Assembly (NCBI GenBank): GCA_041656935.1
Contig: JBBACQ010000002.1
Span: 27,603-91,602 of the forward strand
Source: Patescibacteria group bacterium
GTDB lineage: Bacteria > Patescibacteriota > Patescibacteriia > Patescibacteriales > UBA12465
Direction of reading: 5' to 3'
Length of the DNA stretch: 64,000 nucleotides
Within the stretch, counting starts at the first letter, position 1, and each line of letters starts with the position of its first letter. The notes under the pieces were generated by a model. The model was not told the DNA's origin. It ran no database searches and saw only the letters and a list, made by a program, of their open reading frames with translations. The position numbers and the translations under genes are program-made. Of the stretch, positions 1 to 64,000 are shown piece after piece.

Positions 1-414
1 CAATTAAATCAATACTGTATTCAAAAAGAAGAAAATGATAAATTAATTTCCTATTTAAATTGTTTTAATCGAACTGAAGATTCTAGTGCTTGTTTAACGG
101 AAAATAAGATCGATAAAAATAAGATAAGTTCTTGTGTCCAGGCCACTGACAAAGAATATAAAATTACTGAAAGCTATAATGATGCTTCGACTTGGTTAGG
201 TGGCACTTACCCAATATTCCCAGTTTTCCAAGCAGATAATGAAAAATATAGCGTTGAGGGATCACCTACTTTAATCATTAATGGAGAAATGGTTTCAGCT
301 AACCGCGATTCTCAAAGTTTATTAAACTTAGCTTGCTCAGGCTTTGTCTCTCCACCAACTGAATGTCAAACTGAGCTATCTAGTGTTGCCCCCAGTTATG
401 GTTTTGGAGAATAA
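1..414 (+). CDS. DsbA-like thioredoxin-fold protein, C-terminal part (5' end outside window)
   Basis: Frame 1 is open from the window edge to TAA at 412-414. It is absent from the ORF track because no start codon lies in the window. The translation ...YPIFPVFQADNEKYSVEGSPTLIINGEMVSANRD... resembles DsbA-family C-termini, and a hairpin terminator follows. Confidence 0.45.
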   Translation, partial: QLNQYCIQKEENDKLISYLNCFNRTEDSSACLTENKIDKNKISSCVQATDKEYKITESYNDASTWLGGTYPIFPVFQADNEKYSVEGSPTLIINGEMVSANRDSQSLLNLACSGFVSPPTECQTELSSVAPSYGFGE

Positions 415-427
415 TCTAAACTCTAAA

Positions 428-459
428 TAAAAAAACTCCGTCAATTGACGGAGTTTTTT
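428..459. terminator. bidirectional Rho-independent terminator
   Basis: A-run, stem CTCCGTC/GACGGAG with AATT loop (436-453), then T-run. Lies between convergent genes. Confidence 0.6.
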
Positions 460-476
460 GTTATCTCTAAATTAAT

Positions 477-1394
477 TTATTTATTTTTCTGTAAACTAGA
501 AAAGATACTATAACTAGCCACGGCGCCCTCGCTACAAGCGGTTATTACCTGACGGAAGAAAGCAGAATTAGTGGTGATATCACCAGCTGACCAAACACCG
601 GCTACATTGGTTTTCTGCTCTTTATCAACAACGATATAGCCTCTATCGGTTTCTACCCCTAACATTTCAGTTAGAAAAGTATCGGGTTCGGTTCCAATTT
701 CTATAAATAATCCATCTAATTTTAAATCGCTAGAACCAGAAACTTCTTGATCTAAAGTAATTGATTCTAATTTATTTTCTCCATTTAATTTAATAATATT
801 GGTATTAAGCAAAACTTCAATTTTTTTATTAGCCATAATATTGTCCACCCATACCATTTCTCCTTTTAATTTATCACCTCGAGCAATTAAATAAACTTTT
901 TGAGCGATCTCTGATAAATACAAAGAAGCGGTAGTAGCACTATTACCTCCTCCCATAACACCAACAATTTTATCTTTGAAAAACATAGCATCACAAGTAG
1001 CACAGTAGGCCACTCCTTTTCCTAAAAATTTCTTTTCTTCCTCTAAGCCTAATTGGCGATGTTTTGTCCCGGTCGCTAATAAAATATTTTTAGCCGATAA
1101 AACTTTTTGTGATTCAAGGGTTAACTCAAAAACATCATTATTTTTTTCAATTTTAGCCACTTTTTCCATACTCATAATTTGTCCACCTAAATCTTCAACG
1201 TGGCTTTTCATTTTTTCCATTAATTCAAAACCGCTAATTTCTTTGTAAGTTGGGAAATTACAAACATTGTGGGCTTCTGATATTAGACCCCCAGGAATTT
1301 CACCTATTACTAAATGATTAATTTTATAACGGGAAGCATAAATTGATGCTGTTAAACCAGCTGGACCAGCACCGATGATTATTAGGTCATACAT
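477..1394 (-). CDS. trxB: thioredoxin-disulfide reductase
   Basis: 305 aa with FAD motif IIGAGPAGLTA, redox-active CATCD, second dinucleotide motif GGGNSA and C-terminal GD motif. Confidence 0.9.
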   Translation of the reverse strand: MYDLIIIGAGPAGLTASIYASRYKINHLVIGEIPGGLISEAHNVCNFPTYKEISGFELMEKMKSHVEDLGGQIMSMEKVAKIEKNNDVFELTLESQKVLSAKNILLATGTKHRQLGLEEEKKFLGKGVAYCATCDAMFFKDKIVGVMGGGNSATTASLYLSEIAQKVYLIARGDKLKGEMVWVDNIMANKKIEVLLNTNIIKLNGENKLESITLDQEVSGSSDLKLDGLFIEIGTEPDTFLTEMLGVETDRGYIVVDKEQKTNVAGVWSAGDITTNSAFFRQVITACSEGAVASYSIFSSLQKNK

Positions 1395-1417
1395 AAAAAG
1401 AGTTAATTAATTATAAT

Positions 1418-2647
1418 TTATTTAATTCTACCACGAAGTTTTTCCGCTTTAATAATTCGACTTAGAGCTAAAATATAAGCTGAAGTTCGAAGATCAATTT
1501 TTTTATCAAACTCTAAATATTTATTATAAACATTATGAAAAGCTTGCACCATTTTATCTTTAAATAATTTAATTAAATAATCTTCATCTAAAATATTTCC
1601 CGTTCTATTTTGACTCCACTCAAAATAACTTACCAAAACACCTCCCGAATTAGCCAAAATATCAGGCACAACAATTATTCCTTTTTCAAATAAAACTTTA
1701 TCAGCTTCATAACTAACCGGACCATTAGCAATTTCAATGATATATTTAGCTTTTATATTTTTAGCATTTTCTTGAGTGATTTGATTTTCTAGGGCTCCTA
1801 AAATTAAAATATCAACTTCGGCTTCTAATAATTCATCATTAGAAATAGCTTGATAATCGGAAAAAGCGGACACAACACCATACTCCTCTTTAAATTTAAT
1901 TAATTCGGTAATATTTATTCCGGCTTGATTATAGATTCCGCCTTTACTATCATTGACGGCTACGATTTCGAAATCACCCTCATACATCATTTTGGCAATA
2001 TTTAAACCAGCATTACCGAAACCTTGAATAGCCACCGTTAATTTTTTATTTTCTATCTCTAAAGTTTTAATTAATTCTTTAATAACAAAATAAGCTCCTT
2101 TAGCGGTAGCATCACTCCGTAAAGCGATACCTCCCAACTCTACAGGCTTACCAGTAATCATTCCCGGTTGATGTTCGCCAATATTTTTTTCATATTGATC
2201 TAGCATCCAGGACATAATTTGAGAATTGGTATAAACATCGGGCGCCGGAATATCTTTATCTTGACCTAAAACTTGATAAAAAGCATCGATATAGGCTCGA
2301 CTAACTTTTTCTAGAAAAGCTTCATCGTGATCTTTAGGATTGAATTGTACTCCTCCCTTAGCTCCACCGTAAGGTAATTCTAATAAGGAATTTTTTAAAC
2401 TCATCCAAAAAGATAAGGACTTAACTTCATCTTCGTTAACCCCCGGATGAAATCTAATTCCACCTTTTCCCGGTCCTAAAGCTTGATTGGAAATAATTCT
2501 CCAAGCAGGAAATTCTTGACCATCAATTTTTAAATTAGCTGAAGAAACTTTTTGTGGTTCTAAAAGATATTTTATTTCCTCATCTTTTAATTTCATTAAA
2601 CTCTTAAGGTCATCGAAGCGATGAACAATGTTTTGAAAAACTGACAT
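1418..2647 (-). CDS. gdh: Glu/Leu/Phe/Val-family dehydrogenase, most likely glutamate dehydrogenase
   Basis: 409 aa with family signature GPGKGGIRFHP and Rossmann motif GFGNAG. Confidence 0.85.
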   Translation of the reverse strand: MSVFQNIVHRFDDLKSLMKLKDEEIKYLLEPQKVSSANLKIDGQEFPAWRIISNQALGPGKGGIRFHPGVNEDEVKSLSFWMSLKNSLLELPYGGAKGGVQFNPKDHDEAFLEKVSRAYIDAFYQVLGQDKDIPAPDVYTNSQIMSWMLDQYEKNIGEHQPGMITGKPVELGGIALRSDATAKGAYFVIKELIKTLEIENKKLTVAIQGFGNAGLNIAKMMYEGDFEIVAVNDSKGGIYNQAGINITELIKFKEEYGVVSAFSDYQAISNDELLEAEVDILILGALENQITQENAKNIKAKYIIEIANGPVSYEADKVLFEKGIIVVPDILANSGGVLVSYFEWSQNRTGNILDEDYLIKLFKDKMVQAFHNVYNKYLEFDKKIDLRTSAYILALSRIIKAEKLRGRIK

Positions 2648-2662
2648 AGTATTATTATTAAA

Positions 2663-2995
2663 TTAATTTAAGTGAGCGCTAATATCATTTTTTAAGGAAT
2701 CTTTAGATCGCATTCCGATGAAATCAGCCAAAACCTTTCCGTCTTTAAATAATTTCATATTAGGAATGCTTTGGATTTCATATTGAGAAGCTAATTCTTG
2801 GTTAGCAACATCTTCAGTATTAACTTTAACAATTTTTACTTTTCCAGCTAGATCTAAGGCTAATTCATCTAAAATTGGAGCCATCATTTTGCAAGGCATA
2901 CACCAAGGAGCCCAAAAATCAACCAACACCGGTATTTTTGATTCTAGGACTTCTGCAGAAAAATTATCTTTATTAATATCTAGAGCTTTACTCAT
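2663..2995 (-). CDS. trxA: thioredoxin
   Basis: 110 aa with active site WAPWCMPCK (WCxPC). Confidence 0.9.
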   Translation of the reverse strand: MSKALDINKDNFSAEVLESKIPVLVDFWAPWCMPCKMMAPILDELALDLAGKVKIVKVNTEDVANQELASQYEIQSIPNMKLFKDGKVLADFIGMRSKDSLKNDISAHLN

Positions 2996-3065
2996 AAATT
3001 TATTTCCTATTTAAAATATTTTTTATTAATCAATAAAAAAATTATTAAAAATAAGACTTAATTAA

Positions 3066-3308
3066 TTATTTTTTTAAAATTTCTGAAAAGATTTTTTTTA
3101 TTTTCCCTTTATTACTAGGACCTTCTTTTAAAAAGCAAGAATTAAATTCTTCCTCTAAAACTTTGTCCATTAAAGAAGACACACTAGATTTAACGGCTTT
3201 TAATTGGATAACGGAATCAAAACAATTTTTTTCTTTTTGTTTTAACATTTTTTTAATTCCTTCCAACTGGCCTATTATTATATTAATTCTTTGCTCAGTG
3301 TTTCTCAT
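3066..3308 (-). CDS. CsoR/RcnR/FrmR-family metal-sensing transcriptional repressor
   Basis: Core RINIIIGQLEGIKKMLKQKEKNCFDSVIQLKAVKSSVSSL is typical of the DUF156/CsoR family. Start moved to the ATG at 3306-3308 (M25 of the track ORF) because the upstream extension covers the operator-like palindrome. Confidence 0.75.
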   Translation of the reverse strand: MRNTEQRINIIIGQLEGIKKMLKQKEKNCFDSVIQLKAVKSSVSSLMDKVLEEEFNSCFLKEGPSNKGKIKKIFSEILKK

Positions 3309-3361
3309 AATTTTTAATGTTTTAATAATAACATAATTTTTTATATTTCTATAATAGCATA

Positions 3362-3376
3362 TACCCCCTAAGGGTG
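3362..3376. promoter_or_regulatory. candidate CsoR-type operator (TACCC-N5-GGGTG)
   Basis: GC-rich near-palindrome TACCCCCTAAGGGTG in the AT-rich divergent region between the csoR-like gene and purL. Confidence 0.45.
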
Positions 3377-3490
3377 TCAAATGATTTTACCAATTGACTT
3401 TTTATCGCTAATAAGTTAATTTAATATGATTACTTTTTGGTAATTATACGATCTTTAAAAATTAAATTAGACAAAATAAAAGGAGAAATC

Positions 3491-6400
3491 ATGATTAATC
3501 GCTATTATCGCTTGTTAAACCCTCAATTAGAACTATGCTTCAATGTTGAGGTGACCTCTCCGTTATCAGATAACGAAGAGTTGGTCTTATTCTGGTTACT
3601 TGCTGAAACTTTCCAAAAAGAAGATTTCGGAAAAGAATCAATGTTAAAATCAGGGAAAATCTTGGAAATTGGTCCCCGACTAAGTTTCGCCACCCCTTGG
3701 AACACTAATGCTTTAAGCATTCTCAAGGAATGTGGATTAAATAAAGTCGTTCGGATTGAAAAATCAAGGCGCTTATTAAATCCCGTTTCGCAGTCAGAAA
3801 ATTTGACCGATTTATATGATCAAATGACTGAATGTATCTGGGATAAAATCCCGGAAAGCTTCTTATCAATTGAAGAACCAAAACCGGTTCTCCAATTACC
3901 CTTATTAGAAAAAGGAATAGAAGTTTTTTCGGAAATTCCAGATTTTAAAGCCATGGATGATTTTGATCGTCAATTTTACTATGACTATTTTGTAGGTGAA
4001 TTAAATCGTAATCCGACTTTTGTTGAGATTATGGATTTAAACAATGCCAACAGTGAACATTCCCGCCATGGTTATTTCAGGGGTAAGCAAATTATTGATG
4101 GAAAATTGATGCCAGAAACTTTAATGGAGATTGTAAAATCAACTTTAAAAGGAAAAAATGAAAAAGGAAGTTTAGTCGCCTTCAAGGACAATTCCAGCGT
4201 CATTATGGCTTACGATTACATCAAAACTTTGATTCCCCAGAAACCCGGTAAAATTTCCAACTTCGTTTTAAAATCACTCCTGTATCATCTCTCATTTACG
4301 GCTGAAACTCACAACTTCCCTTCCGGGATAGCTCCTTTTCCAGGAGCTGAAACTGGAGGTGGAGGACGAATACGTGATGGTCAAGCTGTCGGAATTGGTG
4401 GATTGATAATAGCCGGAACCGCTGGCTATTGTGTCGGGAATTTAGGTTTACCATTTTGTTTATGGGAAAAGAAGGGAGCAAATCCAAAAAATTTGGCTTC
4501 CCCCTTAGACATATTGATTGGAGCTTCTAATGGAGCTTCCGATTATGGGAATAAATTTGGTGAACCCTTAATCTCTGGCTTTGTCCGAACTAGTGCTCTA
4601 ACCGTTAACAACGAAAGACGGGAATGGTTAAAGCCGATAATGTTTACTGGAGGAATTGGACAAATTGATCGCTGGCATTTAGAAAAAATGACACCGCAAG
4701 AAGGAATGCTAATTATCCAAATTGGTGGACCCGCTTATCGTATCGGCTTTGGAGGTGGAAGTGCCTCTTCTCTCATGCAAGGAGAGAATAAATCTGATTT
4801 AGATTTTAATGCCGTTCAAAGAGGAGATGCTGAAATGGAGCAGAAAATGAATCGTGTTATTCGAGCCTGTGTTGAAATGGGAAAGAACAATCCCATTATC
4901 AGTTTGCATGATCAAGGAGCTGGTGGACCGGCTAATGTCTTAAAGGAATTAGTTGAGAAAACTGGTGGTCGAATTGATATTCGTAAAATTCAAGTTGGTG
5001 ATCCGACTATGTCGGTTTTAGAAATTTGGGTTTGCGAATATCAAGAAAGACTTGGCCTAGTGATTGATCCTTCTGACCTAAAAATTTTCCAAAAAATTTG
5101 TAAAAGAGAAAGGGTTAATTGCGAAGTATTAGGTGAGGTTACGGGAGATGGCTATTTTATTGTAGAAGACAGTCAAGCTGGGGCTCTAAATCCTGAACCA
5201 GTGAGAATGGATTTAGCTAAAGTTTTAGGTGGAATGCCACAAAAAACTTTTTCATCAGAAACGATCGTTCCAGAACTCTATCCTCTAATAATTCCGGAAG
5301 GAATTGTTCTTGGTGAAATATTATCCAGAGTTCTAAAACTCCCTTCGGTTGGAAGTAAAAGATTTTTAACCAACAAGGTTGACCGTAGTGTTACGGGGCT
5401 CGTTGCCCAACAGCAATGTTGTGGTCCTTTCCAATTACCAGTGTCTGATTATGCTATGGTGTCTCAAAGCCATTTTCCAGATGAAAGAGGAAAATATTCT
5501 GGAGCTGTCACCAGCATCGGAGAGCAACCTATAAAAATGTTAGTTGATCCATCAGCTGGTGCTCGTATGGCCGTAGCTGAAGCTTTTACTAATATGATGT
5601 TTGCTCAAATTTGTTGGCCCAATACTATCAAATGCTCAGCTAACTGGATGGGGGCACCAAAATTGCCCGGAGAAGGAGCTAAGATGTATTCAGCCGCTTC
5701 AGCTATGAGAGATCTAATGCTAAAGTTGGGTATGGCAGTTGATGGTGGAAAAGACAGTTTATCAATGGCGACCAAAGTCTTTAATCACGATGAGAATAAG
5801 GAAGAGTTGGTAAAATCACCTTTGCAATTGGTTATTTCAGCTTACGCTCCAACAGCCGATATCACGAAGAAAGTCTCTCCCGATATTAAAGAATCGGGAA
5901 ATCACCTAGTCTTTATTGATTTGGCTAATGGGAAAAAGCGTTTAGGTGGATCGGCCTTAGCTCAGGTTTTTGGACAGATAGGAAATGATTGCCCGGACGT
6001 GGAAGACCCCGAATTACTGGTAAAAACAAAGGAAATTGTTAATATTCTCCTAGAGAATAATTTAATCGTTTCTGGCCATGATATCAGTGATGGTGGGTTG
6101 ATTGTTTCTCTTTTAGAGATGGCTTTTTCTGGGAATTCTGGATTTATTATTCATCTACCTGAAAAAAAAGACGAAATTTTTAGTCGTCTTTTCAGTGAAG
6201 AACTGGGCTTAATAATTGAGATAAGCGAACGAACTTTTGAAATAGCTAAAGCATTTTTTTCTGTCGAAAAGATTCCTTTCATTCCAATCGGTTTTACCGG
6301 ACCAAAAGATGTTTTCATCTTTGGCGGTGACAGTGAACTTGTCTTTTCATCTCATTTACAAAATCTTTTTTCTGACTGGGATACTCCTTCTTATGAATTG

Positions 6401-7312
6401 GAAAAGTTTCAAACCAACCTGAAATGCGTAGAAGAAGAAAGGCAACACATTAATTTTTCTAAATCTGGTATTTCTTACGACTTTCACAAAGTCGAAAAAC
6501 CGGTTTCCAGAGATGACTGTTCTCCTAAAGTAGCAATTCTTCGTTCAGAGGGCAGTAATGGTGATCGTGAGATGACCAGCGCTTTCTATCTGGCTGGATT
6601 TGATCCTTATGATGTTCATTTATCTGATTTGCTCTCGGGCAAAACAGATCTAAGTGATTATCAAGGGATCGCTTTTGTGGGAGGTTTTAGTTATGCTGAT
6701 GTTCTGGATTCGGCTAAGGGTTGGGCTGGTATTATAAAGTTTAATGAACGTTTAAGTAGAATGTTTGCTGATTTTTATAATCGCCCTGATACTTTTTCTT
6801 TTGGTGTTTGTAATGGCTGTCAATTAGCAACTCTTTTGGGTTGGGTTCCCTTTGACGATATCATTGATTCTTATCAACCTCGTTTTATCAAAAATACTAG
6901 CGGGCGGTTTGAATCTCGTTGGTCACGGGTGGCTATTTTTAATAGCCCCTCTATAATGTTAAAGGGGATGGAACACCAAGTATTGGGAGTTTGGTCAGCT
7001 CATGGAGAGGGACGATTTTTTGCCGACAAAGAAGTTCTACAAGAAATTCTTGCTCAAAACTTGGCTCCAATCATGTATGTTGACTGGGAAGGTGCAATTA
7101 CTGAAGAATATCCCTTTAATCCCAATGGTTCAGCCCTGGGAATAGCTGGGATATGTGACCCAACAGGACGTCATTTAGCTATGATGCCTCATCCGGAAAG
7201 ATCTTTCTTGAACTGGCAATGGCCATACAAGAATGGTCTTCCAGAAAATGGAGTGTCTCCTTGGCTAACGATGTTTATCAACGCCAGAGAGTGGTGTGAG
7301 AGAAACAGATAA
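3491..7312 (+). CDS. purL: phosphoribosylformylglycinamidine (FGAM) synthase, single-chain large form
   Basis: About 1270 aa with FGAM synthetase domains and a C-terminal glutaminase (GVCNGCQ nucleophile region, HPER motif). ATG at 3491 is preceded by AAAGGAG; the track start at 3437 is a TTG. Confidence 0.9.
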   Translation: MINRYYRLLNPQLELCFNVEVTSPLSDNEELVLFWLLAETFQKEDFGKESMLKSGKILEIGPRLSFATPWNTNALSILKECGLNKVVRIEKSRRLLNPVSQSENLTDLYDQMTECIWDKIPESFLSIEEPKPVLQLPLLEKGIEVFSEIPDFKAMDDFDRQFYYDYFVGELNRNPTFVEIMDLNNANSEHSRHGYFRGKQIIDGKLMPETLMEIVKSTLKGKNEKGSLVAFKDNSSVIMAYDYIKTLIPQKPGKISNFVLKSLLYHLSFTAETHNFPSGIAPFPGAETGGGGRIRDGQAVGIGGLIIAGTAGYCVGNLGLPFCLWEKKGANPKNLASPLDILIGASNGASDYGNKFGEPLISGFVRTSALTVNNERREWLKPIMFTGGIGQIDRWHLEKMTPQEGMLIIQIGGPAYRIGFGGGSASSLMQGENKSDLDFNAVQRGDAEMEQKMNRVIRACVEMGKNNPIISLHDQGAGGPANVLKELVEKTGGRIDIRKIQVGDPTMSVLEIWVCEYQERLGLVIDPSDLKIFQKICKRERVNCEVLGEVTGDGYFIVEDSQAGALNPEPVRMDLAKVLGGMPQKTFSSETIVPELYPLIIPEGIVLGEILSRVLKLPSVGSKRFLTNKVDRSVTGLVAQQQCCGPFQLPVSDYAMVSQSHFPDERGKYSGAVTSIGEQPIKMLVDPSAGARMAVAEAFTNMMFAQICWPNTIKCSANWMGAPKLPGEGAKMYSAASAMRDLMLKLGMAVDGGKDSLSMATKVFNHDENKEELVKSPLQLVISAYAPTADITKKVSPDIKESGNHLVFIDLANGKKRLGGSALAQVFGQIGNDCPDVEDPELLVKTKEIVNILLENNLIVSGHDISDGGLIVSLLEMAFSGNSGFIIHLPEKKDEIFSRLFSEELGLIIEISERTFEIAKAFFSVEKIPFIPIGFTGPKDVFIFGGDSELVFSSHLQNLFSDWDTPSYELEKFQTNLKCVEEERQHINFSKSGISYDFHKVEKPVSRDDCSPKVAILRSEGSNGDREMTSAFYLAGFDPYDVHLSDLLSGKTDLSDYQGIAFVGGFSYADVLDSAKGWAGIIKFNERLSRMFADFYNRPDTFSFGVCNGCQLATLLGWVPFDDIIDSYQPRFIKNTSGRFESRWSRVAIFNSPSIMLKGMEHQVLGVWSAHGEGRFFADKEVLQEILAQNLAPIMYVDWEGAITEEYPFNPNGSALGIAGICDPTGRHLAMMPHPERSFLNWQWPYKNGLPENGVSPWLTMFINAREWCERNR

Positions 7313-7319
7313 CAACAAT

Positions 7320-7345
7320 AAACCCGATTACGATCGGGTTTTTTT
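7320..7345 (+). terminator. Rho-independent terminator of purL
   Basis: Stem ACCCGAT/ATCGGGT with TACG loop, followed by T7. Confidence 0.7.
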
Positions 7346-7399
7346 AATTGAGGGAATGATGCTTTTAATATTGGAGTTAATATTTGTTTTTAATAAAAA

Positions 7400-8011
7400 T
7401 TATTCAATAATTATTACCTCGCCATCTCGTAAAGTTTTGAAAGAAAAATTATTTTTTTTACAAAATTTTATTTCTTTATCTATATCCGCAGATTCAGGGT
7501 GATCTGATTTGTAATGAGGAAAAATTATATAATCTAAAATACCTAAACCATCCCAAATAACTTCTTTTAATTCTTCATAAGGAAAAATATCTGGTCTATC
7601 AACTTGTTGGAGAACCTTAAGAGTTGGGGCTAAAATGCAAATTCCAGCGCTATAACCACCATAAAAAAAATCATCTCTATTTATACTTTTAATAATATCA
7701 TCGAAGCCACTGAGTTTCATTGCTTGGCGTAAAACAAAGGTATTCCCTCCCCGAACCCAGACGCCATCAAGAAGATCAATTTTTTTCTTTAATTCTTCTT
7801 TTTTTCCAAAATAGTTTTTGAGATCAAGCATTTGAACATCAATTCCTAAATCAACTAGGTCTTTCAAATTTTTAAAATTGCTTTCTCCTCTTGCTTCTGA
7901 TTCAACGTAATCTAAAGCGTTTGGGATATATCCAATTTTCTTATTAAGAGTTAGTTCTTTTAGTTTATCAGTTTTTGGTCCGATTTTGTAGGAGGAGAGA
8001 TAAAATTTCAT
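7400..8011 (-). CDS. peptidase E-like (S51 family) protein
   Basis: 203 aa. ...VWVRGGNTFVLRQAMKLSGFDDII...GGYSAGICILAP... matches the S51 dipeptidase E layout. Confidence 0.7.
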   Translation of the reverse strand: MKFYLSSYKIGPKTDKLKELTLNKKIGYIPNALDYVESEARGESNFKNLKDLVDLGIDVQMLDLKNYFGKKEELKKKIDLLDGVWVRGGNTFVLRQAMKLSGFDDIIKSINRDDFFYGGYSAGICILAPTLKVLQQVDRPDIFPYEELKEVIWDGLGILDYIIFPHYKSDHPESADIDKEIKFCKKNNFSFKTLRDGEVIIIE

Positions 8012-8131
8012 ATTTAATTTTAAGTTTAATAATTTTAATAATAGAAATAGCTTAAATAACGTTTATCTATGTTACTTAAAGATTAGTTAAAGTTTAAAAT
8101 GTTTTTTTAAGATAAGGGCAAAAATGCATTT

Positions 8132-8234
8132 CATATAACGTTCGCTGATATCTGACGTTTTGCCACTTCCTTTAAAAATCAATTTAGTGTGGCAAAATGT
8201 GGCTTTAGCCCTTGCAGATATCAGCTGTTGTGTG
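8132..8234 (-). other. attC-like imperfect-palindrome site, copy 1
   Basis: CATATAAC-GTTC-GCTGATATCTG...CAGATATCAGC-T-GTTGTGTG with inner stem TTTTGCCAC/GTGGCAAAA. Lies directly 3' of the nucleotidyltransferase stop codon. The structured repeat is certain; function as a recombination site is inference. Confidence 0.6.
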
Positions 8235-8287
8235 TCCCGAAGGGTCGGAGCGAAGCGGAGAAGTTGGTTTCTCTGGCGTCGTGATTA

Positions 8288-9058
8288 TTAAGTAGGACTT
8301 TTGATTTTCCAGCCATCAATATTAAATCCTCCCATTTTTTCAAGAACATGATTTGTTGCTATTTTATATTCATTCATCATTTTTGACTTATCTTTTAGGT
8401 TGATGGCTGAGACAATCATTTTAACAAATTTTTCATCTGGGAAATTGCTTACAAGATACTTTTTCTTGTCTTTTTCGTTTACTAGAAAACGTCTTAATTT
8501 ATGAATAGGTATTGAATCAAATTGCAAAAATTTCGCATAAGTTTCAAATAAATCATTCAAACAATTATAGAAAACAAAAAAGAATTCTTCCGACTTTGAA
8601 TCAAAAACTTCTTCTAAATTATCACACATATCCCAAATGTGGTATTTTGCTATTTCAATTTGGATCTTATTTTGCTTCGGATTTTTCTTTTGCAAATACT
8701 TTTTGGAATATTTAACAAGTTCTTTTAATTCGCCTGTTTTATCAAAAAGTATTTTTCCAGTACAGAACATGTGAGCGTTTATCTTTCTTCTTGATTTCAG
8801 ATCTTCTTCCAAGTATTGATGATGTCTTTTTGTTGGATTAGCGAAATATTCGATCAAAATACCATCGATAATTTCATTACCTCTTTCTCTCCAGGAAGTT
8901 TTTGCATCTAAAAGGATATGAATATCAATATCTGAATGATTACTAGGATTTCCAGTGATATAGCTACCGCAAACAATAGCCCCAATTACTTCTTTTTTGT
9001 TTTCCCATTTTTTGAGAAATTTTTGTAGGGCAATTCCCCAGTTTTCTTGTTTTTTCAT
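8288..9058 (-). CDS. nucleotidyltransferase-domain protein (Pol-beta superfamily, KNTase/ANT-like)
   Basis: 256 aa with N-terminal motif GSYITGNPSNHSDIDIHILLD (GS-X-D-X-D) and a helical C-terminal domain. Confidence 0.75.
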   Translation of the reverse strand: MKKQENWGIALQKFLKKWENKKEVIGAIVCGSYITGNPSNHSDIDIHILLDAKTSWRERGNEIIDGILIEYFANPTKRHHQYLEEDLKSRRKINAHMFCTGKILFDKTGELKELVKYSKKYLQKKNPKQNKIQIEIAKYHIWDMCDNLEEVFDSKSEEFFFVFYNCLNDLFETYAKFLQFDSIPIHKLRRFLVNEKDKKKYLVSNFPDEKFVKMIVSAINLKDKSKMMNEYKIATNHVLEKMGGFNIDGWKIKSPT

Positions 9059-9100
9059 AAGTCCTGCTTTTAATAAGATAAAACGTTGTTTTCTATTCTA

Positions 9101-9141
9101 GCCAGAGAAACCAATTACACACAACTGTTTATTATACGAAC
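9101..9141 (-). repeat. 5' boundary of the nucleotidyltransferase module
   Basis: GCCAGAGAAACCAA (9101-9114) is the reverse complement of 8264-8277. CACACAAC (9118-9125) complements GTTGTGTG at 8227-8234. CTGTTTATTATACGAAC (9125-9141) matches 30824-30840 at 16/17 positions. Confidence 0.7.
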
Positions 9142-9238
9142 AATCTCTCCACATTACCCCCCAACCAACCATACCAACCTTACAACAATTCTACCACACC
9201 CCCACAAAAATCTCAACCCCAAAAACCCCTCCCCAATT
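9139..9238. other. 100-nt G-free C/A-rich tract (G-run-rich on the minus strand)
   Basis: No G on the + strand between G9138 and G9239. The minus strand carries GGGG, GGGG, GGGG, GGGGG and GGGGGG runs. Confidence 0.9.
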
Positions 9239-9291
9239 GCCATTTTCAGAAAAATAATATAAACTCTCAACATAAACCTTAACCTAATTTT

Positions 9292-10353
9292 ATGTCATTA
9301 TCAATCGGAATAGTTGGTCTGCCCAACGTCGGAAAATCAACCCTTTTCAATATTCTTACCAAAAAAAAAGTAGATGCCTCTAACTATCCTTTTTGTACCA
9401 TCGACCCTAATGTTGGTGTCGTTAAAGTCCCTGACCAACGCCTAGAAAAAATTGCCGAAATCTCTCAACCCGCTAAAATAATACCCACTTTCATAGAATT
9501 TACCGACATTGCCGGACTAGTAAAAGGAGCTCATGAGGGCGAAGGCTTAGGCAATCAATTCTTAGCCCATATCCGGGAATGTGATGCCATTTGCGAAGTA
9601 ATTCGCGATTTCAAAGACCCCAATGTTATCCATGTTGACGGCGAAATCAACCCAACGAGTGACCAAGAAACCATTAACATGGAATTAATTTTTGCTGATT
9701 TAAAAACAATTGAAAAACGACTAGAGAAAATAAATAAAGAGATAAAAAGTAATGCTAAAGAAGCTATTAAACAAAAAGAGATTTTAGAGAAAATACAAAA
9801 AACATTAGAAAATGGAAAGGCCGTTAGATCATTAGAAGTAAAAGAAGATGACGAATCTTTTGTAAAAAGTTTAAATCTCCTAACTACCAAACCAATAATC
9901 TATGCCTTAAATTCTGACGAAACTGACGGTCCCACCAATTTCAATTGGGATGGAGAAACAATTAGAATAAATATTAAAATGGAAGAAGAAATTGCCTCTC
10001 TTCCCGAAGAAGAACAAGCCGAATATATGAAAGAATTAGGAATAAACAAAAATGGTTTAGAAAAACTAATCGCCTCTTCCTATAAACTACTAGGGTTAGA
10101 AACATTTTTCACTACTGGAAAAGACGAAACCCGAGCTTGGACCATAAAAAAAGGAACTAAGGCCCCGCAAGCCGCCGGAGAAATACATACTGATTTCGAA
10201 AAAGGATTCATTAGAGCCGAAGTTATCCATTGGGAAAAATTTATTCAAGTTGGATCAGAAACCAAGGCTAAAGAGTTAGGCCTAATCAGAACCGAAGGAA
10301 AAGACTATGTCGTTTCTGACGGCGATATTTGTAATTTTTTAATAAATAAATAA
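9292..10353 (+). CDS. ychF: redox-regulated ATPase YchF (Obg-like)
   Basis: 353 aa with P-loop GIVGLPNVGKSTLFN and a C-terminal TGS-like end. Confidence 0.9.
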   Translation: MSLSIGIVGLPNVGKSTLFNILTKKKVDASNYPFCTIDPNVGVVKVPDQRLEKIAEISQPAKIIPTFIEFTDIAGLVKGAHEGEGLGNQFLAHIRECDAICEVIRDFKDPNVIHVDGEINPTSDQETINMELIFADLKTIEKRLEKINKEIKSNAKEAIKQKEILEKIQKTLENGKAVRSLEVKEDDESFVKSLNLLTTKPIIYALNSDETDGPTNFNWDGETIRINIKMEEEIASLPEEEQAEYMKELGINKNGLEKLIASSYKLLGLETFFTTGKDETRAWTIKKGTKAPQAAGEIHTDFEKGFIRAEVIHWEKFIQVGSETKAKELGLIRTEGKDYVVSDGDICNFLINK

Positions 10354-10360
10354 ACCTCTC

Positions 10361-10393
10361 AAAAGTTCAAAAAAAGGCCGCCCTGAGGGCGGC
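10361..10393. terminator. bidirectional terminator
   Basis: AAAAAA-GGCCGCCC-TGAG-GGCGGCC-TTTTATTT between convergent genes. Confidence 0.7.
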
Positions 10394-10415
10394 CTTTTAT
10401 TTAGAGTAATAGATA

Positions 10416-10931
10416 TTAAACTAATTCTTTTTCTCTTTTCATCCTGGCTATAACTTCTTCCTGTCTCTTAATATCAATTAAATTTTGAGCAATCATCTTT
10501 TTTGTGGTTTCATAATGATCATCACCTGATAAAACTTGATCAAATAACTTATGAAGTTTTTCAGTGTTTTCATCAGACCACCCCTCAAAGTTTTTACTAG
10601 TAGCAAATCCTCTAAGGTAGTTCTTTATAAAATCAGCTTCTTCTCGATGACCATATTTATTCCATAAATTTATCATTTTTTCTAAGCCATTATAAAGACC
10701 TTCAAAAGTATTTCGGCCATTATAAGCTTCTTCGGCTAAAGAGTCCATCTGTCCCTTTAATTCCGTTAAACTTATTCCTTCTTCAGCCTCAAAAGCCTTG
10801 TTTTTTAATTCGGCTTCCTGCTCTTCTCTAGAAGTGTCTTTAACAACTTCTTTTTCTGAAATCTCTTCGTTTTTTTTCTCATCACTTTTCCCAGCTAAGT
10901 CAGCTGGAGATTTTTTAAAAAGGTTAAACAT
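10416..10931 (-). CDS. hypothetical acidic protein
   Basis: 171-aa ORF with ATG start; no recognisable motif. Confidence 0.5.
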   Translation of the reverse strand: MFNLFKKSPADLAGKSDEKKNEEISEKEVVKDTSREEQEAELKNKAFEAEEGISLTELKGQMDSLAEEAYNGRNTFEGLYNGLEKMINLWNKYGHREEADFIKNYLRGFATSKNFEGWSDENTEKLHKLFDQVLSGDDHYETTKKMIAQNLIDIKRQEEVIARMKREKELV

Positions 10932-10974
10932 AAGTTTTTAGTTTTAATTTTAATTTATAATTTTTCTATTTAAA

Positions 10975-11265
10975 TTAACGATAATCTTGCTTTCCATTTT
11001 GTATCCCCATAGCTCGTCTTAGAGCTTCTTCGGGAGTTATTTGTTTTTTTCTTAAACTTTCAAGGACTTGTCTTATTTCAAAAGGTTCACTATCATTAGA
11101 CCCAATTTGTTGAACTTCTTGTAGAATAAATCTTATTTTCATTTCGGCTTCTCCTTCGCTTAGGGGTGCTTTATTTAGGTTGCCTTCTGAACTATTATTA
11201 TTCGTTCCAGCTTCAATCCCGTCTGCCGAATTGTTATTTAGTTTACTTTCAAAATAATTATTCAT
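10975..11265 (-). CDS. hypothetical protein
   Basis: 96-aa ORF, co-oriented with the previous gene. Confidence 0.45.
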   Translation of the reverse strand: MNNYFESKLNNNSADGIEAGTNNNSSEGNLNKAPLSEGEAEMKIRFILQEVQQIGSNDSEPFEIRQVLESLRKKQITPEEALRRAMGIQNGKQDYR

Positions 11266-11552
11266 ATTTTTAAATTAATTTTAGATATTACCGTTTAAAC
11301 TAACATCTATATTATATCATATTTACAAAAAAAAGTCAATAGCTACCATTTACCCCTAATAATAAAGGGTTTTTATTAATAATTAATTACGCTAAAAAGG
11401 TATTTTAGCCTAAATAATCTAAAAAATAGAAAAATAAAACTTTAGTCTATTTTATTAAGTTTTATGTCTATTATTATAGCAAAAAAAAGTAATTAACAAA
11501 ATAGATTACAAAAAAAATAGAGAATTACCTCTATTTTCTTCTTATTATATTG

Positions 11553-11624
11553 TGACCCCTGGGGGAATCGAACCCCCGTTGTCAGGATGAAAACCTGGTG
11601 TCCTAACCACTAGACGAAGGGGCC
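11553..11624 (-). tRNA. tRNA-Glu (anticodon TTC)
   Basis: Cloverleaf read by eye: acceptor GGCCCCT/AGGGGTC, anticodon loop TTTTCAT, T-arm GGGGG-TTCGATT-CCCCC. No encoded CCA. Confidence 0.85.
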
Positions 11625-11628
11625 TTTA

Positions 11629-11664
11629 TTCAATGTTCAATTATCAATTATCAATTTTCAATTA
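11629..11664. repeat. tandem heptamer array (TCAATKW x5)
   Basis: TTCAATGTTCAATTATCAATTATCAATTTTCAATTA lies directly 5' of tRNA-Glu. An inverted relative is at 16981-17017. Confidence 0.8.
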
Positions 11665-11839
11665 TTTTTAATCAAAAGTTAATTATTGCTAAAATTACCC
11701 TAACTCTGAACAAGACCTTTTAAACTAAAACACTTTTAGCCCTTCACTAAAAGTGTTTTTATTTTATATTTATTTTGGTTAATTGTCAATACAATTAATA
11801 CCTTGCTCAAAAACAAAACTTCAGCTAAACTATAAACAT

Positions 11840-12886
11840 ATGTATATATTAGGACTAGAGAGCAGTTGCGACGAAAGCGCTGCTTCTATTATTAAATTCA
11901 ATCCCCAGGGAGAATTCCAAGTTTTATCAGAAGTAATATCTTCTCAAATAACCATCCATAAAAAATATGGTGGTGTGGTTCCAGAAATCGCAGCCCGTGA
12001 ACATGTCTTAAAAATAATCCCAACCATCGATAAATGTTTAGAAAAAGCTAAAATAAAACCACAAGATATTTCAGCCATCGCCTTAACTTCGGGACCGGGA
12101 CTAATAACCTCTCTTCTTTCTGCCAGCGAAACCGCTAAGGCCTTAGCTTTAATTTGGCAAAAACCAATAATTCCAATAAATCATATTGAGGGCCATATCT
12201 ATTCCGCTTTCATTGAAAACCAGAAAAAAATAAAACTTCCAACCTTAATCTTAACAGTTTCCGGTGGACATAATATTTTAGCCTTAATGGAGAAAAAATT
12301 AAAATACAAAATAATTGGCCAAACCTTAGATGACGCTGCCGGTGAAGCCTTTGATAAAGGAAGCAAAATGATGGGCTTAGGCTATCCTGGGGGACCAATT
12401 ATCTCTAAACTAGCTCAAAAATATATCTCTACAACCAAAAATATCGTTGAAATAGATCTGCCTCGGCCCATGATTTATTCCTCTAATTTAAATTTTTCTT
12501 TCTCCGGTTTAAAAACCGCTTTGCTCTATAAACTAAAAAATGATAAGAACTGGAAAAATAAAATCCCTCAATACTGCTATTCTTTTCAAAAAGCGATTAT
12601 TGATACTTTAGTATATAAAACTATTAAAGCCGTTAAAAAATATCCTATTAAAACAATTATGTTGGTCGGCGGAGTTTCAGCTAACACCGAATTAAAAAAA
12701 GAACTCTCCCAAAAAATAAAACACGATCTAAAAAACATTAATTTTGTTTATCCCTCTCTCAAACACACTGGAGATAATGCCACCATGATTGCTTTAGCCG
12801 GAATTCACCATTTTTTATATAATAAAAAAAACGTTAAAAATTATCGAAAAATAAAAATAAATTCTAACTTAAGTTTAGGCGGTTAA
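11840..12886 (+). CDS. tsaD: tRNA N6-adenosine threonylcarbamoyltransferase
   Basis: GLESSCDESAA N-terminus and HIEGH metal motif. ATG at 11840 chosen because the track start at 11783 is a TTG. Confidence 0.9.
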   Translation: MYILGLESSCDESAASIIKFNPQGEFQVLSEVISSQITIHKKYGGVVPEIAAREHVLKIIPTIDKCLEKAKIKPQDISAIALTSGPGLITSLLSASETAKALALIWQKPIIPINHIEGHIYSAFIENQKKIKLPTLILTVSGGHNILALMEKKLKYKIIGQTLDDAAGEAFDKGSKMMGLGYPGGPIISKLAQKYISTTKNIVEIDLPRPMIYSSNLNFSFSGLKTALLYKLKNDKNWKNKIPQYCYSFQKAIIDTLVYKTIKAVKKYPIKTIMLVGGVSANTELKKELSQKIKHDLKNINFVYPSLKHTGDNATMIALAGIHHFLYNKKNVKNYRKIKINSNLSLGG

Positions 12887-12927
12887 CAAAAAACCCCATA
12901 AATAAGGGCTTTTAGAGAAAAAATGTC

Positions 12928-12970
12928 TGTGGATAAAACTATTGACATTTTTTTATTTATATGCTACAAT
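12928..12970 (+). promoter_or_regulatory. consensus sigma70-type promoter with adjacent perfect DnaA box
   Basis: TGTGGATAA (12928-12936), TTGACA (12942-12947), 17-nt spacer, TACAAT (12965-12970). Confidence 0.7.
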
Positions 12971-12976
12971 CACAAG

Positions 12977-13117
12977 TTATGTTTTAAAAATTAAAAAACC
13001 GATTAGAACGGGCCAGGCACGACAAGCATGGGATTTTCTTTCAGGGTTTGTAAGGCATTTGCTTTAAAATTCCTAAAAGAAATTTTCTTGCCTATCCCGT
13101 TCAAGTCGGTTTTTTTT
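12977..13117 (+). ncRNA. candidate small structured RNA (rod-like hairpin), function unknown
   Basis: Has its own promoter. 5' AACCGATTAGAACGGG pairs with 3' CCCGTTCAAGTCGGTT followed by T8; further pairs include AGGCA/TGCCT and TTCTTT/AAAGAA. No ORF; lies between tsaD and a convergent gene. Confidence 0.45.
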
Positions 13118-13129
13118 ATTTGCAAAAAA

Positions 13130-14233
13130 CTAGTCTTTTATACAACGGACTGAAAAGCCAATAACATTACTGAATTCAATTCCAGCAACCAAAGCATGTG
13201 TCTGACTAAAATAGCGCCCCCAAGAAGAACCGGAACCACCACTTGAAGATGACCAAAAATAAGAAACAAGAGTAAGATCAACAAGCAATCCACCGGTACT
13301 ACGACCACCAGCTGGCAAAGCTGTAAATCCGGAAGAATTATTAGAAGGTTGATCGTTCCCAACCCGACAACTTGTTCCATACGAAGTCCAACCAGAAGAA
13401 CTGGCTAAGGCTTTTGCTATCCAAGTAGAAGTCCCTCCACACCAATACTGGCTATTAGCACTTAAATAAGTAGTTAAGGTGATCCATTCGGTAACAGTTG
13501 GCACATGCCAACCAGAAGGACAAATTCCTTGGTTCACCGAAGTAGTATATTGCATCATCTCATTCCATTGATATAATCCCCCATAAACATCACAATTACT
13601 TTCCAAATCATTATTACAATACTTTTCTAAAACAGAATTATTAGTTTGATCACTTGCTCCAGCTATTCTGGTACCAACGTTTAAATTTTTAGCTGTCCAA
13701 CATTGAGTTCCAATCTCAACTGTCGGATAAGATTCTCCAGCATAAGAAAAGGAGTCTCCACAGGAAAAAGCAATTTCTTCTTCCTCCTCTTCTTCGCTAG
13801 AAACACCAACTATACCAAATGGACTAGCTTCTTTAACACCAGAACTTAAACTAGCCACCGAACCGCCCAAACAAAAAGTGATAACATAAGAACCATTATC
13901 TTCCCCAGCTTCCGTATAAACATATTGATTATTTTCTTCAGTACAATCACCATCAGGTGGAGTGGGGGCATCAGGATATATTTCCATATAAACCTTAGCT
14001 CCGGAATTAATAGAACTAGTTACTGAGGTTGAAGCTGGATATTCACCATTATCATTAAAAAATAATTCTAGGGCAGTTTGAATTTGTTTAATATCAGCTA
14101 TTCTTTTAGCATCTCGAGTATTTTTTCTAGCATTTTGCAAAGACACTATCGCCAAAGTGGCTAACACACCAATAATAGCGATCACTACCAATAATTCTAC
14201 TAGAGTAAAAGCTTTTTTATTGGTTTTATACAT
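13130..14233 (-). CDS. type IV pilin-like protein fused to a FISUMP (Fibrobacter succinogenes major paralogous) domain
   Basis: Prepilin N-terminus KAFTLVELLVVIAIIGVLA and poly-Glu linker. The C-terminus CWTAKNLN...GGLYQW...CPSGWHVPT...YFWSSS...GFSVRCIKD is typical of FISUMP. Confidence 0.8.
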   Translation of the reverse strand: MYKTNKKAFTLVELLVVIAIIGVLATLAIVSLQNARKNTRDAKRIADIKQIQTALELFFNDNGEYPASTSVTSSINSGAKVYMEIYPDAPTPPDGDCTEENNQYVYTEAGEDNGSYVITFCLGGSVASLSSGVKEASPFGIVGVSSEEEEEEEIAFSCGDSFSYAGESYPTVEIGTQCWTAKNLNVGTRIAGASDQTNNSVLEKYCNNDLESNCDVYGGLYQWNEMMQYTTSVNQGICPSGWHVPTVTEWITLTTYLSANSQYWCGGTSTWIAKALASSSGWTSYGTSCRVGNDQPSNNSSGFTALPAGGRSTGGLLVDLTLVSYFWSSSSGGSGSSWGRYFSQTHALVAGIEFSNVIGFSVRCIKD

Positions 14234-14254
14234 AAGTTTTTGTAATTATTGAAA

Positions 14255-16141
14255 CTAATTCCCCTCACTCTCCCCCGCAACCTCTTCTTCCGTCCCCGCT
14301 TCTTCTTCGGCTTTCGGTTCTACTCCCACCAAACAGACCTCTCGCCAAGGAACATATTTAGAATAAATTCTCTGTTCTATTTTATTTTCATTTTCCAATT
14401 GATAATTATAAATCACCGTATAGTCAAAATAAGCTTCAGCTCCCGAATGAGCTCTCTCAGTACATTTCTTTTCCCCGGGGGCCAAATCAGTTGTTTCAAT
14501 AATTTGTGTTGGTCCTGGCTGAACAATATTATAAATCACTGGATAAGTTGTAGTAGCCATTCTTCCATCGGACTCCCCCCAAAAATCAAAATAAATATCA
14601 TTACTACCTTCAAACCGAGCTTGAATTAAAATATTATTTCCCGTATCATTTTTAAATTTTAAATCTGGTCGGGGACTATAAATAGTAGCATCAGTTCCAG
14701 CGGGTTCATAATAAGAAACCCGGTAAGAATGATTACGCCTTTCAGTTATTGGCAATCCAACAGCTAAAGCCGATCTAAACATAGTAGTAGCAATCTGGCA
14801 AAGACCGCCCCCATACTCCGGAACAGTTTTATTTCCCTTAATAACCAACTCTGGCAAATAACCAGCTTCTTTAGTTGTTTCCCCTAAGGCCTTAACTAAA
14901 GAAAACTCTTCATCTGGTTTTATTATTAAACCGTGAAGTTTACTGGCGCCGACTTTTATATTATGTCGTCGATTAACTGGAGAACCAGCAAAATTAGAAT
15001 GGCCTGTTCCAATTATTTCTTTTATCCCTAAATCATTAATACCATCAACCTTTTCTATTTCTTCCACCTCAACTTCTAGAAAAATATCGGCCATATTTCT
15101 CTTCTCAAAGGCCTCCGTCAAATTAGAAAAACTATTTTCATAATTTAATTTCAGACCATCGGCTCCGGGAACAAAAGAAACTACTCGTCCATCTTTAAAT
15201 TCAAAATTAGGTAAAACTGGGTCAACATTAATCTCTGGTTTAATAAACTCATCTAAAAAAGCACTAAATTTAGAAAAATCCAAACCTAAGGCCCCGCCCT
15301 TCGTTTTTCCATTTACTATATTAGGCGTTAAAATTATCCAAGAAGAAAAATCTGAAACACTAACAGCAAAATTTTTACTATCAGCTTGATAAATTAGATT
15401 AAAGGGAGCTAAATCAGATAGAATCTCAGCTTCGCTATCTAAACCGATAACATCATTCTCCGTTAATAAAGGTTGATCATCAACTAACTTTAAAAAGATA
15501 TCGTTATTTTTTAATAAACTAATATTTTCTTCAAATTCCAACAAAAAATCTTCTCGATCTATTTTATAACCAAAACTTTCCGGTTCAATAAAAAAATCTA
15601 ATTCTTCCGTTTCGCCCTCTTCGGTTTTTTTGTGGAAAGATAATTTAGCCTCCTGCGCTGGATTTTCTAAATCAGAAAAATTGTCCTCTAAAATTAACAA
15701 AAGTTGATTTTTATCAACATTAAATACTAACGGAACTTCCGTTTTAAAAAATAAAGATTTTATTTTCACAAAAAAATCTTTAAGCTCTCCTTCTCGACCA
15801 ACATAATAAATATTTTCCACTGTTTTATCAACATCAAAAACTACTGGCTGAAAGGAAAGGTCGGGATCAAAAGAGGAAACCGAATTATGCCAGGTAATTT
15901 CCCTTTCTGAGAGTTTTATCTTAAACCCTTGAAAGTCAAACTTCTCTATTCTTTGTTTTAATAAATTTTTAGCCTCTTCCTCATCTAACCCAGAAAAATT
16001 AATACCAGCTGAATAAACGTTAAGATAGACACAATTATCAAAAACTTTAGAAAAAATTAGATAGGTTAAAGATAAAAAAAGAATTAAAAATAAAAAAACA
16101 TCTAAACTTATAAAAATAATTTTTTTAAATTTAATCTTCAT
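14255..16141 (-). CDS. VanW-family protein, N-terminally membrane anchored
   Basis: 628 aa with N-terminal TM helix and VanW core GGGLCQIATTMFRSALAVGLPITERRNHSYRVSYYEP. Confidence 0.8.
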   Translation of the reverse strand: MKIKFKKIIFISLDVFLFLILFLSLTYLIFSKVFDNCVYLNVYSAGINFSGLDEEEAKNLLKQRIEKFDFQGFKIKLSEREITWHNSVSSFDPDLSFQPVVFDVDKTVENIYYVGREGELKDFFVKIKSLFFKTEVPLVFNVDKNQLLLILEDNFSDLENPAQEAKLSFHKKTEEGETEELDFFIEPESFGYKIDREDFLLEFEENISLLKNNDIFLKLVDDQPLLTENDVIGLDSEAEILSDLAPFNLIYQADSKNFAVSVSDFSSWIILTPNIVNGKTKGGALGLDFSKFSAFLDEFIKPEINVDPVLPNFEFKDGRVVSFVPGADGLKLNYENSFSNLTEAFEKRNMADIFLEVEVEEIEKVDGINDLGIKEIIGTGHSNFAGSPVNRRHNIKVGASKLHGLIIKPDEEFSLVKALGETTKEAGYLPELVIKGNKTVPEYGGGLCQIATTMFRSALAVGLPITERRNHSYRVSYYEPAGTDATIYSPRPDLKFKNDTGNNILIQARFEGSNDIYFDFWGESDGRMATTTYPVIYNIVQPGPTQIIETTDLAPGEKKCTERAHSGAEAYFDYTVIYNYQLENENKIEQRIYSKYVPWREVCLVGVEPKAEEEAGTEEEVAGESEGN

Positions 16142-16168
16142 AATTTAAACCTTATTATTATCAAAATA

Positions 16169-16378
16169 CTAACCTAATAACTCATTAAGAATATCCTTGG
16201 CAGATTGTTTTCTCTTTTCTAAATCAATACTATTTAAAGAAATTAAAAAATTTAACTTATCACCGATTTTAACATCTTTTGGGAGATTTTTTTGAGGCCA
16301 AACCACATCAAACCCCTGTTCACTTCGTAAAACAGCCTGATCATTTTTAAATTCTACCAAAGACAAACTTATTTCCAT
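16169..16378 (-). CDS. small DUF3006-like protein
   Basis: 69 aa. The pattern ...AVLRSEQGFDVVWPQKNLPKDVKIGDKL... resembles DUF3006. Confidence 0.4.
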   Translation of the reverse strand: MEISLSLVEFKNDQAVLRSEQGFDVVWPQKNLPKDVKIGDKLNFLISLNSIDLEKRKQSAKDILNELLG

Positions 16379-16385
16379 ATTAAAA

Positions 16386-16817
16386 TTAAGATTTAATTTT
16401 AACTTTAACCTGTTGATCTTTATAAATCTTACTCAAAGTAACATTTAGAACGCCATTTTCCAAAAAGGCTTCTATTTTTTTACTATCAACCTCTTCAGGC
16501 AAAATTATGGTGCGCGAAAAAGATCCCCAATAACATTCTTGCAATAAACAATTCTCTTCACTAACATTTTTTTCTATTTCTCTTTTTCCTTTAATAGTCA
16601 AAATGTCTCGATTAAGAGAAATAAATAAATTTTCTGGCTTAACCCCAGCAATGGTTGATTTTATTATTATGTTATCAGGTGTCTGATAAACATCAACCAA
16701 TAATTGTCCTTCGGACAACTCACTTTCCTCCCAATCAAAAGAAGGTCCCGGATCATTATTGAAATTGGAGATTTGATAAGAATTTATTCTGTTGTTGTTT
16801 TTAAATAAATTTAACAT
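16386..16817 (-). CDS. Hsp20/alpha-crystallin family small heat-shock protein
   Basis: 143 aa with alpha-crystallin domain ...GSFSRTIILPEEVDSKKIEAFLENGVLNVTLSK. Confidence 0.85.
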   Translation of the reverse strand: MLNLFKNNNRINSYQISNFNNDPGPSFDWEESELSEGQLLVDVYQTPDNIIIKSTIAGVKPENLFISLNRDILTIKGKREIEKNVSEENCLLQECYWGSFSRTIILPEEVDSKKIEAFLENGVLNVTLSKIYKDQQVKVKIKS

Positions 16818-16821
16818 ATTG

Positions 16822-16894
16822 TGGGCATAGATGGATTTGAACCATCGACCCCCGCCTTATAAGGGCGGTGCTCTAACCACTGAGCCATATGCCC
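16822..16894 (-). tRNA. tRNA-Ile (anticodon TAT)
   Basis: Acceptor GGGCATA/TATGCCC, anticodon stem CCGCC/GGCGG, loop CTTATAA, T-arm GATGG-TTCAAAT-CCATC. Confidence 0.8.
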
Positions 16895-16980
16895 AAACCT
16901 ATAATCAATAATTATCGCGATTTCATAAACCACCTACCTGCAAAACATGACACGGAGCGCACATGGTCTACATGACTAAA

Positions 16981-17017
16981 TAATTGAAATTGATAATTGA
17001 AAATTGAACATTGAATT
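16981..17017. repeat. heptamer array, inverted relative of 11629-11664
   Basis: The reverse complement AATTCAATGTTCAATTTTCAATTATCAATTTCAATTA shares TTCAATGTTCAATT plus TCAATT units. Lies between tRNA-Val and tRNA-Ile. Confidence 0.8.
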
Positions 17018-17021
17018 AACG

Positions 17022-17095
17022 TGGGTATATCCCGACTCGAACGGGAGACCTCTACGATGTCAACGTAGCGCTCTAACCAACTGAGCTATATACCC
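17022..17095 (-). tRNA. tRNA-Val (anticodon GAC)
   Basis: Acceptor GGGTATA/TATACCC, anticodon stem CTACG/CGTAG, loop TTGACAT, T-arm TCCCG-TTCGAGT-CGGGA. Confidence 0.85.
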
Positions 17096-17175
17096 GGTGG
17101 TTTCTTGCTACATCTAAAAAACAAAAGCAAACCAACTGCTCTGGTTATAAATTATCTAATAAAAGATTACCATTA

Positions 17176-18426
17176 TTAAAAAATTTTTTCAAGACGAGCT
17201 TTAACATCACTAATAACTTCTCTCTCTATTTCCTTAATCGGTCTTCGACTAGAAGCTTGGGCCATTTTTTTTGTTCCTTCGGGGTTCATTTTTTTTATTA
17301 GTTCTAAAGAATTAATATTCTTTACCGAATAAACCAAAATATTGGTTTTAAAAATATCCCCGGAATTATTATTATGAACCACGATAGTTTTTTCGGCAAA
17401 ATCTTTTTTGTCTTGTTCGTTTATATAATGATCATCTAAAACAGACATTTCTGATAAGGAATAGAAAATAATAATAACCTTGGCGGTTGGAATACTGATA
17501 ATTAATTCATCAACCACGTCTTGTAAATTTTCTTCACTAGAGTTAGAAATCTGAAAATCATTTCTAAATAAAGTTGCCCAAACAATATTACTATCATCTG
17601 AAGTAGATAAATTATTCAAAACTCGGCCCCATAATTTTAAAGTGTTTAAACTCCGAGAGCGATAAAGATTAGCAACGATCTCTTCTCGTCGACCACCTAA
17701 TTCAATTAATTTAGAAGTGATATTTAAGGTTTGCGGTGTTAAATTAGGCGTTTTAAAACTTTTAGTTTTAAAAATAATTCCAGCCAATAGACAAGTAGCA
17801 ATATCTTCGTCTATAAAATTTAAATTATATTCAGAAAATAAACTAAAAATAATCTCAGTAACTGAAACCGTATTTAAATCAATCAGATTTAATTGACCAA
17901 ATTCTTCATTCTCGGGACTATGATCAATATTTATAATAGTTGTCTTATAAAAAAAATCCACATTACTATCATAAATTCGACCTAAAGATTCTAAGTCATG
18001 ACAATTAACGGTAATAATTAAATCATATTTAAAACCAGACATGCTTGACCTAATATCTTCGCTAGTAAAAAAACCATCCTGCGGAGAAATTATAAAATTC
18101 AAATGATTATCCTCAATAGTATATTTTATTTGATTGACCTTAGTATTTTTTAAATCAACCGAAACAACAAATTTCATTAAATTTTCTAAAGAACTTTTAA
18201 TCTCAAAAAACTTGGGTAAAAACTTAAAAGATTCCGCTGGGGTTTTGAAGTTTCCATTATTATTCATTTTTTCGGCCCCAATTTCTACATTTTTACCCAT
18301 TTTCTTTAAAAACAAAAATAAAGCCAAAGAAGCCGAAATAGCATCTCCGTTCCAATCAATCGAAAAAGTTATTAAAATATTGTTCGATTTTTGTATTAAA
18401 TTGAAAAATTGTTGATTTAATTGCAT
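17176..18426 (-). CDS. DHH-family phosphoesterase (NrnA-like)
   Basis: 416 aa with N-terminal DGDAISASLAL, an IDHS (DHH-like) motif and a DHHA1-like C-terminal half. Confidence 0.7.
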   Translation of the reverse strand: MQLNQQFFNLIQKSNNILITFSIDWNGDAISASLALFLFLKKMGKNVEIGAEKMNNNGNFKTPAESFKFLPKFFEIKSSLENLMKFVVSVDLKNTKVNQIKYTIEDNHLNFIISPQDGFFTSEDIRSSMSGFKYDLIITVNCHDLESLGRIYDSNVDFFYKTTIINIDHSPENEEFGQLNLIDLNTVSVTEIIFSLFSEYNLNFIDEDIATCLLAGIIFKTKSFKTPNLTPQTLNITSKLIELGGRREEIVANLYRSRSLNTLKLWGRVLNNLSTSDDSNIVWATLFRNDFQISNSSEENLQDVVDELIISIPTAKVIIIFYSLSEMSVLDDHYINEQDKKDFAEKTIVVHNNNSGDIFKTNILVYSVKNINSLELIKKMNPEGTKKMAQASSRRPIKEIEREVISDVKARLEKIF

Positions 18427-18506
18427 TTTTTCTATTAAAACATTAACTAAATACTATATATTTTTTTTGGAAAATAGTCAATAAAAATAAGCCCAAAAAG
18501 CATCTA

Positions 18507-18535
18507 TTGACAATTTATGCCAAAAAAGGTATAAT
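18507..18535 (+). promoter_or_regulatory. perfect consensus sigma70-type promoter
   Basis: TTGACA (18507-18512), 17-nt spacer, TATAAT (18530-18535). Confidence 0.75.
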
Positions 18536-18562
18536 AAATAAATAATAATTAAAAACAAAAAA

Positions 18563-18700
18563 ATGAGAGAAGAAGAATTAGTGATTTTAGCCCAAAAAAT
18601 AAAAGAAGGAAGTGCCTCTAAAGAAGAACTTCTTACCTTTCAAAGAGAAATTAAAAATCTTTTATCTGACACTAAGGACTTATTAAATGATGAAGAATAA
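18563..18700 (+). CDS. small hypothetical protein (45 aa)
   Basis: ATG..TAA ORF MREEELVILAQKIKEGSASKEELLTFQREIKNLLSDTKDLLNDEE directly downstream of the consensus promoter. Below the ORF-track size cutoff. Confidence 0.35.
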   Translation: MREEELVILAQKIKEGSASKEELLTFQREIKNLLSDTKDLLNDEE

Positions 18701-18765
18701 ATAATAATTAAATACTTTTTATTGTGATTAAGCTTAATCTTAATCGCGATACAGAGAATAAAAAT

Positions 18766-19257
18766 ATGGAGAAATTTACTATTGAACAAACCCCTAAAAT
18801 TAACCAAGACTCAACCACCAAAAAACTAACAAAAGATTTTGAATCTTCTGAAATAAAGAAAGACGCTTTAAGTCCAGAAGAGGCCAAAGAAATCTCGACA
18901 AACATGGAAGAAGCCCAACAGTTTGTTAATGAAATTAAGACTAAATTAGAATCAACTACTGGAGCAGAGATACAAGAGATGAAACCCGAAAAAAAGAAAA
19001 AACTATTAGGAAACTTTTCAACCTTAACTAAGGTTTTAACAATTATTGGAGCCACCGCTGTAACTGCTGGAGTAATTGCTTCTCACAATTATGGCTTTAG
19101 TGAAACCGCTTCTTTATTCGATATTAGTGAAAAAGGAGAATTCACCAGGGAAAGTATGATTGCTGGAATTTCAACTATCACAACCCTTCTTTTAATTCTT
19201 GGAACTTATGTAAATCATAAATTTGTTGAACCCTATAATCGAGGAGAAATTAATTAA
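18766..19257 (+). CDS. hypothetical membrane protein
   Basis: ATG at 18766 (the track start at 18724 is a GTG). Two C-terminal hydrophobic helices. Confidence 0.55.
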   Translation: MEKFTIEQTPKINQDSTTKKLTKDFESSEIKKDALSPEEAKEISTNMEEAQQFVNEIKTKLESTTGAEIQEMKPEKKKKLLGNFSTLTKVLTIIGATAVTAGVIASHNYGFSETASLFDISEKGEFTRESMIAGISTITTLLLILGTYVNHKFVEPYNRGEIN

Positions 19258-19270
19258 AAATATCAATACA

Positions 19271-19305
19271 AAAAAATCCGTTTTAAACCAAAAACGGATT
19301 TTTTT
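19271..19305 (+). terminator. Rho-independent terminator
   Basis: Stem ATCCGTTTT/AAAACGGAT followed by a T-run. Confidence 0.7.
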
Positions 19306-19320
19306 ATTGGCTAAAATTAA

Positions 19321-19360
19321 TTGACTAGAAAACTTAATAATGATAATATAATGCTATAAT
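19321..19360 (+). promoter_or_regulatory. valS promoter region
   Basis: TTGACT (19321-19326), 17-nt spacer, TAATAT; also an extended -10 TGCTATAAT at 19352-19360. Confidence 0.5.
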
Positions 19361-19385
19361 TTATTGAGCAAAAAGAAAATTAAAT

Positions 19386-22001
19386 ATGGATAAAGAGATA
19401 GAAAAAAACTATAATCCCGCTCAATGGGAAGATAAAATTTACGAAAAATGGGAAAAATCAGGTTATTTTAATCCTGATAATTTAAATTTACCAGAAAATA
19501 GCCCTAATTATACTATAATTTTACCACCACCCAATATTACCGCCAAACTTCACATTGGCCATGCCTCAACTATTGCCATTGAAGATTTATTCGTTAGATA
19601 CCATCGAATGAACGGCTACCGAACCTTATGGTTACCGGGAACCGATCACGCTGCTATTGCCACCCAAAACGTAGTTGAAAAAAAGATCTTAGCCGAAGAA
19701 AAGAAAACCAGACATGATTTAGGAAAAGAAAAATTTCTAGAAAAAGTTTGGAAATTTTTATACGAAACTCAAGCCACTATCTTAAACCAAACTCGAAAAA
19801 TGGGAGCATCTATTGACTGGAGTCGCCAAGCTTTTACTCTCGATGACGAAAGAAAAAAAGCCGTAACCAAAATGTTTGTTGATATGTATAATGAGAAGAT
19901 TATTTATCGCGGAGAAAGAGTTATTAATTGGTGCCCCCGCTGTAAATCTACCTTAGCTGATGATGAAATTGAATATCAAGAACAAAAAACTATCTTATAC
20001 ACCTTTAAATACGACGAAAACTTTCCTATAGCCATAGCTACCACTAGGCCCGAAACTAAATTAGGTGATACTGCTATCGCTGTTAATCCCAAAGATGAAA
20101 GATATAAAAAATATATCGGTCAAGAATTACCAGCCGATTTCTGCGGTCAGAAATTAAAAATAAAAGTAATCGCCGATATTAATGTTGATATGAATTTTGG
20201 AACTGGAGCTCTAGGCGTAACTCCAGCTCATTCCATAATCGATTCCGCCATGGCCCAAAAAAATAATTTAGAAAAGATTAAGGTTATTGATGAAAACGGA
20301 AATATAAAAGAAAATTTTGGAAAATTTTCTGGACAAAATGTTTCTCAAGCCCGACAAATGATAATAGCTATCTTGAAAGAGAAAAAATTAATCCTAAAAG
20401 AAGAAGAAATTGAAAATAATTTATCAACTTGCTATCGCTGTGGAACGGCCATCGAACCACTTCCTTCTAAACAATGGTTTGTCAGCGTTGATACTAAAAT
20501 TCCTCGTCTAGGGAATAAATCATTAAAAGAAAAAGCTATTTCCGCCGGAGAAAAAAAACAAATTGAATTTATTCCCGATAGATTTACTAAAAGATATTTA
20601 GATTGGATGACCAACTTACACGATTGGTGCATTAGCCGTCAAATTTGGTTTGGTCATGAAATTCCAGTTTGGTATAAAGGAGAAGAAATTTATGTTGGCG
20701 AAAAATCTCCAGTAGGAGATGGCTGGCAAAAAGACCCTGATACTCTGGATACTTGGTTTTCGTCTGGTATGTGGACATTTTCAACCTTAGGCTGGCCCGA
20801 TAATTTTAAAAATGGAGAAAAAACCGGTGACTTAAAAAAATTTCATCCTAACCAAATATTGGAAACTGGCTATGAAATTATTACCCTATGGGTTTCTCGT
20901 ATGATCATGATGTCTTTTTTTGCTCTAGACGAAATCCCCTTTGAAAAGGTTTATCTTCATGGCATGATTGTGGATAAAGACGGTAAAAAAATGAGCAAAT
21001 CTAAAGGAAATGGTATTGATCCCCTAGATATGATAGAAAAATTTGGCACTGATTCTTTACGTTTATCATTATTATTAGGAAACACTCCCGGAAACGATTT
21101 AAGAATAAACGAAGAAAAAATTGCAAGTTACCGAAACTTTGTTAACAAACTTTGGAACATTAGTCGCTTTATAATTTCCAACACCACTGAGTTTAGAGAT
21201 GATTTCGAAATGAAAAATTTAACTTTAGCCGACAAATGGATATTAAATAAATTAAATAAAATTGTTTCTAACTCAACCCAAGATTTAAAGGACTATAAAT
21301 TTGCCTCCAACGGCGAAGAGCTACGAGAATTCACTTGGAACGACTTAGCTGACTGGTATTTAGAAGCTAAAAAATTTGAAAAAGATGAAAATAAAAATAA
21401 AATTTTAATTTTTGTTCTAAAAACCATATTAAAATTATGGCATCCCTTCATTCCCTTTATAACCGAAACCATCTGGCAACAATTAGGAGAAAAATCAATA
21501 CTAATGACCTCTTCTTGGCCTCAAAAACAAAATTTTAACTTTTCCGAAGAAGAAAAAAATTTCAATTTAATTGAGGAAATTATCATCTCCATCCGAAATG
21601 CCCGGTCAGATAATAAAATAGAACCAAGCCGAAAAATTAAAGCTGTGATTTTAGCTGGCTCCGAACAAAAACTATTAACCGAACAAGCTCACCTGATAAA
21701 AAGCTTAAAAACCGGAATTGAAGAAATAATTTTTATCGCCAATAAAGACGAATTAAAAGAAGATAGCTTTATCTTAGTGACAACCGCCCAGATAGAAATA
21801 TATTTAATCGGAGCAATTGATGAAGAAAAAGAAAAAATCCGTCGACAAAAAGAAACCGAGAAATTAGACCAAGCTATAAAAATACTAGAAGAAAAATTAG
21901 CCAATAAAGAATTTTTAGCCAAAGCTCCCGCAATTTTGGTAGCCAAAGAAAAAGAAAAACTAGCTGATTACAAAATTGAAAAAAAGAAAATAAAAAATTA
22001 A
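19386..22001 (+). CDS. valS: valine--tRNA ligase
   Basis: 871 aa with HIGH-type motif KLHIGHA, KMSKS, and a C-terminal coiled coil. Confidence 0.95.
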   Translation: MDKEIEKNYNPAQWEDKIYEKWEKSGYFNPDNLNLPENSPNYTIILPPPNITAKLHIGHASTIAIEDLFVRYHRMNGYRTLWLPGTDHAAIATQNVVEKKILAEEKKTRHDLGKEKFLEKVWKFLYETQATILNQTRKMGASIDWSRQAFTLDDERKKAVTKMFVDMYNEKIIYRGERVINWCPRCKSTLADDEIEYQEQKTILYTFKYDENFPIAIATTRPETKLGDTAIAVNPKDERYKKYIGQELPADFCGQKLKIKVIADINVDMNFGTGALGVTPAHSIIDSAMAQKNNLEKIKVIDENGNIKENFGKFSGQNVSQARQMIIAILKEKKLILKEEEIENNLSTCYRCGTAIEPLPSKQWFVSVDTKIPRLGNKSLKEKAISAGEKKQIEFIPDRFTKRYLDWMTNLHDWCISRQIWFGHEIPVWYKGEEIYVGEKSPVGDGWQKDPDTLDTWFSSGMWTFSTLGWPDNFKNGEKTGDLKKFHPNQILETGYEIITLWVSRMIMMSFFALDEIPFEKVYLHGMIVDKDGKKMSKSKGNGIDPLDMIEKFGTDSLRLSLLLGNTPGNDLRINEEKIASYRNFVNKLWNISRFIISNTTEFRDDFEMKNLTLADKWILNKLNKIVSNSTQDLKDYKFASNGEELREFTWNDLADWYLEAKKFEKDENKNKILIFVLKTILKLWHPFIPFITETIWQQLGEKSILMTSSWPQKQNFNFSEEEKNFNLIEEIIISIRNARSDNKIEPSRKIKAVILAGSEQKLLTEQAHLIKSLKTGIEEIIFIANKDELKEDSFILVTTAQIEIYLIGAIDEEKEKIRRQKETEKLDQAIKILEEKLANKEFLAKAPAILVAKEKEKLADYKIEKKKIKN

Positions 22002-22011
22002 TTCCAAAATT

Positions 22012-22386
22012 ATGACTCTAAAAAAATACTTCTTCTCAATTGGACTATTAACCTTATTTTTATGGGCCCTGTTTATCTTTTTAGCCCTAATTATTAACCC
22101 TGAAACTAGCGATTGGGTTGGCTTTGTATTTTTTTATTCCTCTTTATTCCTAGCCTTAAGTGGAACAATAATTATTATTGGCTTTAATATTAGAAAAAAA
22201 CAACTTCAAAAAAACCTAGCTTTCTATTTAGTAAAAACCTCTTTCCGCCAAGCCTTTCTTTTTTCTCTATTAATCACGGCCACCCTATTTATGTTAGCAG
22301 AAAATTTGTTTTCCTGGTTAAATATTTTAATTTTAATATTAATTCTATCTATAACTGAATATATTTTAATTAATAATACTAAATAA
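22012..22386 (+). CDS. hypothetical integral membrane protein
   Basis: 124 aa with four hydrophobic segments. Confidence 0.55.
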   Translation: MTLKKYFFSIGLLTLFLWALFIFLALIINPETSDWVGFVFFYSSLFLALSGTIIIIGFNIRKKQLQKNLAFYLVKTSFRQAFLFSLLITATLFMLAENLFSWLNILILILILSITEYILINNTK

Positions 22387-22390
22387 AAAT

Positions 22391-23416
22391 ATGAAAAATA
22401 AATTATTAAAAATTAAAGAGGGAATTTTAAAAAAAGTAAAAGAGATTAAGAACTCTGATGAATTGCAAAAAATAGAAGAGCAGTATTTGGGCAGAAAAAG
22501 TGAGTTTAATGCTATTTTAAAAAATATTAAAGAGTTAAGCCCGGAAATTAAAAAAGAAATCGGGGCCTTAGCTAATTCCATAAAAGAGGAATTAATTAAC
22601 GAAATAAATGAATTAAAAGGCAAAATAAATGTTTCAACTAAAAAAGAATTTATTGACCCCAGTTTACCGGGAGAAAGAACCGAGAAAGGGCATCTCCACC
22701 CTATTACCGTCGTTCAGGAAGAAATAGAAGAATTATTTTCTTCTATGGGTTTTAAAATTCTCGATGGTCCTGAGCTAGAGAGTGATTATTATAATTTTAC
22801 TGCCTTAAATTTCTCCAAGCATCATCCCGCCAGAGAGATGCAAGACACTTTTTTTATTGATATGAAAAATGAAGATGGTGAAAATGATATTTTAATGAGA
22901 ACTCATACCTCTCCTATGCAAATTAGAGCCATGAAAAAATATGGAGCCCCCCTTAAAGCGCTTATCCCTGGAAAATGTTTTAGAAATGAGGCGACTGATG
23001 CTCGGCACGAACATACCTTCTATCATGTTGAGGGTATAATGATTGATAAAAATATAAATTTCTCGAATCTTAAAGGAGTTTTAGAAATGATAGGAAAAAA
23101 ATTATACGGTCCTAAAACCAAATTAAGAATGCGACCAAAACACTATCCTTTTGTTGAACCTGGCAGTAACGGCGAATATACTTGTTTTCTTTGCCAAGGA
23201 AAAGGCTGTCGAGTTTGCAAAAACAGTGGCTGGTTAGAAATACTCGGTTGCGGAATGATACATCCCGAAGTCTTAAGAAAAGGCGGAATCGATCCGAATG
23301 AATATTCAGGCTTCGCCTTCGGTCTTGGTTTGGACAGACTAGTAATGTTAAAATATAATATTAATGATGTCAGACTTTTTAATAGTGGCGACTTACAATT
23401 TTTAAATCAATTTTAA
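22391..23416 (+). CDS. pheS: phenylalanine--tRNA ligase alpha subunit
   Basis: 341 aa with class II core ...FRNEATDARHEHTFYHVEG...GFAFGLGLDRL. Confidence 0.95.
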   Translation: MKNKLLKIKEGILKKVKEIKNSDELQKIEEQYLGRKSEFNAILKNIKELSPEIKKEIGALANSIKEELINEINELKGKINVSTKKEFIDPSLPGERTEKGHLHPITVVQEEIEELFSSMGFKILDGPELESDYYNFTALNFSKHHPAREMQDTFFIDMKNEDGENDILMRTHTSPMQIRAMKKYGAPLKALIPGKCFRNEATDARHEHTFYHVEGIMIDKNINFSNLKGVLEMIGKKLYGPKTKLRMRPKHYPFVEPGSNGEYTCFLCQGKGCRVCKNSGWLEILGCGMIHPEVLRKGGIDPNEYSGFAFGLGLDRLVMLKYNINDVRLFNSGDLQFLNQF

Positions 23417-23461
23417 TTATGTAACTTATCTATATTAACTTACATAATTAATCTAAATAAT

Positions 23462-25918
23462 ATGAATATATCATTAAATTGGCTAAAGGAGTTTGTTAGT
23501 TTATCAAATATTAGCTCCGAAGAAATAAAAGACCGACTAACGGCCCATACTGTTGAAGTAGAAAAAATTATAAAACAAAAAGAACAATATCAAAATATTG
23601 TAGTAGCTGAAATTTTAGAAATAAAAAAACATCCGCAAGCTGATAAATTACAATTAGTTCTAGTTGATGCTGGAGAAAAGGAAAATTTAAAGGTTGTTTG
23701 CGGAGCTTTTAACATTTCTTGCGGACAATTAGTCCCTTTGGCTAAAATTGGAGCAATCTTACCAAATGGTTTAGAAATAAAAAAGGCTGAAATTAGAGGA
23801 GAAGAGTCAAATGGAATGCTCTGTGCTGAAGATGAACTAGGACTAGGATCTAACCATGATGGGATAATGATTTTATCCTCCCAAGCCAAAAAGGGAGAAC
23901 TTTTAGCTGATTATCTAGAATTAAACGAAGTTGTCTTAGAAATAGACAATAAATCAATCTCTAATCGCCCTGATCTTTGGTCTCACTATGGAATTGCTCG
24001 AGAATTGGCCATCTTATTTAATAAAAAATTAGATGATTATTCAACCAAAGAAATTAAAATAAAAAAAGACAATAAAAAAGAGAAAACAAAACTAGAAGTA
24101 AAAATAGAAGTTAAAAATCTTTGTCAAAAATATTTAGCTCTAAAAATAGAAAATATAAAAATTGAAGATTCACCGAAATGGCTAAAAAACAGATTAACCT
24201 CTTTAGGAGTTAAACCAATAAATAATATTGTTGATATTACAAATTATATTATGTTTGAAACCGGACAACCACTTCATGCCTTTGATGGCGAAAATATTAA
24301 AAAAATAATAATTAAGAAAGCTACTAAGAACGAAAAAATCATGGGGCTAGATGAAGGAGAAAAAAAATTAGAAGAAGATGACTTGGTTATTAGTAGCGAC
24401 AAAGAAACCATTGCTATCGCTGGAGTTATTGGTGCTAAAAATAGTCAAATAAATAACACCACTTCAACTATTATTATAGAGTCGGCTAATTTTGATGCTG
24501 TTTCAGTTAGAAAAACAGCTCAAAGACTAAACACTAGAACTGATGCCGCGATGCGCTTTGAGAAAGGGCTAGATCCAAACTTATGTAAAATAGCTATTAA
24601 TAAAGCTGGGGAAATGATAAAAAAAATCTCTCCCTCGGCTAATTTTAATCATGAGATAATAGAAACCGGAGATTTTGTGGAAGAAAACAAGATCATAACT
24701 TTAGATTTAGATTGGGCCGATAAACTTATTGGTCAAAAAATTGATAGAAAGGAAATTAAAAAAATCCTAGAAAGCTTAGGACTAAAAATAGAAAAAAATA
24801 AAAACCTGAAAAAAAATGAAGACAAATCTTGGGCTGAAGAATGGGATATTAAAATTCCATCTTGGAGAACAAAAGACTTATCAATTAAAGAAGATCTTAT
24901 TGAAGAAATAATAAGAATCTACGGCTATGATAATATTAAATCAAGCTCCCCTAAGGGTGAAATAATCCCTCCCGAAAAAGATAAAGAATTGGAATTAATT
25001 AAAAAAATAAAAAAAATCTTAGCTTTAAGCTACAAAATGAACGAAGTTTATAATTATTCCTTTGTAAGCGAAGAACAATTATTAAAACTAAATTTAGATC
25101 CTAAAACATACCTTCAACTATTAAATCCTTTATCAACTCAACATACTCTCTTGAGACAAACCATGACCACTCATTTACTATCTAATGTTAAAACCAACCA
25201 AGCCAAATATAATAAAATAGCTTTATTTGAAATTGGTAATGTTTTCTTGAATATCAGTGGAGACTTAAATAAAGACGAAACTCTATTGAATAATTTACCT
25301 TATCAAGAGAAAAAAATAGGATTAATCCTAGCCGAAAATACAAACGAAAAATTTAAAAATTTAAAAAATATAATATTTAATGCCATCGAAGAAATTAGCG
25401 AAGGAGCAGAATTAAAATTTTTACCAACCGAATCAATAATAGATTGGGCCGACCAAAATGAAAAATGCTTATTAATGTTGAATGACAAAGAAATTGGATT
25501 TTTAGCTACTATCAGTAAAGAAGTTTTAAATAAAAACGGAATTAAAAAAGAGGTTTCAGCCCTAGAAATCAGTCTTAAGTCGTTATTATCAGCTCTATCT
25601 AATCTAGAAACCAAACAATATCAAGAAATCCCTAAATTTCCCCCAATCAATCGAGATCTAGCCTTTGTAATTGATGAAAAAATATTTTATAATGATATTA
25701 GACAAGAAATCAAAGATTTTAATCCTTTAATAAAAAGAGTTGATTTGTTTGATGTTTATTCGGGCAAAAATCTAGAAGCTAATAAAAAGAGTTTGGCCTT
25801 CCATGTAATTTATCAATCTGGAGAAAAAACTTTAACCAATGAAAGTGTCGATAAAATTGAAGCTGAATTAATAAAATTATTAGAAAGTAAATTTAATGCT
25901 CAAATTAGGAACTTTTAA
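23462..25918 (+). CDS. pheT: phenylalanine--tRNA ligase beta subunit
   Basis: 818 aa with N-terminal tRNA-binding domain, B3/4 and B5 domains, and a C-terminal anticodon-binding fold. Confidence 0.95.
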   Translation: MNISLNWLKEFVSLSNISSEEIKDRLTAHTVEVEKIIKQKEQYQNIVVAEILEIKKHPQADKLQLVLVDAGEKENLKVVCGAFNISCGQLVPLAKIGAILPNGLEIKKAEIRGEESNGMLCAEDELGLGSNHDGIMILSSQAKKGELLADYLELNEVVLEIDNKSISNRPDLWSHYGIARELAILFNKKLDDYSTKEIKIKKDNKKEKTKLEVKIEVKNLCQKYLALKIENIKIEDSPKWLKNRLTSLGVKPINNIVDITNYIMFETGQPLHAFDGENIKKIIIKKATKNEKIMGLDEGEKKLEEDDLVISSDKETIAIAGVIGAKNSQINNTTSTIIIESANFDAVSVRKTAQRLNTRTDAAMRFEKGLDPNLCKIAINKAGEMIKKISPSANFNHEIIETGDFVEENKIITLDLDWADKLIGQKIDRKEIKKILESLGLKIEKNKNLKKNEDKSWAEEWDIKIPSWRTKDLSIKEDLIEEIIRIYGYDNIKSSSPKGEIIPPEKDKELELIKKIKKILALSYKMNEVYNYSFVSEEQLLKLNLDPKTYLQLLNPLSTQHTLLRQTMTTHLLSNVKTNQAKYNKIALFEIGNVFLNISGDLNKDETLLNNLPYQEKKIGLILAENTNEKFKNLKNIIFNAIEEISEGAELKFLPTESIIDWADQNEKCLLMLNDKEIGFLATISKEVLNKNGIKKEVSALEISLKSLLSALSNLETKQYQEIPKFPPINRDLAFVIDEKIFYNDIRQEIKDFNPLIKRVDLFDVYSGKNLEANKKSLAFHVIYQSGEKTLTNESVDKIEAELIKLLESKFNAQIRNF

Positions 25919-25955
25919 AAATTAAAAATAAATTAATAAATTAAACTTTAAAATT

Positions 25956-26255
25956 ATGTTAGAAACAAGCCGAGATATTTTAAACTTATCAATCGCCGTG
26001 GCCGTTATAGCTTTAGCTATTTTTCTTTGTTGGACCTTATACTATTTTATTTCTAATCTAAAGCGATTAAACCGAATCAGTAGCAAAATAGAGAAAGGAG
26101 TAGTCAAGGTTGACGGGCTAATAGATTTGATAAAAGATAAAGTCAAAAGAAGTAGTTCTTATTTATTCCTTTTTTCTAAACTAGCTGATCGGGCTATCGA
26201 TTATTTTAGCCGAAAGAATGAAGAAAAAAAAGAGAACAAAAAGAGCAAAAAATAA
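25956..26255 (+). CDS. hypothetical membrane-anchored protein
   Basis: 99 aa with one TM helix and a Lys-rich tail. Confidence 0.5.
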   Translation: MLETSRDILNLSIAVAVIALAIFLCWTLYYFISNLKRLNRISSKIEKGVVKVDGLIDLIKDKVKRSSSYLFLFSKLADRAIDYFSRKNEEKKENKKSKK

Positions 26256-26273
26256 TTTTTTAATCTAAAGAAA

Positions 26274-27272
26274 ATGAAAAAAACAATTCTTACCGGCGAT
26301 CGTCCTACCGGACAATTACATATCGGTCATTTATTTGGCTCCCTGCTTAATCGAGTTAAATTACAAAAAGAATACCAAACCTATATTATGTTAGCCGATG
26401 TTCAGGCCTTAACTGATAATTTTAATAACCCGGAAAAGGTTAGAACTAATGTTATGGAAGTAGCTATGGATAATTTAGCGGTTGGAATCGACCCTAAACA
26501 TTCAACTATTTTTATTCAATCTCTTATACCGGAAATTGCCGAACTAACTGTATTTTATTCTAATTTAGTAACAATTGCTCGTTTGCAAAGAAATCCAACG
26601 GTTAAAGAAGAAGTCGGCCAAAAACCGGAGCTCTTTAAAGATAGTGTAACCTTTGGATTCTTAGGTTATCCAGTTAGCCAAGCCGCCGATATTACTGCTT
26701 TTGAAGCTGATTTAGTGCCTGTCGGCGAAGACCAATTACCAGTGATAGAACAGACCCGAGAGATTGTTAAAAAATTTAATAATATTTATGGCCAAACCTT
26801 AGTTCTCCCCACAGCTTTAGTCAGCGATTTTGGTCGTGTTAAAGGGTTGGATGGAAATACCAAAATGGGCAAAAGCTTAGATAATGCTATTTTTATAGCC
26901 GACACCCCAGAAATAATTAGAACTAAAGTTAATAAAGCCTTAACTGATTCTCAGAAAGTAAAATTAAATGATAAGGGACGACCAGAAATTTGTACTGTTT
27001 TTTCTTATCATAAAATTTTCAGCCAAACTAATCTAACAACCATTAAACAAGAATGTCAAAATGGAACTCGAGGTTGTTCTCAATGTAAAAAAGAATTAGC
27101 CGAAAATATTATAGAATTTTTAAAACCAATTCAGGAAAAGAGAAAATATTATGAGAAAAGACCGAAGTTGGTGGAGAAAATATTGAAAGATGGAACTAAA
27201 AGAGCCAAAAAGAAAGCCGAAGAAACTTTAAAGAAGGTAAAGAAGAAGATGAAATTAGATTATTTTAAATAG
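26274..27272 (+). CDS. trpS: tryptophan--tRNA ligase
   Basis: 332 aa with GQLHIGHL and KMGKS motifs. Confidence 0.95.
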   Translation: MKKTILTGDRPTGQLHIGHLFGSLLNRVKLQKEYQTYIMLADVQALTDNFNNPEKVRTNVMEVAMDNLAVGIDPKHSTIFIQSLIPEIAELTVFYSNLVTIARLQRNPTVKEEVGQKPELFKDSVTFGFLGYPVSQAADITAFEADLVPVGEDQLPVIEQTREIVKKFNNIYGQTLVLPTALVSDFGRVKGLDGNTKMGKSLDNAIFIADTPEIIRTKVNKALTDSQKVKLNDKGRPEICTVFSYHKIFSQTNLTTIKQECQNGTRGCSQCKKELAENIIEFLKPIQEKRKYYEKRPKLVEKILKDGTKRAKKKAEETLKKVKKKMKLDYFK

Positions 27273-27280
27273 AAAATAAT

Positions 27281-27311
27281 AAAAAATAGAGGTCTAAGGC
27301 CTCTATTTTTT
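27281..27311. terminator. bidirectional terminator
   Basis: AAAAAATAGAGG-TCTAAGG-CCTCTATTTTTT between convergent trpS and the 93-aa gene. Confidence 0.65.
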
Positions 27312-27339
27312 ATTTAAACGAAATTATTTTAATAATAAT

Positions 27340-27621
27340 TTAAGATCTTCTTTCTTCTTGATAGGCCTTATATCTCCTAACGAATTCATCAATATCGTCT
27401 TTGTGGATTTTAACATCACAATAATTTCCTGGGTTTCCTAGAATACGAAGGCCATCGCCCAAATTTGGACAATCACAACTCTCATCACCGAAAGCATAGG
27501 CAACACCATATTGACCTTGTTTTTTTAATATCTGTCTTGAGACATCTCCAAAATTAACAAAACCGTCTTTATCTGCCTCAAATGAAGGTTTTTGTTCAAA
27601 CGATGATTCTTTGGGTCCCAT
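27340..27621 (-). CDS. hypothetical Cys-containing small protein
   Basis: 93-aa ORF with ATG start; no recognised motif. Confidence 0.5.
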   Translation of the reverse strand: MGPKESSFEQKPSFEADKDGFVNFGDVSRQILKKQGQYGVAYAFGDESCDCPNLGDGLRILGNPGNYCDVKIHKDDIDEFVRRYKAYQEERRS

Positions 27622-27714
27622 AGTTTTTAAATTAAATTTAAATTATATAATAAGTATTTTTTATTTTTTTACAAACTTCTTTTTTATCTATGAGTTAAAA
27701 ACTATTAAATATTT

Positions 27715-27802
27715 CACATAACGTTCGTTGATATCTGACGTTCTCCGTAGCGATAGCAGAGGAGAATGTGGCGAAGCCCTTGCAGATATCAGCTGTTATG
27801 TG
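27715..27802 (-). other. attC-like imperfect-palindrome site, copy 2
   Basis: CACATAAC-GTTC-GTTGATATCTG...CAGATATCAGC-T-GTTATGTG with inner stem TTCTCC/GGAGAA. Lies directly 3' of the HD gene stop codon. Confidence 0.6.
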
Positions 27803-27838
27803 CCCCAAAGGGTCGGAGCGATAGCGGAGATGTAAATC

Positions 27839-28423
27839 TTAAACTCCTTTTATTTTTCGTTGGTACTCATCCCAATCGTTTTTCATCTGTTCAAGCTTGG
27901 GTTTACCTAAACGTCGGCTAATATCAAAATTCAACAAATCAAATTTACCAAGCTTCCGTTGAATTTCATCCGTAAGTCCGTTTTTAAAAACCCACTCGAT
28001 CCAGAGCATATACAGTTTTTTATCAAAATACAAAGCGACCGCGTCTGCATCTTTTACAATTTTCATTTCGGTTGAATCACTACTATATGAAATAATATCA
28101 CGAACATGTTTTAATTCATCAATGTCTAGACCAAGACTGTTCAAGAATTCTTGAGATACGGATAAGTTAAAACTTTCGTGGTTTTTATGGAGCGTTTCCG
28201 GATCAGCATGATGGGTCTTGCCAATATCGTGTAGTAATGCACCAATCGCGGCTACGGTTTTATTACACTCAACTTCTTCAGATATTTTCATCACCAGCTC
28301 TTGGACTGTAACGCTATGGTTGTACATAACCGACCAATGATTAAAACTAAAATGCGGGTTCTTTTGAAAAGAACGTTTTACAAATTCTTTTGTTTTTTCA
28401 ACTAAATCGTGTTTATATTCCAT
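27839..28423 (-). CDS. HD-domain phosphohydrolase
   Basis: 194 aa with metal-binding ...GALLHDIGK... HD motif. Confidence 0.75.
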   Translation of the reverse strand: MEYKHDLVEKTKEFVKRSFQKNPHFSFNHWSVMYNHSVTVQELVMKISEEVECNKTVAAIGALLHDIGKTHHADPETLHKNHESFNLSVSQEFLNSLGLDIDELKHVRDIISYSSDSTEMKIVKDADAVALYFDKKLYMLWIEWVFKNGLTDEIQRKLGKFDLLNFDISRRLGKPKLEQMKNDWDEYQRKIKGV

Positions 28424-28450
28424 AAAAATAAAAGGGGTTTAAGATTTATT

Positions 28451-28547
28451 GCACATAACGTTTGCGGATATGAGAAGTTGCGACCGTAGGGAGCAATTTG
28501 GGTGAGCCCCGAGCCGAGGGGCGAACCTCATATCCGCTGTTATACGC
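28451..28547 (-). other. attC-like imperfect-palindrome site, copy 3
   Basis: GCACATAAC-GTTT-GCGGATATGAG...CTCATATCCGC-T-GTTATACGC. The 11-bp stem differs from copies 1 and 2 at three positions, all compensated on the other arm. Confidence 0.6.
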
Positions 28548-28601
28548 CCCGACGACTGAAAGGAGGAGAGCGCAGCGTGGCACGGAGCGAAGCGGAGTGA
28601 G

Positions 28602-28694
28602 TTCAAAAAATATTTTTCGTTCTCATTAATTATGATAGGCTTTCCTCAATTCTTATAAATTTGATTTTTTCCGTTTTGAAAAATGAAAGAGGGG
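28602..28694. repeat. left arm of a long imperfect inverted repeat flanking the rSAM-methyltransferase pair
   Basis: Collinear identical blocks versus the reverse complement of 30727-30813: 17 nt (28602-28618), 13 nt (28632-28644), 14 nt (28657-28670) and 7 nt (28688-28694). Confidence 0.8.
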
Positions 28695-28728
28695 TTAGGG
28701 GTGAATTTCATTTTTCAAATTCATTAAT

Positions 28729-29838
28729 TTAAGGATGTAAATGTTCTACGCAACCTTTATTTCTTGGAATGTGTTTTGCTAAATATTTTGTAGCTTCACA
28801 AAACTCTTTAACTATCCCTAAAAAATTTCCAGTTGAATAATAAGCCAAGCCCGCACAACCTCCACCACAATTTGATCTTATTTCGCAATTTTTGCATTCA
28901 TCAATAAATTTTGTATTTCTTTGCCTTATTCTTGTCATCTTTTCAGGATAATATATAATTTCATTTTTTTCTTTATCATATTTTCCAAAGATAAATTCTG
29001 AAAGTTGCGTTTTTCCTGAATATGCTAAATCACATCCAGAAACATAACCATCAGCAGTAAGTTGAGGCATTGGGATACAAGAACGACACGCGTAATTACA
29101 AGGTTCATCAAAATTTACTGTGAAAAAATTACCATAGTGCATTCCAATTTTTTCAGCATGTTTGTATGCTTTAACAAAATGTTCAGCAAATTCCTTTAAG
29201 TTTATAGGTGTAATTTGTTTTACTCCTGCTTTACCTTCTTGTTTGACGCTTTCAAAAACAGGTTCGGCATAAACCCATTTTATCCCTATTGAATTAAAAT
29301 AATCCAATATTTCAATTTGCTTATTTATGTCTTGGGGCAAGATTGTTGCTCTTGCACCAACAAAAACTCCTTCTTTTTGTAAAAATTTTACATTTCTGAC
29401 GATGGTGTCAGAAGTTTCTTGACCTCCTCTCGCAGGTCTGTTTCTATTTTGAATATAACTTGGTCCATCAATCGAAATCCATACTTCAGCAACATTTTTT
29501 GCAATCCATTTTGCCGTATCTTCTGAAAAAAATCCATTTGTTTGCAATTCTACAAACAAATCTTTTCCTTTAATTTTTTTAGCATATTCTGTAATTGCTT
29601 TTACTAAATCCATTCTTGTGGTTGGTTCTCCAACTCCATAAAATCTAATCATATTATTGCCAACACCAAAAAAGTCTGTTTTATCCCTGAAAAAATCATC
29701 CATACCTTTTTTGGCAAAATCCAAATCAATTGCTTTTTCCTCTCCAACATGTCTTGTGTCATTAACACAATAAACGCAGTTTAGATTGCATTTAGATGTT
29801 ATGAAAAAAGTTATTGTTCTTTTTCTTTCGTGAGCCAT
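28729..29838 (-). CDS. radical SAM enzyme with C-terminal SPASM-type Cys cluster
   Basis: 369 aa with CNLNCVYC (CxxxCxxC), GVGEPT and QTNG motifs, and C-terminal CKNCEIRSNCGGGCAG. Confidence 0.8.
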   Translation of the reverse strand: MAHERKRTITFFITSKCNLNCVYCVNDTRHVGEEKAIDLDFAKKGMDDFFRDKTDFFGVGNNMIRFYGVGEPTTRMDLVKAITEYAKKIKGKDLFVELQTNGFFSEDTAKWIAKNVAEVWISIDGPSYIQNRNRPARGGQETSDTIVRNVKFLQKEGVFVGARATILPQDINKQIEILDYFNSIGIKWVYAEPVFESVKQEGKAGVKQITPINLKEFAEHFVKAYKHAEKIGMHYGNFFTVNFDEPCNYACRSCIPMPQLTADGYVSGCDLAYSGKTQLSEFIFGKYDKEKNEIIYYPEKMTRIRQRNTKFIDECKNCEIRSNCGGGCAGLAYYSTGNFLGIVKEFCEATKYLAKHIPRNKGCVEHLHP

Positions 29839-29839
29839 A

Positions 29840-30649
29840 TTATTTCCTCGCAGTTAAAAAATAATAACCGACATTAGTATAATTTATTTTTTTATTATTT
29901 CCACGCATTAATTCAGGTTTTATATTTTTGAAATTAGAATTTTTTAATTGTTCTAAGATTATTGGTAGGCAAACTTTTAATTCTTCAATTCTCAAAATAT
30001 CCATAAAAGCTGTTTTGATTTGATCAATCACGTCTGCCTCTTGAGGTTTTGGCATTGATAAAATTTGTGCAGAAGCATATTTTAAAATATTTTCAATAAA
30101 TTGTACTTTATTTTTTGGGTTAAAATTTTTATCAAATTCATAATCTGGAATAAATACTTCAGCAACAATTAAAGTACCTCCAACTTTTAGATTATTATAG
30201 ATATTTTTTATTGCTTTTGGTTTGTCAAAAAGATGATGATAAGTAGCTGTTAAAATTACTATATCAAAATAATTTTCTTTCTGAAAAATTTCAGCTGTCC
30301 CATTTAGGATTTTCGCCTTACCTTTTGTTTCTTTGTTTGTCATATCTCTAAAAACTTTTTCAGGTTCAACAACGACATACTCTTGAATATTTTTATTATT
30401 GATAATTTTGCCAGCTAAAATACCTGGTCCAGAGCCATATTCCAAAATTTTGACAGGTCTTTTTTGTTGGTTGATAATTTTTTCAATTCTATCAAACCAC
30501 TCTAAATATAATGGATATTGTTTAACTTGTTCTAAGTATTGTTTTCTTATGGTTGTTGGGTCTGTCACTGAATATCCTTTTTGCAAAGATTCCCCTAATT
30601 CATTTATTGATTTCCAGATTTGGTTTGAATTTTTTTTAATCATATTCAT
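29840..30649 (-). CDS. class I SAM-dependent methyltransferase
   Basis: 269 aa with motif I ILEYGSGPGILA. Its stop codon lies 1 nt from the rSAM start, so the two are probably co-transcribed. Confidence 0.75.
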   Translation of the reverse strand: MNMIKKNSNQIWKSINELGESLQKGYSVTDPTTIRKQYLEQVKQYPLYLEWFDRIEKIINQQKRPVKILEYGSGPGILAGKIINNKNIQEYVVVEPEKVFRDMTNKETKGKAKILNGTAEIFQKENYFDIVILTATYHHLFDKPKAIKNIYNNLKVGGTLIVAEVFIPDYEFDKNFNPKNKVQFIENILKYASAQILSMPKPQEADVIDQIKTAFMDILRIEELKVCLPIILEQLKNSNFKNIKPELMRGNNKKINYTNVGYYFLTARK

Positions 30650-30726
30650 TAAGTATAGTTAAGAATTTAAAAAGTCTTCTAATATAAATCGTTTTCGGAA
30701 CGAAGTGGAGAAAACACCATATTATC

Positions 30727-30813
30727 CCCCTCTATAAATAAAGAAAAAATCAAATTTATTCCCCTTTGAAAGCCTATCATTTCTTATTCTCCGTTAGAAA
30801 AATATTTTTTGAA
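30727..30813. repeat. right arm of the long imperfect inverted repeat
   Basis: Blocks at 30797-30813, 30768-30780, 30744-30757 and 30727-30733 are reverse complements of the left-arm blocks. Confidence 0.8.
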
Positions 30814-30815
30814 TT

Positions 30816-30840
30816 GCATATAACTGGTTATTATACGAAC
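30816..30840 (-). repeat. 5' boundary of the rSAM-methyltransferase module
   Basis: GCATATAAC (30816-30824) complements GTTATACGC at 28539-28547 at 8/9 positions. CTGGTTATTATACGAAC (30824-30840) matches 9125-9141 at 16/17. Confidence 0.7.
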
Positions 30841-30949
30841 TTATTACTTAATAATTCCAAAAATCTTCAAATTATGCGAATAAAAAAATTATTTTTTATT
30901 AAAACCATTATTATTATAACAAGAAATATAACCAAAATCAATTTAAACC

Positions 30950-33160
30950 CTACCCACACTCCTTGTTCGAGCACTTCGGTCCATTTTTATCTTCTATCAT
31001 CAAAGCTCCACATTTATCACATTTCTCCCCTGTCGGTCTAGCAAAATAAGCATTTTTACACTTCGGATAAGCACTACAGGCGTAAAAAACACCCCGACGA
31101 GAAAACTTTTTTACTATTTTTCCCTTGCCACAAAGTGGGCAATCAACCTCTTTTTCAGTCTCGCCATTTTTACTAATATTTTTAAGATTTTTACATTTTG
31201 GATAAGCACTACATCCCAAAAACGGACCAAACTTTCCCACTCTAACTATCATGTCAGCTCCACATTTATCACACTTATCTTTCTTATGTTTTTCTTTCAA
31301 CTCTATCATCTCCGGACTATCTTCTCTTTTCTCCGGTTCACCTTCTTTTTTCAAAGATTTAATATTACGACACTCCGGATAAGCACTACAAGCCAAAAAT
31401 TTTCCGTAACGACCAGTTTTAATAATCATTTTAGCTCCACATTTATCACAAATCTCGTCAGTCTCTTCTTCCGGAACAATATCTTTCCTATCTAACTCTT
31501 CATATTTCTTGGCTAAGTTAGCACTAAAGGGATCCCAAAAACTCTTTATTACTGGAGGCCAATCTTTTTTACCAAGTGAAATCTGATCTAAATCATTCTC
31601 CATATCAGCCGTAAACTTATAATCGATAATTTCTGGAAAATGTTCTACTAACAGATCAACTACTACGAAAGCAATGTCCGTCGGAAATAATTTTTTCTTA
31701 TCATCACGATTAACATAATTTCTATCAATAATAGTTGAAATGGTTGGAGCGTAGGTAGAGGGTCGACCAATACCATTTTTTTCCATTTCTTTAACCAAGC
31801 CAGCATCAGAATATCTAGCCGGTGGCTGAGTAAAATGCTGATCTTTATCTAACTTCACTAAATCCAAGCTATCTTTTGTTTTTAATTCTGGTAATTCATT
31901 TTCGCTAACCACCTCCGGATATATTTCTAAATATCCCTTAAATTTAACTGTTTGACCATTGGCCCTAAACAAAAACTCATTTTTTTGTCCAGCTAAAATA
32001 TCAACCGACACCGTGTCTAAAATAGCCCCGTTCATCTGAGAGGCTAATGCTCTTTGCCAAATTAATTGATAAAGTTTAAATTGATTTTTATCTAATTTGT
32101 TTAAAAATTTTTCTGGCTCCGAAGAAGCTAAAGTTGGTCGAATAGCCTCATGAGCTTCTTGAGCATTTTTACTCTTACCCTTAAAAACTCGGCCACCAGA
32201 CAACAAATACTTTTCACCTAATTTATTTTTAATATAGTTACCAGCTTCATCTCTAAATTTCTGAGCTAAGTTAATTGAATCAGTTCTCATATAAGTAATA
32301 TGCCCCATTTCATATAACTTTTGAGCGACCATCATAGTTTGTTTAGCACTAAAACCTAAACGACGATTAGCTGTTTGTTGCAAAGAGGAAGTAATAAAAG
32401 GTGGCAATGGACTTTTAGTAGTTTCTTTACTTTCAATTTTATCTACCGTCCAATTACTTTTAACCAAAGAATCTAAAATTTCCTGAGCATCATCTTCGGT
32501 TTTAAAGTAAAATTTATCAATTGATTTATTATCAATTTTTAACAATCTAGCTGAAAAATTATTACTATTCTTAGCTAAAATAGCATTTATATCCCAGTAT
32601 TCCTGAGCCACAAAGGCCTTTATCTCTCTTTCCCTCTCTACTATCAATCGGACAGCTACACTTTGAACACGACCAGCTGATAAGCCCTTAGCTACCTTTT
32701 TCCATAAAAAGGGGGACAATTTATAACCAACCAGCCTATCTAAAATTCGGCGAGCCTGCTGAGCGTCAACCATTTTTTGATCAATTTTCCTAGGATTATT
32801 TAAAGCTGATAAAATAGCCTCTTTGGTAATCTCATGAAAGGCAATTCTCTGGGAATTACTATCATTTAGAGACAAAGCTTCAGACAAATGCCAGGCAATG
32901 GCCTCTCCTTCGCGATCTTCATCAGACGCTAAAATAACATTGGTAGCGCTTTTAGCTAACTTTTTTAAATCAGTTACTCTTTTTTTAGCCGTACTGGAAA
33001 CAACATATTTAGGCGCAAAATTATCTTCCAAATCAACTCCTAACTCACTTTTAGGCAAATCTCGAATATGACCAAAAGATGATTCCACTTTATACTCACT
33101 ACCTAAAAACTTAGCGATGGTCTTGGCCTTAGTAGGAGATTCCACTATTATTAAATTCAT
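30950..33160 (-). CDS. topA: DNA topoisomerase I
   Basis: 736 aa with Toprim N-terminus LIIVESPTKAKTI, active-site region ITYMRTDS, and four C-terminal C4 zinc ribbons. Confidence 0.95.
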   Translation of the reverse strand: MNLIIVESPTKAKTIAKFLGSEYKVESSFGHIRDLPKSELGVDLEDNFAPKYVVSSTAKKRVTDLKKLAKSATNVILASDEDREGEAIAWHLSEALSLNDSNSQRIAFHEITKEAILSALNNPRKIDQKMVDAQQARRILDRLVGYKLSPFLWKKVAKGLSAGRVQSVAVRLIVEREREIKAFVAQEYWDINAILAKNSNNFSARLLKIDNKSIDKFYFKTEDDAQEILDSLVKSNWTVDKIESKETTKSPLPPFITSSLQQTANRRLGFSAKQTMMVAQKLYEMGHITYMRTDSINLAQKFRDEAGNYIKNKLGEKYLLSGGRVFKGKSKNAQEAHEAIRPTLASSEPEKFLNKLDKNQFKLYQLIWQRALASQMNGAILDTVSVDILAGQKNEFLFRANGQTVKFKGYLEIYPEVVSENELPELKTKDSLDLVKLDKDQHFTQPPARYSDAGLVKEMEKNGIGRPSTYAPTISTIIDRNYVNRDDKKKLFPTDIAFVVVDLLVEHFPEIIDYKFTADMENDLDQISLGKKDWPPVIKSFWDPFSANLAKKYEELDRKDIVPEEETDEICDKCGAKMIIKTGRYGKFLACSAYPECRNIKSLKKEGEPEKREDSPEMIELKEKHKKDKCDKCGADMIVRVGKFGPFLGCSAYPKCKNLKNISKNGETEKEVDCPLCGKGKIVKKFSRRGVFYACSAYPKCKNAYFARPTGEKCDKCGALMIEDKNGPKCSNKECG

Positions 33161-33253
33161 AGACTATTTTATCATTAACTACAATAATATTAATATAATC
33201 AATGACCTTATTTTTATAAAACAATTATAATATTAAAATTAAAAAAACACAAA

Positions 33254-34354
33254 TCAAGCCAGTTCATAGTTTTTCCCACCAATATCGCGGACAATTCCTT
33301 TTATCTCTAAAACCGCTAGAGAAGAGCTAATTTCTGAAAAATTATAGGGCAAAACACTAGAAAACTCATCAATATGAAGAGGTTTGTTCTTCAAAAAAGC
33401 TAAAATCTCTCTTTCTAAATCATTTTCTCCCTGATAGACCCTCTCAGAAACCCTATTATTCGAAAAAGGCAAAACATTAAAAAAATCTAAAATATTATCA
33501 ACATTTAAAACAACTCCCGCCCCGCTTTTTATTAAATTATTATTACCACAAAAATTATCATCATAAATACTCCCAGGAAGACTTAAGACTTCTCGCCCCT
33601 CCTCTAAAGCATATTTAGCCGTTATTAATGATCCTGATTTTTCTCCGGCCTCAGCTACTAAAACAGCTCGAGACAAACCAGCAATAATTCTGTTTCTTTG
33701 AGGAAAATTAAAAGAAATCGGCTCTGTTCCTAAGGGAAATTCTGACAAAACCAAGCCCTCTTTCTGGAGAATCTCTTCAACCATTTTTCGATTAGCTCGG
33801 GGATAAATACTCCAATAATCTAAGCCCGACCCTAAAACAGCAATGGTCTTCCCATTATTATCTAAAACAGCTTGATGGGCTAAAGAATCAATCCCAATAG
33901 CTAAACCACTAATGATACTAAGACCGGCCCTGGTTAGTTTAGGGATAAAATCTTTAATAATTTTTTCTCCGTAATAGGTGAACTTTCTTGATCCGACTAC
34001 TGACAGGGAATTATTCCAATCAATATTAATGTTTCCTTTATAATATAAAATGGGTGGTGGGCTATAAATATTGGCTAATAAGAACGGATAGTCCTTATCG
34101 CTAATCACCAAAATTTTTATTTTTTCTTCCTTGATTTTTTCCAAAATTTCATCTAAATTAATTTTTTTCCTCTTAGCGACAAAATCAAAAACCAGCTCCG
34201 GTTTTAATCCCGCCCTTATTAAATCTTTAGCCGAGCTATAAAAAGCTCTTTCCAAAGTTTTGAAATTTTGGATTAATAATTTATATTTTTTAAAAGTAAA
34301 ATTTAATAAATAATTAAAAGCCACAAAAAATTTTTTATCATTATTTAGATCCAT
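33254..34354 (-). CDS. dprA: DNA-processing protein DprA
   Basis: 366 aa with ...VVGSRKFTYYG...GLAIGIDSLAHQ... and a C-terminal winged-helix-like end. Confidence 0.85.
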   Translation of the reverse strand: MDLNNDKKFFVAFNYLLNFTFKKYKLLIQNFKTLERAFYSSAKDLIRAGLKPELVFDFVAKRKKINLDEILEKIKEEKIKILVISDKDYPFLLANIYSPPPILYYKGNINIDWNNSLSVVGSRKFTYYGEKIIKDFIPKLTRAGLSIISGLAIGIDSLAHQAVLDNNGKTIAVLGSGLDYWSIYPRANRKMVEEILQKEGLVLSEFPLGTEPISFNFPQRNRIIAGLSRAVLVAEAGEKSGSLITAKYALEEGREVLSLPGSIYDDNFCGNNNLIKSGAGVVLNVDNILDFFNVLPFSNNRVSERVYQGENDLEREILAFLKNKPLHIDEFSSVLPYNFSEISSSLAVLEIKGIVRDIGGKNYELA

Positions 34355-34510
34355 TAACCAATAATACCAAAACTAAGGTAAAATTAATCTAAAATGTTTT
34401 TATCTACTAAATAAAAAAGCTAATTACTATTAAATTAAAAAACTATAAAAAACCTTGAAAACCAAGAAAAATTGGCTAATATTAAACAATTTTTTCAATA
34501 AAAATTAAAC

Positions 34511-34536
34511 AAAAAAAGAGATGTTTATCTCTTTTT
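34511..34536. terminator. terminator downstream of pth
   Basis: A-run, stem AGAGAT/ATCTCT with GTTT loop, then T-run. Confidence 0.55.
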
Positions 34537-34561
34537 CCGTCCTATCTATTTTATTTAAAAA

Positions 34562-35098
34562 TTACACTTCAACTTTAGCAAAAATATCATTTATTTTATC
34601 AAATTCATCCTTAGAAAAACTCTGCAAAACAAATTTTTCTCCCGAAACGTTATTTTTGTACTCATTATTCACCCCGAAGCGGATTCTTTTAAAATTTTTT
34701 GTTTTTAAATTACCAAAAATTGATTCCACTCCATTATGACCAGCACTACCAGCTCCAACTGACATTTTACAAAAACCAAAATTAATATCTAAATCATCAT
34801 GAACTACAGTTAAAACTCCGCTTAGATCACTATTTTTATTACTGAACAACCCAAATTTTTTAGGAATCAACTTATAATAATCCAAGATAGCTCGAACGGA
34901 CATTCCCGAATTATTCATAAAAGTTTGAGGCTTCACTAAAATATCACTTCCTTTTTCAAAAATAAAGGCATTAAACTTTTTATTAAATTTCCAACCAGTC
35001 GAATCTCCAGCTAAAAAATCTAAAAACATAAAACCAACATTATGCCTAGTTTTTTGATATTTTTCACCCGGATTTCCTAAACCAACAATTATTTTCAT
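34562..35098 (-). CDS. pth: peptidyl-tRNA hydrolase
   Basis: 178 aa starting MKIIVGLGNPGEKYQKTRHNVGF. Confidence 0.9.
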   Translation of the reverse strand: MKIIVGLGNPGEKYQKTRHNVGFMFLDFLAGDSTGWKFNKKFNAFIFEKGSDILVKPQTFMNNSGMSVRAILDYYKLIPKKFGLFSNKNSDLSGVLTVVHDDLDINFGFCKMSVGAGSAGHNGVESIFGNLKTKNFKRIRFGVNNEYKNNVSGEKFVLQSFSKDEFDKINDIFAKVEV

Positions 35099-35109
35099 AT
35101 AGGTAGAAC

Positions 35110-38100
35110 CTATTTATAGATTTCTCTCTTTTTCTTGCCTCGATACCCTGTTCCAGCTGGGATTAAGCAACCAATGATAACATTTTCTTTTAGTCCCTCT
35201 AAGTAATCAATTTTACCGCTTAAGGCCGCATCGATTAAAACTCTAGGAGTTTCTTGAAAAGAGGCCGCCGATAAAAATGAGTCAGTAGTCAAAGATGTTT
35301 TAGTAATTCCCAATAATAATCTTTCTCCCTTAGCCTTATCTTTAAAGTCTTTATTAGCTTGAAATAGAACCTCTTCCTCGATAGTTTCACCTGGCAACAA
35401 ATTAGTCTCTCCGGTAGATCTAATTAAATAACGAGAGAACATCTGTCGAGCAATAATTTCAATATGCTTGTCATTTAAAGGCTGACCTTGAGAAGAATAA
35501 ACGTATTGAATTTCTCTAATAATATATTTTTGAGTTTCTAATCTTCCTCTCAAACGAAATAACTCTTTCAAATCAAAGCTTCCTTCAGTCAAACGATCAC
35601 CAGCTTTTACAGAATCACCATCCTTAACCCATAACATTAATCCTTTAGGAATAGTGAATTCTTGGATTTTATCAACTTCTGTTAAAATATCAATCGACTT
35701 CTCACCAACCTTCACCACTCCAGCTGAAACTGCCTTAACTGTTTTATCTAAAACCGAATATAATTCTGTCCCCTTGGTGACAACATCTCCATTATTAACT
35801 TTAATAATAGGTTCTAGCTCTTTTTTAGTGTGTTTAGTGGAAGATAATTTTAGTTCATTTATTATCTCTTTAAAATAATACTTATCAACATCTTTACCTT
35901 TATAAATTATCCTTAACATTTTTTCTTGCGGATTATTAACTAAAATCTCCTTGCCCTCTTTGTCTTTAATTATTTTCTGACCAAACTCAACTTTGATTTT
36001 ACCATCAACTTCCGACATTAAGGCCTTTTTCTTAGGGCTTCTATTTTCGAAAATTTCTTCTACCCTAGGCAAACCTTGAGTTATATCTTCCGCACTGGCT
36101 ACTCCTCCAGTATGGAAGGTTCTCATAGTCAACTGCGTTCCGGGTTCACCAATAGATTGAGCGGCGATAATTCCAACCGTTGTTCCAAGTTTAACTTCCT
36201 TACTATAAGCTAAATCAAGGCCATAGCATTTAGCACAAATTCCTTTATGTAACTTACAATTTAAGACCGATCTAATAGTAGCTGATTCGATATCCTTGTT
36301 TTTTATTTCTTTAATTACCTCTTCCGATAAAAGCTCACCGGCTGGAAGTAAAACTTTACCCTTTTTATCAACCAAATCTTTAGCTAAATATCTTCCAGTA
36401 ATTTTTCTGAAGAAATCATCATTTTCTTTTTCAACCTCAGCTCGATCTATGAAAAGACCCTCCTTATCTTTACAATCTTCTTCTGAAACAATCACGTCCT
36501 GAGCAACATCAACTAATCTTCTAGTTAAATATCCAGCATTAGCAGTTCTCAAAGCGGTATCAGATAAACCTTTTCTAGTAGCATGAGTAGCGATAAAGTA
36601 TTCTAAAACTGAGAAACCTTTTTTCAAATTACCTTTAACTGGTAATTCAATAATAGCTCCTGACGGTGAAGTTACTAATCCTTTCATACCAATAATTTGA
36701 ACTGGCTGAGCCCAAGAACCTCTAGCTCCAGAGTCAATCATAGAATAAACCGGCAAAGAGCTCTTTAAACTTTCCTTACAAATATCGGCAATTTTTTCTT
36801 TAGTAGTTGTCCAGGTCTCAATAACCTTACTATATCTTTCACTTTCAGTTAAAAGTCCTTCTTCAAACTGTTCTTTAATTTGATCTACTTGCAAGTTGGC
36901 TGATTCTATCAATTTATCTTTTTCTGGAAGCTCTGGTAAATCACCAAAACTCCAAGATAAACCACTCTTAGTTATAAAATCAAAACTCAAATTTTTTAAA
37001 TCATCAATAAATTTAACTGTAGTTTCTTCTCCATAAATATTTAAGCATTCTTTAATTAAAATTTTTATTTTACTTTTTCCTAAAACCTCGTTAACGTATT
37101 TAAGTTTTTCTGGTAATATTTGGTTAAAAATTACTCGGCCAACGGTGGTTCTAATTATTTCTTTTTTCATTCTAACTCTAATAACCTGATGAAGTTTTAT
37201 TAATTTACTATCATAAGCTAATAAAGCTTCTTGTTCTTCTGAAAAGACATTTAAATTTTCCTCTTCAACTTTATCTGAGCTTTCTAAGGTTAAGTAATAA
37301 GATCCCCAAACGATATCTTGATTAGGGGCCACAATCGGCTCGCCAGTAGCTGGTTTCAAAAGATTATGTGAGGAAAGCATAATGTCTCTCGCCTCAGCCA
37401 CAGCTTCTTTAGTTAGAGGAACATGAACGGCCATTTGGTCTCCATCAAAGTCAGCATTGAAAGCAGTACAAACCAAAGGATGAATTTGGATAGCCTTTCC
37501 TTCTATTAAAACTGGTTTAAAAGCTTGAATTCCTAAACGATGTAAGGTTGGAGCTCGATTTAACAGAACATAAGCTTCATCAATTATTTTTTCTAAAATA
37601 TCCCAAACCTCATCATTACCAGTCTCAATATAGCGAGAAGCGCTTCTAACATTATGAACAACCTCTCTTTTAATAAGTTCAGCGATAACAAAAGGTTTAA
37701 ATAATTCCAAGGCCATTATTTTAGGTAAACCGCATTGATCTAAATTCAATTTAGGATTAACCACAATTACACTACGACCAGAATAATCAACTCTTTTACC
37801 TAATAAATTTTGTCTAAATCGACCCTGTTTTCCTTTTAAAGCATCAGCTAAAGATTTTAACTGTCTTTTCTGCCCAGTAGAAGCTACTACCATTTTGCTA
37901 TTACGAGCTGAGTTGTCTATTAAAGAATCCACCGCTTCTTGTAGCATTCTCTTTTCGTTACGACAAATAACTTCAGGAGCATTTAATTCCACTAATTGCT
38001 TTAAACGATTATTACGATTTATAACTCGACGATAAAGATCATTTAAATCTGATGAGGCAAAGCGTCCACCATCAAGGGCCACCATCGGACGAAGATCTGG

Positions 38101-39114
38101 TGGAATTACTGGAACAACATCCATAATCATCCACTCCGGTCTAATATTGTTTCGATGTAAATTATTTAATAATTTTAATCTCTTAATAATTTTGTCTTTT
38201 TTGGTCTCAATAACTACTTCTAGTTTCTCCCCTAATTTTTTAATAGTTTTTTCTAAATTAATTCTTTTTAGAAGATTCTGTATAGCGACGGCTCCAATTC
38301 CAGCCTCAAATAAATGACCAAATTTTAAACTTAAGTTTTGATATTCCTGTTCCGATAATATTAAAAGGGGATTTAAGTCTTTAAGTTCCTTTTTAACAAT
38401 ATCAAAATCAGAGTCTAATCTAGCTAAACGCTCTTCTTTTTCTTTGGTTAACTGAGTTATTGTTACCTTTTTATCAGCCTTTTCATCTTTAGATTTAATT
38501 TCAACAACCTCTTTTTTAGTTTTATCTTTTACCTCTACATTTTTAACAGCCGTTGGTTTCTTTTTAGCTTGAGCCTCGTCCTCTTTAGCCTGATCCATTT
38601 TTCTTCCAAAATCAATTTCGATATTTTTTCTTTTATTCTTATATTCCTTTTTAATAATTTCTAATGTTTCAGCTTTTAGTTTTTCATCAACATCGGTTAC
38701 TATAAAATTAGCGAAGTAAATAACTTTTTCTAAAGATTGAACGCTAATATTTAATATTAAACCAATCTTTGAAGATAAGCCTTTTAAAAACCAAATGTGA
38801 GAACAAGGAACTTGCAATTTAATATGGCCCATCCTTTCCCGACGAACTACACTTCTAGTAACTTCCACTCCACACTTATCGCAAATAACTCCCTTATACC
38901 TAATTTTCTTGTATTTACCGCAAGAACACTCCCAGTCTTTAACCGGACCAAATATTTTTTCACAAAACAAACCGTCTTTTTCTGGTTTTTGCGTTCGATA
39001 ATTAATGGTTTCCGGCCTAATTATTTCCCCCTTAGACCATGACAAAATATCGCTTGGTGAGGCTAAGGTTAATTTAATAGCGTCGAAGTCGCTTGTTTTT
39101 ATGGGATTTAACAT
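35110..39114 (-). CDS. rpoC: DNA-directed RNA polymerase subunit beta'
   Basis: 1334 aa with zinc ribbon CSCGKY...CDKCG, catalytic NADFDGDQM, and a Lys/Glu-rich lineage-specific insertion near residues 150-240. Confidence 0.97.
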   Translation of the reverse strand: MLNPIKTSDFDAIKLTLASPSDILSWSKGEIIRPETINYRTQKPEKDGLFCEKIFGPVKDWECSCGKYKKIRYKGVICDKCGVEVTRSVVRRERMGHIKLQVPCSHIWFLKGLSSKIGLILNISVQSLEKVIYFANFIVTDVDEKLKAETLEIIKKEYKNKRKNIEIDFGRKMDQAKEDEAQAKKKPTAVKNVEVKDKTKKEVVEIKSKDEKADKKVTITQLTKEKEERLARLDSDFDIVKKELKDLNPLLILSEQEYQNLSLKFGHLFEAGIGAVAIQNLLKRINLEKTIKKLGEKLEVVIETKKDKIIKRLKLLNNLHRNNIRPEWMIMDVVPVIPPDLRPMVALDGGRFASSDLNDLYRRVINRNNRLKQLVELNAPEVICRNEKRMLQEAVDSLIDNSARNSKMVVASTGQKRQLKSLADALKGKQGRFRQNLLGKRVDYSGRSVIVVNPKLNLDQCGLPKIMALELFKPFVIAELIKREVVHNVRSASRYIETGNDEVWDILEKIIDEAYVLLNRAPTLHRLGIQAFKPVLIEGKAIQIHPLVCTAFNADFDGDQMAVHVPLTKEAVAEARDIMLSSHNLLKPATGEPIVAPNQDIVWGSYYLTLESSDKVEEENLNVFSEEQEALLAYDSKLIKLHQVIRVRMKKEIIRTTVGRVIFNQILPEKLKYVNEVLGKSKIKILIKECLNIYGEETTVKFIDDLKNLSFDFITKSGLSWSFGDLPELPEKDKLIESANLQVDQIKEQFEEGLLTESERYSKVIETWTTTKEKIADICKESLKSSLPVYSMIDSGARGSWAQPVQIIGMKGLVTSPSGAIIELPVKGNLKKGFSVLEYFIATHATRKGLSDTALRTANAGYLTRRLVDVAQDVIVSEEDCKDKEGLFIDRAEVEKENDDFFRKITGRYLAKDLVDKKGKVLLPAGELLSEEVIKEIKNKDIESATIRSVLNCKLHKGICAKCYGLDLAYSKEVKLGTTVGIIAAQSIGEPGTQLTMRTFHTGGVASAEDITQGLPRVEEIFENRSPKKKALMSEVDGKIKVEFGQKIIKDKEGKEILVNNPQEKMLRIIYKGKDVDKYYFKEIINELKLSSTKHTKKELEPIIKVNNGDVVTKGTELYSVLDKTVKAVSAGVVKVGEKSIDILTEVDKIQEFTIPKGLMLWVKDGDSVKAGDRLTEGSFDLKELFRLRGRLETQKYIIREIQYVYSSQGQPLNDKHIEIIARQMFSRYLIRSTGETNLLPGETIEEEVLFQANKDFKDKAKGERLLLGITKTSLTTDSFLSAASFQETPRVLIDAALSGKIDYLEGLKENVIIGCLIPAGTGYRGKKKREIYK

Positions 39115-39159
39115 ATAAGTTTATATAATTATAATAAATAAATAAATCGAATAAAGAGA

Positions 39160-42100
39160 TTATTCTTCTAATGGAGTTGTTTTTTTATGATTACTATCAT
39201 CAACTTCATTTATTTTTTCTGTTTCTTTATTAAATCCCTCTTCTTCCTCTTCTTCTAGTCTCTCTGGAGTGCCACCCAATAAGTCAACATTAAGACCTAG
39301 TCCTTTTAATTCTCTAATTAAAACGTTAAAGGATTCTGGAACATTAAGTTTTTGGATTTCTTCACCTTTAATAATGGCTTCGTAAGCTTTACTTCTACCA
39401 GGAACATCATCTGATTTAATTGTTAAAATTTCTTGTAAAGTATGAGCCGCGCCATAACCCTCTAAAGCCCAAACTTCCATCTCACCAAATCTTTGTCCAC
39501 CAAATTGAGCTTTTCCGCCTAAAGGTTGTTGAGTAATTAAAGAATAAGGACCAATCGATCTTTGGTGAATTTTATCTTCTACCATGTGATTTAGTTTCAA
39601 AACATATTTATAACCAACTGTTACTCTATTTTCATATTCTTCTCCGGTCTTACCGTCATACAAGGTCACTTTTCCATCTTCCGCAAAACCAGCTTTTATT
39701 AATTCTTCTCTAATTTGTTCCTCGGTAATTCCATTTAAAACTGGAGTGGCTACCCGATATCCAAGTTTCTGAGCGGCTAATCCCATATGAGTTTCTAATA
39801 ATTGTCCGAAGTTCATACGAGAAATAATACCTAAAGGAGACAAAATTATATCTATCGGGGTACCATCTTCCATATAAGGCATATCTTCAGCTGGCACAAC
39901 TTTAGAAATTACTCCTTTATTTCCATGACGACCCGACATTTTATCACCAACTTGAATCTTTCTTAAATTAGCAATAGATACTTGAACTGATTTTAAAACT
40001 CCAGCTTCTAATTTATCACCATCTTCTCGAGAAAATATTTTAATATCAATAACTTTACCGTGTTCTCCGTGTTCTAAATATAATGAAGAGTCACGAACGT
40101 CTTTAGCTTTATCACCAAAAATAGCTCGAAGTAATCTTTCCTCGGCACTAAGTTTTGATTCTCCCTTAGGAGTGATTTTACCAACTAAAATATCTCCGCT
40201 GGAGACTTCTGCTCCCACGCGAATAATTCCGTCTTCATCTAAATTTTTTAATTTCTCTTCTGAGATATTAGGAATATCATTAGTAATAACTTCCGGTCCT
40301 AATTTTGTATCACGAACATCAATAGTATAATTTTCTATTTGAATAGAAGTATAAACATCTTCTTTCACTAATCTTTCTGAAATAATAACCGCATCTTCAT
40401 AATTATAACCCTCCCAAGTCATAAAGGCCACCAAAACATTTTTACCTAAAGACAATTCTCCTTCAGAAATAGCCGGGCCATCAGTTAAAACTTGCCCCTT
40501 CTTTATTTTTTCACCTAAATCAATAATCGGTTTCTGATTTATACAGGTTAAAAAGTTAGATCTTAAAAATTTAGTTAAACTATATTTTTTAACCTTATCT
40601 TTACTATTAGTAATTTCTATATTTAAAGCATCAACCTTAGTAACAACTCCATCTTCCTCGGCAATAATAATATGACCCGAATCTCTAGCAACGACAGCCT
40701 CAACTCCAGTACCAACAATTGGTGGTTCCGTTTTTACCAACGGCACAGCTTGACGTTGCATGTTTGTTCCCATTAAAGATCTTTGTCCATCATTGTGTTC
40801 CATGAAAGGAATAAGTGATGTCGCGATAGAAACAATTTGGTTAGAAGCAACTCCAACAAAGTCTATTTCTGAAGATTCAACTGTCTCCGGCTTGCCACCT
40901 CTTCTAGCTGGATATTTTTCTACTAAAAAACTTCCATTATTATCTAAAGGAATAGTGGCATCGGTTACTACATATTTTTCTTCTTCCGAAGCATCTAAAT
41001 AAACAATTTCATTACTGACCTTACTTTTATTTTTTTCTTTAATAACTTTTCGATAAGGAGCTTCTAAAAAACCATAATTATTTAATCTAGCATAACTAGC
41101 TAAGTGTCCAACTAACCCGATATTTGGTCCTTCTGGAGTAGCAATCGGACAAATACGACCATAGTGAGTAGTGTGCACATCACGAACATCGAAACCAGCT
41201 CTTTCTCTGGTCAAACCACCTGGTCCCATAGCTGACAATCTTCTTTTATGCTCTAATTCAGCCAAAGGATTGGTTTGATCCATAAATTGAGAAAGCTGAG
41301 AAGACATAAAAAATTCTCTGATAATAGCGATAACTGGTCGAGCATTTACTAATTTATTAGGACTTAAAACGTTAATATCAACTATACTCATTTTATCTTT
41401 AATTATTCTCTCCATTCTGGCTAGCCCAACTCTTAAACGATTTTGTACTAAACCACCGATAGCTCTAATTCTTCTATTTCCTAAATGATCAATATCGTCT
41501 TCTGGCTCTTTAGTAATATTTAAACGAATAACTTCTTTAACGATATTTACTAAATCTTCTTTTCTCAAGATTCTATTATCTTTATTTATAGTTAAGTTTT
41601 CGCCAAATCTTCTATTCAATTTATAACGACCAACTCGACCGAAGTCATAACGATCAAAACGAAAAAACATGTTTTCAATCATTTGCTTAACATTTTTATC
41701 ATCAGCCATATCTCCTGGTCTAATACGGCGGTAAACCTCTTGTAATCCTTCTATTTGATTTTTTGATAAATCTTTATTAATAGTGGCATCGATATAAGTT
41801 TTCTCTTCATTATTTTTTATAAGGTCAACCTCTTTAAAAAGGTCTTTTAATTCTACATCACTTTCGTAACCAAAAGCTCGAAGTAATGAGGTTACTGCTA
41901 CTTTTCTTTTTCGATCTATTCGAACCCAAATTACTTTATTAACATCAGTTTCTATCTCTAACCAAGCTCCTCTATTAGGGATTATCTTGGCTCCATAATA
42001 TTTCTTTCCTCGAATATATTCAGAGGTAAATATTACTCCGGCGCTTCTAATTAGCTGAGAAACAACTACTCTTTCAATTCCGTTAATAATGAAGGTTCCA

Positions 42101-42468
42101 TTTTTTGTCATTAGAGGAAAGTCACCCAAATAAACCTCTTGCGTTATTTCCTGCGAGGTTTTTTTATTTTTCAAAATAACCTTAATTCTAAGTGGAGCTT
42201 CGTAGGTTATATTTTTTTCACGACTTTCTACTTCATCAAATTTTGGCTTATCTAAATAATAATCACCAAAATATAATTCTAATTCACGATTGTTGAAATC
42301 AACGATAGGAGAAATTTCGTCAAACAATTCGGCCAAACCTTCTTTCAAGAACCATTTATAAGAATCTTTTTGTAATTCTATTAAATCAGGAACCGGAATT
42401 ACTTCGATAGAATTATTGAAACATTTGCGTTGACTATTTTTAATGCAAACTTTTGAAGTATTGGACAT
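39160..42468 (-). CDS. rpoB: DNA-directed RNA polymerase subunit beta
   Basis: Conserved blocks such as GPGGLTRERAGFDVRDVH and NMQRQAVP. ATG at 42466-42468 (M35) is preferred; the upstream extension is hydrophobic and low-complexity. Confidence 0.95.
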   Translation of the reverse strand: MSNTSKVCIKNSQRKCFNNSIEVIPVPDLIELQKDSYKWFLKEGLAELFDEISPIVDFNNRELELYFGDYYLDKPKFDEVESREKNITYEAPLRIKVILKNKKTSQEITQEVYLGDFPLMTKNGTFIINGIERVVVSQLIRSAGVIFTSEYIRGKKYYGAKIIPNRGAWLEIETDVNKVIWVRIDRKRKVAVTSLLRAFGYESDVELKDLFKEVDLIKNNEEKTYIDATINKDLSKNQIEGLQEVYRRIRPGDMADDKNVKQMIENMFFRFDRYDFGRVGRYKLNRRFGENLTINKDNRILRKEDLVNIVKEVIRLNITKEPEDDIDHLGNRRIRAIGGLVQNRLRVGLARMERIIKDKMSIVDINVLSPNKLVNARPVIAIIREFFMSSQLSQFMDQTNPLAELEHKRRLSAMGPGGLTRERAGFDVRDVHTTHYGRICPIATPEGPNIGLVGHLASYARLNNYGFLEAPYRKVIKEKNKSKVSNEIVYLDASEEEKYVVTDATIPLDNNGSFLVEKYPARRGGKPETVESSEIDFVGVASNQIVSIATSLIPFMEHNDGQRSLMGTNMQRQAVPLVKTEPPIVGTGVEAVVARDSGHIIIAEEDGVVTKVDALNIEITNSKDKVKKYSLTKFLRSNFLTCINQKPIIDLGEKIKKGQVLTDGPAISEGELSLGKNVLVAFMTWEGYNYEDAVIISERLVKEDVYTSIQIENYTIDVRDTKLGPEVITNDIPNISEEKLKNLDEDGIIRVGAEVSSGDILVGKITPKGESKLSAEERLLRAIFGDKAKDVRDSSLYLEHGEHGKVIDIKIFSREDGDKLEAGVLKSVQVSIANLRKIQVGDKMSGRHGNKGVISKVVPAEDMPYMEDGTPIDIILSPLGIISRMNFGQLLETHMGLAAQKLGYRVATPVLNGITEEQIREELIKAGFAEDGKVTLYDGKTGEEYENRVTVGYKYVLKLNHMVEDKIHQRSIGPYSLITQQPLGGKAQFGGQRFGEMEVWALEGYGAAHTLQEILTIKSDDVPGRSKAYEAIIKGEEIQKLNVPESFNVLIRELKGLGLNVDLLGGTPERLEEEEEEGFNKETEKINEVDDSNHKKTTPLEE

Positions 42469-42652
42469 AAAATTATAAAACAAGTTTGGCTTGTTTATGT
42501 AGATTAATTTATAATATATAGTTAATACTCGATATAGCAAAAAAACCAGCAACAAAAAATCCAATACCATGGCTGGCTTGGTTGTTAAGCTGTTAAAAGT
42601 TTATTTAATATAAACAATCACTTTTATATTAAGATTAAGATTTTATGTCTAT

Positions 42653-42709
42653 ATAATATAACAATAAATAATACTTGTCAATCCACAGTTTATCCCTATA
42701 TTATCCACA
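42653..42709 (-). promoter_or_regulatory. rpoB promoter overlapped by a cluster of DnaA-box-like 9-mers
   Basis: On the minus strand: TTGACA (42676-42681), 17-nt spacer, TATTAT (42653-42658). On the + strand: TTATCCACA perfect at 42701-42709, TTATCCCTA at 42690-42698 and CAATCCACA at 42679-42687. Confidence 0.5.
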
Positions 42710-42787
42710 TAATTTAGAGGAGAAATCCTTTTAATTTATCTCTCGGCCAGTCCAAAAAGGGGCTAAAACCCTAATAAAAACAACTAT

Positions 42788-45103
42788 TTAGCGACTTTCC
42801 TTGTAATTGAAGACTGGACCAACCGAAAAAGCAGGTTTTTCTCCCTTATTTGATATTAAGACCATTAATTTAGGTTTACTAATATCATAGTTCAAAGTTT
42901 TCTTGTTAAATCCTTCTATTTTTAAGATTTTGTTTTCAGTTTGTTCTAATTTCATCTCTAAACTAAATAAAGAAATAAATTTATAATCGTCTTTACTTAA
43001 ATTTTCCGAACTTAATTCCTTCATCATTATTTCTTTAACTCTGGCTAAATTATTTTTCAAATCTTCTAAATTAACTAAAACCGAATGAAGCTCATCAGTC
43101 ACCTTTAATAATTTAAACATCTCTAAAATCATATTAACATTAGCTATCTGCTCGTTTATTAAATCTAAATTCGGTTCTATATAATTATTTTCGACAAAAA
43201 GAGCTTCGTCCGGAACAAAAGACTGAGGTTGATTTTTTTGATAAATTTTTAATTTGTCCATTGGTAACTGCAGATCTACCCAAGACCCAACAGCTGTATA
43301 TAATTCCTGCCGTCGCCAATCTGAATTTTTAGTAAAAAAGGGTCTTTCATTTTTATCGCTTTTTAAATATTCTTTTATGATATTTAAAGTTTTCCAGAAA
43401 TTATTATAATGCCAAATATTAGGAATTTGATTTATCTGGTCTTTTAAAAAATTGATTTGACTTTGATAATTTTTATAATTAGAATTTTGGAAATAATAAT
43501 CATTCCCAAGTAAGCTTTTTTCATTAACTAAGGCTACAATATCTAGAGAAAATCCATTACACCTAATATTGCTCGCCTGATTTTTTATACTACAAGAAGT
43601 TATGTTATTTTTGGTTAAAGACGCCCCCTGATATTCTAAAACTTGCGGGTAAGATAATTGATTAAAGATATAATCATTTGGCCAATAAAAATCAGTTAAC
43701 ATTTTTACTCCTAAAGATGGCCTTTTTTCTAAATTATTTTTATCAAAACCACCCTCAATTCCCAAAAAACTATATTCTTTAATTTTTTCTATAAATTTAG
43801 CTAAATTATTTATAGCCTCGGGATTATTATCACCAAAAACCACTTCAATCTCGTAACCTTCACCAAATAAATTTAATAAGGCATCACGATAATGAACATA
43901 AGTCAGGTCTCCCCGAAGTCCTTTAAAAAAAGCCAGGGTTTTATAAATTCTAGCCCATTTGTTTTTTAGTTGGTAACTGTCGAAAATATCTTTGGCGATA
44001 AAAGTTGAGGTTATTATATTAATTCTCCAATCATCAAAATCCAAAGAGCATTGCGGACAGTCCGCACTTTGATAATATAAGGGAAAATTAGATGATAGCC
44101 ATTTGGTAGTAAGATAAAAATTATTTAATTTAGCATTGCTCTTATATTCACTAGGGATTAGAAAATCTTTGTAATTTCTGACATACAATAAAACTGGAGA
44201 TTTGGCAGAAGCCTGTGCCTTTCTAATTAAATCAACTTCTTTTTTAACATCAACCTCTAAATATTCGGGCAAACTAAAAGAATAACTTTCAGCTTCAAAA
44301 GATGTAAATAAAGATTTATTACTTATATCATTTTTTTTATTTATCTGGCTATCTACTGGTTTTAATAATTCTAAAGAAGTAGCAAAATAGGCAGCAGCTA
44401 ATCTCTGAGCCTCTAAAATTCTGTCGTTCACATTACCTTTCGCTTCTAAACTGCCCTCATATCTAATTTTAGCTTTTTCGTATAAAAACCTGTTTATCTC
44501 CCACAAATTAGCATAAAAAAGATTTTCCTCAACATCTTTAAATACTTTTTTTAGATTATACTGGTAATAATAAATTAAGAAATCAGAAGTTATCAGAGCG
44601 GGAATTTGTTTTTTGTATAATTCATCGTAAATATCGTAGAAATTATCTGAATCTAAAGAATTTTCCAGAACAGCAAAACCATTATTATTTAAGGAATCAA
44701 TATGGCTATCCAAATTTAATTTACGAGAAATATCATAATAATTAGAGATCTCGGTTTTTACATTAAAAGGTAAGCTGGGGCTAGAAATATTTGCTTGGAA
44801 ATTGTCTTCTATTTTTTCATAAAAATCTAAAAAAGAAATATATTCGATTAAAGCATTGGTTTCATCACCTTGAAAATTAATGCCAATTTTTTTATCGCTA
44901 GTCGGCAAACCTCCAATTAAGCGCGAAGCATCAATCAAATTTTCAATATCACTCTTAACTTCAGTTGATTTATTCTCCACCACTGGGACATCAACCACGA
45001 CTGGGGCGGGTTTTTTCTTTTTAAAAATAAAAAATAAGGGCAAGCCGACAACCAAAATTAAAAAGACAAAAATAACCAAACCCTTCTTTAAATCCTCATT
45101 CAT
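42788..45103 (-). CDS. large N-terminally anchored hypothetical protein (possibly DUF3160-like)
   Basis: 771 aa with one N-terminal TM helix. The family assignment is from memory only and is unverified. Confidence 0.55.
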   Translation of the reverse strand: MNEDLKKGLVIFVFLILVVGLPLFFIFKKKKPAPVVVDVPVVENKSTEVKSDIENLIDASRLIGGLPTSDKKIGINFQGDETNALIEYISFLDFYEKIEDNFQANISSPSLPFNVKTEISNYYDISRKLNLDSHIDSLNNNGFAVLENSLDSDNFYDIYDELYKKQIPALITSDFLIYYYQYNLKKVFKDVEENLFYANLWEINRFLYEKAKIRYEGSLEAKGNVNDRILEAQRLAAAYFATSLELLKPVDSQINKKNDISNKSLFTSFEAESYSFSLPEYLEVDVKKEVDLIRKAQASAKSPVLLYVRNYKDFLIPSEYKSNAKLNNFYLTTKWLSSNFPLYYQSADCPQCSLDFDDWRINIITSTFIAKDIFDSYQLKNKWARIYKTLAFFKGLRGDLTYVHYRDALLNLFGEGYEIEVVFGDNNPEAINNLAKFIEKIKEYSFLGIEGGFDKNNLEKRPSLGVKMLTDFYWPNDYIFNQLSYPQVLEYQGASLTKNNITSCSIKNQASNIRCNGFSLDIVALVNEKSLLGNDYYFQNSNYKNYQSQINFLKDQINQIPNIWHYNNFWKTLNIIKEYLKSDKNERPFFTKNSDWRRQELYTAVGSWVDLQLPMDKLKIYQKNQPQSFVPDEALFVENNYIEPNLDLINEQIANVNMILEMFKLLKVTDELHSVLVNLEDLKNNLARVKEIMMKELSSENLSKDDYKFISLFSLEMKLEQTENKILKIEGFNKKTLNYDISKPKLMVLISNKGEKPAFSVGPVFNYKESR

Positions 45104-45119
45104 AAAAAATATTTATAAG

Positions 45120-46214
45120 TTATTTTATATACTTATTTTTATTATCAAGATGCTCCTGATAGGTTTCACTAAAAACAGTTTCTCCAGTTTGAGAATTGGT
45201 TAAGAAATAATTAAAGTCGGTATATTCTGGATAAATAACTGCTTCAATTGCTCTTATCCCGGGATTAGCAATTGGACCAGATGGCAAACCTCTATTAATA
45301 TAGGTATTATATGACGAATCAATTCTGGTATCTTCATAGGAATATTGAGCCTTATTAACTCCTAAAATATAAGCTAAAGTCGCGCAAGATTCTAGGGCCT
45401 GTTTATTCTTTATTCTGTCCCAAAAAATTCCGGCAACTATTTTCATATCCTTCTCACTCTGAACTTCTTTCTCAACAACTGAAGCCATGGTTATAATTTC
45501 ATAAATTGTTTTTTCTTGTTTAGCGATATCCTCTCTCATTTTAAGGGTTAATTTTTTATCAAAATTAGACAACATTTTTCTAATAACCTCATCAACACTA
45601 GCCGAAAGATAGAAATTATAAGTATCTGGGAATAAATACCCTTCCAGACTAGCCCCTTTAGGTTTATCTAATAAAAAAGAGAAGTCCTCGGAATAATCAT
45701 AGAAAGATTCTTTCGCTAAATTATTTTTATAACTACTTAAAGGTTCTCCGGTTAGTCCAAAAAAGTCTTTGCTACTGGCTAAATTATTTTTTTCTAATAA
45801 TTTGGCGTAATCTCGTAAATTCCAACCCTCAATAAAAGTTAATTTTGTTTCTGGTTTTAAAATTGTTCTAGGGGTAAGTTCAATTATAATTTCCTTAACA
45901 TCCATTTTAGAATTTAATTGGTAAACGCCCTCTTTGAAAGAACTTTGTTTGCCTAGTAATAAGACATTAATTTTAAACTTGAATTTTGATCTAATAATTT
46001 TTTCCTTTTTCAGATTATGGGCAATAATATCAACGCTTTGGCCTTTCTCGACTTCAAAATTAAAAATTTTTGTCTTCTTAAAAGAAATTGTTTTATTACT
46101 AGAAATAAAACCAAAAACTAAAACCAAAATAAAAGCTAATAATACTAAACAAGCATTATTTACTTTTCTTCTCTGGTCTCTTTTTCTCTTTTTTTGAAAC
46201 CTGTTTAAAAGCAT
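45120..46214 (-). CDS. mltG: endolytic murein transglycosylase MltG (YceG-like)
   Basis: 364 aa with N-terminal TM helix and YceG blocks ...FIEGWNLRD...LEGYLFPDTYNF...ASVVEKE...YNTYINRGLPSGPIANPG. Confidence 0.85.
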   Translation of the reverse strand: MLLNRFQKKRKRDQRRKVNNACLVLLAFILVLVFGFISSNKTISFKKTKIFNFEVEKGQSVDIIAHNLKKEKIIRSKFKFKINVLLLGKQSSFKEGVYQLNSKMDVKEIIIELTPRTILKPETKLTFIEGWNLRDYAKLLEKNNLASSKDFFGLTGEPLSSYKNNLAKESFYDYSEDFSFLLDKPKGASLEGYLFPDTYNFYLSASVDEVIRKMLSNFDKKLTLKMREDIAKQEKTIYEIITMASVVEKEVQSEKDMKIVAGIFWDRIKNKQALESCATLAYILGVNKAQYSYEDTRIDSSYNTYINRGLPSGPIANPGIRAIEAVIYPEYTDFNYFLTNSQTGETVFSETYQEHLDNKNKYIK

Positions 46215-46644
46215 CTTTTATTAAGATTGAGCTGGATTTGATTTTCTTTCCCAATCCATCAACCATTTTAATATTTAATTTTTGACAAATATTATATTCT
46301 GGAACATCGTTTAAATTTTTTCTGTCTCCACCATTAGCAAAAATATTTGGTTTTATTTTGGTTAATGATTTGCAAACAGTTTTATCTTTATCAATAGATA
46401 AAAAAACCTCATCAACGTTTTTTAAAGATTCCGCTATTTTAATTCGATCTTTTTGGTTCATGAAGGGGACGCTTCCTTTTAGGGCCACCTGATAATCATT
46501 ATTAACTATAACTACTAAATAATCGCCTAATTTCTTAGATTTTTCAATCATTTCTAAATGTCCAACGTGCAGGGGGTTAAAATAACCACTAACCGCCACT
46601 ACTACTCTGTTTTTATTTTTTGTTTTACCGCCTGATCTCGCCAT
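46156..46644 (-). CDS. cytidylyltransferase-like nucleotidyltransferase
   Basis: VAVSGYFNPLHVGHLEM (HxGH motif). ATG at 46642-46644 (M25) preferred. The 3' end overlaps the mltG start by 59 nt. Confidence 0.7.
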   Translation of the reverse strand: MARSGGKTKNKNRVVVAVSGYFNPLHVGHLEMIEKSKKLGDYLVVIVNNDYQVALKGSVPFMNQKDRIKIAESLKNVDEVFLSIDKDKTVCKSLTKIKPNIFANGGDRKNLNDVPEYNICQKLNIKMVDGLGKKIKSSSILIKDAFKQVSKKEKKRPEKKSK

Positions 46645-46742
46645 GTATTTGTTGATATTATTATTTCTTTTCTTATTATACCATAATTTTAAAAAATATA
46701 AAAAAATAGTTTTCATTTAAACTATTAAAAATAAAAAACCCT

Positions 46743-46768
46743 TCTCCGGAGAAAAGGGTAAAAGTTAA
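46743..46768 (-). terminator. Rho-independent terminator of paralog A
   Basis: Minus strand CCCTTTTCTCCGGAGAAGGG followed by T6. Near-identical copy at 47809-47834. Confidence 0.7.
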
Positions 46769-46780
46769 AAGTAACAAGGG

Positions 46781-47554
46781 TCAAGAAACTACTTCACGGG
46801 AACGCAAACCATAATCAGAAAAGCCAGGACTACACCGCCCGACACCGAGCCCGCCACCGCTAGAACACCAACGAACACGGGGAACATAGCCATCAGAATA
46901 GCGCGAACCAGTACACAGCGTCCGATTACTGATGTCTAAATGCTTTTTGGTTCTATCAAAATACAGAATTTCTAATAACAATCTTTCCATCAAGGTAATT
47001 CCCTTGTGGTTCATAACCTTCAATTGATCAGCTGGAAAATCTTTGAATTCCTCATCAGCTTCAATGTTTCGGTTAAACAAAACAATATAGTCACCATTTT
47101 TAGCATCTCTATCATTGTGATTCACAGAGGTGTCTAGGTCTTCTTTATGCAAAGAAACCTTAAACTTCAGCCTCATCTCAGCTACAATCTGATTCTTCGT
47201 AAGTCCTTGAGCGACAATGACCGCAAAGTGCTTTCTGGGGTCATAGTGTTCTGGAACCTGCAAATCAGAAAAATCTTTCTCTAGACCGAACCATTTTTTG
47301 TAGATCCTCTGCCAAGTGGATTTAATTTGACGACTATTTTTGTTGTCGTCAAACAAACACTCAGCAAAAGCCTCAATAGCGGGATCTTTTTTACGACCAC
47401 TTTTTATAACCTCAGCTACCTTCTTCGCCAGAATAGGATCAGATCTCAACAAAGAAAGATCGCTCAAAATGATCCCCTGATCTTGCAGAGCTTTTAAGGT
47501 TGCTCCAACCTCGCCATAACTGGCGTTCCATAAACCAGAATTGTCTTTTTTCAT
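46781..47554 (-). CDS. hypothetical protein, paralog A
   Basis: ATG at 47552-47554 preceded by GGAGG. Central 170 aa are near-identical to paralog B; N-terminus and C-terminal tail are divergent. Confidence 0.7.
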   Translation of the reverse strand: MKKDNSGLWNASYGEVGATLKALQDQGIILSDLSLLRSDPILAKKVAEVIKSGRKKDPAIEAFAECLFDDNKNSRQIKSTWQRIYKKWFGLEKDFSDLQVPEHYDPRKHFAVIVAQGLTKNQIVAEMRLKFKVSLHKEDLDTSVNHNDRDAKNGDYIVLFNRNIEADEEFKDFPADQLKVMNHKGITLMERLLLEILYFDRTKKHLDISNRTLCTGSRYSDGYVPRVRWCSSGGGLGVGRCSPGFSDYGLRSREVVS

Positions 47555-47638
47555 GACTTTTCCTCCACATTTTATGCCTTGTCTGATATAAATTACAGAC
47601 TTTGGCGGGTTAATAATAATTTCAAAGAACATATCTCT

Positions 47639-47667
47639 ATTACAACATAGTAATTAGAAAAAGTCAA
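47639..47667 (-). promoter_or_regulatory. promoter of paralog A
   Basis: On the minus strand: TTGACT, 17-nt spacer, TGTAAT. The -35 region lies in a 25-nt block (47651-47675) that is 24/25 identical to 57001-57025. Confidence 0.55.
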
Positions 47668-47808
47668 GGGTAAATAATTGTAGTACTTTGCTACAATTAA
47701 CAAAAAATTATGCAACAATTAATTTTAATTAAATTATGCAATCAAAATAAATCAAAGAATTATTTATAGAACAGCTTAAATTTTCATTAAATAATTATTT
47801 CCAAAAAT

Positions 47809-47834
47809 AAAAAACCCTTCTCCGAAGAAAAGGG
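47809..47834 (-). terminator. Rho-independent terminator of paralog B
   Basis: Duplicate of the 46743-46768 hairpin with one substitution in the loop. Confidence 0.7.
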
Positions 47835-47856
47835 TAAAAGTTAAAAGTAACAAGGG

Positions 47857-48603
47857 TTAGGAAGAAACTACTGCGCGGGAACGCAAAAAGTCACTAGAAC
47901 GGTCAGGATACGACCAAATAACACAAAGCAAGCCATCGCTAGAATTCCAACCGACATCGGGAACACAGCCATCAGAATCGCGCGACCCAGTACACAGCGT
48001 CCAATTACTGATATCCAAATGCTTTTTGGTTCTATCAAAATACAGAATTTCTAATAGCAATCTTTCCAGCAAGGTAATCCCCTTGTGTTCTATCGCCTTT
48101 AGCTGGTTAGCTGAGTAATTTTTGAACTCTTCATCAGCTTCAACATTTTTGTTGAACACAACGATATAGTCGCCATTTTCGGCCTTTCTATCATTGTGAT
48201 TCACAGAGGTGTCTAGGTCTTCTTTATGCAAAGAAACCTTAAACTTCAGCCTCATCTCAGCTACAATCTGATTCTTCGTAAGTCCTTGAGCGACAATGAC
48301 CGCAAAGTGTTTGCGCGGGTCATAATTTTCCGGAACCTGCAGGTCAGAAAAATTTTTCTCTAGACCGAACCATTTCTTGTAGATCCTCTGCCAAGTGGAT
48401 TTAATTTGACGACTGTTTTTGTTGTCGTCAAATTTCTTAGCAAAAATTGTTCCGACCAAATCATAAATCGGATCGGGATTATTAATCAGGTTGCTAACCT
48501 GCCCCGATGAGGGGTTGGCCTTATTAAGGGCTAATTCTATAATTCGCAATAGCTCCATACCTTGTTTGAAGCTTGCTGGACTTTGGAAACTCTTGTTTTC
48601 CAT
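47857..48603 (-). CDS. hypothetical protein, paralog B
   Basis: ATG at 48601-48603 preceded by GGAGG. Shares the core ...DDNKNSRQIKSTWQRIYKKWFGLEK...LCTGSR... with paralog A. Confidence 0.7.
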   Translation of the reverse strand: MENKSFQSPASFKQGMELLRIIELALNKANPSSGQVSNLINNPDPIYDLVGTIFAKKFDDNKNSRQIKSTWQRIYKKWFGLEKNFSDLQVPENYDPRKHFAVIVAQGLTKNQIVAEMRLKFKVSLHKEDLDTSVNHNDRKAENGDYIVVFNKNVEADEEFKNYSANQLKAIEHKGITLLERLLLEILYFDRTKKHLDISNWTLCTGSRDSDGCVPDVGWNSSDGLLCVIWSYPDRSSDFLRSRAVVSS

Positions 48604-48733
48604 TTTTACCTCCATTTTTAAAGGGTTTATAAAAAGAACAAATTTATAAAAAATATTATCATATTTAAATTAATTTGTCAATATAGCATTTTTTTATAAT
48701 CTATACTATTATACTTTTATACCGAGAAAATCT

Positions 48734-48807
48734 GGTCCGATGGTGAAGTGGTTTAACACTACAGTTTGCAAAACTGTCACTCGTGGGTTCGAATCCCACT
48801 CGGACCT
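48734..48807 (+). tRNA. tRNA-Cys (anticodon GCA)
   Basis: Acceptor GGTCCGA/TCGGACC, anticodon stem ACAGT/ACTGT, loop TTGCAAA, T-arm GTGGG-TTCGAAT-CCCAC. Confidence 0.85.
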
Positions 48808-49284
48808 CTGAAAAAAACAACCCAAACTGCTTTGGGTTGTTTTTTTTATATGACAAAAGAGTGGGATGAGAAAGCCGGAGCCCATGTGCACGAAGTGCAC
48901 GGGCGAGGCCGGGTCGGGGCGCTTGTTTTTATCAAGCCGAAGGCGCAGAGAAAAACTTAGCGACCGTGACCGAATCCCACTCGGACCTCTGAAAAAAACA
49001 ACCCAAACTGCTTTGGGTTGTTTTTTTTATAAGACAAGAGAGTGGGATTCGAAAGCCGGAGCCCATGTGCACGAAGTGCACGGGCGAGGCCGGGTCGGGG
49101 CGCTTGTTTTTATCAAGCCGAAGGCGCAGAGAAAAACTTAGCGACCGTGACCGAATCCCACTCGGACCTCTGAAACATAAGAAGCTAACCTGCGTTAGCT
49201 TCTTATGTTTTATATGACAAAAGAGTGGGATTCGAAAGCCCTCCTTCGCCATATTTCATATGGCTTCGGCGGGCAAGCCGGAGC
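48790..49284 (+). repeat. tandem repeat seeded on the tRNA-Cys 3' end (period 181 bp; two full units plus a variant third)
   Basis: CGAATCCCACTCGGACCTCTGAAA occurs at 48790, 48971 and 49152. Units 1 and 2 are near-identical. Unit 3 keeps the ends but has a different terminator hairpin and interior. Confidence 0.9.
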
Positions 49285-49301
49285 AGAAATTATTTTAATA
49301 A

Positions 49302-49616
49302 TTATTTTTTACGAATAGATTCTAAATTAGCTTTTAAATTAACATAAAAATCTGGAGCCTTTATCTTCATCCCTAAGGCGTCAGCTATTCTAGCTAAGAA
49401 ACTCAAACTGGGCAAATCCAAGCCCCTCTCCAATCTAGATATGCTCGATTGTTTAGTGAAAAGTCGCTTAGCTAATTCTTCTTGAGTTAAACCCATCATT
49501 AACCTAGCTTTAATAATGTTTTCCGAAACCTCAAAAACTAAATTAGAATTGTCATAATAATATTTTTTGAAGTCTTCATTTTTAAATAATTCTTTTTTTA
49601 TATTTTTTAAACTCAT
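49302..49616 (-). CDS. XRE-family HTH protein, HigA-like antitoxin
   Basis: 104 aa with HTH ...MGLTQEELAKRLFTKQSSISRLERG... Lies directly downstream of the toxin-like gene. Confidence 0.7.
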   Translation of the reverse strand: MSLKNIKKELFKNEDFKKYYYDNSNLVFEVSENIIKARLMMGLTQEELAKRLFTKQSSISRLERGLDLPSLSFLARIADALGMKIKAPDFYVNLKANLESIRKK

Positions 49617-49633
49617 AATTTTATTTTAATTAA

Positions 49634-49996
49634 TTAAAAATTTAATTCTAGTTCTTTTTTTCTTTTCTCAGCTAACTCAATTTCGTCAACTGGGGTTTTC
49701 TTTTTTTTCTTGTAAAAAATATTGGTTAAATAAAAATTACCATTAATAATCGAGAAAAATATCCTATAATTAGCCTTCTTCCAATTAATTATTAATTCAA
49801 AAATATTTTTTCTACCTTTTATCTTCTTAACTAATTTAATTCTTAATAAAAGATCTAAATTATTTTCTTCTAATCTTTCCAATGTTTTCAAAATCTTTTT
49901 AGCATGATCAACTCTCCCTTTCAAAAACAAGTCATTTATATATAACGAAATTAATAAATCACCTCGAGAATTAAAATATTGTCTGATATTATTCAT
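49634..49996 (-). CDS. RelE/HigB (Gp49-like) family toxin
   Basis: ...NIFELIINWKKANYRIFFSIINGNFYLTNIFYKKKKKTPVDEIELAEKR... fits the HigB/Gp49 pattern. ATG at 49994-49996; the track start is a TTG. Confidence 0.6.
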   Translation of the reverse strand: MNNIRQYFNSRGDLLISLYINDLFLKGRVDHAKKILKTLERLEENNLDLLLRIKLVKKIKGRKNIFELIINWKKANYRIFFSIINGNFYLTNIFYKKKKKTPVDEIELAEKRKKELELNF

Positions 49997-50014
49997 TATA
50001 ATAAATAATATCAA

Positions 50015-50032
50015 TATAACAATATTGTTATA
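50015..50032. promoter_or_regulatory. perfect 18-bp palindrome, candidate TA operator
   Basis: TATAACAATATTGTTATA lies immediately upstream of the toxin gene, and a partial repeat AATATTGT follows. Confidence 0.5.
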
Positions 50033-50116
50033 CTAATATTGTAATTTAAAAAAATATATAAGTCAATAATATAATTTTCCCAATAAAAACAAGTTAAATC
50101 TTTGATAAAATAAAAA

Positions 50117-50151
50117 TAAAAAAACAATCTGAATTTTAGATTGTTTTTTTT
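50117..50151. terminator. bidirectional terminator downstream of atpC
   Basis: A7, stem ACAATCT/AGATTGT with 7-nt loop, then T7. Confidence 0.7.
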
Positions 50152-50175
50152 ATATAATCTATTTTTTCTAAAAAC

Positions 50176-50613
50176 CTACCTCCCCTTCAAACTACGCCAT
50201 CTTTTAACCGATCTGGTTCTAGCCAATTCCTTTTCAATCATGGCCGATATATTAGCAAACTGAGTCGCATCAATATTACGAATATTTTTTAGGGACTCTT
50301 CAGCTCTCTTTCTGGCTTCCTCCGCCCGATCTAAATTAATCTCCTCTGCTCGCTCAGCGGTATCAGCTAAAATAATAATTTTATTTAATAAAACTTCTAC
50401 AAAACCACCGGAAACTGAAATAATTTCAATTGAACCATCATCTTTTTTCAATTCTAAAACACCTGGCTTCAAAATTGAAACCAAGGGAGAATGCTTAGGC
50501 AGAATAGTTATTTCTCCTTCCACGGTTGGAACAGTTACTTGAAAAACTTCTTCCTTCACAACAACTCTTTCCGGAGTAACTATCTCAAATTTTATTGTTT
50601 TTTTATCAGACAT
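50176..50613 (-). CDS. atpC: F1 ATP synthase epsilon subunit
   Basis: 145 aa; N-terminal beta-sandwich sequence ...FEIVTPERVV...; last gene of the atp operon. Confidence 0.9.
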   Translation of the reverse strand: MSDKKTIKFEIVTPERVVVKEEVFQVTVPTVEGEITILPKHSPLVSILKPGVLELKKDDGSIEIISVSGGFVEVLLNKIIILADTAERAEEINLDRAEEARKRAEESLKNIRNIDATQFANISAMIEKELARTRSVKRWRSLKGR

Positions 50614-50646
50614 AATTTTTATAAAATCCTTACTATCTTAAAAATC

Positions 50647-52041
<1,395 letters not shown>

Positions 52042-52078
52042 TTAATTTATTTTTAAATTAATAATAATCCTAATAGTT

Positions 52079-53032
52079 TTATCTCTTAAGGGCGTTCGCT
52101 CCAGCACTAATTTCCGCAATTTCCGAAGTAATGGCCGATTGTCGAGCCTTATTATAAAATAACACTAACTCCTTAGCTAAATCATCAGCTGCCTCAGTGG
52201 CCTGATGCATAGCTGTCATCCTAACACTGTGCTCCGAAGCATTTGATTCTAACAAAGCTTGAAATAATTGGACCTCGATTAATCTAGGCAACATCTGATT
52301 TAAAACCTCTTCTGACCCGGGCTCATAAGTAAAAATATATTTATGACCATTGTCTCTTAAATACTTAGACTCTTTCTCGGCAATATATTTTTTATCACTA
52401 CCAACTCTATCGTCTTTTCCAACTACTCCTAAATATTCATCTTCGGCACTAATATCAACTGGTAAAACTTGTTTAATGCGCGGGACTTGCTTAGAATTAT
52501 TAACAAAATCAGTATAAGCCACAAAAACCTTATCATACTTTTCCGCTAAAAATTCATCGATAAGTAATTTGGCTATCGGAGTTATCTCTTTTATCTGAGA
52601 AATAAAATCTGTTTTTTGAAACTCAGCCTCAATCTTATATTTAAATCTACTATTTACCGCTAACCCCTTTTTACCAATTATAATAAAATCAGTATCAATA
52701 TTCCCATGCTTTTTTATAGAATCAACCGCTTTATTTATAATATTAGAATTAAAACTTCCACATAAACCTCTATTAGATGAAATTAAAAAAATTGCCACCT
52801 TTTTAATTTTCGATCTAACATTAAGTAAAGGATGCAAATTTTTGCCAGAATCAGAAGCTCCAGCAATATTTAAAACCGTTACCCAAGCTAAGTTAGCATA
52901 AGTTCTAGTTTTAAGTACGGCTTCAACTGATTTTCTCATTTTAGAGGCCGCCACCATCTCCATGGCTTTGGTTATCTTTTTAGTATTATTAACCGACTTG
53001 ATTCGACGTTGTATTTCTTTTGTTTTGGCCAT
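52079..53032 (-). CDS. atpG: F1 ATP synthase gamma subunit
   Basis: 317 aa with N-terminus IQRRIKSVNNTKKITKAMEMVAASK and C-terminus ITSEIAEISAGANAL. Confidence 0.95.
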   Translation of the reverse strand: MAKTKEIQRRIKSVNNTKKITKAMEMVAASKMRKSVEAVLKTRTYANLAWVTVLNIAGASDSGKNLHPLLNVRSKIKKVAIFLISSNRGLCGSFNSNIINKAVDSIKKHGNIDTDFIIIGKKGLAVNSRFKYKIEAEFQKTDFISQIKEITPIAKLLIDEFLAEKYDKVFVAYTDFVNNSKQVPRIKQVLPVDISAEDEYLGVVGKDDRVGSDKKYIAEKESKYLRDNGHKYIFTYEPGSEEVLNQMLPRLIEVQLFQALLESNASEHSVRMTAMHQATEAADDLAKELVLFYNKARQSAITSEIAEISAGANALKR

Positions 53033-53063
53033 ATTAATTTTCTCTTGCTATTAAAAAATAAAA

Positions 53064-54596
53064 TTAATCTTTAATTAAATAATCTAAAGTGTCTTTATAA
53101 TCATTAATTAATTTAATTATTTTTTCCTCATCTTTTTCTTCTAAAATTTTTAGTTCTTTAATATTTTTTAAAACATCACCAGCGTTATCTCTAATATAAG
53201 AGATACTATTAATTTCAAATTCTTTAATTTTTTCTACCGGAATGTTATCCATTAATCCTGATATTAGGGAGAAGAAAACAATAACCTGTTCCGCTACCGA
53301 CATCGGTTCATATTGCCCTTGTTTTAAAATTTCCATTAAACGTTTACCTCTTTCTAATTTATTTTTAGTTTCTTCATCTAAATCAGAACCAAATTGAGCA
53401 AAGGCTGCTAACTCTCGATACTGAGCTGCCTCTAATCTCATTTTACCCGCTACTTTTTTCATGGCTTTAATCTGGGCATTACTACCAACACGAGAAACCG
53501 ATAAACCGGCATTAATCGCTGGTCGGCTTCCTTGATAAAAAAGATCCGGTTCTAAATAAATCTGTCCATCAGTAATAGAAATAACATTTGTTGGGATATA
53601 AGCCGATACATCTCCGGCCTGGGTTTCAATAATCGGCAAAGCGGTAATTGACCCGCCACCAAAATCTTTATTCAACTTACAAGCTCTTTCTAATAATCTA
53701 GAATGTAAATAAAAAACATCTCCCGGATAAGCTTCTCTGCCCGGTGGTCTTTTTAATAAAAGAGATATTTCGCGATAAGCAACCGCGTGTTTAGATAAAT
53801 CATCATAAATAATTAAAACATCTTCACCTTTATCTAAAAAATATTCAGCCATAGCACAACCAGAATATGGAGCAATATATAGAAGAGAGGCAGGATCGCT
53901 GGCTCCGGCTACTACAACAGTAGTATAATCCATGGCACCCGCTGATTTTAATTTAGCCACAATACTAGCCACCTTAGATTCTTTTTGCCCAATAGCTACA
54001 TAAATACACTTCATATTTTGGTCTTTCTGATTGATAATAGTATCAATGGCAATAGCGGTTTTACCGATTTGTCGATCGCCAATAATAAGTTCTCGTTGTC
54101 CGCGACCAATTGGAATCATAGCATCAATCGCCTTGATACCAGTTTGTACTGGTTCGTTAACTGATTCACGAGTAATTACACCAGGAGCAATTTTTTCAAT
54201 TGGATAAAATTTTTCAGCTTTAATTTTCTCTTTTCCGTCTATTGGAGCACCTAATGGGTTCAAAACTCGACCAATAATATTATCTCCTACTGGCACCTCT
54301 AAAATTTTTCTTAAAGCCAACACCTCATCACCCTCTTTAATACCGCTAAAATCACCTAAAACAACCACACCAATACTATCTTCTTCTAAATTTAAAACTA
54401 CTCCATAAACTGAGCCATTTTGGGTCTTGAATTGAACCATTTCTGACATCATCGCCTCTGATAAACCAGAAACCTTAGCAATACCATCGTTTATTTCGAT
54501 GACCTTACCAAAGTTTTGCTCTTTAATTTCAGCTTTAAAATCAGAAATTCTACCTCTAATTTGATCGATTATAAAATCTTTTGCATTGTTTTTCAT
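53064..54596 (-). CDS. atpA: F1 ATP synthase alpha subunit
   Basis: 510 aa with Walker A GDRQIGKT. Confidence 0.97.
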
Positions 54597-54600
54597 ATTT

Positions 54601-55002
54601 TTATTGTCTTAAACTATTTTTAAATAAATTAATTCTATTTTTTATACTAGCATCAAATATTTTATCATTATATTTTAAAATAAAACCACCAATAATATTT
54701 TTATCTTCTTTTTCACTCACCTCAATCTTCTCCGACTTAGAAATCTTTTTTAAAAATTTAATTATTTCCTCTTTAGGTTCTATTTCTAATTTTCTAGAGC
54801 TGGTAATTTCGGCTTGAACCACAGAATGTTCTTTCTGCCAAAAAACCTCAAAGTAAGAAATAATTTTTTCAATTTGAGATAGGCAATTATCATTTTTTAA
54901 AACCTCTAAAAAATTAAAAATAATTTTCGAAGTTTCTTCTGGGGTTCTATCCTCTAATTCTCGGAACAGAGCTTGAGCGTATTGTTTAGCCGTTACTTTC
55001 AT
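54601..55002 (-). CDS. atpH: F1 ATP synthase delta (OSCP) subunit, short form
   Basis: 133 aa. Called from its position between atpF and atpA and the N-terminus AKQYAQALF. Confidence 0.75.
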
Positions 55003-55007
55003 ATTAA

Positions 55008-55493
55008 TTATTTTAATAATTCTTTAATAATTTTCTTGTCTTTAGCGGTATCAATTTTTTCATCTATAACCTTCTCTACTGCTAAAATTACTAATTCTGA
55101 TAAATTGTTCTTCATTTCCTTAAAAGCATCAATCTTTTCTTGATTAAATTTTTCTTTTTCTTCTAAAATAACCTTGGAAGCTTCTTCTCGGGCTTTTTTA
55201 ATAAGCTCATTACCCCTTTTTTCAGCATTATCCTTAGCTTCGTCTATAATATTCAAAGCTTCTTTCTTGGCTTTAATTATAACCTGTTTTTCTTTTTCTT
55301 CTATTTCAACTAGTTTTTGTATGGCTACTTCTGAATTTTTTACTCCTTCTTCTATCTTTTTCCGACGATCATCTAAAAATTTTAATATTGGTTTATAGGC
55401 AAAACGCCACAAAACAAAAACCAAAACAGCAAAATTAATAAATTGAGCTAATAATATTTTTCCATTTATACCTAAGGCCTTAAGTAATTCCAT
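55008..55493 (-). CDS. atpF: Fo ATP synthase subunit b
   Basis: ATG at 55491-55493 (the track start is a TTG). One TM helix followed by a long charged helix. Confidence 0.85.
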   Translation of the reverse strand: MELLKALGINGKILLAQFINFAVLVFVLWRFAYKPILKFLDDRRKKIEEGVKNSEVAIQKLVEIEEKEKQVIIKAKKEALNIIDEAKDNAEKRGNELIKKAREEASKVILEEKEKFNQEKIDAFKEMKNNLSELVILAVEKVIDEKIDTAKDKKIIKELLK

Positions 55494-55562
55494 ATATCTA
55501 ATTTTAATTTTAAAAATAATTGTTAGGGTCTCTTTACGAAACCCCAAAGATCATCTCAAAAA

Positions 55563-55799
<237 letters not shown>

Positions 55800-55869
55800 T
55801 TACCTATTAAATAACCAAATTATTTAATAAGTAAGTTAATTAATTCTAATATTATTTAAAAAAATAAAT

Positions 55870-56613
55870 TTAATTACTAGCTTCAGCTTCAGCCTCGGAA
55901 GCCATTGATACAAACACCAAAGTTAACACGGCAAAAACAAAAGCCTGCACTACCGCCGTCAAAAGTCCTAAAAACATAAAAGGCAAAGGCACAAAAAACG
56001 GTGCTAAAAACAACATCACCATTCCCAAAACTTCACCAGCAAAAATATTACCAAATAAACGAAATGATAAAGATACTATTTTGGCAATTTCTCCGACTAA
56101 ATCCATTAAACCCAGAAAAAAACTCATCGGATTACGGAAATTGAAGAATTTACCAATATATTTGAAAGGTCCACTAACAGCAATCGCTACAATTTGAGTA
56201 GTAATAACGGCAATCAAGGTCATCACCAGAACCAAGCCGTAATCAGACATAACAGCCCGAAAAATAGATAAAGTTCCACCATCTCTGTTTATACTAATAG
56301 CTGATTGTCCAGGAATAAAAACGGCTAAATTTGAAACCAATACGAAAATAAACATCGTAGCAACTAAAGGAAAAATTCTTTGGGCTTTTTTGCCCGGTCC
56401 AATAACTGATTCAACAAAAGAATAACTAGCTTCTACTAAAAGTTCAATAAAATTTTGTAGCTTAGAAGGAATATCCTTCATTCTCTGACCTACAAAAACA
56501 AAAATAATTATTAAAAATAGAGAAACAATAATTGACCAAAAAAAAGTATTGGTCACCGGGAAGGAACCAATATAAAAAAGAATATCGGGTGATAGAGATA
56601 TATTTAACTCCAT
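55870..56613 (-). CDS. atpB: Fo ATP synthase subunit a
   Basis: 247 aa, polytopic, with the conserved Arg region SLSFRLFGNIFAGE. Confidence 0.95.
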   Translation of the reverse strand: MELNISLSPDILFYIGSFPVTNTFFWSIIVSLFLIIIFVFVGQRMKDIPSKLQNFIELLVEASYSFVESVIGPGKKAQRIFPLVATMFIFVLVSNLAVFIPGQSAISINRDGGTLSIFRAVMSDYGLVLVMTLIAVITTQIVAIAVSGPFKYIGKFFNFRNPMSFFLGLMDLVGEIAKIVSLSFRLFGNIFAGEVLGMVMLFLAPFFVPLPFMFLGLLTAVVQAFVFAVLTLVFVSMASEAEAEASN

Positions 56614-56615
56614 AT

Positions 56616-56933
56616 TTATTTATTAGAAGGGGAAATCGGCCACTCATCTTCTTCATCATCATAAGAATTTTTTTTCTCTTCTGAGAGAGATGTTTTTGGA
56701 CTATTTTTTTCTATTTCTTTATTTATTTTTTTTAATTTCTTAAACATTAAAACATTAGAAACAATAAAAGCGACTAAGATAGATAAAATTAAAATGAAAT
56801 GAGTATTAAATAATCTATCAATTAAATATCCAATTCCACCGATAACCAACAAAGGCCCTAAAACCGAAAAACTTATATATAAAAACATAGCTCGAGCTAT
56901 TTCTTTATTGTTTTTAAAATACTCTTTCATCAT
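56616..56933 (-). CDS. AtpZ/AtpI-like small membrane protein
   Basis: Two TM helices; first gene of the atp operon. ATG at 56931-56933 (the track start is a GTG). Confidence 0.6.
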   Translation of the reverse strand: MMKEYFKNNKEIARAMFLYISFSVLGPLLVIGGIGYLIDRLFNTHFILILSILVAFIVSNVLMFKKLKKINKEIEKNSPKTSLSEEKKNSYDDEEDEWPISPSNK

Positions 56934-56988
56934 AGCTAAAATCACTTAAAAATTAAACAAAAAAACACTTATAAACACTAGTGCTTTA

Positions 56989-57017
56989 ATTATCGAATAT
57001 TAATTATAAAAAGTCAA
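56989..57017 (-). promoter_or_regulatory. atp operon promoter
   Basis: On the minus strand: TTGACT (57012-57017), 17-nt spacer, GATAAT (56989-56994). Confidence 0.55.
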
Positions 57018-57057
57018 GGGTAAATTTAGATTAAAATTATTGGTTTATAATCATAAT

Positions 57058-57924
57058 CTAGTCCTCTTGGAGATCGTTTATATTAAAAAAATTCAATGAA
57101 TTATGGAAAACAGCTCTCTCCACCTCTTCTAAACTAATTTTCTTAATTTCAGCTATCTTTTGGGCTACCTTTTTCACATATAATGGCTCATTTCTTTGAC
57201 CACGATAAGGGACTGGCGTTAAATATGGAGAATCAGTTTCTATCATTATTTTTTCCAACGGAGCTTTCTCAATAACATCATCCCATTGTCGATTAAAAGT
57301 TATTAACCCAGTAAAAGAAATTTTTAAATTAATCGCAAAATATTTTTGGGCCATCTCATAATCGCCAGAAAAACAATGAATAACTCCCCAATCTTTAGAA
57401 AAATTATTTTCATTATAGAAGTCTTTTAAAATTCTATATAAATCATCATGCGCTTCGCGACAATGAATAATCACTGGTAAATTATTTTTAAAAGCCAACT
57501 TTAATTGTTTTAGAAAAACAATGGCCTGCTCTTTTTTAATTTTGTCCTCCTCCTCTTTATTTTCGGAATTAATATGATAATAGTCTAAACCAATTTCCCC
57601 GATGGCAACTACTTTTTTACTCTTGTCTATTAATTTCTGATAATTATCTTCAATAAACTTTTCACCTCGACTTTTAAATTCATACTTGCCATTTTCATTA
57701 TCATTTTTAACTAAATAATCTTGTAAATGAATCGGATGTAAGCCCACGGCCGAATAAAGACCAGACTTAAAACTGTCAGCTAACTCTACCGCCCGACTAG
57801 AAGTATTTAATTCCGCCCCAACAACTATCATCGAAACATTTTCCGCTAAAGCTCGATTAGCAACCAATGAATAATCTTCTTTGAAATCTTTAAAATTTAA
57901 ATGACAATGAGTATCTATATACAT
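57058..57924 (-). CDS. tatD: TatD-family metal-dependent hydrolase
   Basis: 288 aa starting MYIDTHCHL, with ...GEIGLDYY...IHCR.... Confidence 0.85.
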   Translation of the reverse strand: MYIDTHCHLNFKDFKEDYSLVANRALAENVSMIVVGAELNTSSRAVELADSFKSGLYSAVGLHPIHLQDYLVKNDNENGKYEFKSRGEKFIEDNYQKLIDKSKKVVAIGEIGLDYYHINSENKEEEDKIKKEQAIVFLKQLKLAFKNNLPVIIHCREAHDDLYRILKDFYNENNFSKDWGVIHCFSGDYEMAQKYFAINLKISFTGLITFNRQWDDVIEKAPLEKIMIETDSPYLTPVPYRGQRNEPLYVKKVAQKIAEIKKISLEEVERAVFHNSLNFFNINDLQED

Positions 57925-57927
57925 ATT

Positions 57928-59010
57928 TTATAATTCAATTTCTTCTAATTTTGTTCTATCTTTTTTAGATAAACTTTTAGGAATATTCACCATAACTTCA
58001 ACAAAGTGATCGCCGTTTCCGCCACCTCTAAGTTTAGGCACTCCCTTATTTTTTATTTTAAAAACAGTTCCCGATTGAGTTCCTTCTGGTATCTTCAAAA
58101 CCACATCTCCGTGGACTGTTTTTATTTTTATTTTATCTCCTAAAATTGCCTGCTTAAAGTTGATAGTAGTTTTATCATAAATATCATACATTTTTCTTCT
58201 AAAATTTTTATCCGGATTGATTTTTATTATTAAAATTAAATCTCCGGCTGAAGAATTTTTAATTCCACTATTTCCTCGACCTGATAATCTAAGAGATTCG
58301 CCTTCGTTAATGCCAGCTGGTATTTTTACTTTCATTTTTTCTTGTCCTTTATAAATTCCATTGCCATTACATTTGCTACATTTTTTAGAATAAGTTTTTC
58401 CTTCACCATCACAATTCTGACAAACACTCTCCGCCTGAAAAGAACCGAAAATAGTTCTTTGCATTTTAAAAACACGCCCACTTCCTTTACAATCAGGGCA
58501 AGTCTCAACTTTAGCCCCTGGCTCAGCTCCGCTACCATTACATTTTTCGCATTTTATATTTTTATTTAACAATATTTCTTTTTCAGCTCCAAAAATTGCT
58601 TCCCTAAAATCGATTGTTAAAATTGCTTCAATATTTGACCCTTCTCTATTAGCTCTTCTTTGTTTCCCCGAACGAGATGAAAAGCCAAACATATCTCCAA
58701 TCCCACCAAAAAGATCTCCCATATCATCAAAATCCATATTAACACCCGAAAAGTTACCATTTTGAAAGCCAGAAAAATCAAAACCAGCCCCACCCATATT
58801 ATTAAAATTAGAGCCAAATTGATCATATTGCTTTCTTTTTTGTTCATTACCTAAAACCTGATAAGCTTCATTCAGCTCCTTAAATTTATTAGGGTCACCG
58901 CCCTTATCAGGATGATGTTGGTGCGCTAACTTTCTAAAAGCAATTTTAATTTCTGCTTGATTAGCTCCTTTAGAAACTCCTAAAATGTTATAATAATCTT
59001 TATTTGCCAT
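57928..59010 (-). CDS. dnaJ: molecular chaperone DnaJ
   Basis: 360 aa with J domain (HPD in HQHHPDKGG), a G/F region and four CxxCxGxG repeats. Confidence 0.95.
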   Translation of the reverse strand: MANKDYYNILGVSKGANQAEIKIAFRKLAHQHHPDKGGDPNKFKELNEAYQVLGNEQKRKQYDQFGSNFNNMGGAGFDFSGFQNGNFSGVNMDFDDMGDLFGGIGDMFGFSSRSGKQRRANREGSNIEAILTIDFREAIFGAEKEILLNKNIKCEKCNGSGAEPGAKVETCPDCKGSGRVFKMQRTIFGSFQAESVCQNCDGEGKTYSKKCSKCNGNGIYKGQEKMKVKIPAGINEGESLRLSGRGNSGIKNSSAGDLILIIKINPDKNFRRKMYDIYDKTTINFKQAILGDKIKIKTVHGDVVLKIPEGTQSGTVFKIKNKGVPKLRGGGNGDHFVEVMVNIPKSLSKKDRTKLEEIEL

Positions 59011-59172
59011 TGTTAAAATAAGATTTTTATAATCCTTGTTAACTCACCTAGATCTGACTAGTCCATTTTTAGTTTTTACAAAAAGAAAAAGTTAGTTTAA
59101 CTGGGTGAAAAGATTTTTATTATCTTTAATATATTATTTTATTTTCTATCGCTCTCCAATTCTATCTTCCGA

Positions 59173-61107
59173 TTAACTATTTTCAACTTCGCCTTCAACA
59201 ACATTGTCGTCAGATTTAGTTGAGCCATCAGAAGAGGAGTTTTCTGGATTATTTTCACCAGAAGGAGCTCCCGAATTATTATCAGTTGAGCTAGCTGATT
59301 CTGAACTTTGACTTTGATACATAGCTGTCCCAATTTTTTGAGCTATTTCATTTAACTCTTCCATTTTTTTCTTCATATCATCATAATCTTCTCCGTCTTT
59401 TATTTTCTTCAACTCTTCTAATTTATTCTCTAGCTCTTTTTTGTCCTCTTCTTTCATTTTTTCACCCGATTCTTTTATTAATTTCTCCGTAGTGAAAACA
59501 ACGGCTTCGGCTTGATTTTTAATTTCAATATTATCCTTCTTTTTCTTATCTTCCTCGGCATGAATTTCAGCTTCTTTTTGCATTCTCTCTATTTCTTCTT
59601 TACTTAAACCAGAGGAAGCTGTAATTGTTATTTTCTGCTCTTTATTAGTGGCCTTATCTTTGGCAATTACATTTAATATTCCATTAGCATCAATATCAAA
59701 GGTAACTTCAACTTGAGGGATGCCTCGAGGGGCTGGTGGAATGCCATCTAGAATAAAGCGCCCTAAAGTTTTATTATCACTGGCCATGGGTCTCTCACCT
59801 TGAACCACATGAATTTCTACGCTCGGTTGATTATCGGCGGCAGTAGAAAACACTTGAGATTTAGAAGTTGGAACAGTAGTATTTCTTTCAATTAAAGGAG
59901 TAGCCACCCCACCTAAAGTTTCAATTCCTAAAGTTAAAGGGGTAACATCTAATAACAAAACGTCTTTAACATCACCTTGTAAAACACCAGCTTGAACAGC
60001 TGCTCCAACAGCCACCACTTCATCTGGGTTTACACTTAAATTTGGCTCTTTACCAAAAAATTCTTTTACCTTTTTTTGTACTAACGGCATTCTAGTCATT
60101 CCTCCAACTAAAATAATTTCCTCAATATCTGAAATTTTGAAATTAGCATCAGCTAAAGCTTTTTTGCAAGGCTCAATAGTTCTATCAACTAAATCAGAAA
60201 TTAATTCCTCTAATTTCGACCGAGTTAATTTCATAACTAAATGTTTTGGCCCACCGGAATCAGTAGTAATAAAAGGTTGATTAATTTCAGTTTCCATGGC
60301 AGTCGATAATTCTATTTTAGCTTTTTCGGCTGATTCTTTTATTCTTTGAGTAGCCAAAGGATCATTAGACAAATCTATTCCCTGATCTTTTTTAAATTCA
60401 GTAACAATCCAATCAATAATTCTTTGATCAAAATCTTCTCCACCTAAATGGGTGTCTCCATTAGTAGCTTTAACTTCAACAGTATCAGCAGAAATGTCTA
60501 AGATAGAGACATCAAAAGTTCCTCCACCTAAATCATAAACTACCACTTGTTGACCTTTCTTTTTATCAAAACCATAGGCCAAGGCGGCGGCGGTTGGCTC
60601 ATTAATAATTCTCTTTACTTCTAGTCCCGCAATTTTACCCGCATCTTTAGTAGCCTGTCTTTGAGCATCATTAAAATAAGCTGGAACGGTAATAACTGCT
60701 TCAGTAATTTTCTCTCCAATTTTAGCTTCAGCATCGGCTTTTAATTTAGATAAAATCATAGCTGAAATCTCCTGGGGAGTATATTCCTTGTCATTCATTT
60801 TTACTTTTACGCCCTCACCAGCTTTTACAATCTCATAAGGTACCATTTTGGCATCTTTCTTAACCTCATCGTCATTAAATTTCCGGCCAATCAAACGTTT
60901 AACGGAATAAACTGTCCCTTTAGGGTTAGTAACCGCTTGTCTCTTAGCTGATTGTCCGACTAGTCTTTCTCCACTCTTAGAAATAGCTACGACCGAAGGA
61001 GTGGTTCTGTTTCCTTCTGAATTTTCTAATATTTTTGGCTGGCCACCCTCAATAATTGCCATGGCTGAATTGGTTGTTCCTAAATCAATTCCTAAAATTT
61101 TTCCCAT
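59173..61107 (-). CDS. dnaK: molecular chaperone DnaK
   Basis: 644 aa with GIDLGTTNS and DLGGGTFD signatures. Confidence 0.97.
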
Positions 61108-61230
61108 ATTATTTTTTTCGATAAATTTAAATAGTTTTTTTTATTTAAATTTATAATTAATTATATTTTATTAATATTTATTTTCTAGTTACCAAAAAAT
61201 GATAACTAGAGATAAATATCAATTTTAATT

Positions 61231-61665
61231 TTATTTATTTTTTGTTTTAATTTTTATCGATTTTGGTTTAACTTCTGAGGCTTTCGGTATAGATATCTTT
61301 AAAATTCCACCTTCAGCTACCGCTGAAGCATTATCACCCAAAACTCTAGCTGGTAAAGGAATAGACCGATAAAATCCACCCCGACGAATTTCCTTGCGAT
61401 AATAATTCTTTTCCTCTACCTCAGTTTTTTTCTCGCCTTCGCCCTTTATACACAAGACATCATTTTCAATTGAAATATCAATTTTTTCTGGGTCGATACC
61501 CGCCAATTGGGTCTCAACTATAACATTATCTTTGTCTTCGTACATATCAATCGCCGGCATAAAACCGCTATTATTACGGACTGCCGGTAAAAAATCTGAC
61601 ATCATTTTATCCATTTCTTCAAAATAATTGTCGCTTAGAAATGGACTCCATTTAATAAGAGACAT
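61231..61665 (-). CDS. Hsp20/alpha-crystallin family protein (second copy)
   Basis: 144 aa with ...GGFYRSIPLPARV...AEGGILKISIPK. Inserted between grpE and dnaK. Confidence 0.85.
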   Translation of the reverse strand: MSLIKWSPFLSDNYFEEMDKMMSDFLPAVRNNSGFMPAIDMYEDKDNVIVETQLAGIDPEKIDISIENDVLCIKGEGEKKTEVEEKNYYRKEIRRGGFYRSIPLPARVLGDNASAVAEGGILKISIPKASEVKPKSIKIKTKNK

Positions 61666-61725
61666 ATCTTCTAAAATTCTTTTTTCAAAATAATTTATAA
61701 ATTATAGATGAAAAAAGAAAAAAAA

Positions 61726-62304
61726 TTATTTATTTTCTTCGGTGGTTTTATCCTCTTTTGGAAAAAGAACTACCTTAGCTGGTATAATAACCTTATTATT
61801 TAAAATATAACCTGAACGAAGCTCCTTTTTTACGATATCGCTATCGCCCTTAACGGCTTCCATTTTATTATAATCAAATTTTTCTCCAACTGTTTTTATT
61901 TCTTCTACTCCATTATCTCTAAATATCTCGCTAAACTGTTTAATTACATACTTTATACCATCAACCCAAGGGCTATTTTGTTCCTTTTCATCTAAAGTAT
62001 TTATAGCCATCTTAAGATTGTCATAAACTGGTAAAATTTCTAATAAAAACTTCTCTAAAGAATATTTAAAAAATTCAACTTTCTGCTCCGATGATTTTTT
62101 TAATAAATTCTGATAATCAGCTAAAGCCCTTTTAAATTTACCCTCCAAATCGACATTTTCCTCTTTTAAGCCTTCTATAATCTTTTCACAATCTTCGCAT
62201 TCGCAGGAAGATAAATTTAAATCATTTTTTTTACCGTCCTCTAAATTATTATTATCTATATTTTTATTTTTTAGATTTTTCATATTTTTTTTAGGATTTA
62301 TCAC
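61726..62304 (-). CDS. grpE: nucleotide exchange factor GrpE
   Basis: 192 aa with ...FKRALADYQNLLKKSSEQ... coiled coil and a C-terminal beta domain. Overlaps the hrcA stop by 14 nt. Confidence 0.85.
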   Translation of the reverse strand: MINPKKNMKNLKNKNIDNNNLEDGKKNDLNLSSCECEDCEKIIEGLKEENVDLEGKFKRALADYQNLLKKSSEQKVEFFKYSLEKFLLEILPVYDNLKMAINTLDEKEQNSPWVDGIKYVIKQFSEIFRDNGVEEIKTVGEKFDYNKMEAVKGDSDIVKKELRSGYILNNKVIIPAKVVLFPKEDKTTEENK

Positions 62305-62986
62305 CTAACTTATTTTTTAAATAATAAATTAAACTTAAATTTTTTTCATAGTCCATTCTCATGGGGCCTAATAATCCTACTACTCCTCTTTGATTATCTT
62401 TTTCATACTTAAGCAAAACTGTACTTAAAAAACCACCAAAAGGATTTTTTTCTCCAATAAAAATTTTTTCTCCTAAATTTAACTGATCAAATATCTCCCC
62501 AATAATTTCCTCCATTCTATCAATAATCGAAGAAACATTGCAAACTAAATCATTTTGACGAAATTCCGGCTGAATAAATAAATTTGATATCCCGGTATAA
62601 TATAAATTATTTTTATGAAAGGCCCAGAAAACTGCATTTTTAGAAAAATCGGCCATTAACTTGGCTACCTTTTTAAAACCTTCTTCTGAAAAATCAAAAA
62701 CTTCTTCCAACTCTTTTAAATCATCTTTTTTTATTTTCTGCTCTTCTAAATCATTCTCAATATAATAATTATAAGCTTTCTCGGTTGGTATTCTACCAGA
62801 AGAAGTATGCGGTTGATAGATATAACCAAGTTCTTCTAACTCGGCCATTTCATTTCTAGCAGTCGCTGAAGAAATCCCCAATTTATATTTTTCTACCAAA
62901 AAACCAGAGCTTACCGGTTGAGCTGTTTTTATATATTCCTTAACTAACACTAATAAAATAAGTTCTTTTCTTGAGTCAATTTTCAT
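62291..62986 (-). CDS. hrcA: heat-inducible repressor HrcA, compact form
   Basis: 231 aa with N-terminal winged helix ...PVSSGFLVEKYKLGISSATARNEMAELEELGYIYQPHTSSGRIPT and C-terminal LLGPMRMDY. A CIRCE operator lies upstream. Confidence 0.85.
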   Translation of the reverse strand: MKIDSRKELILLVLVKEYIKTAQPVSSGFLVEKYKLGISSATARNEMAELEELGYIYQPHTSSGRIPTEKAYNYYIENDLEEQKIKKDDLKELEEVFDFSEEGFKKVAKLMADFSKNAVFWAFHKNNLYYTGISNLFIQPEFRQNDLVCNVSSIIDRMEEIIGEIFDQLNLGEKIFIGEKNPFGGFLSTVLLKYEKDNQRGVVGLLGPMRMDYEKNLSLIYYLKNKLGDKS

Positions 62987-63008
62987 ATAAAATATTAGAG
63001 ATAGTCTT

Positions 63009-63046
63009 ATTATACAAAATTAGCACTCCTGTGTCAAGAGTGCTAA
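63009..63046 (-). promoter_or_regulatory. perfect CIRCE operator with a consensus promoter nested in it
   Basis: TTAGCACTC-N9-GAGTGCTAA at 63020-63046. On the minus strand TTGACA (63032-63037) lies in the N9 spacer, followed by 17 nt and TATAAT (63009-63014). Confidence 0.9.
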
Positions 63047-63088
63047 TTTAAAGATATTTAAAAGGTGAAAATAAATTTTACTAAAGAA

Positions 63089-64000
63089 TTATTTTTTGAT
63101 TTTATTTCTCAAAAAGGCCGGAACATCTAGATCCTCTTCTTTGGGAGTTTCATCAATCTTCTTTTTATTTCGGATAAAGGCGGGGGTATCTAAATCATCT
63201 TCCTCATTTAGATCCGACGTCTTTATTTTTTCCTTATTAAAAATATTCTTAGAATTAAAATTAAAAATTGATTTTTTGTTTTCCTCTTTTCTATCCGAAA
63301 AAGAATCTTTTATTTTTTCAGAATCACTATCAATGCTATCCATAATACTATAATCTTTTTTGGAAAAATTAAAATAATCATTACTAGCAGTATTTTTCTT
63401 TTCTGGCTCTTTTTTTATAATCGGACGTTGATTCTTATCATTAAAACCAGTAGCTACTATAGTAATCTTTAATTCTTCGCCTAAGTTTTCATCAATAACT
63501 GCTCCAAAAATGATTTTAGCATCTTTGTCGGCTAAAGAATTAATCATCTTAGCAGCATCACTTACTTCGGACATACTTAATTCGCTTCCTCCAGTAATAG
63601 TAAAGACTATACCCCTAGCTCCATCAATTGAGGTTTCTAATAAAGCCGAATTTATCGCTGCCTTTACGGCATCAATTGCTCTGTTTTCACCAGAAGCTTG
63701 TCCGACTCCCATTAGAGCTGTTCCCGTTCCCGACATAATGGTTCTAACATCAGCGAAGTCAGCATTAACAATACCAGGCACAGTTATAATTTCAGAAATA
63801 CCTTGGACTCCTTGACGCAGAATATTATCAGCCATCTTAAAAGAATCAATAAAGGTTGTTCTCTTATCGATAATTTCTAATAATTTTTCATTAGAAACGG
63901 TAATAATGGTATCTACCTTTTCAGCTAAAAGAGAATAACCTTCTTCGGCTACTCTTTGTCTTACCCCGCCTTCAAAATGAAAAGGTTTAGTAACAACAGC
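63089..64000 (-). CDS. ftsZ: cell division protein FtsZ (5' end outside window)
   Basis: The frame stays open upstream of the track ORF to the window edge (...VVTKPFHFEGGVRQRVAEEG...). It has a GTPase/C-terminal domain, a long linker and two DLDxPAFxRNK peptides. Confidence 0.9.
   Translation of the reverse strand, partial: AVVTKPFHFEGGVRQRVAEEGYSLLAEKVDTIITVSNEKLLEIIDKRTTFIDSFKMADNILRQGVQGISEIITVPGIVNADFADVRTIMSGTGTALMGVGQASGENRAIDAVKAAINSALLETSIDGARGIVFTITGGSELSMSEVSDAAKMINSLADKDAKIIFGAVIDENLGEELKITIVATGFNDKNQRPIIKKEPEKKNTASNDYFNFSKKDYSIMDSIDSDSEKIKDSFSDRKEENKKSIFNFNSKNIFNKEKIKTSDLNEEDDLDTPAFIRNKKKIDETPKEEDLDVPAFLRNKIKK

Follow-up and report, generated by a model that had tools for sequence, protein, structure and literature searches.

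Integrons are the textbook gene-capture device, and their origin is an open question. Other ways of moving DNA depend on recombinases of the Xer family. As Val and colleagues are said to have reported in 2005, the folded single-stranded attP(+) hairpin of CTX phage is integrated at dif by the host Xer recombinases. The pdif modules of Acinetobacter plasmids are small gene modules lying between XerC/XerD sites and found in varied contexts, and in the XerS/difSL and XerH/difH systems the dif site adjoins the recombinase gene; the sites of single-recombinase Xer systems are not known to gather arrays of hairpin-bounded cassettes. The shift of the integron integrase IntI from double- to single-stranded recombination has been attributed to the acquisition of the I2 helix (PMC4792948, PMC7790495), and the Xer-like 'Cand' recombinases of candidate-phyla bacteria have been read only as presumed Xer substitutes acting in chromosome-dimer resolution (PMC8138268).

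Here we analyse a stretch of 64 kb from a member of the Patescibacteria (hereinafter, the window) that contains three similar hairpins. Judging from the sequence comparisons below, each of these hairpins is very probably a structure-specific recombination site that closes a mobile gene cassette at its 3' end, and the three cassettes would have been inserted at two dif-like sites by integron-like capture. The arrangement appears to represent a gene-capture system of candidate-phyla bacteria that is run by a Xer-like recombinase and not by a classical integron integrase. Our search of the literature on integron-like systems of candidate phyla or with Xer-like enzymes found no description of a hairpin-cassette system, and what we describe is apparently a hitherto undescribed variant of integron/IMEX-type cassette capture.

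Hairpins, cassettes and core sites in the window

The preliminary description of this DNA had placed three imperfect palindromes on the plus strand, 3' of minus-strand genes, and all three were re-located at the same positions (Table 1), at distances of 53, 36 and 181 nt from the respective stop codons for hairpins 1, 2 and 3. The architecture attributed to them was also recovered when the plus strand was folded as single-stranded DNA or RNA: an outer stem, a bulge of 3-4 nt (TTC or TTT) on the 5' arm only, a stem of 10-11 bp and a forked tip, with an overall Y-shaped fold common to the three elements; the minus strand folds more poorly. The three stem differences that separate copy 3 from copies 1 and 2 are all compensated on the opposite arm, as had been stated. 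The central region, which includes a conserved GTTY bulge, is asymmetric, with 6-7 nt facing 3-4 nt; the second stem is perfectly paired over 10-11 bp and lacks extrahelical bases, and the canonical layout of L''/L' boxes with an unpaired spacer of about 5 x 6 nt is not seen. The hairpin alone had been taken as the repeated unit. The hairpin is real, but a conserved plus-strand tail extends the unit beyond it; copies 1 and 2 have a tail in common, with GAA-loop mini-hairpins within tail 1, and copy 3 has a 53-nt version.

The window contains two arrays: a single cassette at 9.1 kb and a pair at 27.7-30.8 kb. Both arrays start at a common double-stranded site of 17-19 nt, GTTCGTATAATAAMCAG|TT, of which there are exactly two exact copies in the window. 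The 3' box of hairpin 1 recurs unchanged as the 5' end of the NTase cassette (GTTGTGTGT), and that of hairpin 2 as the 5' end of the HD cassette (GTTATGTGC); the methyltransferase and radical-SAM cassette, whose genes were assigned with Pfam, begins with GTTATATGC, as compared with GTTATACGC in the 3' box of hairpin 3. The right arm that remains at the end of array II agrees at 10 of 11 positions with the XerD arm of Escherichia coli dif (TTATGTTAAAT; dif sequence from PMC3025954). The hairpin arm ATTTCAYATAA can be set against the E. coli XerD arm ATTTAACATAA, and the putative cut, AA|C, falls at the border between the arm and the central region. Neither a regular-expression search nor an HMM search detected a recombinase gene in the window. 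The GC skew at array II follows the local gene orientation and hence is uninformative on the replication terminus.

Table 1. Features of the three hairpins, their cassettes and the core sites (coordinates refer to the window; R1 is the covariance model introduced in the next section; L-numbers denote comparison loci)
Feature	Position	Strand	Sequence or remark
Hairpin 1	8132..8234	+	probable attC-like site of NTase cassette; R1 68.3 bits; fold z = -4.9 (DNA)
Hairpin 2	27715..27802	+	probable attC-like site of HD cassette; R1 58.2 bits; fold z = -4.3 (DNA)
Hairpin 3	28452..28546/7	+	probable attC-like site of methyltransferase + radical-SAM cassette; R1 50 bits; fold z = -2.8 (DNA)
Putative crossover, hairpin 1	AA|C at 8138|8139	+	+ is the putative folding ('bottom') strand
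Putative crossover, hairpin 2	AA|C at 27721|27722		
Putative crossover, hairpin 3	AA|C at 28458|28459		
Tail 1	8236..8260	+	CCCGAAGGGTCGGAGCGAAGCGGAG; between NTase stop and hairpin 1; kept in copy 2 and L059
Tail 2	27803..27829	+	CCCCAAAGGGTCGGAGCGATAGCGGAG; alignment A1
Tail 3, long version	28547..28599	+	CCCCGACGACTGAAAGGAGGAGAGCGCAGCGTGGCACGGAGCGAAGCGGAGTG; kept in L066, L068, L041, L080, L087 and L090
Pol-beta-type nucleotidyltransferase (NTase) gene	8288-9058	-	
HD protein gene	27839-28423	-	
Radical-SAM gene	28729-29838	-	comes after methyltransferase gene
Methyltransferase gene	29840-30649	-	
NTase cassette	8139..9124	-	986 bp; R' remainder TTGTGTGT, leader, NTase gene, tail, hairpin 1 up to G
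HD-domain cassette	27722..28458	-	737 bp; between crossovers of hairpins 3 and 2
Methyltransferase + radical-SAM cassette	28459..30823	-	2365 bp; bounded by core site II and hairpin 3
Leader inverted repeat	30668..30815	-	within methyltransferase/radical-SAM cassette; alignment A3
Trailer inverted repeat	28600..28735	+	opposite-strand homologue of leader; alignment A3
Core site I, double-stranded	9123..9141	-	GTTCGTATAATAAACAG|TT; putative dif/attI-like insertion point heading NTase cassette
Core site II, double-stranded	30822..30840	-	GTTCGTATAATAACCAG|TT; heads two-cassette array
Distal half-site	30865..30880	-	TTCGCATAATTTGAAG; about 40 nt upstream of core site II; matches accessory repeat beside recombinase genes
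Right arm at end of array I	8128..8138	-	TTATATGAAAT
Right arm at end of array II	27711..27721	-	TTATGTGAAAT

Related arrays and the linked recombinase

Relatives of the hairpins were sought with a covariance model (R1), which includes the window copies and replaced an overly strict hand-written AAC...GTT hairpin scan. In the 64-kb window, R1 finds exactly three sites and nothing else (E about 1e-14 to 1e-9). Many of the comparison loci were retrieved with a pattern modelled on the copies in the window; the one independent set is that anchored on the recombinase. Among 87 relatives from other genomes, 92.6% of the cells are paired, 9 of the 11 inner-stem pairs show double changes, and the covariation score is 0.462, as compared to 0.119 in shuffles and at most 0.09 in slid controls. 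The inner stem contains 19 G.T pairs on the plus strand versus 5 A.C pairs (p = 0.007), an asymmetry that the model orientation could partly inflate. Together with the better folds of the plus strand, this asymmetry favours the strand antisense to the genes as the folding strand, as in attC bottom strands.

The outer boxes are not truly a conserved stem. AAC/GTT is near-invariant in the 87 copies, where the only departures are two T.G pairs that replace C.G at a single position of the triplet. Beyond AAC/GTT, the match of a box to its own partner is no better than random and it is the box of the neighbour that pairs instead. The 3' box of element i agrees at 5.37 of 7 positions with the 5' box of element i+1, compared with 3.49 of 7 for its own 5' box and 3.48 of 7 for random boxes; out of 51 cases, the neighbour is the better match in 40 and the poorer one in 6. 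When tested against the RYYYAAC/GTTRRRY consensus, the four outer box bases (e.g., ACAT, GTAT) are not strictly RYYY and vary with the neighbour.

In the relatives, the hairpins form tandem arrays with one hairpin per gene, nearly all of them opposite the gene strand; in a complete Peribacteria genome (L043), six hairpins within 4 kb are always so placed. The array cargo includes an SDR, a P-type ATPase, methyltransferases, a transporter and an NTase. Several comparisons delimit the cassettes. A duplicate cassette of 686 nt in L043 starts at AAC in its own 5' box and runs as far as AAC(GTTT) in the 5' box that belongs to the following hairpin. In BlastN comparison, the NTase cassette of the window is 92% identical over 1019 nt to a locus in a Peribacteria MAG (L059); the identity spans the NTase gene and hairpin 1, the homology begins at G|TTGTGTGT, and the flanks are unrelated. 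Locus L066 matches the window except that the HD gene and hairpin 2 are missing from it, with hairpin 3 joined straight to a 93-aa ORF. Hairpin 3 itself is 97.5% identical to its counterpart in L066 and 85-91% identical to those in L080, L087 and L090; L068 and L041 (90-92%) align with it only from about position 28495, that is, with the 3' part, the tail and the trailer. Homology with L068, L041, L090 and L047 begins right at or after the GTTATAYGC of core site II.

Several matches lie in MAGs that belong to other phyla; binning errors may account for these. In a related family, which we denote type A, the gene polarity is opposite. Some arrays are located on viral contigs that are real phages; the ORFs in them that were considered as candidate integrases turned out to encode a helicase, a terminase, a methylase and a phosphoesterase, and no recombinase was found among them. 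The supplements of PMC9892861 contained nothing to link the type A phage copies to published phage attCs; a type A copy matched only two unannotated huge-phage records in a BlastN search, and a window copy matched no phage record.

In the relatives, an attI-like site lies beside a divergently oriented recombinase gene, whereas the window has the site twice without the gene. The core-site motif of the window is present about 100 nt upstream of the start codon of a tyrosine recombinase in 47 of 62 independently retrieved metagenome loci; a search for it as an exact 12-mer found no match in the other loci, and the motif is recognisable only in degenerate form beside recombinase genes. The two-repeat layout, with a core site and an accessory repeat, occurs in 13 of the 14 recombinase-linked metagenome loci listed, and in 9 metagenome loci and the genome locus L100 the right arm of the site is the 3' box of the nearest hairpin. 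Across 80 recombinase loci, all 33 R1 matches are upstream of the recombinase and 32 of the 33 are on the recombinase strand; the 371 kb downstream of the recombinase genes in these loci yielded none. Of the loci with more distant Xer-like genes, 23 of 24 are devoid of R1 matches. In long metagenome loci, maps of gene orientation around the recombinases revealed nothing beyond the divergence that was expected.

The linked recombinases are proteins of about 270 aa without the approximately 41-residue insertion of VchIntIA, the IntI-specific domain in the region of the I2 helix. The best relative of solved structure is VchIntIA (2A3V; 194 bits), followed by XerA (185) and XerD (104). The NCBIfam model of integron integrases, TIGR02249, scores 200-236 bits, under its cut-off of 265; with the XerA model, NF040815, the scores are 212-230 bits (cut-off 220).

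Comparison with described systems and alternative readings

The likeness to integron cassettes is extensive: a single imperfect palindrome 3' of each promoter-poor ORF, tandem arrays with diverse cargo, effectively invariant AAC and GTT with a putative crossover at G|TT, first bases of the cassette that complement the inverse core of its own site, and a probable folding strand that is antisense to the genes. As in integrons, the array and the recombinase gene diverge, and between them lie a double-stranded site and an accessory repeat. Unlike integrons, the system has a recombinase without the IntI-specific insertion, a double-stranded site that is dif-like and many copies with a conserved tail, and the sites in the window lack an adjacent recombinase gene; unlike attC, the hairpins carry in their centre the conserved GTTY bulge, and their second stem is free of extrahelical bases. 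With the CTX-phage type of IMEX, they appear to share a forked hairpin of about 90-150 nt whose stem imitates a Xer site and has a mismatched or bulged central region, a dif-type partner, a Xer-family enzyme without an extra domain and tandem insertions at the site. The differences from CTX are that the mobile units are single-gene cassettes of 0.7-2.4 kb and not phage genomes, that the arrays are long (six or more), that the site adjoins the recombinase gene, and that the recurrence of cassettes at other positions and in other genomes implies exit as well, in contrast to the irreversible integration of CTX. Like pdif modules, the cassettes are small gene modules bounded by Xer-type sites and found in different contexts, whereas pdif sites are plain 28-bp duplexes of alternating orientation that lack hairpins, unidirectional arrays beside a recombinase gene and the box-exchange signature of folded sites. 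With the single-recombinase Xer systems (XerS/difSL, XerH/difH and archaeal XerA), the common features are the one Xer-like recombinase and the core site directly upstream of its own gene.

Given this resemblance, the hairpins might be ordinary integron attC sites and the arrays CALINs (attC clusters devoid of an integrase) served by a classical IntI that has the extra domain and whose gene lies at another place in the genome. Many phyla, Archaea and phages are known to harbour integrons and CALINs (PMC9668308, PMC9892861), and the AAC/GTT boxes, the length of 88-103 nt, the location 3' of ORFs, the arrays and the box-exchange signature would all fit. We nevertheless consider this very improbable, given that the central region measures 6-7 nt versus the canonical 3-4 nt, the second stem is perfect, the partner site is dif-like, and the recombinase linked to the arrays has no IntI insertion and scores under the TIGR02249 cut-off. 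The attC covariance-model check named in the preliminary description gave no significant match either, when carried out with a proxy model (R2) of eight attCs shown to recombine with IntI1 (PMC9668308, data S9/S10), which is small and is not IntegronFinder's own model: for the window, type A and type B copies, R2 found no match at E <= 10 with default filters, and the best score with the filters off, 11.5 bits at E about 1, was not significant. Because R2 yields no match, the recombinase lacks the IntI domain and the partner site is dif-like, the proper term for the hairpins is 'attC-like', not 'attC'.

Two other readings do without site-specific capture of cassettes. The hairpins could be elements of the sense transcript (3' UTR stabilisers, processing sites or T-less terminators) or resemble REP/BIME, with no role in DNA recombination. 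Their stable RNA folds and their location between co-directional genes are compatible with such a role, and hairpin 3, only 28 nt upstream of the HD start codon, is probably transcribed through. A secondary effect at the RNA level may occur; as a full explanation this reading is highly improbable. It is the strand antisense to the genes that folds better, with 19 G.T versus 5 A.C pairs, and the outer boxes fit the neighbouring element and not their own, two observations that speak against the RNA-only alternative foreseen in the preliminary description; the cassette limits at G|TT, the fixed placement relative to the recombinase gene and the Rfam search, which at the gathering score detected only four tRNAs in the window and no hairpin match, point the same way. 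An intrinsic terminator was rejected: no T-run follows the hairpins in either sense, as had been noted from the outset for the gene sense, and the genome uses canonical T-run terminators elsewhere, e.g., at 27281-27310. That miniature transposable elements (MITE/PATE-like ends of an IS200/IS605-type or other transposon) landed between genes is barely credible, even though distant MAGs have the hairpin and its tail in common as a conserved unit of about 130-150 nt and one cassette bears 140-nt inverted repeats. There are just three copies in 64 kb, in a single orientation relative to the genes, and neither a transposase nor, at the window copies, the target-site duplications or flanking direct repeats that had been named as marks of a MITE; moreover, the recurring unit is the gene with its hairpin, not the hairpin alone, and transposition would not predict the box-exchange pattern.

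Thus, the original suggestion of attC-like recombination sites 3' of unrelated genes is supported by the arrays, the cross-cassette boxes, the limits at G|TT, the position of the recombinase and the G.T asymmetry. The tails and the 140-nt inverted repeats of one cassette are left unaccounted for by the cassette model.

Proposed mechanism and significance

We infer recombination from comparative patterns only, and the following scheme is put forward in that sense. A free cassette would carry one complete hairpin, and its bottom strand (the plus strand of the window, antisense to the gene) would fold into the forked structure, in which the stem offers ATTTCAYATAA as a Xer-type arm, then some 7 nt of central region that include the GTTY bulge, and the 11-bp stem as the second arm. 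A tyrosine recombinase of the Xer/IntI-like kind would then exchange the folded strand at AA|C, which reads G|TT in gene sense, with a double-stranded dif/attI-like core site, GTTCGYATAA-TAAMCAG|TTATRTGAAAT, or with another hairpin, and replication would resolve the product, as happens when attC and attI of integrons recombine or when CTX phage integrates at dif. Successive insertions would produce an array reading away from the site. Because none is encoded in the 64 kb, the recombinase, presumably of the same type in the source organism, would act in trans on the arrays of the window.

A broader proposal, on which we find the arguments evenly balanced, is that this is a widespread platform of Patescibacteria in which a Xer-type recombinase without the I2 domain recombines folded hairpins with a dif-like site beside its own gene, and that it is a living intermediate between Xer/dif, as exploited by CTX-like IMEX, and integrons. 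The system has the logic of integrons, with arrays, a putative G|TT crossover, a probable folding bottom strand and a divergent recombinase gene, yet its enzyme lacks the I2 insertion and its platform is dif-like. If the mechanism holds, integron ancestry would become directly testable in a natural system, and hairpin-cassette capture would not need the extra domain that is thought to enable single-strand recombination. Since standard integron finders look for the IntI domain and for attC sites of canonical geometry as requirements, they probably miss this system, and cassette pools in groundwater and sediment metagenomes may for this reason be under-counted. For the candidate-phyla bacteria themselves, with their very small genomes, the system would, if real, provide a concrete route of gene gain.

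Hairpin architecture and distribution

The three window hairpins were placed by the preliminary description 3' of unrelated minus-strand genes, and their coordinates and stop-codon positions agree with this (table below); R1, a covariance model of the hairpin family that includes the window copies, matches only these three sites within the window, at 68, 58 and 50 bits. The stem, bulge, stem and branched tip described there also stand: the + strand, as DNA or RNA, folds into an outer stem of 6-9 bp, a bulge of 3 nt confined to the 5' arm, a stem of 10-11 bp and a forked tip (z-scores -4.9, -4.3 and -2.8 for hairpins 1, 2 and 3), and a conserved tail lies 3' of every hairpin on this strand. An Rfam search returned no family for the hairpins. 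The genes that they follow are accessory, and the surrounding genes have housekeeping functions (YchF, Trp/Tyr-tRNA synthetase, TopA, DprA).

Features of the two putative cassette arrays in the window
Feature	Position	Strand	Context
Core site I	9141-9123	-	GTTCGTATAATAAACAG|TT, start of array I
NTase cassette	9124->8139	-	array I
Hairpin 1	8132-8234	+	past stop codon of minus-strand Pol-beta-type nucleotidyltransferase (NTase) gene
Distal repeat of core site II	30880-30865		matches accessory TTCGYATAA repeat
Core site II	30840-30822	-	GTTCGTATAATAACCAG|TT, start of array II
Methyltransferase + radical-SAM cassette	30823->28459	-	array II
Hairpin 3	28452-28546	+	past stop codon of minus-strand radical-SAM gene, preceded by methyltransferase gene
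HD cassette	28458->27722	-	array II
Hairpin 2	27715-27802	+	past stop codon of minus-strand HD-domain protein gene

A search with a pattern taken from the window copies brought in 24 loci from viral contigs and 79 from genomes, inside which R1 detected further copies, frequently arrayed. The family splits into two subtypes. Type B, to which the window belongs (inner stem, for example, GCGGATATGAG or GCTGATATCTG), occurs mainly in Patescibacteria MAGs (Peribacteria, Moranbacteria, Buchananbacteria, Magasanikbacteria, Falkowbacteria and Parcubacteria), with the model and the adjoining genes nearly always on opposite strands. The same hairpin architecture recurs beside other genes in relatives: a complete Peribacteria genome has six hairpins within 4 kb, one per gene, each 3' of its gene. 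Across 87 type B copies, in an alignment that somewhat favours the structure because it was fitted to the model, 92.6% of cells are paired, double changes occur at 9 of the 11 inner-stem pairs, and the covariation score is 0.462, whereas shuffles reach 0.119 and slid controls no more than 0.09.

Type B copies are also found in some MAGs assigned to archaea or Gammaproteobacteria, which reflects either cross-phylum cassette transfer or mis-binned Patescibacteria contigs. The window genome is AT-rich (~32% GC) and has cassettes in common with Patescibacteria MAGs. Hairpin and tail are 85-91% identical to window copy 3 in L090 (Methanolobus), L087 (Halobacteriota) and L080 (Gammaproteobacteria); L056 (Gammaproteobacteria) is more distant (~77%), and L039 (Altarchaeum) has its own three-copy array without such likeness. 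Locus L025, from JGI metagenome 3300014204, is an exact copy of window positions 27144-28569.

In type A (stem GGCGGCTTGGCG, tail CTGGGCGGTTTATCAGCAC TAAATTTAATTTGAAA), the arrays follow small ORFs at loci L001-L020 (IMG/VR contigs), L048 and L045 and in two huge-phage records (LR756502.1, LR745206.1), and the sources include Bacteroidota MAGs. The viral contigs are genuine phage because they encode terminase and helicase. The polarity is opposite to that of the window type, with genes on the model strand. A 74-kb viral contig, L200 (115-4305 and 5690-6874), encodes a 394-aa tyrosine recombinase only 30% identical to the candidate-phyla enzymes, with three type-A-like hairpins upstream on the same strand.

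Boxes, cassette limits and the folding strand

The 3' box of an element complements the following element's 5' box at 5.37 of 7 variable positions (51 neighbouring pairs), whereas its match to the 5' box of its own element (3.49) is at the level of random boxes (3.48); the neighbour's box fits better in 40 cases and worse in 6. Such complementarity is the classical signature of integron cassettes, in which every inserted unit brings along the two halves of a single site, divided at G|TT. Box exchange between neighbours accounts for the G.T 'wobbles' noticed in the outer boxes on first reading, and the signature is present in type A too.

The limits of shared segments fall at the same point. 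The NTase gene, tail and hairpin 1 are 92% identical over 1019 nt to the Peribacteria MAG locus L059, with unrelated flanks; the homology runs from precisely G|TTGTGTGT to a few bases past the G|TT of the hairpin. In the Moranbacteria MAG locus L066, the counterpart of hairpin 3 (97.5% identity) directly adjoins a homologue of the window 93-aa ORF, so that, relative to the window, the HD gene and hairpin 2 are missing. Finally, one 686-nt cassette is present twice in the Peribacteria array (98.7% identity), from the AAC of its own 5' box up to the AAC(GTTT) of the next hairpin. These limits indicate that the hairpin downstream of a gene moves with that gene, so that the gene strand is 'top' and the window + strand 'bottom'. 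Together with the box exchange, they favour the earlier proposal that the hairpins are recombination sites; recombination is here inferred from comparative patterns.

The inner stem contains 19 G.T and only 5 A.C pairs on the model (+) strand (p = 0.007, an asymmetry possibly inflated somewhat by model orientation), which speaks against a structured element of the sense mRNA and points to selection on folding of the gene-antisense strand. This agrees with attC sites, which fold as the bottom strand (PMC9892861). Motifs such as GCGAAGC, GGCGAAGCC and CCCGAAGGG are repeated on the folding strand in tails and tips (e.g., 8236-8260, 27770-27779, 28590-28597). They are mini-hairpins with GAA triloops, which are unusually stable as DNA, so that a role as single-stranded DNA fits better than one as RNA.

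The cargo of relatives is varied (SDR, P-type ATPase, PEP-utilising enzyme, methyltransferases, vitamin transporter). The methyltransferase/radical-SAM cassette has ~140-nt inverted repeats just within its ends (30668-30815, -; 28600-28735, +), with the sequence TTCAAAAAATATTTTTC...ATGATAGGCTTTC...ATAAATTTGATTTTTTC, also found in L068, L041, L090, L047 and L166; elsewhere the same pair surrounds unrelated cargo (P-type ATPase, PEP-utilising enzyme, Vut_1 transporter, OmdA). Within the repeat there is a promoter-like ATGATA-N17-TAAATT element as well as a tiny conserved ORF, MVFSPLRSENDLY.

Recombinase and partner site

No tyrosine recombinase was detected in the window by regular expression or by an HMM of three recombinases run against all six-frame ORFs. 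These three are encoded beside hairpins in genome loci, and their alignment yielded 80 metagenome loci, anchored on the protein alone. R1 has 33 matches there. All fall within the 218 kb that precede the recombinase starts, and the 371 kb downstream contain none; 32 of the 33 share the strand of the recombinase gene, from which the cassette genes therefore diverge. Where the upstream sequence spans at least 700 nt (49 loci), 24 loci have a match; in the control set, around more distant Xer-like genes of viral contigs, 23 of 24 loci have none.

The array-linked recombinases are ~270 aa long. Among solved structures, the Vibrio integron integrase VchIntIA (2A3V, 194 bits) is closest to them, followed by archaeal XerA (185 and 177) and XerD (104), and the alignment shows that they lack the ~41-residue IntI insertion. 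TIGR02249 (integron integrase) scores 200-236 bits against a cut-off of 265, in two separate stretches, and NF040815 (XerA) 212-230 against 220. Candidate-phyla enzymes have been placed in a Xer-related 'Cand' subgroup (Smyshlyaev et al.; PMC8138268). The L046 recombinase (Falkowbacteria MAG, 5862-6737, -), with the top TIGR02249 score of 236 bits, has a 15-residue insertion, LDSLNKSLGDARRGR, where integron integrases hold their extra domain.

On the gene strand, both window arrays have the same sequence at the start and G|TTATRTGAAAT at the end. Core sites I and II, the only two exact copies of this sequence in the window, are 21.7 kb apart, both without a recombinase gene. In 47 of 62 loci, CGYATA-N-AG|TT-N5-(G)AAAT lies ~100 nt upstream of the recombinase start codon, and a second TTCGYATAA copy is found ~45 nt further out in 13 of 14 metagenome loci inspected. 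This recombinase-upstream site is also the core-site motif of the window. Just upstream of core site I, an unusually G-rich tract (9150-9240, -; ggttggtatggttggttggggggtaatgtggagag, with more Gs upstream) stands out in the otherwise AT-rich genome, and no distal half-site like that of site II can be made out there. Contig L147, carrying a recombinase and from the same series (Ga0172381) as the window's source, stops exactly at the core site (positions 1-20, ...CGCATAAAAACGAG|TTATAT), which suggests that assemblies often break at these arrays.

At nine of the metagenome loci, and at genome locus L100, the site has a right arm equal to the 3' box of the nearest hairpin, which places the first cassette exactly at AG|TT. 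The reconstructed site is TTCGTATAA-TAACCAG-TTATGTGAAAT. Its bottom strand would be cut at AA|C, the border of arm and central region, which is also where Xer enzymes cut. The right arm agrees at 10 of 11 positions with Escherichia coli dif, GGTGCGCATAA-TGTATA-TTATGTTAAAT (PMC3025954). Given this dif-like arm and the cut at its border, the 5' side of the hairpin with its flank (ATTTCACATAA|C) would constitute a Xer-type arm, the GTTYGC segment the predicted central region and the 11-bp stem the second arm.

Gene strands are + at 19-27 kb and - at 27-64 kb, so array II is at a convergence point, which could be a replication terminus; the GC skew tracks the local orientation of the genes. A canonical bidirectional T-run terminator, AAAAAATAGAGGCCTTAGACCTCTATTTTTT, lies at 27281-27310 between the 93-aa ORF and a convergent tRNA synthetase gene.

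A proposed integron-like system with Xer/dif-like parts

The hairpins differ from canonical attC sites. R2, a small proxy (not IntegronFinder's model) built from eight attC sites proven to recombine with IntI1 (PMC9668308, data S9/S10), had no match at E <= 10 with default filters; with filters off, the two strands of hairpin 2 reached no more than 11.5 and 9.9 bits, and no type A or type B array was detected. The minus strand folds more poorly than the + strand. The geometry is different as well: 5 x 6 nt spacers and extrahelical L-box bases characterise canonical sites, whereas in the hairpins a GTTY bulge is conserved (67 of 87 copies) and the second stem is perfect, with extrahelical bases absent.

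Judged from comparative sequence, the window contains three putative cassettes in two arrays, each inserted at a copy of a dif/attI-like site, and the gene for their recombinase must lie in another part of the genome. By analogy, the hairpin would recombine in the single-stranded state, its bottom strand would be cleaved and the product would be resolved by replication. The attP(+) hairpin of CTX phage is likewise a folded substrate, which the one proposed here resembles. The searchable literature yielded no account of such a system. Its logic is integron-like, its enzyme and site are Xer/dif-like, and some of these sites may already have been counted as attC in IntegronFinder-based surveys.

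Follow-up and report, generated by a model that had tools for sequence, protein, structure and literature searches.

Two genes in a Patescibacteria chromosome, one for a methyltransferase and one for a radical SAM/SPASM protein, lie between long inverted repeats, beyond one of which stands a hairpin. The arrangement raises the questions of whether the pair moves as a unit, by which system it would move, and what the repeats contribute. The locus was studied in a window of 64,000 nucleotides, the whole stretch of DNA analysed. Most probably the pair and its flanks, from 30823 to 28459 on the minus strand, constitute one integron-type gene cassette of two genes and 2.4 kb, the parts of which follow one another in the order TTATATGCAAT, leader arm A, motif B, methyltransferase gene, radical SAM/SPASM gene, trailer hairpin, trailer arm A', GC-rich module and attC (Table 1). 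The cassette occupies the first position of an array, adjoining an attI-like site, and a cassette encoding an HD protein comes second. The single mobile module postulated in the initial annotation is supported by the boundary bases, which place its ends at G↓TT crossover points, and by the presence of the same cassette in a related genome, L004.

Table 1. Features of the variable segment and of a separate cassette site in the window
Feature	Position	Strand	Basis or remark
attI-like site	30824..30899	-	two TTCGYATAA boxes, 41 nt start to start
Leader arm A (right arm of the inverted repeat)	30718..30823, core 30727-30813	-	repeat alignment and leader HMM
Leader motif B, GTGTTTTCTCCACTTCGTTCCGAAAACGATTT	30686..30717	-	near-invariant across relatives
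Cargo gene 1, class I SAM-dependent methyltransferase	29840..30649	-	Methyltransf_23/11/12/25/31 matches
Cargo gene 2, radical SAM with full SPASM domain	28729..29838	-	PF04055
Trailer hairpin, directly 3' of the radical SAM stop codon	28675..28719	-	conserved loop TTCACCCCTAACCCCTCT
Trailer arm A' (left arm of the inverted repeat)	28602..28694	-	repeat alignment
GC-rich module, trailer arm to attC	28548..28601	-	motif CTCCGCTTCGCTCCG
attC of the methyltransferase-radical SAM cassette	28451..28547	-	ssDNA fold, 65-copy family, L-stem covariation
Second cassette: HD-domain gene (27839-28423) and own attC (27711-27812)	27722..28458	-	no leader or trailer arms
93-aa ORF, distal end of the variable segment	27340..27621	-	no attC after it
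Separate single-cassette site: nucleotidyltransferase gene (8288-9058), attC (8128-8244)	8139..9140	-	attI-like core TTCGTATAATAAACA-G (9140-9125)

The cargo agrees with its first description. The two genes are 1 nt apart, Pfam and NCBIfam concur on a class I methyltransferase and a radical SAM/SPASM protein, and the latter contains the cysteine motifs CNLNCVYC and CKNCEIRSNCGGGC, further upstream cysteines, and a full-length alignment to SPASM families. The true start of the methyltransferase is probably the ATG at 30643; its orthologues begin with MIKKNSNQIW, and in relatives its gene is always upstream of the radical SAM gene. HMM and structure searches, proposed earlier as a means of finding a subfamily, secured the SPASM class and went no further, as the best NCBIfam models (PapB, QhpD and anSME) stayed far below their cut-offs, with a best score of 113 versus a cut-off of 340. 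The closest solved structures are those of CteB and anSME, which have the radical SAM core and the full SPASM cysteine set in common with the window protein. The match to CteB starts only at CteB residue 98, and no N-terminal RRE domain was found in the window protein, which resembles anSME in this absence and in its length. It differs from both enzymes in always being paired with a methyltransferase and in missing all curated family cut-offs widely. As had been noted, the module contains no cargo-specific precursor-peptide ORF; the small ORFs of its flanks sit in sequence common to unrelated cassettes. PADLOC returned only generic radical SAM (viperin) and HD (Cas3/Cas10) similarity. The cargo is a putative two-enzyme tailoring pair, for which capture from a regulated operon in archaea of the DPANN type is probable.

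The hairpin downstream of the cargo had been called attC-like, and its fold, its membership in a family and its covarying L stem confirm an attC-type site. As single-stranded DNA, the region 28448-28552 folds with z = -3.6 on the plus strand and z = -2.1 on the minus strand. Three related hairpins occur in the window, at 28451-28547, 27711-27812 and 8128-8244, and fold as single strands with z values from -2.1 to -5.7. Their R boxes are, respectively, GTATAAC/GTTATGT (R'' at 28544-28538, R' at 28459-28453), ACATAAC/GTTATGT and ACACAAC/GTTATAT; the first site has the L boxes GGATATGAG/CTCATATCC and the core CTCACCCAAATT. The spacer is asymmetric in the window sites, with 3 nt facing 6 nt, and a bulge of 2 nt, AAC-WT-C, is visible as a conserved feature. 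A core-anchored search collected a family of 65 distinct sites with a common layout and AAC/GTT R boxes, the core of which, C(A/T)CCCA(A/T)ATT, is single-stranded and conserved. In 31 aligned sites, compensatory double changes affect 7 of the 11 predicted pairs of the L stem, one of which, for example, exists in the states CG (9), UA (9), GC (8) and AU (4).

The boundaries of the cassettes follow a rule. The cassette under study begins with TTATATGCAAT immediately past the crossover G at 30824. Of the 15 cassettes that were resolved, 14 have at their left end, next to GTT, six bases complementary to the R'' of the same cassette, and the mismatches to this R'' average 0.2 versus 2.67 for the right-hand R', a difference that is partly biased in that the junctions were chosen by extended pairing. 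Unbiased cases are provided by the other two cassettes of the window. The HD cassette opens with TTATGTGC, a perfect complement to the R'' of that cassette, GCACATAA; the R' of the first attC, GTTATGTGC, likewise exactly complements this R''. The left junction of the nucleotidyltransferase cassette, GTTGTGTG, exactly complements its own R'' CACACAAC, and its right-hand R' reads GTTATATG.

At the head of the array, the second box of the attI-like site runs into AACCA-G, the G being that of the crossover. The same two-box, 41-nt layout is found 70-120 nt from the start codon of a recombinase gene at six related loci, and we infer that 30824-30899 acts as attI. Beyond this site no recombinase gene is present; topA, which has the same direction as the cassette and is located upstream of it, ends with a stop codon at 30950. 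Nor did tblastn reveal a tyrosine recombinase gene within the 64-kb window. Among the relatives, such a gene is present in 35 of about 119 leader-bearing loci, where it adjoins identical arrangements of attI and leader, and in 23 of 34 loci motif B is 191-356 nt from its start codon. The recombinase is IntI/XerA-like, with 221-224 bits versus a cut-off of 265 for TIGR02249, and aligns with VchIntIA in two pieces that skip residues ~200-243. It lacks the integron-integrase-specific insertion, which in integron integrases binds extrahelical bases, so that recombination of a folded single strand is an assumption here.

The cassette interpretation accounts for a strain-specific segment of 3.6 kb that lies between trpS and topA. 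In the sister strain L128 the whole interval 27315-30949 is missing and one unrelated 216-aa gene is found in its place. L128 has neither the cassettes nor the attI-like site, so that the polymorphism reflects the turnover of the whole segment rather than of single cassettes. For the 93-aa ORF at the distal end of the segment, searches of the Pfam and NCBIfam families gave no match. A possible synteny with a relative in which an HD gene also follows the pair was discarded, the two HD proteins being unrelated. In a single metagenome scan with the attI core of the window, neither a circular form nor an empty site of the cassette was found, the one match being unrelated and due to chance.

The long imperfect inverted repeats proposed for the flanks are real. 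Local alignment of 28548-28728 with the reverse complement of 30650-30823 returned exactly 28602-28694 versus 30727-30813, with 67 of 96 aligned positions identical (70%) and a score of 33, compared with 13.1 +/- 2.3 (maximum 26) in 2000 dinucleotide-preserving shuffles (z = 8.6). The exact blocks of 17, 13 and 7 nt were recovered as described; the third block comprises 17 nt rather than the 14 originally given. Both 17-mers are found only at these two arm positions within the 64 kb. When the ends of the module were joined in silico, the resulting single strand of 444 nt folded such that three arm helices stack on the attC hairpin, with -79.9 kcal/mol versus -44.1 +/- 4.5 kcal/mol for shuffles (z = -7.9) and -56.5 kcal/mol for the integrated context at the same length. 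In the predicted circle the arms thus lengthen the attC stem far beyond the size of classical sites, as had been anticipated. Of the cruciform of more than 150 bp suggested to form upon circularization, the extension of the stem appears in the fold of the single strand, the only form that was folded, and the duplex cruciform stays a proposal.

The arms had been viewed as part of the methyltransferase-radical SAM module, and the tie to this cargo that this implies is not supported: the same leader stands before unrelated cargo of at least 56 families, among which restriction-modification genes predominate. The converse, that the arms are independent copies of a dispersed element, is correct insofar as near-identical arms exist without the two genes: in L004, the trailer of a cassette with an unrelated cargo, a 2-hydroxyacid dehydrogenase gene, shares 88% identity with trailer arm A' over 131 nt. 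Their independence is not borne out. Sequence comparison indicates that the arms are intrinsic to the cassette; the two arms of one cassette are of matching type, and the closest orthologous cassettes, in L133 and L004, have kept them. In the L004 orthologue the arms have diverged, and 84 of 111 positions are still complementary. Leader and trailer types agree within a cassette and not across an attC; in local alignment a leader scores 36.5 on average with its own trailer, versus 21.6 for pairs drawn from separate cassettes (p<1e-4 by permutation). In 28 of 89 cases the leader recurs in inverted form (at least 30 bits) on the downstream side of the cargo, and in only 3 of 89 does it recur across the upstream site. 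Of the 118 columns of the leader-trailer alignment, 47 have two or more paired states. Transition mismatches, examined as a means of distinguishing bottom-strand pairing of DNA from pairing of RNA, favour G.T on the bottom strand when counted by cell (120 versus 52), a bias that is not significant when counted by column (17 versus 12). The second and third cassettes of the window (HD and nucleotidyltransferase) have no arms, which are therefore not required for residence in an array.

Leader and trailer contain additional conserved elements. An HMM of the leader built from 108 relatives matches 30846-30680 with E=2.4e-29. Motif B, of 32 nt, is near-invariant in at least 119 stretches of species-representative genomes and forms a small hairpin, GTTTTC/GAAAAC, around a GC-TNC-GC mini-stem. 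Its translation (VFSPLR(Y/S)ENDL), with variable sites on third codon positions, made a coding upstream ORF conceivable. This was rejected: motif B is not coding, because the nucleotides farther downstream are preserved in variants whose frame is shifted by a 1-nt indel, and because covariation shows positions 12 and 18 to behave as a base pair. The leader also includes a 33-aa ORF (30679-30780). In the trailer hairpin, an AT-rich stem of 14 bp surrounds the loop, which occurs once in the window; in 39 relatives the loop is kept while the stem differs and covaries. The GC-rich module contains CTCCGCTTCGCTCCG, which on the plus strand reads GGAGCGAAGCGGAG at 28584-28597, is also found beside the other two attC sites of the window and inside motif B, and forms a side branch in the fold of the circle. 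Rfam gave no match in the region, either at the gathering threshold or at E<=5, and in a scan for promoter and terminator consensus sequences the counts did not exceed those of shuffles and no match explained the leader.

In the model we favour, a tyrosine recombinase of the IntI/XerA type, encoded outside the window, would excise the cassettes as circles and insert them, with strand exchange at the G↓TT of the R box on a folded single strand. In the integrated state the arms would bracket the cargo; in the excised circle they would lie on either side of attC and add about 100 bp to its stem. They may stabilize the folded, recombinogenic attC, or they may pair across the cargo on single-stranded DNA and so draw the cassette boundaries together. 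The leader, through motif B, might also provide conserved signals for the expression or handling of any cargo. The circle junction is predicted to read ...CATATCCGCAAACG↓TTATATGCAATTCAAAAAATA, and the empty attI ...TAATAACCAG↓TT, followed by another cassette.

Alternatively, the arms might act in RNA, with leader and trailer pairing across the cargo in a read-through transcript, as in the processing stems of 16S and 23S rRNA. An RNase III site or a protective stem may then free or stabilize each cassette mRNA, and the fit to attC would be incidental. We consider this explanation unlikely. In its favour, the arms lie on either side of the integrated cargo and covary, and covariation cannot separate RNA from DNA; a conserved hairpin directly 3' of the stop codon opens the trailer; and the upstream topA, which runs in the same direction, makes read-through transcription possible. 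Arguing against it is the complementarity itself, which continues unbroken into the R'' and R' boxes and stops at the crossover, as befits a substrate of DNA recombination and not an RNA stem.

It is very improbable that the arms are the terminal inverted repeats of a non-autonomous transposon, resembling a MITE or a mobile insertion cassette and served by a transposase in trans, with the attC hairpin as a neighbour or a preferred target. Passenger genes between ~100-nt inverted repeats, and no transposase inside, would suit such an element, as would the same arms around many different cargos and a RAYT-like gene beside the recombinase at one related locus. However, the outer ends lack a target-site duplication (GCAAT and the attI-like site versus CTCACTCC and the GC-rich module), and without exception the arms directly adjoin R' on one side and, on the other, R'' or the GC-rich module that precedes R''. 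Moreover, their consistent partner is a tyrosine recombinase of the IntI/XerA type at a fixed distance, and the boundary bases obey the G↓TT exchange rule.

Hardly credible is the view that the pair happens to lie between two palindromic intergenic repeats centred on hairpins, so that each arm belongs to the neighbouring site and not to the cassette. Arrays with a single type of arm do have a complementary trailer and next leader around an attC, and in some type-2 arrays the view is possible. In L004, however, the attC between the dehydrogenase and the methyltransferase-radical SAM cassettes is bordered by a type-1 trailer and, opposite it, by a leader of another type, and the two arms of each cassette match. 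Leaders on the attI side have no partner upstream but one after the cargo, and the attC at 28451-28547 has an arm on one side only. That the repeat is a chance similarity of AT-rich, low-complexity intergenic sequence is practically negligible; the region is AT-rich and surrounded by many short inverted matches of 70-80%, but the alignment statistics, the restriction of the 17-mers to two places and the conservation of the same arms in other genomes refute it.

The integron-type cassette remains the preferred reading, and its chassis, the leader plus trailer, recurs in genomes of Patescibacteria and DPANN, where at least 119 stretches contain it. The leader motif and the attC family were found in metagenome-assembled genomes labelled Patescibacteria and DPANN archaea (e.g. 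Woesearchaeota, Nanohalarchaeota). Relatives of the pair with 79-88% identical proteins retain the chassis, and those with 65-74% identity, mostly in archaeal-type contexts, have none. The occurrence of homologous pairs without repeats and hairpin, which had been named in advance as evidence against a joint module, thus holds for six relatives at 65-74% and not for the closest. In L133 (88% identity) chassis sequences flank the pair, and in L004-L006 (79% identity) the pair forms a cassette between two other cassettes, so that the same cassette is seen in two array contexts, that of the window and that of L004.

Integrons are the textbook system of gene capture and reshuffling, and their cassettes are thought to consist of little more than an ORF and a short attC. 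Classical examples are class 1 and the chromosomal integron of Vibrio, with VCR sites of 123-126 bp. The window has in common with them an imperfect hairpin behind the cargo, which comprises AAC/GTT R boxes, L boxes that covary and an inner part that varies, as well as G↓TT boundaries and a head-to-tail array that starts at an attI-like site. Related genomes also have the divergent tyrosine recombinase gene beside attI, and the cargo is likewise rich in defence genes. Unlike integron cassettes, chassis cassettes bear a conserved leader and trailer of ~110-130 nt, inverted with respect to each other, that would extend the attC stem several-fold; other differences are the near-invariant motif B, the conserved single-stranded attC core, the recombinase without the integrase-specific insertion, and a cassette of two genes. 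The pdif modules of Acinetobacter plasmids, in which genes are bracketed by inverted XerC/XerD sites, also have cargo between inverted recombination sequences and a recombinase that is Xer-like rather than of the IntI type. Sites of pdif are 28-bp duplexes without hairpins, leaders or trailers, whereas the boundaries in the window follow the G↓TT rule of attC.

Integron-type elements outside the classical bacterial hosts have been described in archaea, including Nanoarchaeota/DPANN, and a movement of cassettes across domains has been proposed (Ghaly et al. 2022, PMC9668308). They were detected with the IntI and attC models of IntegronFinder (PMC9668308), whereas the recombinases associated with the present chassis are below the TIGR02249 cut-off. 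A search of that paper for terms denoting Patescibacteria, CPR and inverted repeats gave no match. IntegronFinder defines a CALIN as a cluster of attC sites lacking an integron integrase (PMC9024848), which corresponds to the two sites 28451-28547 and 27711-27812, 737 nt apart with no integrase nearby; in contrast to a CALIN, the window has kept an attI-like site at the head of the array. In the literature on CPR/Patescibacteria/DPANN integrons and on extended attC repeats, no published description of a long-armed cassette was found.

It is conceivable, and we advance it tentatively, that the element is a member of a distinct, undescribed integron-like class common to Patescibacteria and DPANN, in which the arms and mini-hairpins are working parts and which serves as a cross-domain vehicle. 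The defining traits of such a class may be a recombinase of the IntI/XerA type that lacks the insertion, an attI with two boxes, a long attC whose single-stranded core is invariant, and cassettes that share a standard chassis. The arms of ~110 nt and the repeated GC-GNA-GC mini-hairpin may serve the folding, priming or uptake of single-stranded DNA, and the chassis may ferry restriction-modification and other accessory genes across the boundary between bacteria and archaea. Chassis cassettes are widespread among ultra-small bacteria and archaea, the dominant microbes of groundwater. Should the arms prove functional, the notion of what can constitute a recombination site of a cassette would have to be revised, and the failure of standard integron finders to recognize these elements would be easier to explain. 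The chassis would then also represent a testable vehicle for the exchange of genes, largely defence genes, between CPR and DPANN.

The methyltransferase (MT) and radical SAM/SPASM (rSAM) genes are enclosed by an inverted repeat, for which local alignment of the flanks returned exactly the coordinates of the initial annotation, 28602-28694 and 30727-30813. The arms are identical at 67 of 96 aligned positions, and the alignment score of 33 compares with 13.1 +/- 2.3 for 2000 shuffled sequences of preserved dinucleotide content (z=8.6). Of the blocks described within the repeat, those of 17, 13 and 7 nt were recovered but the third measures 17 nt rather than 14 nt; both 17-mers occur in the 64 kb at these two places only. 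The contig derives from a Patescibacteria (CPR) MAG, and the TopA and TrpRS proteins of the window are recorded under that name. The gene coordinates agree with the proposed 1-nt distance between MT and rSAM, and Pfam and NCBIfam confirmed both enzyme classes, with neither protein reaching the curated family cut-offs.

Genes and attI-like site in the region of the MT-rSAM cassette
Feature	Position	Strand	Remarks
topA	30950-33160	minus	
attI-like site	30899-30824	minus	TTCGCATAAT, 31-nt spacer, TTCGTATAATAACCA-G|TT
MT, class I methyltransferase	29840-30649	minus	Pfam, NCBIfam
rSAM, radical SAM/SPASM enzyme	28729-29838	minus	Pfam, NCBIfam
HD-domain protein gene	27839-28423	minus	
93-aa ORF	27340-27621	minus	
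trpS	26274-27272	plus	convergent with the minus-strand genes from topA to the 93-aa ORF

The attC-like site recognized at 28451-28547 is a GC-rich hairpin that folds better as single-stranded DNA than its shuffles. Two related hairpins lie elsewhere in the window, at 27711-27812 and 8128-8244. All three share one layout: an outer AAC/GTT box pair, then an asymmetric spacer, a further paired box and an interior that varies. Among loci from other genomes, 65 distinct sites with this layout were collected, each containing the core C(A/T)CCCA(A/T)ATT, and an alignment of 31 sites, including those of the window, revealed compensatory double changes in 7 of the 11 pairs of the L stem. The three hairpins are attC-type sites, and the cassette boundaries follow the integron rule, with exchange at G|TT. 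Exact complementarity holds between R' of the first attC (GTTATGTGC) and R'' of the cassette that follows (GCACATAAC). At the separate site near 9 kb, it is the left junction GTTGTGTG that is complementary to R'' CACACAAC of the nucleotidyltransferase cassette, the right-hand R' there reading GTTATATG. Of 15 cassettes in other genomes, 14 have an R'' that is complemented better by the bases at the cassette's own left end (mean mismatches 0.2) than by the right-hand R' (2.67), a comparison in which the choice of junctions partly favoured this outcome.

Several further observations concern such sites. Directly upstream of a second attI-like core (9126-9140) is a tract very rich in G and T (ggggaggggtttttggggttgag...ggttggggggtaatgtggagag; 9141-9240, minus strand), with ychF on one side and the nucleotidyltransferase cassette on the other. 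In a chassis-bearing relative (L092:1700-3900), nearly the same attC 3' half (...ccacccaaattgctatgcaacttcagatatgccga...) flanks one cassette on both sides, with CAGTGTG in place of the right-hand R', which may stem from duplication of the site or from an exchange of an unusual kind. A locus from another genome (L131, ~2790-2930 of the locus minus strand) carries an attC of the same family after an ORF of 101 aa, and its MT-rSAM pair lies on the other strand; its contig also encodes a 320-aa ribosomal protein L3, a length that we take to indicate an archaeon.

The initial annotation implicitly tied the arms to the MT-rSAM module. They are not a property of this module but form part of a generic cassette chassis that surrounds unrelated cargos in other genomes. 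Just upstream of the MT gene is a 32-nt motif B, GTGTTYTCTCCRCT....T.CGARAACGATTT, and it was found in at least 119 stretches when each species was represented by one genome in the scan. Among the matches listed, the majority are Patescibacteria MAGs and the remainder are MAGs labelled as DPANN/methanogenic archaea or other bacterial phyla, several of these non-Patescibacteria matches being short contigs. In every match listed, a related sequence of about 110 nt, termed arm A, stands before motif B and starts immediately 3' of an R' box or an attI-type junction. The cargo is followed by a hairpin with a conserved loop (TTCACCCCTAACCCCTCT) and a covarying stem, then by arm A', the reverse complement of arm A, and finally by R'' with the remainder of attC. 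In 105 cassettes compared among the matches listed, the ORFs that come first in the cargo fall into at least 56 unrelated clusters, the largest being DNA methylases, restriction enzymes and GmrSD. Representatives of the largest clusters among the listed chassis-bearing relatives (L009-L127) comprise N6/N4 DNA methylase (13 loci), N6_Mtase+HSDR_N (9), HaeIII endonuclease (5), a ResIII helicase subunit (5) and GmrSD (3), such that restriction-modification and related defence is the commonest cargo there. The trailer arm of the window is 88% identical over 131 nt to the trailer of a 2-hydroxyacid dehydrogenase cassette in L004, a locus with an orthologous MT-rSAM cassette.

A coding function of motif B was rejected because variants with 1-nt insertions shift the frame and keep the downstream nucleotides, and because positions 12 and 18 covary (G:C to A:T). 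The motif B core CTCCGCTnCGCTnCG is repeated in the GC-rich module at 28548-28601, and adjoins R'' of the other two attC sites of the window, and many attC sites contain it in an inner loop. Its bottom-strand sequence, GC-GNA-GC, presumably resembles the very stable d(GCGAAGC) mini-hairpin.

The arms belong to the cassette rather than to the site. Downstream of the cargo, the leader recurs in inverted form (at least 30 bits) in 28/89 cases, versus 3/89 across the upstream site. Leaders and trailers, the latter selected by the loop motif alone, gave a mean local alignment score of 36.5 within their own cassette versus 21.6 between different cassettes (permutation p<1e-4); the own trailer was the best partner in 10 of 39. 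In their joint alignment, 47 of 118 columns have at least two paired states. Across the L004 attC between the dehydrogenase and MT-rSAM cassettes the arm types differ, and within each cassette they match; the arms of the orthologous MT-rSAM cassette have diverged and are still complementary at 84 of 111 positions. When the window cassette was circularized in silico, the arms folded into three helices stacked on attC (-79.9 kcal/mol, z=-7.9, versus -56.5 in the integrated context). The inverted repeat and hairpin are real, and the computed fold supports the initial idea that the arms of the circularized module would stack on attC.

The attI-like site stands at the head of the array. Its box starts are 41 nt apart, and the same two boxes with this spacing occur beside a divergent tyrosine recombinase gene in L117, L097, L120, L057, L071 and L073, among other relatives. 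Among the matches listed, such a recombinase is encoded in 35 of about 119 leader-bearing loci, and in 23 of 34 the distance between the leader motif and the recombinase start codon is 191-356 nt. The enzyme is nearest in sequence to VchIntIA and archaeal XerA. The platform is integron-like and not a canonical integron, because the alignment with VchIntIA is split in two and leaves out residues about 200-243, the relatives' recombinase scores below the integron-integrase cut-off, and the 64-kb window has no tyrosine recombinase gene. In one relative (L042:1438-1965), a RAYT-like (REP-associated tyrosine transposase) gene is situated directly 3' of the IntI/XerA-like recombinase gene.

The chassis accompanies the MT-rSAM pair in close relatives (79-88% identity) but not in those of 65-74%. 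In L133 (rSAM 88% identical), motif B forms one end and the trailer loop the other, and in L004-L006 (79%) the pair is one cassette within a longer array. No chassis was found at the 65-74% pairs of L129, L130, L132, L007, L008 and L002. In the first five the pair adjoins a divergent AsnC/TrmB-type HTH regulator, several being surrounded by archaeal-type ribosomal and translation-factor genes (eIF2, S6e, S28e, L7Ae), which suggests a cross-domain transfer before cassette capture; in L002 it is located 3' of a tRNA gene. The likeliest history is that an archaeal-type operon was captured into a cassette without its regulator.

Identity to the sister strain L128 amounts to 96% on the side of trpS and 87.5% on that of topA. 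The segment 27315-30949 is strain-specific, since in L128 one unrelated 216-aa gene replaces the whole interval, a comparison that concerns the entire segment and not the movement of single cassettes. Its left edge is marked by a hairpin of 15 bp flanked on either side by T runs (27278-27314), located between trpS and the 93-aa ORF and probably a bidirectional terminator. Elsewhere in the window, a 181-nt unit is present in 2.5 tandem copies after tRNA-Cys (48734-49240). The unit starts with the tRNA 3' end and holds a strong hairpin, an arrangement that looks like repeated integration at the tRNA; the gene beyond (49302-49616) encodes a Cro/C1-type HTH regulator. Two paralogous genes without a Pfam family (46781-47632 and 47857-48615) have 300 nt in common (79% identity), and 3' of both lies the same 61-nt hairpin-containing segment (95% identical).

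The rSAM protein is similar in size to anSME, and all cysteines of the SPASM set are present. An RRE domain is missing, as the match to CteB begins only at CteB residue 98. As initially noted, the module holds no precursor-peptide ORF: a small-ORF scan of the flanks found none specific to the cargo, and the small ORFs considered were rejected as precursors because they lie in chassis sequence common to unrelated cassettes. We commit only to a putative two-step tailoring pair (radical oxidation or cross-link plus methylation), for which the prevalence of defence genes in sister cassettes serves as context and not as evidence.

Judged by its sequence, the element resembles an integron cassette in its attC sites and boundaries but not in its integrase. 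The searchable literature yielded no account of this cassette architecture, which we rate as a variant of the integron-type cassette that is new as far as that literature goes.

Follow-up and report, generated by a model that had tools for sequence, protein, structure and literature searches.

A tRNA-anchored tandem array of putative small structured RNA units in a Patescibacteria genome, and its relatives across the phylum

Introduction

Direct repeats at tRNA genes are familiar as the att repeats of islands and prophages, and Williams (Nucleic Acids Research, 2002) reportedly described a T-loop sublocation among the tRNA att sites used by tyrosine integrases. Structured RNAs that end in sequence matching their surroundings are represented by the TnpB reRNA and the IscB ωRNA, guide RNAs of transposon-encoded nucleases that consist of a structured scaffold followed by a 3′ target-matching segment. 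The Mauriceville and Varkud retroplasmids of Neurospora possess a tRNA-like 3′ end, capture tRNA sequence, and integrate by homology. Patescibacteria have tiny genomes, and introns and standard RNAs account for most of what is known of RNA in this phylum.

We describe here a locus within a 64,000-nucleotide stretch of a Patescibacteria contig (the window), in which a tRNA-Cys gene is followed by a short tandem array built around copies of its own 3′ end. A first-pass annotation, made from the letters of the window, had proposed three origins for this array: decayed serial integrations, an amplifiable att-bearing satellite, or a tandem family of small RNA genes that reuse the tRNA 3′ end and terminator. 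These are weighed below, together with readings that the annotation had not raised.

A 181-bp array behind tRNA-Cys

The array begins with a tRNA-Cys(GCA) gene on the + strand (48734–48808; ARAGORN, and 63 bits with the Rfam tRNA model), in which CCA is not encoded. The last 18 nt of this gene (C56 to discriminator U73, 48790–48807) constitute the first copy of a repeated 3′ end and are part of a 24-mer, CGAATCCCACTCGGACCTCTGAAA, comprising the 3′ part of the T-loop, the 3′ strands of the T-stem and the acceptor stem, the discriminator, and 6 nt of trailer. As the first-pass annotation had reported, this 24-mer is found without a mismatch at 48790 (copy 1, 48790–48813, + strand), 48971, and 49152, a spacing of exactly 181 bp. 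No further site was retrieved in the 64 kb with up to 3 mismatches, and the number expected by chance is 0 (100 shuffles). Tandem Repeats Finder returned a period of 181 with 2.5 copies and 93% matches over 48790–49240.

The first two units, here termed A and B, had been called near-identical, and they indeed agree at all but 4 of 181 positions (48851, 48857, 48868, and 48869). These four are located in the linker and the P1 5′ strand of the fold described below, and the interiors are 100% identical. The terminator-like CTGC hairpin and the GC-rich block attributed to each unit were likewise recovered, the blocks having a G+C content of 64–65% against a background of ~31%. The hairpin, AAAAAAACAACCCAAA-CTGC-TTTGGGTTGTTTTTTT, is present twice on the + strand, at 48811–48846 (hairpin h1 copy 1; inverted repeats, fold, and family comparison) and at 48992–49027 (copy 2; inverted repeats). 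It displays a 16-bp stem when A/T-run pairs are counted, a CUGC loop, and T8 after the G+C core; copy 1 is likely the intrinsic terminator of tRNA-Cys, and copy 2 is the predicted terminator of unit A. An A-CUGC-U loop recurs at the h1 position in many family members.

For the third unit, the earlier description stood in part. The 24-mer and the 33-mer TTTTATATGACAAAAGAGTGGGATTCGAAAGCC (49208–49240) are kept and the hairpin is a different one (h2, 49173–49210, + strand; inverted repeats, and relatives L099 and L148), but the sequence diverges after the 33-mer, and what had been taken for a different interior is the 3′ flank of a converging HigA-like gene. Hairpin h2 has a 17-bp stem with its loop in a CCUGCG region, differs from h1, and is the predicted terminator of unit B. 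The 33-mer (repeat family D3) is present three times on the + strand: copy 1 (48844–48876) spans the T-run, a TATATG (−10-like) box, and the P1 5′ strand GAGTGGGATGAG; copy 2 (49025–49057) carries a TATAAG box and the intact P1 5′ strand GAGTGGGATTCG at 49040–49051; and copy 3 (49208–49240) carries a TATATG box, GAGTGGGATTCG at 49223–49234, and AAAGCC. Given that copy 3 is a stub devoid of P2, P3, and the closing strand, it represents a truncated unit. The tRNA 3′ end, the hairpin, and the mirror strand together form one long imperfect palindrome (repeats I4 and I8).

An assembler might have wrongly doubled a single unit, as could be suspected from the short-read MAG source and from an independent Logan contig that breaks inside the repeat. 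This is very improbable, because the two full units differ at four positions, the junction of units 2 and 3 was reproduced in an independent Logan assembly (SRR18595299, L001), and a close relative (L151) has its own, independent 2-copy array with another period (200).

Predicted fold of the units

Each GC-rich block is preceded on its 5′ side by GAGTGGGATTCG, whose reverse complement is CGAATCCCACTC, the repeated stretch with which the 24-mer opens (its first 12 nt); each unit can therefore close on itself as a three-way junction of helices P1, P2, and P3. The closed junction measures ~125 nt per unit, and the whole RNA would be ~125–135 nt. This complementarity between GAGTGGGATTCG and the 24-mer had gone unnoticed in the first-pass annotation. 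The MFE fold of unit A (48859–48994, + strand) has a z-score of −7.84 and that of unit B (49040–49175, + strand) a z-score of −8.91, with 0 of 200 shuffles being as stable. On the + strand, the MFE fold of unit A pairs 48859–48867 with 48974–48982 (P1), 48874–48876 with 48907–48909 and 48880–48891 with 48895–48904 (P2), and 48912–48933 with 48948–48971 (P3). The corresponding helices of unit B, also on the + strand, are 49040–49050/49153–49163 (P1), 49055–49057/49088–49090 and 49061–49072/49076–49085 (P2), and 49093–49114/49129–49152 (P3).

P1 is formed by GAGUGGGAUUCG and CGAAUCCCACUC, the latter copying the neighboring tRNA from T-loop C56 through the 3′ strand of the T-stem. The conserved core runs in the order GAAAG, P2 (with a GGA/GA internal loop), GG, and P3 (with a GGUCGCG...UGUGACC base), and is followed by a 3′ tail that repeats the tRNA acceptor 3′ strand and discriminator. 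In unit A, the tail GGACCUCUGAAA together with the P1 3′ strand is direct repeat copy 2 (48971–48994); in unit B, the same elements are direct repeat copy 3 (49152–49175). GGUCCGA is absent upstream of both units and pairing beyond the T-stem extends for only 2–3 nt, meaning that the acceptor 5′ strand is missing, and two substitutions in GAGTGGGATGAG cut P1 of unit A to 9 bp. From the missing strand and the weakened helix, we infer a simplified form of the element in this lineage; the two P1-breaking substitutions and the stub third copy further imply that not every copy is maintained.

Two other proposals concerning the units were rejected. Protein-coding units are unlikely, as the ORFs over the repeat are not conserved and the interiors measure between 94 and 184 nt, with indel lengths not divisible by three. 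The other proposal, that the CUGC loop kisses an AGCA(G) loop, holds in L134, L139, and L026b and fails in the lineage of the window, L130, L129, and L124.

A family across Patescibacteria

The same element was retrieved from ~20 Patescibacteria MAGs. In 20 arrays, it is located on the same strand as, and at most ~120 nt downstream of, a tRNA specific for Ser, Cys, Asp, Leu, Met, or Arg, and its 3′ end copies that upstream tRNA from C56 to N73. A metagenome scan gave the homologues L048, L099, and L026, some syntenic and some not, and a genome scan with a 19-mer yielded 22 matches, ~19 of which are real and derive nearly all from Saccharibacteria, Paceibacterota, Yanofsky-, Vogel-, Taylor-, and Parcubacteria MAGs. 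A covariance search, which the first-pass annotation had suggested, identified members beyond the window, including extra copies after tRNA-Leu, tRNA-Met, tRNA-Arg, and tRNA-Ser, and a single genome can carry copies at several different tRNAs. Model R2, constructed from 17 sequences with the window, L048, L099, and L132 left out, matches unit B at 49042–49171 with 64.2 bits (E = 1.4e-16) and unit A at 48861–48990 with 49.3 bits (E = 3e-12); the match of the stub, at 10.6 bits (E = 0.7), is not significant.

The junction signature of the family is GAAAGCCGGAG, then CGAGGC-GG-GUC, then GUGACC right before CGAAU, and units A and B carry it as GAAAGCCGGAG, CGAGGCCGGGUCGGGG, and CGUGACCGAAUC, with the P3 base as a lineage variant. 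Compensatory changes are numerous in P2 and P3 across the family: double changes occur in 15 of 27 pairs, paired cells amount to 92.9% compared with 35–50% when the 3′ partners are slid, and the covariation score of 0.466 (0.07–0.12 when slid) was reached by none of 500 shuffles. The conserved G·U pairs of P3 would be A·C on the opposite strand, which places the fold on the tRNA-sense strand. P2 varies in sequence among the window, L048, L099, and L151 and retains its pairing. For P1, the seed alignment yields no independent covariation, its 5′ strand having been fixed by the search pattern; L136, L140, and L141 retain GUGGG in this strand despite a different tRNA T-stem.

The acceptor 5′ strand, a mirror of the acceptor 3′ strand, lies upstream of the CUGC hairpin in L125, L126, L130, L134, and L138. 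In the full-length members L130, L138, and L026, the ends pair as a 5–7-bp acceptor-like stem stacked on a T-stem-like helix, and some distal copies (5 of ~14) encode CCA though the tRNA genes there do not. Two simple routes to this arrangement were discarded. Had the core been inserted in a T-loop, the left flank would match the 5′ T-arm half of the tRNA; instead it mirrors the right flank, as seen in L138, where AATCGAA mirrors the TTCGATT loop. Copying of the acceptor strand from the 5′ side of the tRNA is contradicted by L126, whose element has GCGACCG (the 3′-strand mirror) and not GCGATCG, an origin that can be read from the U5·G68 wobble of tRNA-Asp.

Several family members have degenerate tails, and together with the P1-breaking substitutions of unit A, the truncated third copy, and the acceptor 5′ strand missing from this lineage, such tails would suit functionless relics under neutral drift, whether from tandem duplication of a tRNA 3′ flank or from the decayed serial integrations proposed earlier. 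We regard relics as quite improbable. P2 and P3 are kept paired by compensatory changes in relatives whose neighboring protein is only 70–77% identical, the junction nucleotides are invariant across the classes of the phylum, and a 94-nt form is 83–88% identical between Saccharibacteria and Paceibacterota. Decayed integrations fit poorly in particular, since the interior is structurally constrained and identical in both units.

An Rfam search, another of the suggested checks, matched only tRNA. When Rfam 15, with its tmRNA, permuted tmRNA, Y RNA-like, and ribozyme families, was run on the window at gathering and E-value thresholds, tRNA alone passed, and the canonical relatives L141 and L134 gave no match for the element. 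A weak sX4 match (26 bits, with the threshold at 70) spans tRNA-Ser and a downstream complement. Neither a hammerhead core (CUGAUGA) nor tmRNA-like acceptor pairing was found on reading the sequence, and literature searches retrieved no description of such an element. The group I introns of Patescibacteria tRNAs are anticodon-loop introns and a different matter (PMC13011429). Judged by these comparisons, the P1–P2–P3 RNA apparently represents an uncatalogued, tRNA-anchored family found Patescibacteria-wide.

Candidate transcription signals

In every copy of the window's lineage, a TATAnn box identified by eye lies 6–9 nt before GAGUGGG, and in L151 it is a perfect TATAAT; its conserved position in relatives marks it as a candidate promoter. 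On the + strand of the array, neither a promoter nor a terminator was called by the scan tool, and no −35 element was seen. Hairpin h1 escaped the terminator scan because its T-run was counted into the stem; each hairpin displays a G+C core followed by T8. With a strong terminator before every unit, read-through from the tRNA is expected to be weak.

The terminators also bear on the possibility that the units act in cis. Having both a complement and a second copy of the tRNA 3′ half, a read-through transcript could adopt alternative folds, and these might modulate how the tRNA is processed at its 3′ end, terminated, or quality-controlled. Such a role would account for the palindrome of tRNA 3′ end, hairpin, and mirror strand, which is perfect over 27 bp in L134 and L126, for a mirror strand that in L134 and L138 fits the tRNA's own 3′ end better than the distal copy, and for the fact that the element always follows a tRNA that is encoded on its own strand. 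However, tRNA and element are set apart by a strong terminator, both in the window and in many relatives, the second and third units of arrays have no tRNA of their own, the element is absent from most tRNA genes in the same loci, and the conserved P2/P3 core would be superfluous. We consider cis action improbable.

Copy number and genomic neighborhood

Comparison of relatives, which had been recommended as a check on copy number, did uncover variation: full units at the same tRNA-Cys number 0 in L148, 1 in L150/L099 and in L048, and 2 in L151. In L148, tRNA-Cys is followed directly by hairpin h2 (with an inverted loop) and a degenerate stub, AAAAGAGTAGGATGTCGA, with no full unit; homologous stubs are present in L048, L099, and L148, and h2 follows the array in L099 as it does in the window. 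The L148 site may be a deletion product as opposed to a naive site. Interiors of related sequence sit at different tRNAs, as illustrated by L132, whose interior, at a non-Cys site, matches the tRNA-Cys interior of L048 from another genome at 87% and the tRNA-Cys copy of its own MAG at 79%. Just beyond the array, relatives carry different toxin–antitoxin cassettes; the HigBA-like pair adjoining the array in the window is convergent with it and absent from relatives that carry the element.

The first-pass annotation had noted that the intervening DNA is without an integrase, and Pfam analysis extends this to integrases and transposases within ~6 kb of the array, the 8 flanking proteins being assigned to DUF3160, YceG, cytidylyltransferase, HTH_3, Gp49, and AtpC, with two giving no match. 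No recombinase was evident downstream of 17 family loci (translations were read, and Pfam was applied to part of them only), and no conserved downstream gene or partner protein was found at family loci. Exact-protein look-ups of two upstream paralogs matched no record. Four informative scans of viral contigs gave no real element, three matches of one scan failing the covariance model, and blastn against phage and plasmid records gave no match.

These observations apply most directly to the satellite proposal, according to which the unit would be 181-bp attP-like mobile DNA without an integrase, its conserved hairpins serving as recombination signals and not as RNA. Its insertion at the T-loop-to-3′-end segment of tRNA genes would depend on a recombinase encoded elsewhere or proceed through RNA or single-stranded DNA, and the target would be regenerated each time so that arrays accumulate. 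Much of the evidence agrees with this proposal: the direct repeat reaches from C56 to the discriminator or 1 nt beyond at most loci, the pattern of a tRNA att identity block; h1 appears to be element-borne, with h2 after the array (window, L099) or after the tRNA (L148), as expected of an attL/attR layout; copy number varies from 0 to 2 among relatives; L132 resembles L048 more than its own MAG's copy; many tRNA types are occupied, several of them within one genome; and the spot beyond the array has received different toxin–antitoxin cassettes. Against it stand the absence of integrases and transposases within ~6 kb, of recombinases downstream of the 17 loci, and of any copy in viral contigs or phage and plasmid records. 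Moreover, attP arms are not known to be built from covarying hairpins whose G·U pairs are strand-specific, and the mirror copy of the tRNA end (P1 5′ strand and, in relatives, acceptor 5′ strand) is not a product of simple site-specific integration. The 0-copy relative L148 retains a stub, so that no truly naive site has been seen, and its state is equally explained by loss through repeat recombination. The satellite is rather unlikely in our estimation.

Unlikely, too, is a protein-less tRNA-gene parasite, that is, a mobile RNA-structured mini-element that, on insertion, would duplicate the target's tRNA 3′ end both directly (C56–N73) and as a mirror image (P1 5′ strand and acceptor 5′ strand). 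The P2/P3 core would thereby be dressed as a mimic of the acceptor/T helix of that tRNA, and spread could occur via an RNA or a single-stranded-DNA hairpin intermediate; alternatively, the 3′ tail might guide a trans-acting enzyme. A MITE or TIR transposon was rejected, as the 12-bp inverted repeats track the neighboring tRNA (variants include CGGAATCGA/TCGATTCCG in L138b and CGGG/CCCG in L122a) and no flanking duplication is present.

Proposed model and implications

Among the origins listed in the first-pass annotation, tandem small-RNA genes that reuse the tRNA end and terminator are best supported, by the fold z-scores, the covariation, the −10-like box, and the hairpins with their T-runs. 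On balance, we judge it somewhat probable that the locus comprises two complete and one truncated tandem genes for a small structured RNA of an uncatalogued, tRNA-anchored, Patescibacteria-wide family. Each unit would be transcribed from the TATAnn box within the T-run of the preceding hairpin, starting near GAGUGGG and stopping at the next hairpin and T-run. Function would reside in the conserved P2/P3 core, most likely a module that binds protein or RNA, with the tRNA-derived helix providing a stable closed end. In full-length relatives with the acceptor 5′ strand, this end would be tRNA-like and could be trimmed by tRNA-maturation enzymes. The array would grow and shrink through unequal homologous recombination between the 24–58-bp direct repeats of tRNA 3′ end and hairpin.

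If the units encode a working RNA, they add a widespread, multi-copy class of non-coding RNA to Patescibacteria, with a design (a conserved core framed by helices copied from the upstream tRNA) for which no described parallel was found. If the element is mobile, it would target tRNA genes and reconstruct their ends without encoding any protein, with a bearing on tRNA loci as insertion hot spots, given the toxin–antitoxin cassettes behind the array. The covariance models from this analysis permit a phylum-wide census, and the relatives with 0, 1, or 2 copies constitute a natural experiment.

Comparison with known systems

The att repeats of islands and prophages share with the element a direct repeat from the T-loop to the tRNA end, an intact tRNA on one side, and tandem accretion with copy-number change at one tRNA. 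The element differs in its payload of only ~157 bp, which neither contains an integrase nor has one close by, its interior of conserved covarying hairpins, its mirror tRNA end, and the occurrence of the same interior beside at least six tRNA types. Acceptor-like and T-stem-like ends, sometimes with an encoded CCA, are common to the full-length members (L130, L138, and L026) and to tRNA-like RNAs (the tmRNA domain, YrlA, viral tRNA-like structures, and mascRNA). Unlike these, the element has a P2/P3 module in place of a T-loop and a CUGC-loop hairpin in place of the D-arm and anticodon arm; its stems are copied from the adjacent tRNA, it has no Rfam match, and the copies in the window are without the acceptor 5′ strand.

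As in TnpB reRNA and IscB ωRNA, a conserved structured scaffold precedes a 3′ segment (~18 nt) equal to the local flanking target. Here, however, the scaffold is far smaller, P1 takes up half of that segment in base pairs, and no nuclease gene is near. The Mauriceville and Varkud retroplasmids are likewise small elements with a tRNA-like 3′ end carrying host tRNA sequence, and some distal copies of the family end in CCA; the enrichment of CCA is only suggestive, and the element is bacterial and chromosomal, with no reverse transcriptase seen. Finally, although the period of 181 nt contrasts with ~36 nt in the ToxI arrays of type III toxin–antitoxin systems and no same-strand toxin gene lies downstream, both consist of head-to-tail structured RNA repeats ended by a terminator.

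The tRNA-Cys Repeat Array

The gene for tRNA-Cys(GCA) (48734-48808, +) is followed by a tandem array in which the 24-mer CGAATCCCACTCGGACCTCTGAAA occurs exactly at 48790, 48971, and 49152, the 181-bp spacing reported in the first-pass annotation. No other site in the window matches it even with three mismatches, shuffled sequence gave zero matches, and Tandem Repeats Finder returned 2.5 copies of period 181 across 48790-49240. Units 1 and 2 have identical interiors and differ at only four positions (48851, 48857, 48868, and 48869), in agreement with their description as near-identical, and their conspicuously GC-rich blocks reach 64-65% G+C versus ~31% for the genome. The hairpins (h1 after the tRNA and after unit 1, h2 after unit 2) and the 33-mer common to all three units are likewise as first described. 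Unit 3 does keep the 24-mer and 33-mer and has its own hairpin, but the "different interior" ascribed to it is merely the 3′ flank of a converging HTH gene; besides its hairpin and 33-mer, this third unit retains only 18 nt from the RNA 5′ end. The junction of units 2 and 3 was recovered in a contig (L001) from an independent Logan assembly of another run, which ends within the repeat. This junction and the four intercopy differences argue against assembly duplication, the artefact considered earlier.

Fold and Covariation

The first 12 nt of the 24-mer have their reverse complement, GAGTGGGATTCG, immediately 5′ of each GC-rich block. This complementarity, overlooked in the first-pass annotation, makes each unit a closed structure. 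The resulting three-way junction comprises P1 (9-11 bp), a GAAA junction, P2, in which a GGA/GA internal loop separates a GCC/GGC base from a 10-bp hairpin, and the long hairpin P3, whose base pairs GGUC... with ...GACC. Next come a single-stranded tail, GGACCUCUGAAA, and a hairpin followed by T8. Compared with shuffled sequences, both folds are much more stable, with z scores of -7.8 and -8.9. Searches of the window and of canonical relatives, a check proposed earlier, matched the element to no Rfam family.

Covariation supports a conserved fold on one strand. In a MAFFT alignment of 21 units, pairing is kept through two-sided changes in 15 of the 27 predicted pairs. Paired cells amount to 92.9%; sliding the 3′ partners by 1-3 columns lowers this to 35-50%. 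The covariation score is 0.466 versus 0.07-0.12, and no shuffle reached the observed values. P1 carries no independent covariation in this alignment because the search pattern fixed it, and evidence for this helix is instead drawn from divergent copies retrieved by the covariance model. Two P3 positions are mostly G·U, which the opposite strand would read as A·C, and the fold therefore belongs to the tRNA-sense strand.

A Common Plan Built on tRNA Ends

In the common layout a tRNA comes first, then a terminator or long palindrome; in many members the discriminator and acceptor 3′ strand are then mirrored, in effect supplying an acceptor 5′ strand. Next come a hairpin, usually with the loop A-CUGC-U, and the P1 5′ strand, which mirrors the T-stem 3′ strand and T-loop. 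GAAAG then leads through P2, GG, and P3 to the P1 3′ strand, acceptor 3′ strand, and discriminator, a copy of the tRNA from C56 to N73. The framing helices vary with the upstream tRNA: a tRNA-Met with the T-arm CCGG-TTCGATT-CCGG is accompanied by P1 of CGGAATCGA/TCGATTCCG, and a tRNA-Ser with a CCCGC T-stem by CGGG/CCCG. The core can also close with a generic stem, since P1 at locus L143b (AUGUG/CACAU) is unrelated to the tRNA there. In full-length members both ends pair into an acceptor-like stem; the lineage of the window lacks the acceptor-like 5′ strand. At locus L126, the acceptor stem of tRNA-Asp contains a U·G wobble, which identifies the 5′ strand of the element as the complement of the 3′ strand and rules out a copy of the tRNA 5′ strand. 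Five distal copies end in CCA, which is not encoded by the tRNA genes of the same genomes; small as these numbers are, they hint at a tRNA-like end function or an origin at the RNA level.

Several relative loci display further features. Perfect 27-bp palindromes at L134 (~430-500, -) and L126 (~6400-6470, -) consist of the acceptor 3′ strand, discriminator, and terminator of the tRNA plus their mirror image, and are unusually long and perfect for bacterial DNA. At L122, the element follows both a tRNA-Ser(GCT) and, 2.8 kb away, a tRNA-Ser (6073-6160) to which ARAGORN assigns the anticodon ACT, unusual for bacterial tRNA-Ser. A 123-nt stretch of L026 (2268-2390) scores 43.8 bits against the Rfam tRNA model, as might a tRNA gene interrupted by an insertion or intron. 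A Yanofskybacteria locus, L124, contains a LOOT RNA (4933-5053, -; RF03000, 86 bits) unrelated to the element.

Copy Number and Possible Mobility

In a comparison of the kind proposed earlier, relatives fetched via a lineage-specific protein beside tRNA-Cys differ in copy number. L148 possesses no full unit, only the tRNA, h2 with an inverted loop, and a degenerate stub; L150 and L099 have one, L048 has one plus a stub, and L151 has two identical units of period 200 without a stub, compared with two of period 181 plus a stub in the window. Between genomes P2 and P3 differ with pairing kept. These differences are consistent with units having been gained and lost repeatedly through unequal recombination between the direct repeats (24 nt alone, 58 nt with h1 included), and with structural constraint on the interior as well. 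The h2 loop reads CCTGCG in the window (49173-49210) and CGCAGG in L148 (3850-3880), a flip inside a palindrome suggestive of recombination at the DNA level or of template switching within the stem. Between the array and atpC, toxin-antitoxin cassettes also differ: an HTH_3/Gp49 (HigBA-like) pair in the window (49302-50014, -), an NTP_transf_2 (MNT-like) gene with a small ORF in L148 (2873-3708) and L151 (222-1156), and no cassette in L150 and L099. The interval directly behind the array resembles a hot spot for insertions.

The footprint of integration proposed earlier would correspond to an att-like satellite devoid of an integrase, which we consider unlikely. Some features are of the kind a tRNA-targeting integrative element would leave: the direct repeat extends from the T-loop through the final position of the tRNA, h1 adjoins the tRNA with h2 on the far side of the array in both the window and L099, and many tRNA types within one genome carry the element. 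At L132, a site with a tail unlike that of tRNA-Cys, the interior is 87% identical to that of L048 and only 79% identical to the tRNA-Cys copy in the same MAG, which suggests movement or gene conversion between sites. Against a classical integrative element, no recombinase lies within ~6 kb of the array, viral, phage, and plasmid collections gave no match, genes 3′ of family members are mutually unrelated, and site-specific integration leaves the mirror copy of the tRNA end unexplained. A cis-acting role, relics, and artefact jointly share the probability left by this satellite and by the tandem RNA genes discussed below.

Other GC-Rich Features of the Window

A second GC-rich intergenic island (28447-28610, +; up to 66%) lies between two minus-strand ORFs; its predicted fold is a three-way junction with GCGGAUAUGAG/CUCAUAUCCGC as the closing helix (z = -3.2 on the plus strand and -1.7 on the minus strand). 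No Rfam match was obtained at E < 0.1, and the island is regarded as a candidate RNA not yet catalogued. Tandem paralogous genes (46781-47632, - and 47857-48615, -) have homologues only in Patescibacteria, no Pfam domain, and unusually GC-rich 3′ ends (46775-46932 and 47922-48004); a 61-nt terminator region, nearly identical between the two, follows each gene. Short stretches of G+C ≥ 55% in this 31% G+C genome also occur at 8198-8288, 14250-14356, and 27737-27831.

Distribution and Proposed Identity

A metagenome scan queried with GAGTGGGATNNGAAAGCC retrieved mostly chance matches and three true relatives (L048, L099, and L026). A genome scan with a 19-mer gave 22 matches, of which ~19 are real, almost all in Patescibacteria MAGs, with hosts among Saccharibacteria, Paceibacterota, Yanofsky-, Vogel-, and Taylorbacteria, and Parcubacteria. 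The covariance model added more divergent copies within loci already found. A second model, built without the lineage of the window as an independent membership test, gave 64.2 and 49.3 bits for the two units, and the stub received 10.6 bits. Twenty arrays lie within ~120 nt 3′ of a tRNA on the same strand, most often tRNA-Ser and otherwise Cys, Asp, Leu, Met, or Arg.

In every copy of the window's lineage, a TATAnn box (a perfect TATAAT in L151) precedes GAGUGGG by 6-9 nt and, from its sequence and position, is likely a promoter; a promoter scan called none there, as the tool requires a -35 element and found none. Given the conserved, covarying fold and the Patescibacteria-wide family, we somewhat favor the earlier suggestion that the array comprises tandem genes, or gene-like units, of a small structured RNA reusing the tRNA 3′ end. 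Such an RNA would borrow the 3′ end of the neighboring tRNA for its closing helix and tail. Structure, family membership, association with tRNA genes, and variable copy number are demonstrated by these data; the units are presumably transcribed and may be matured by tRNA enzymes. Literature searches returned no account of the element. The array is of more interest than a simple repeat and apparently belongs to an undescribed, Patescibacteria-wide structured RNA.
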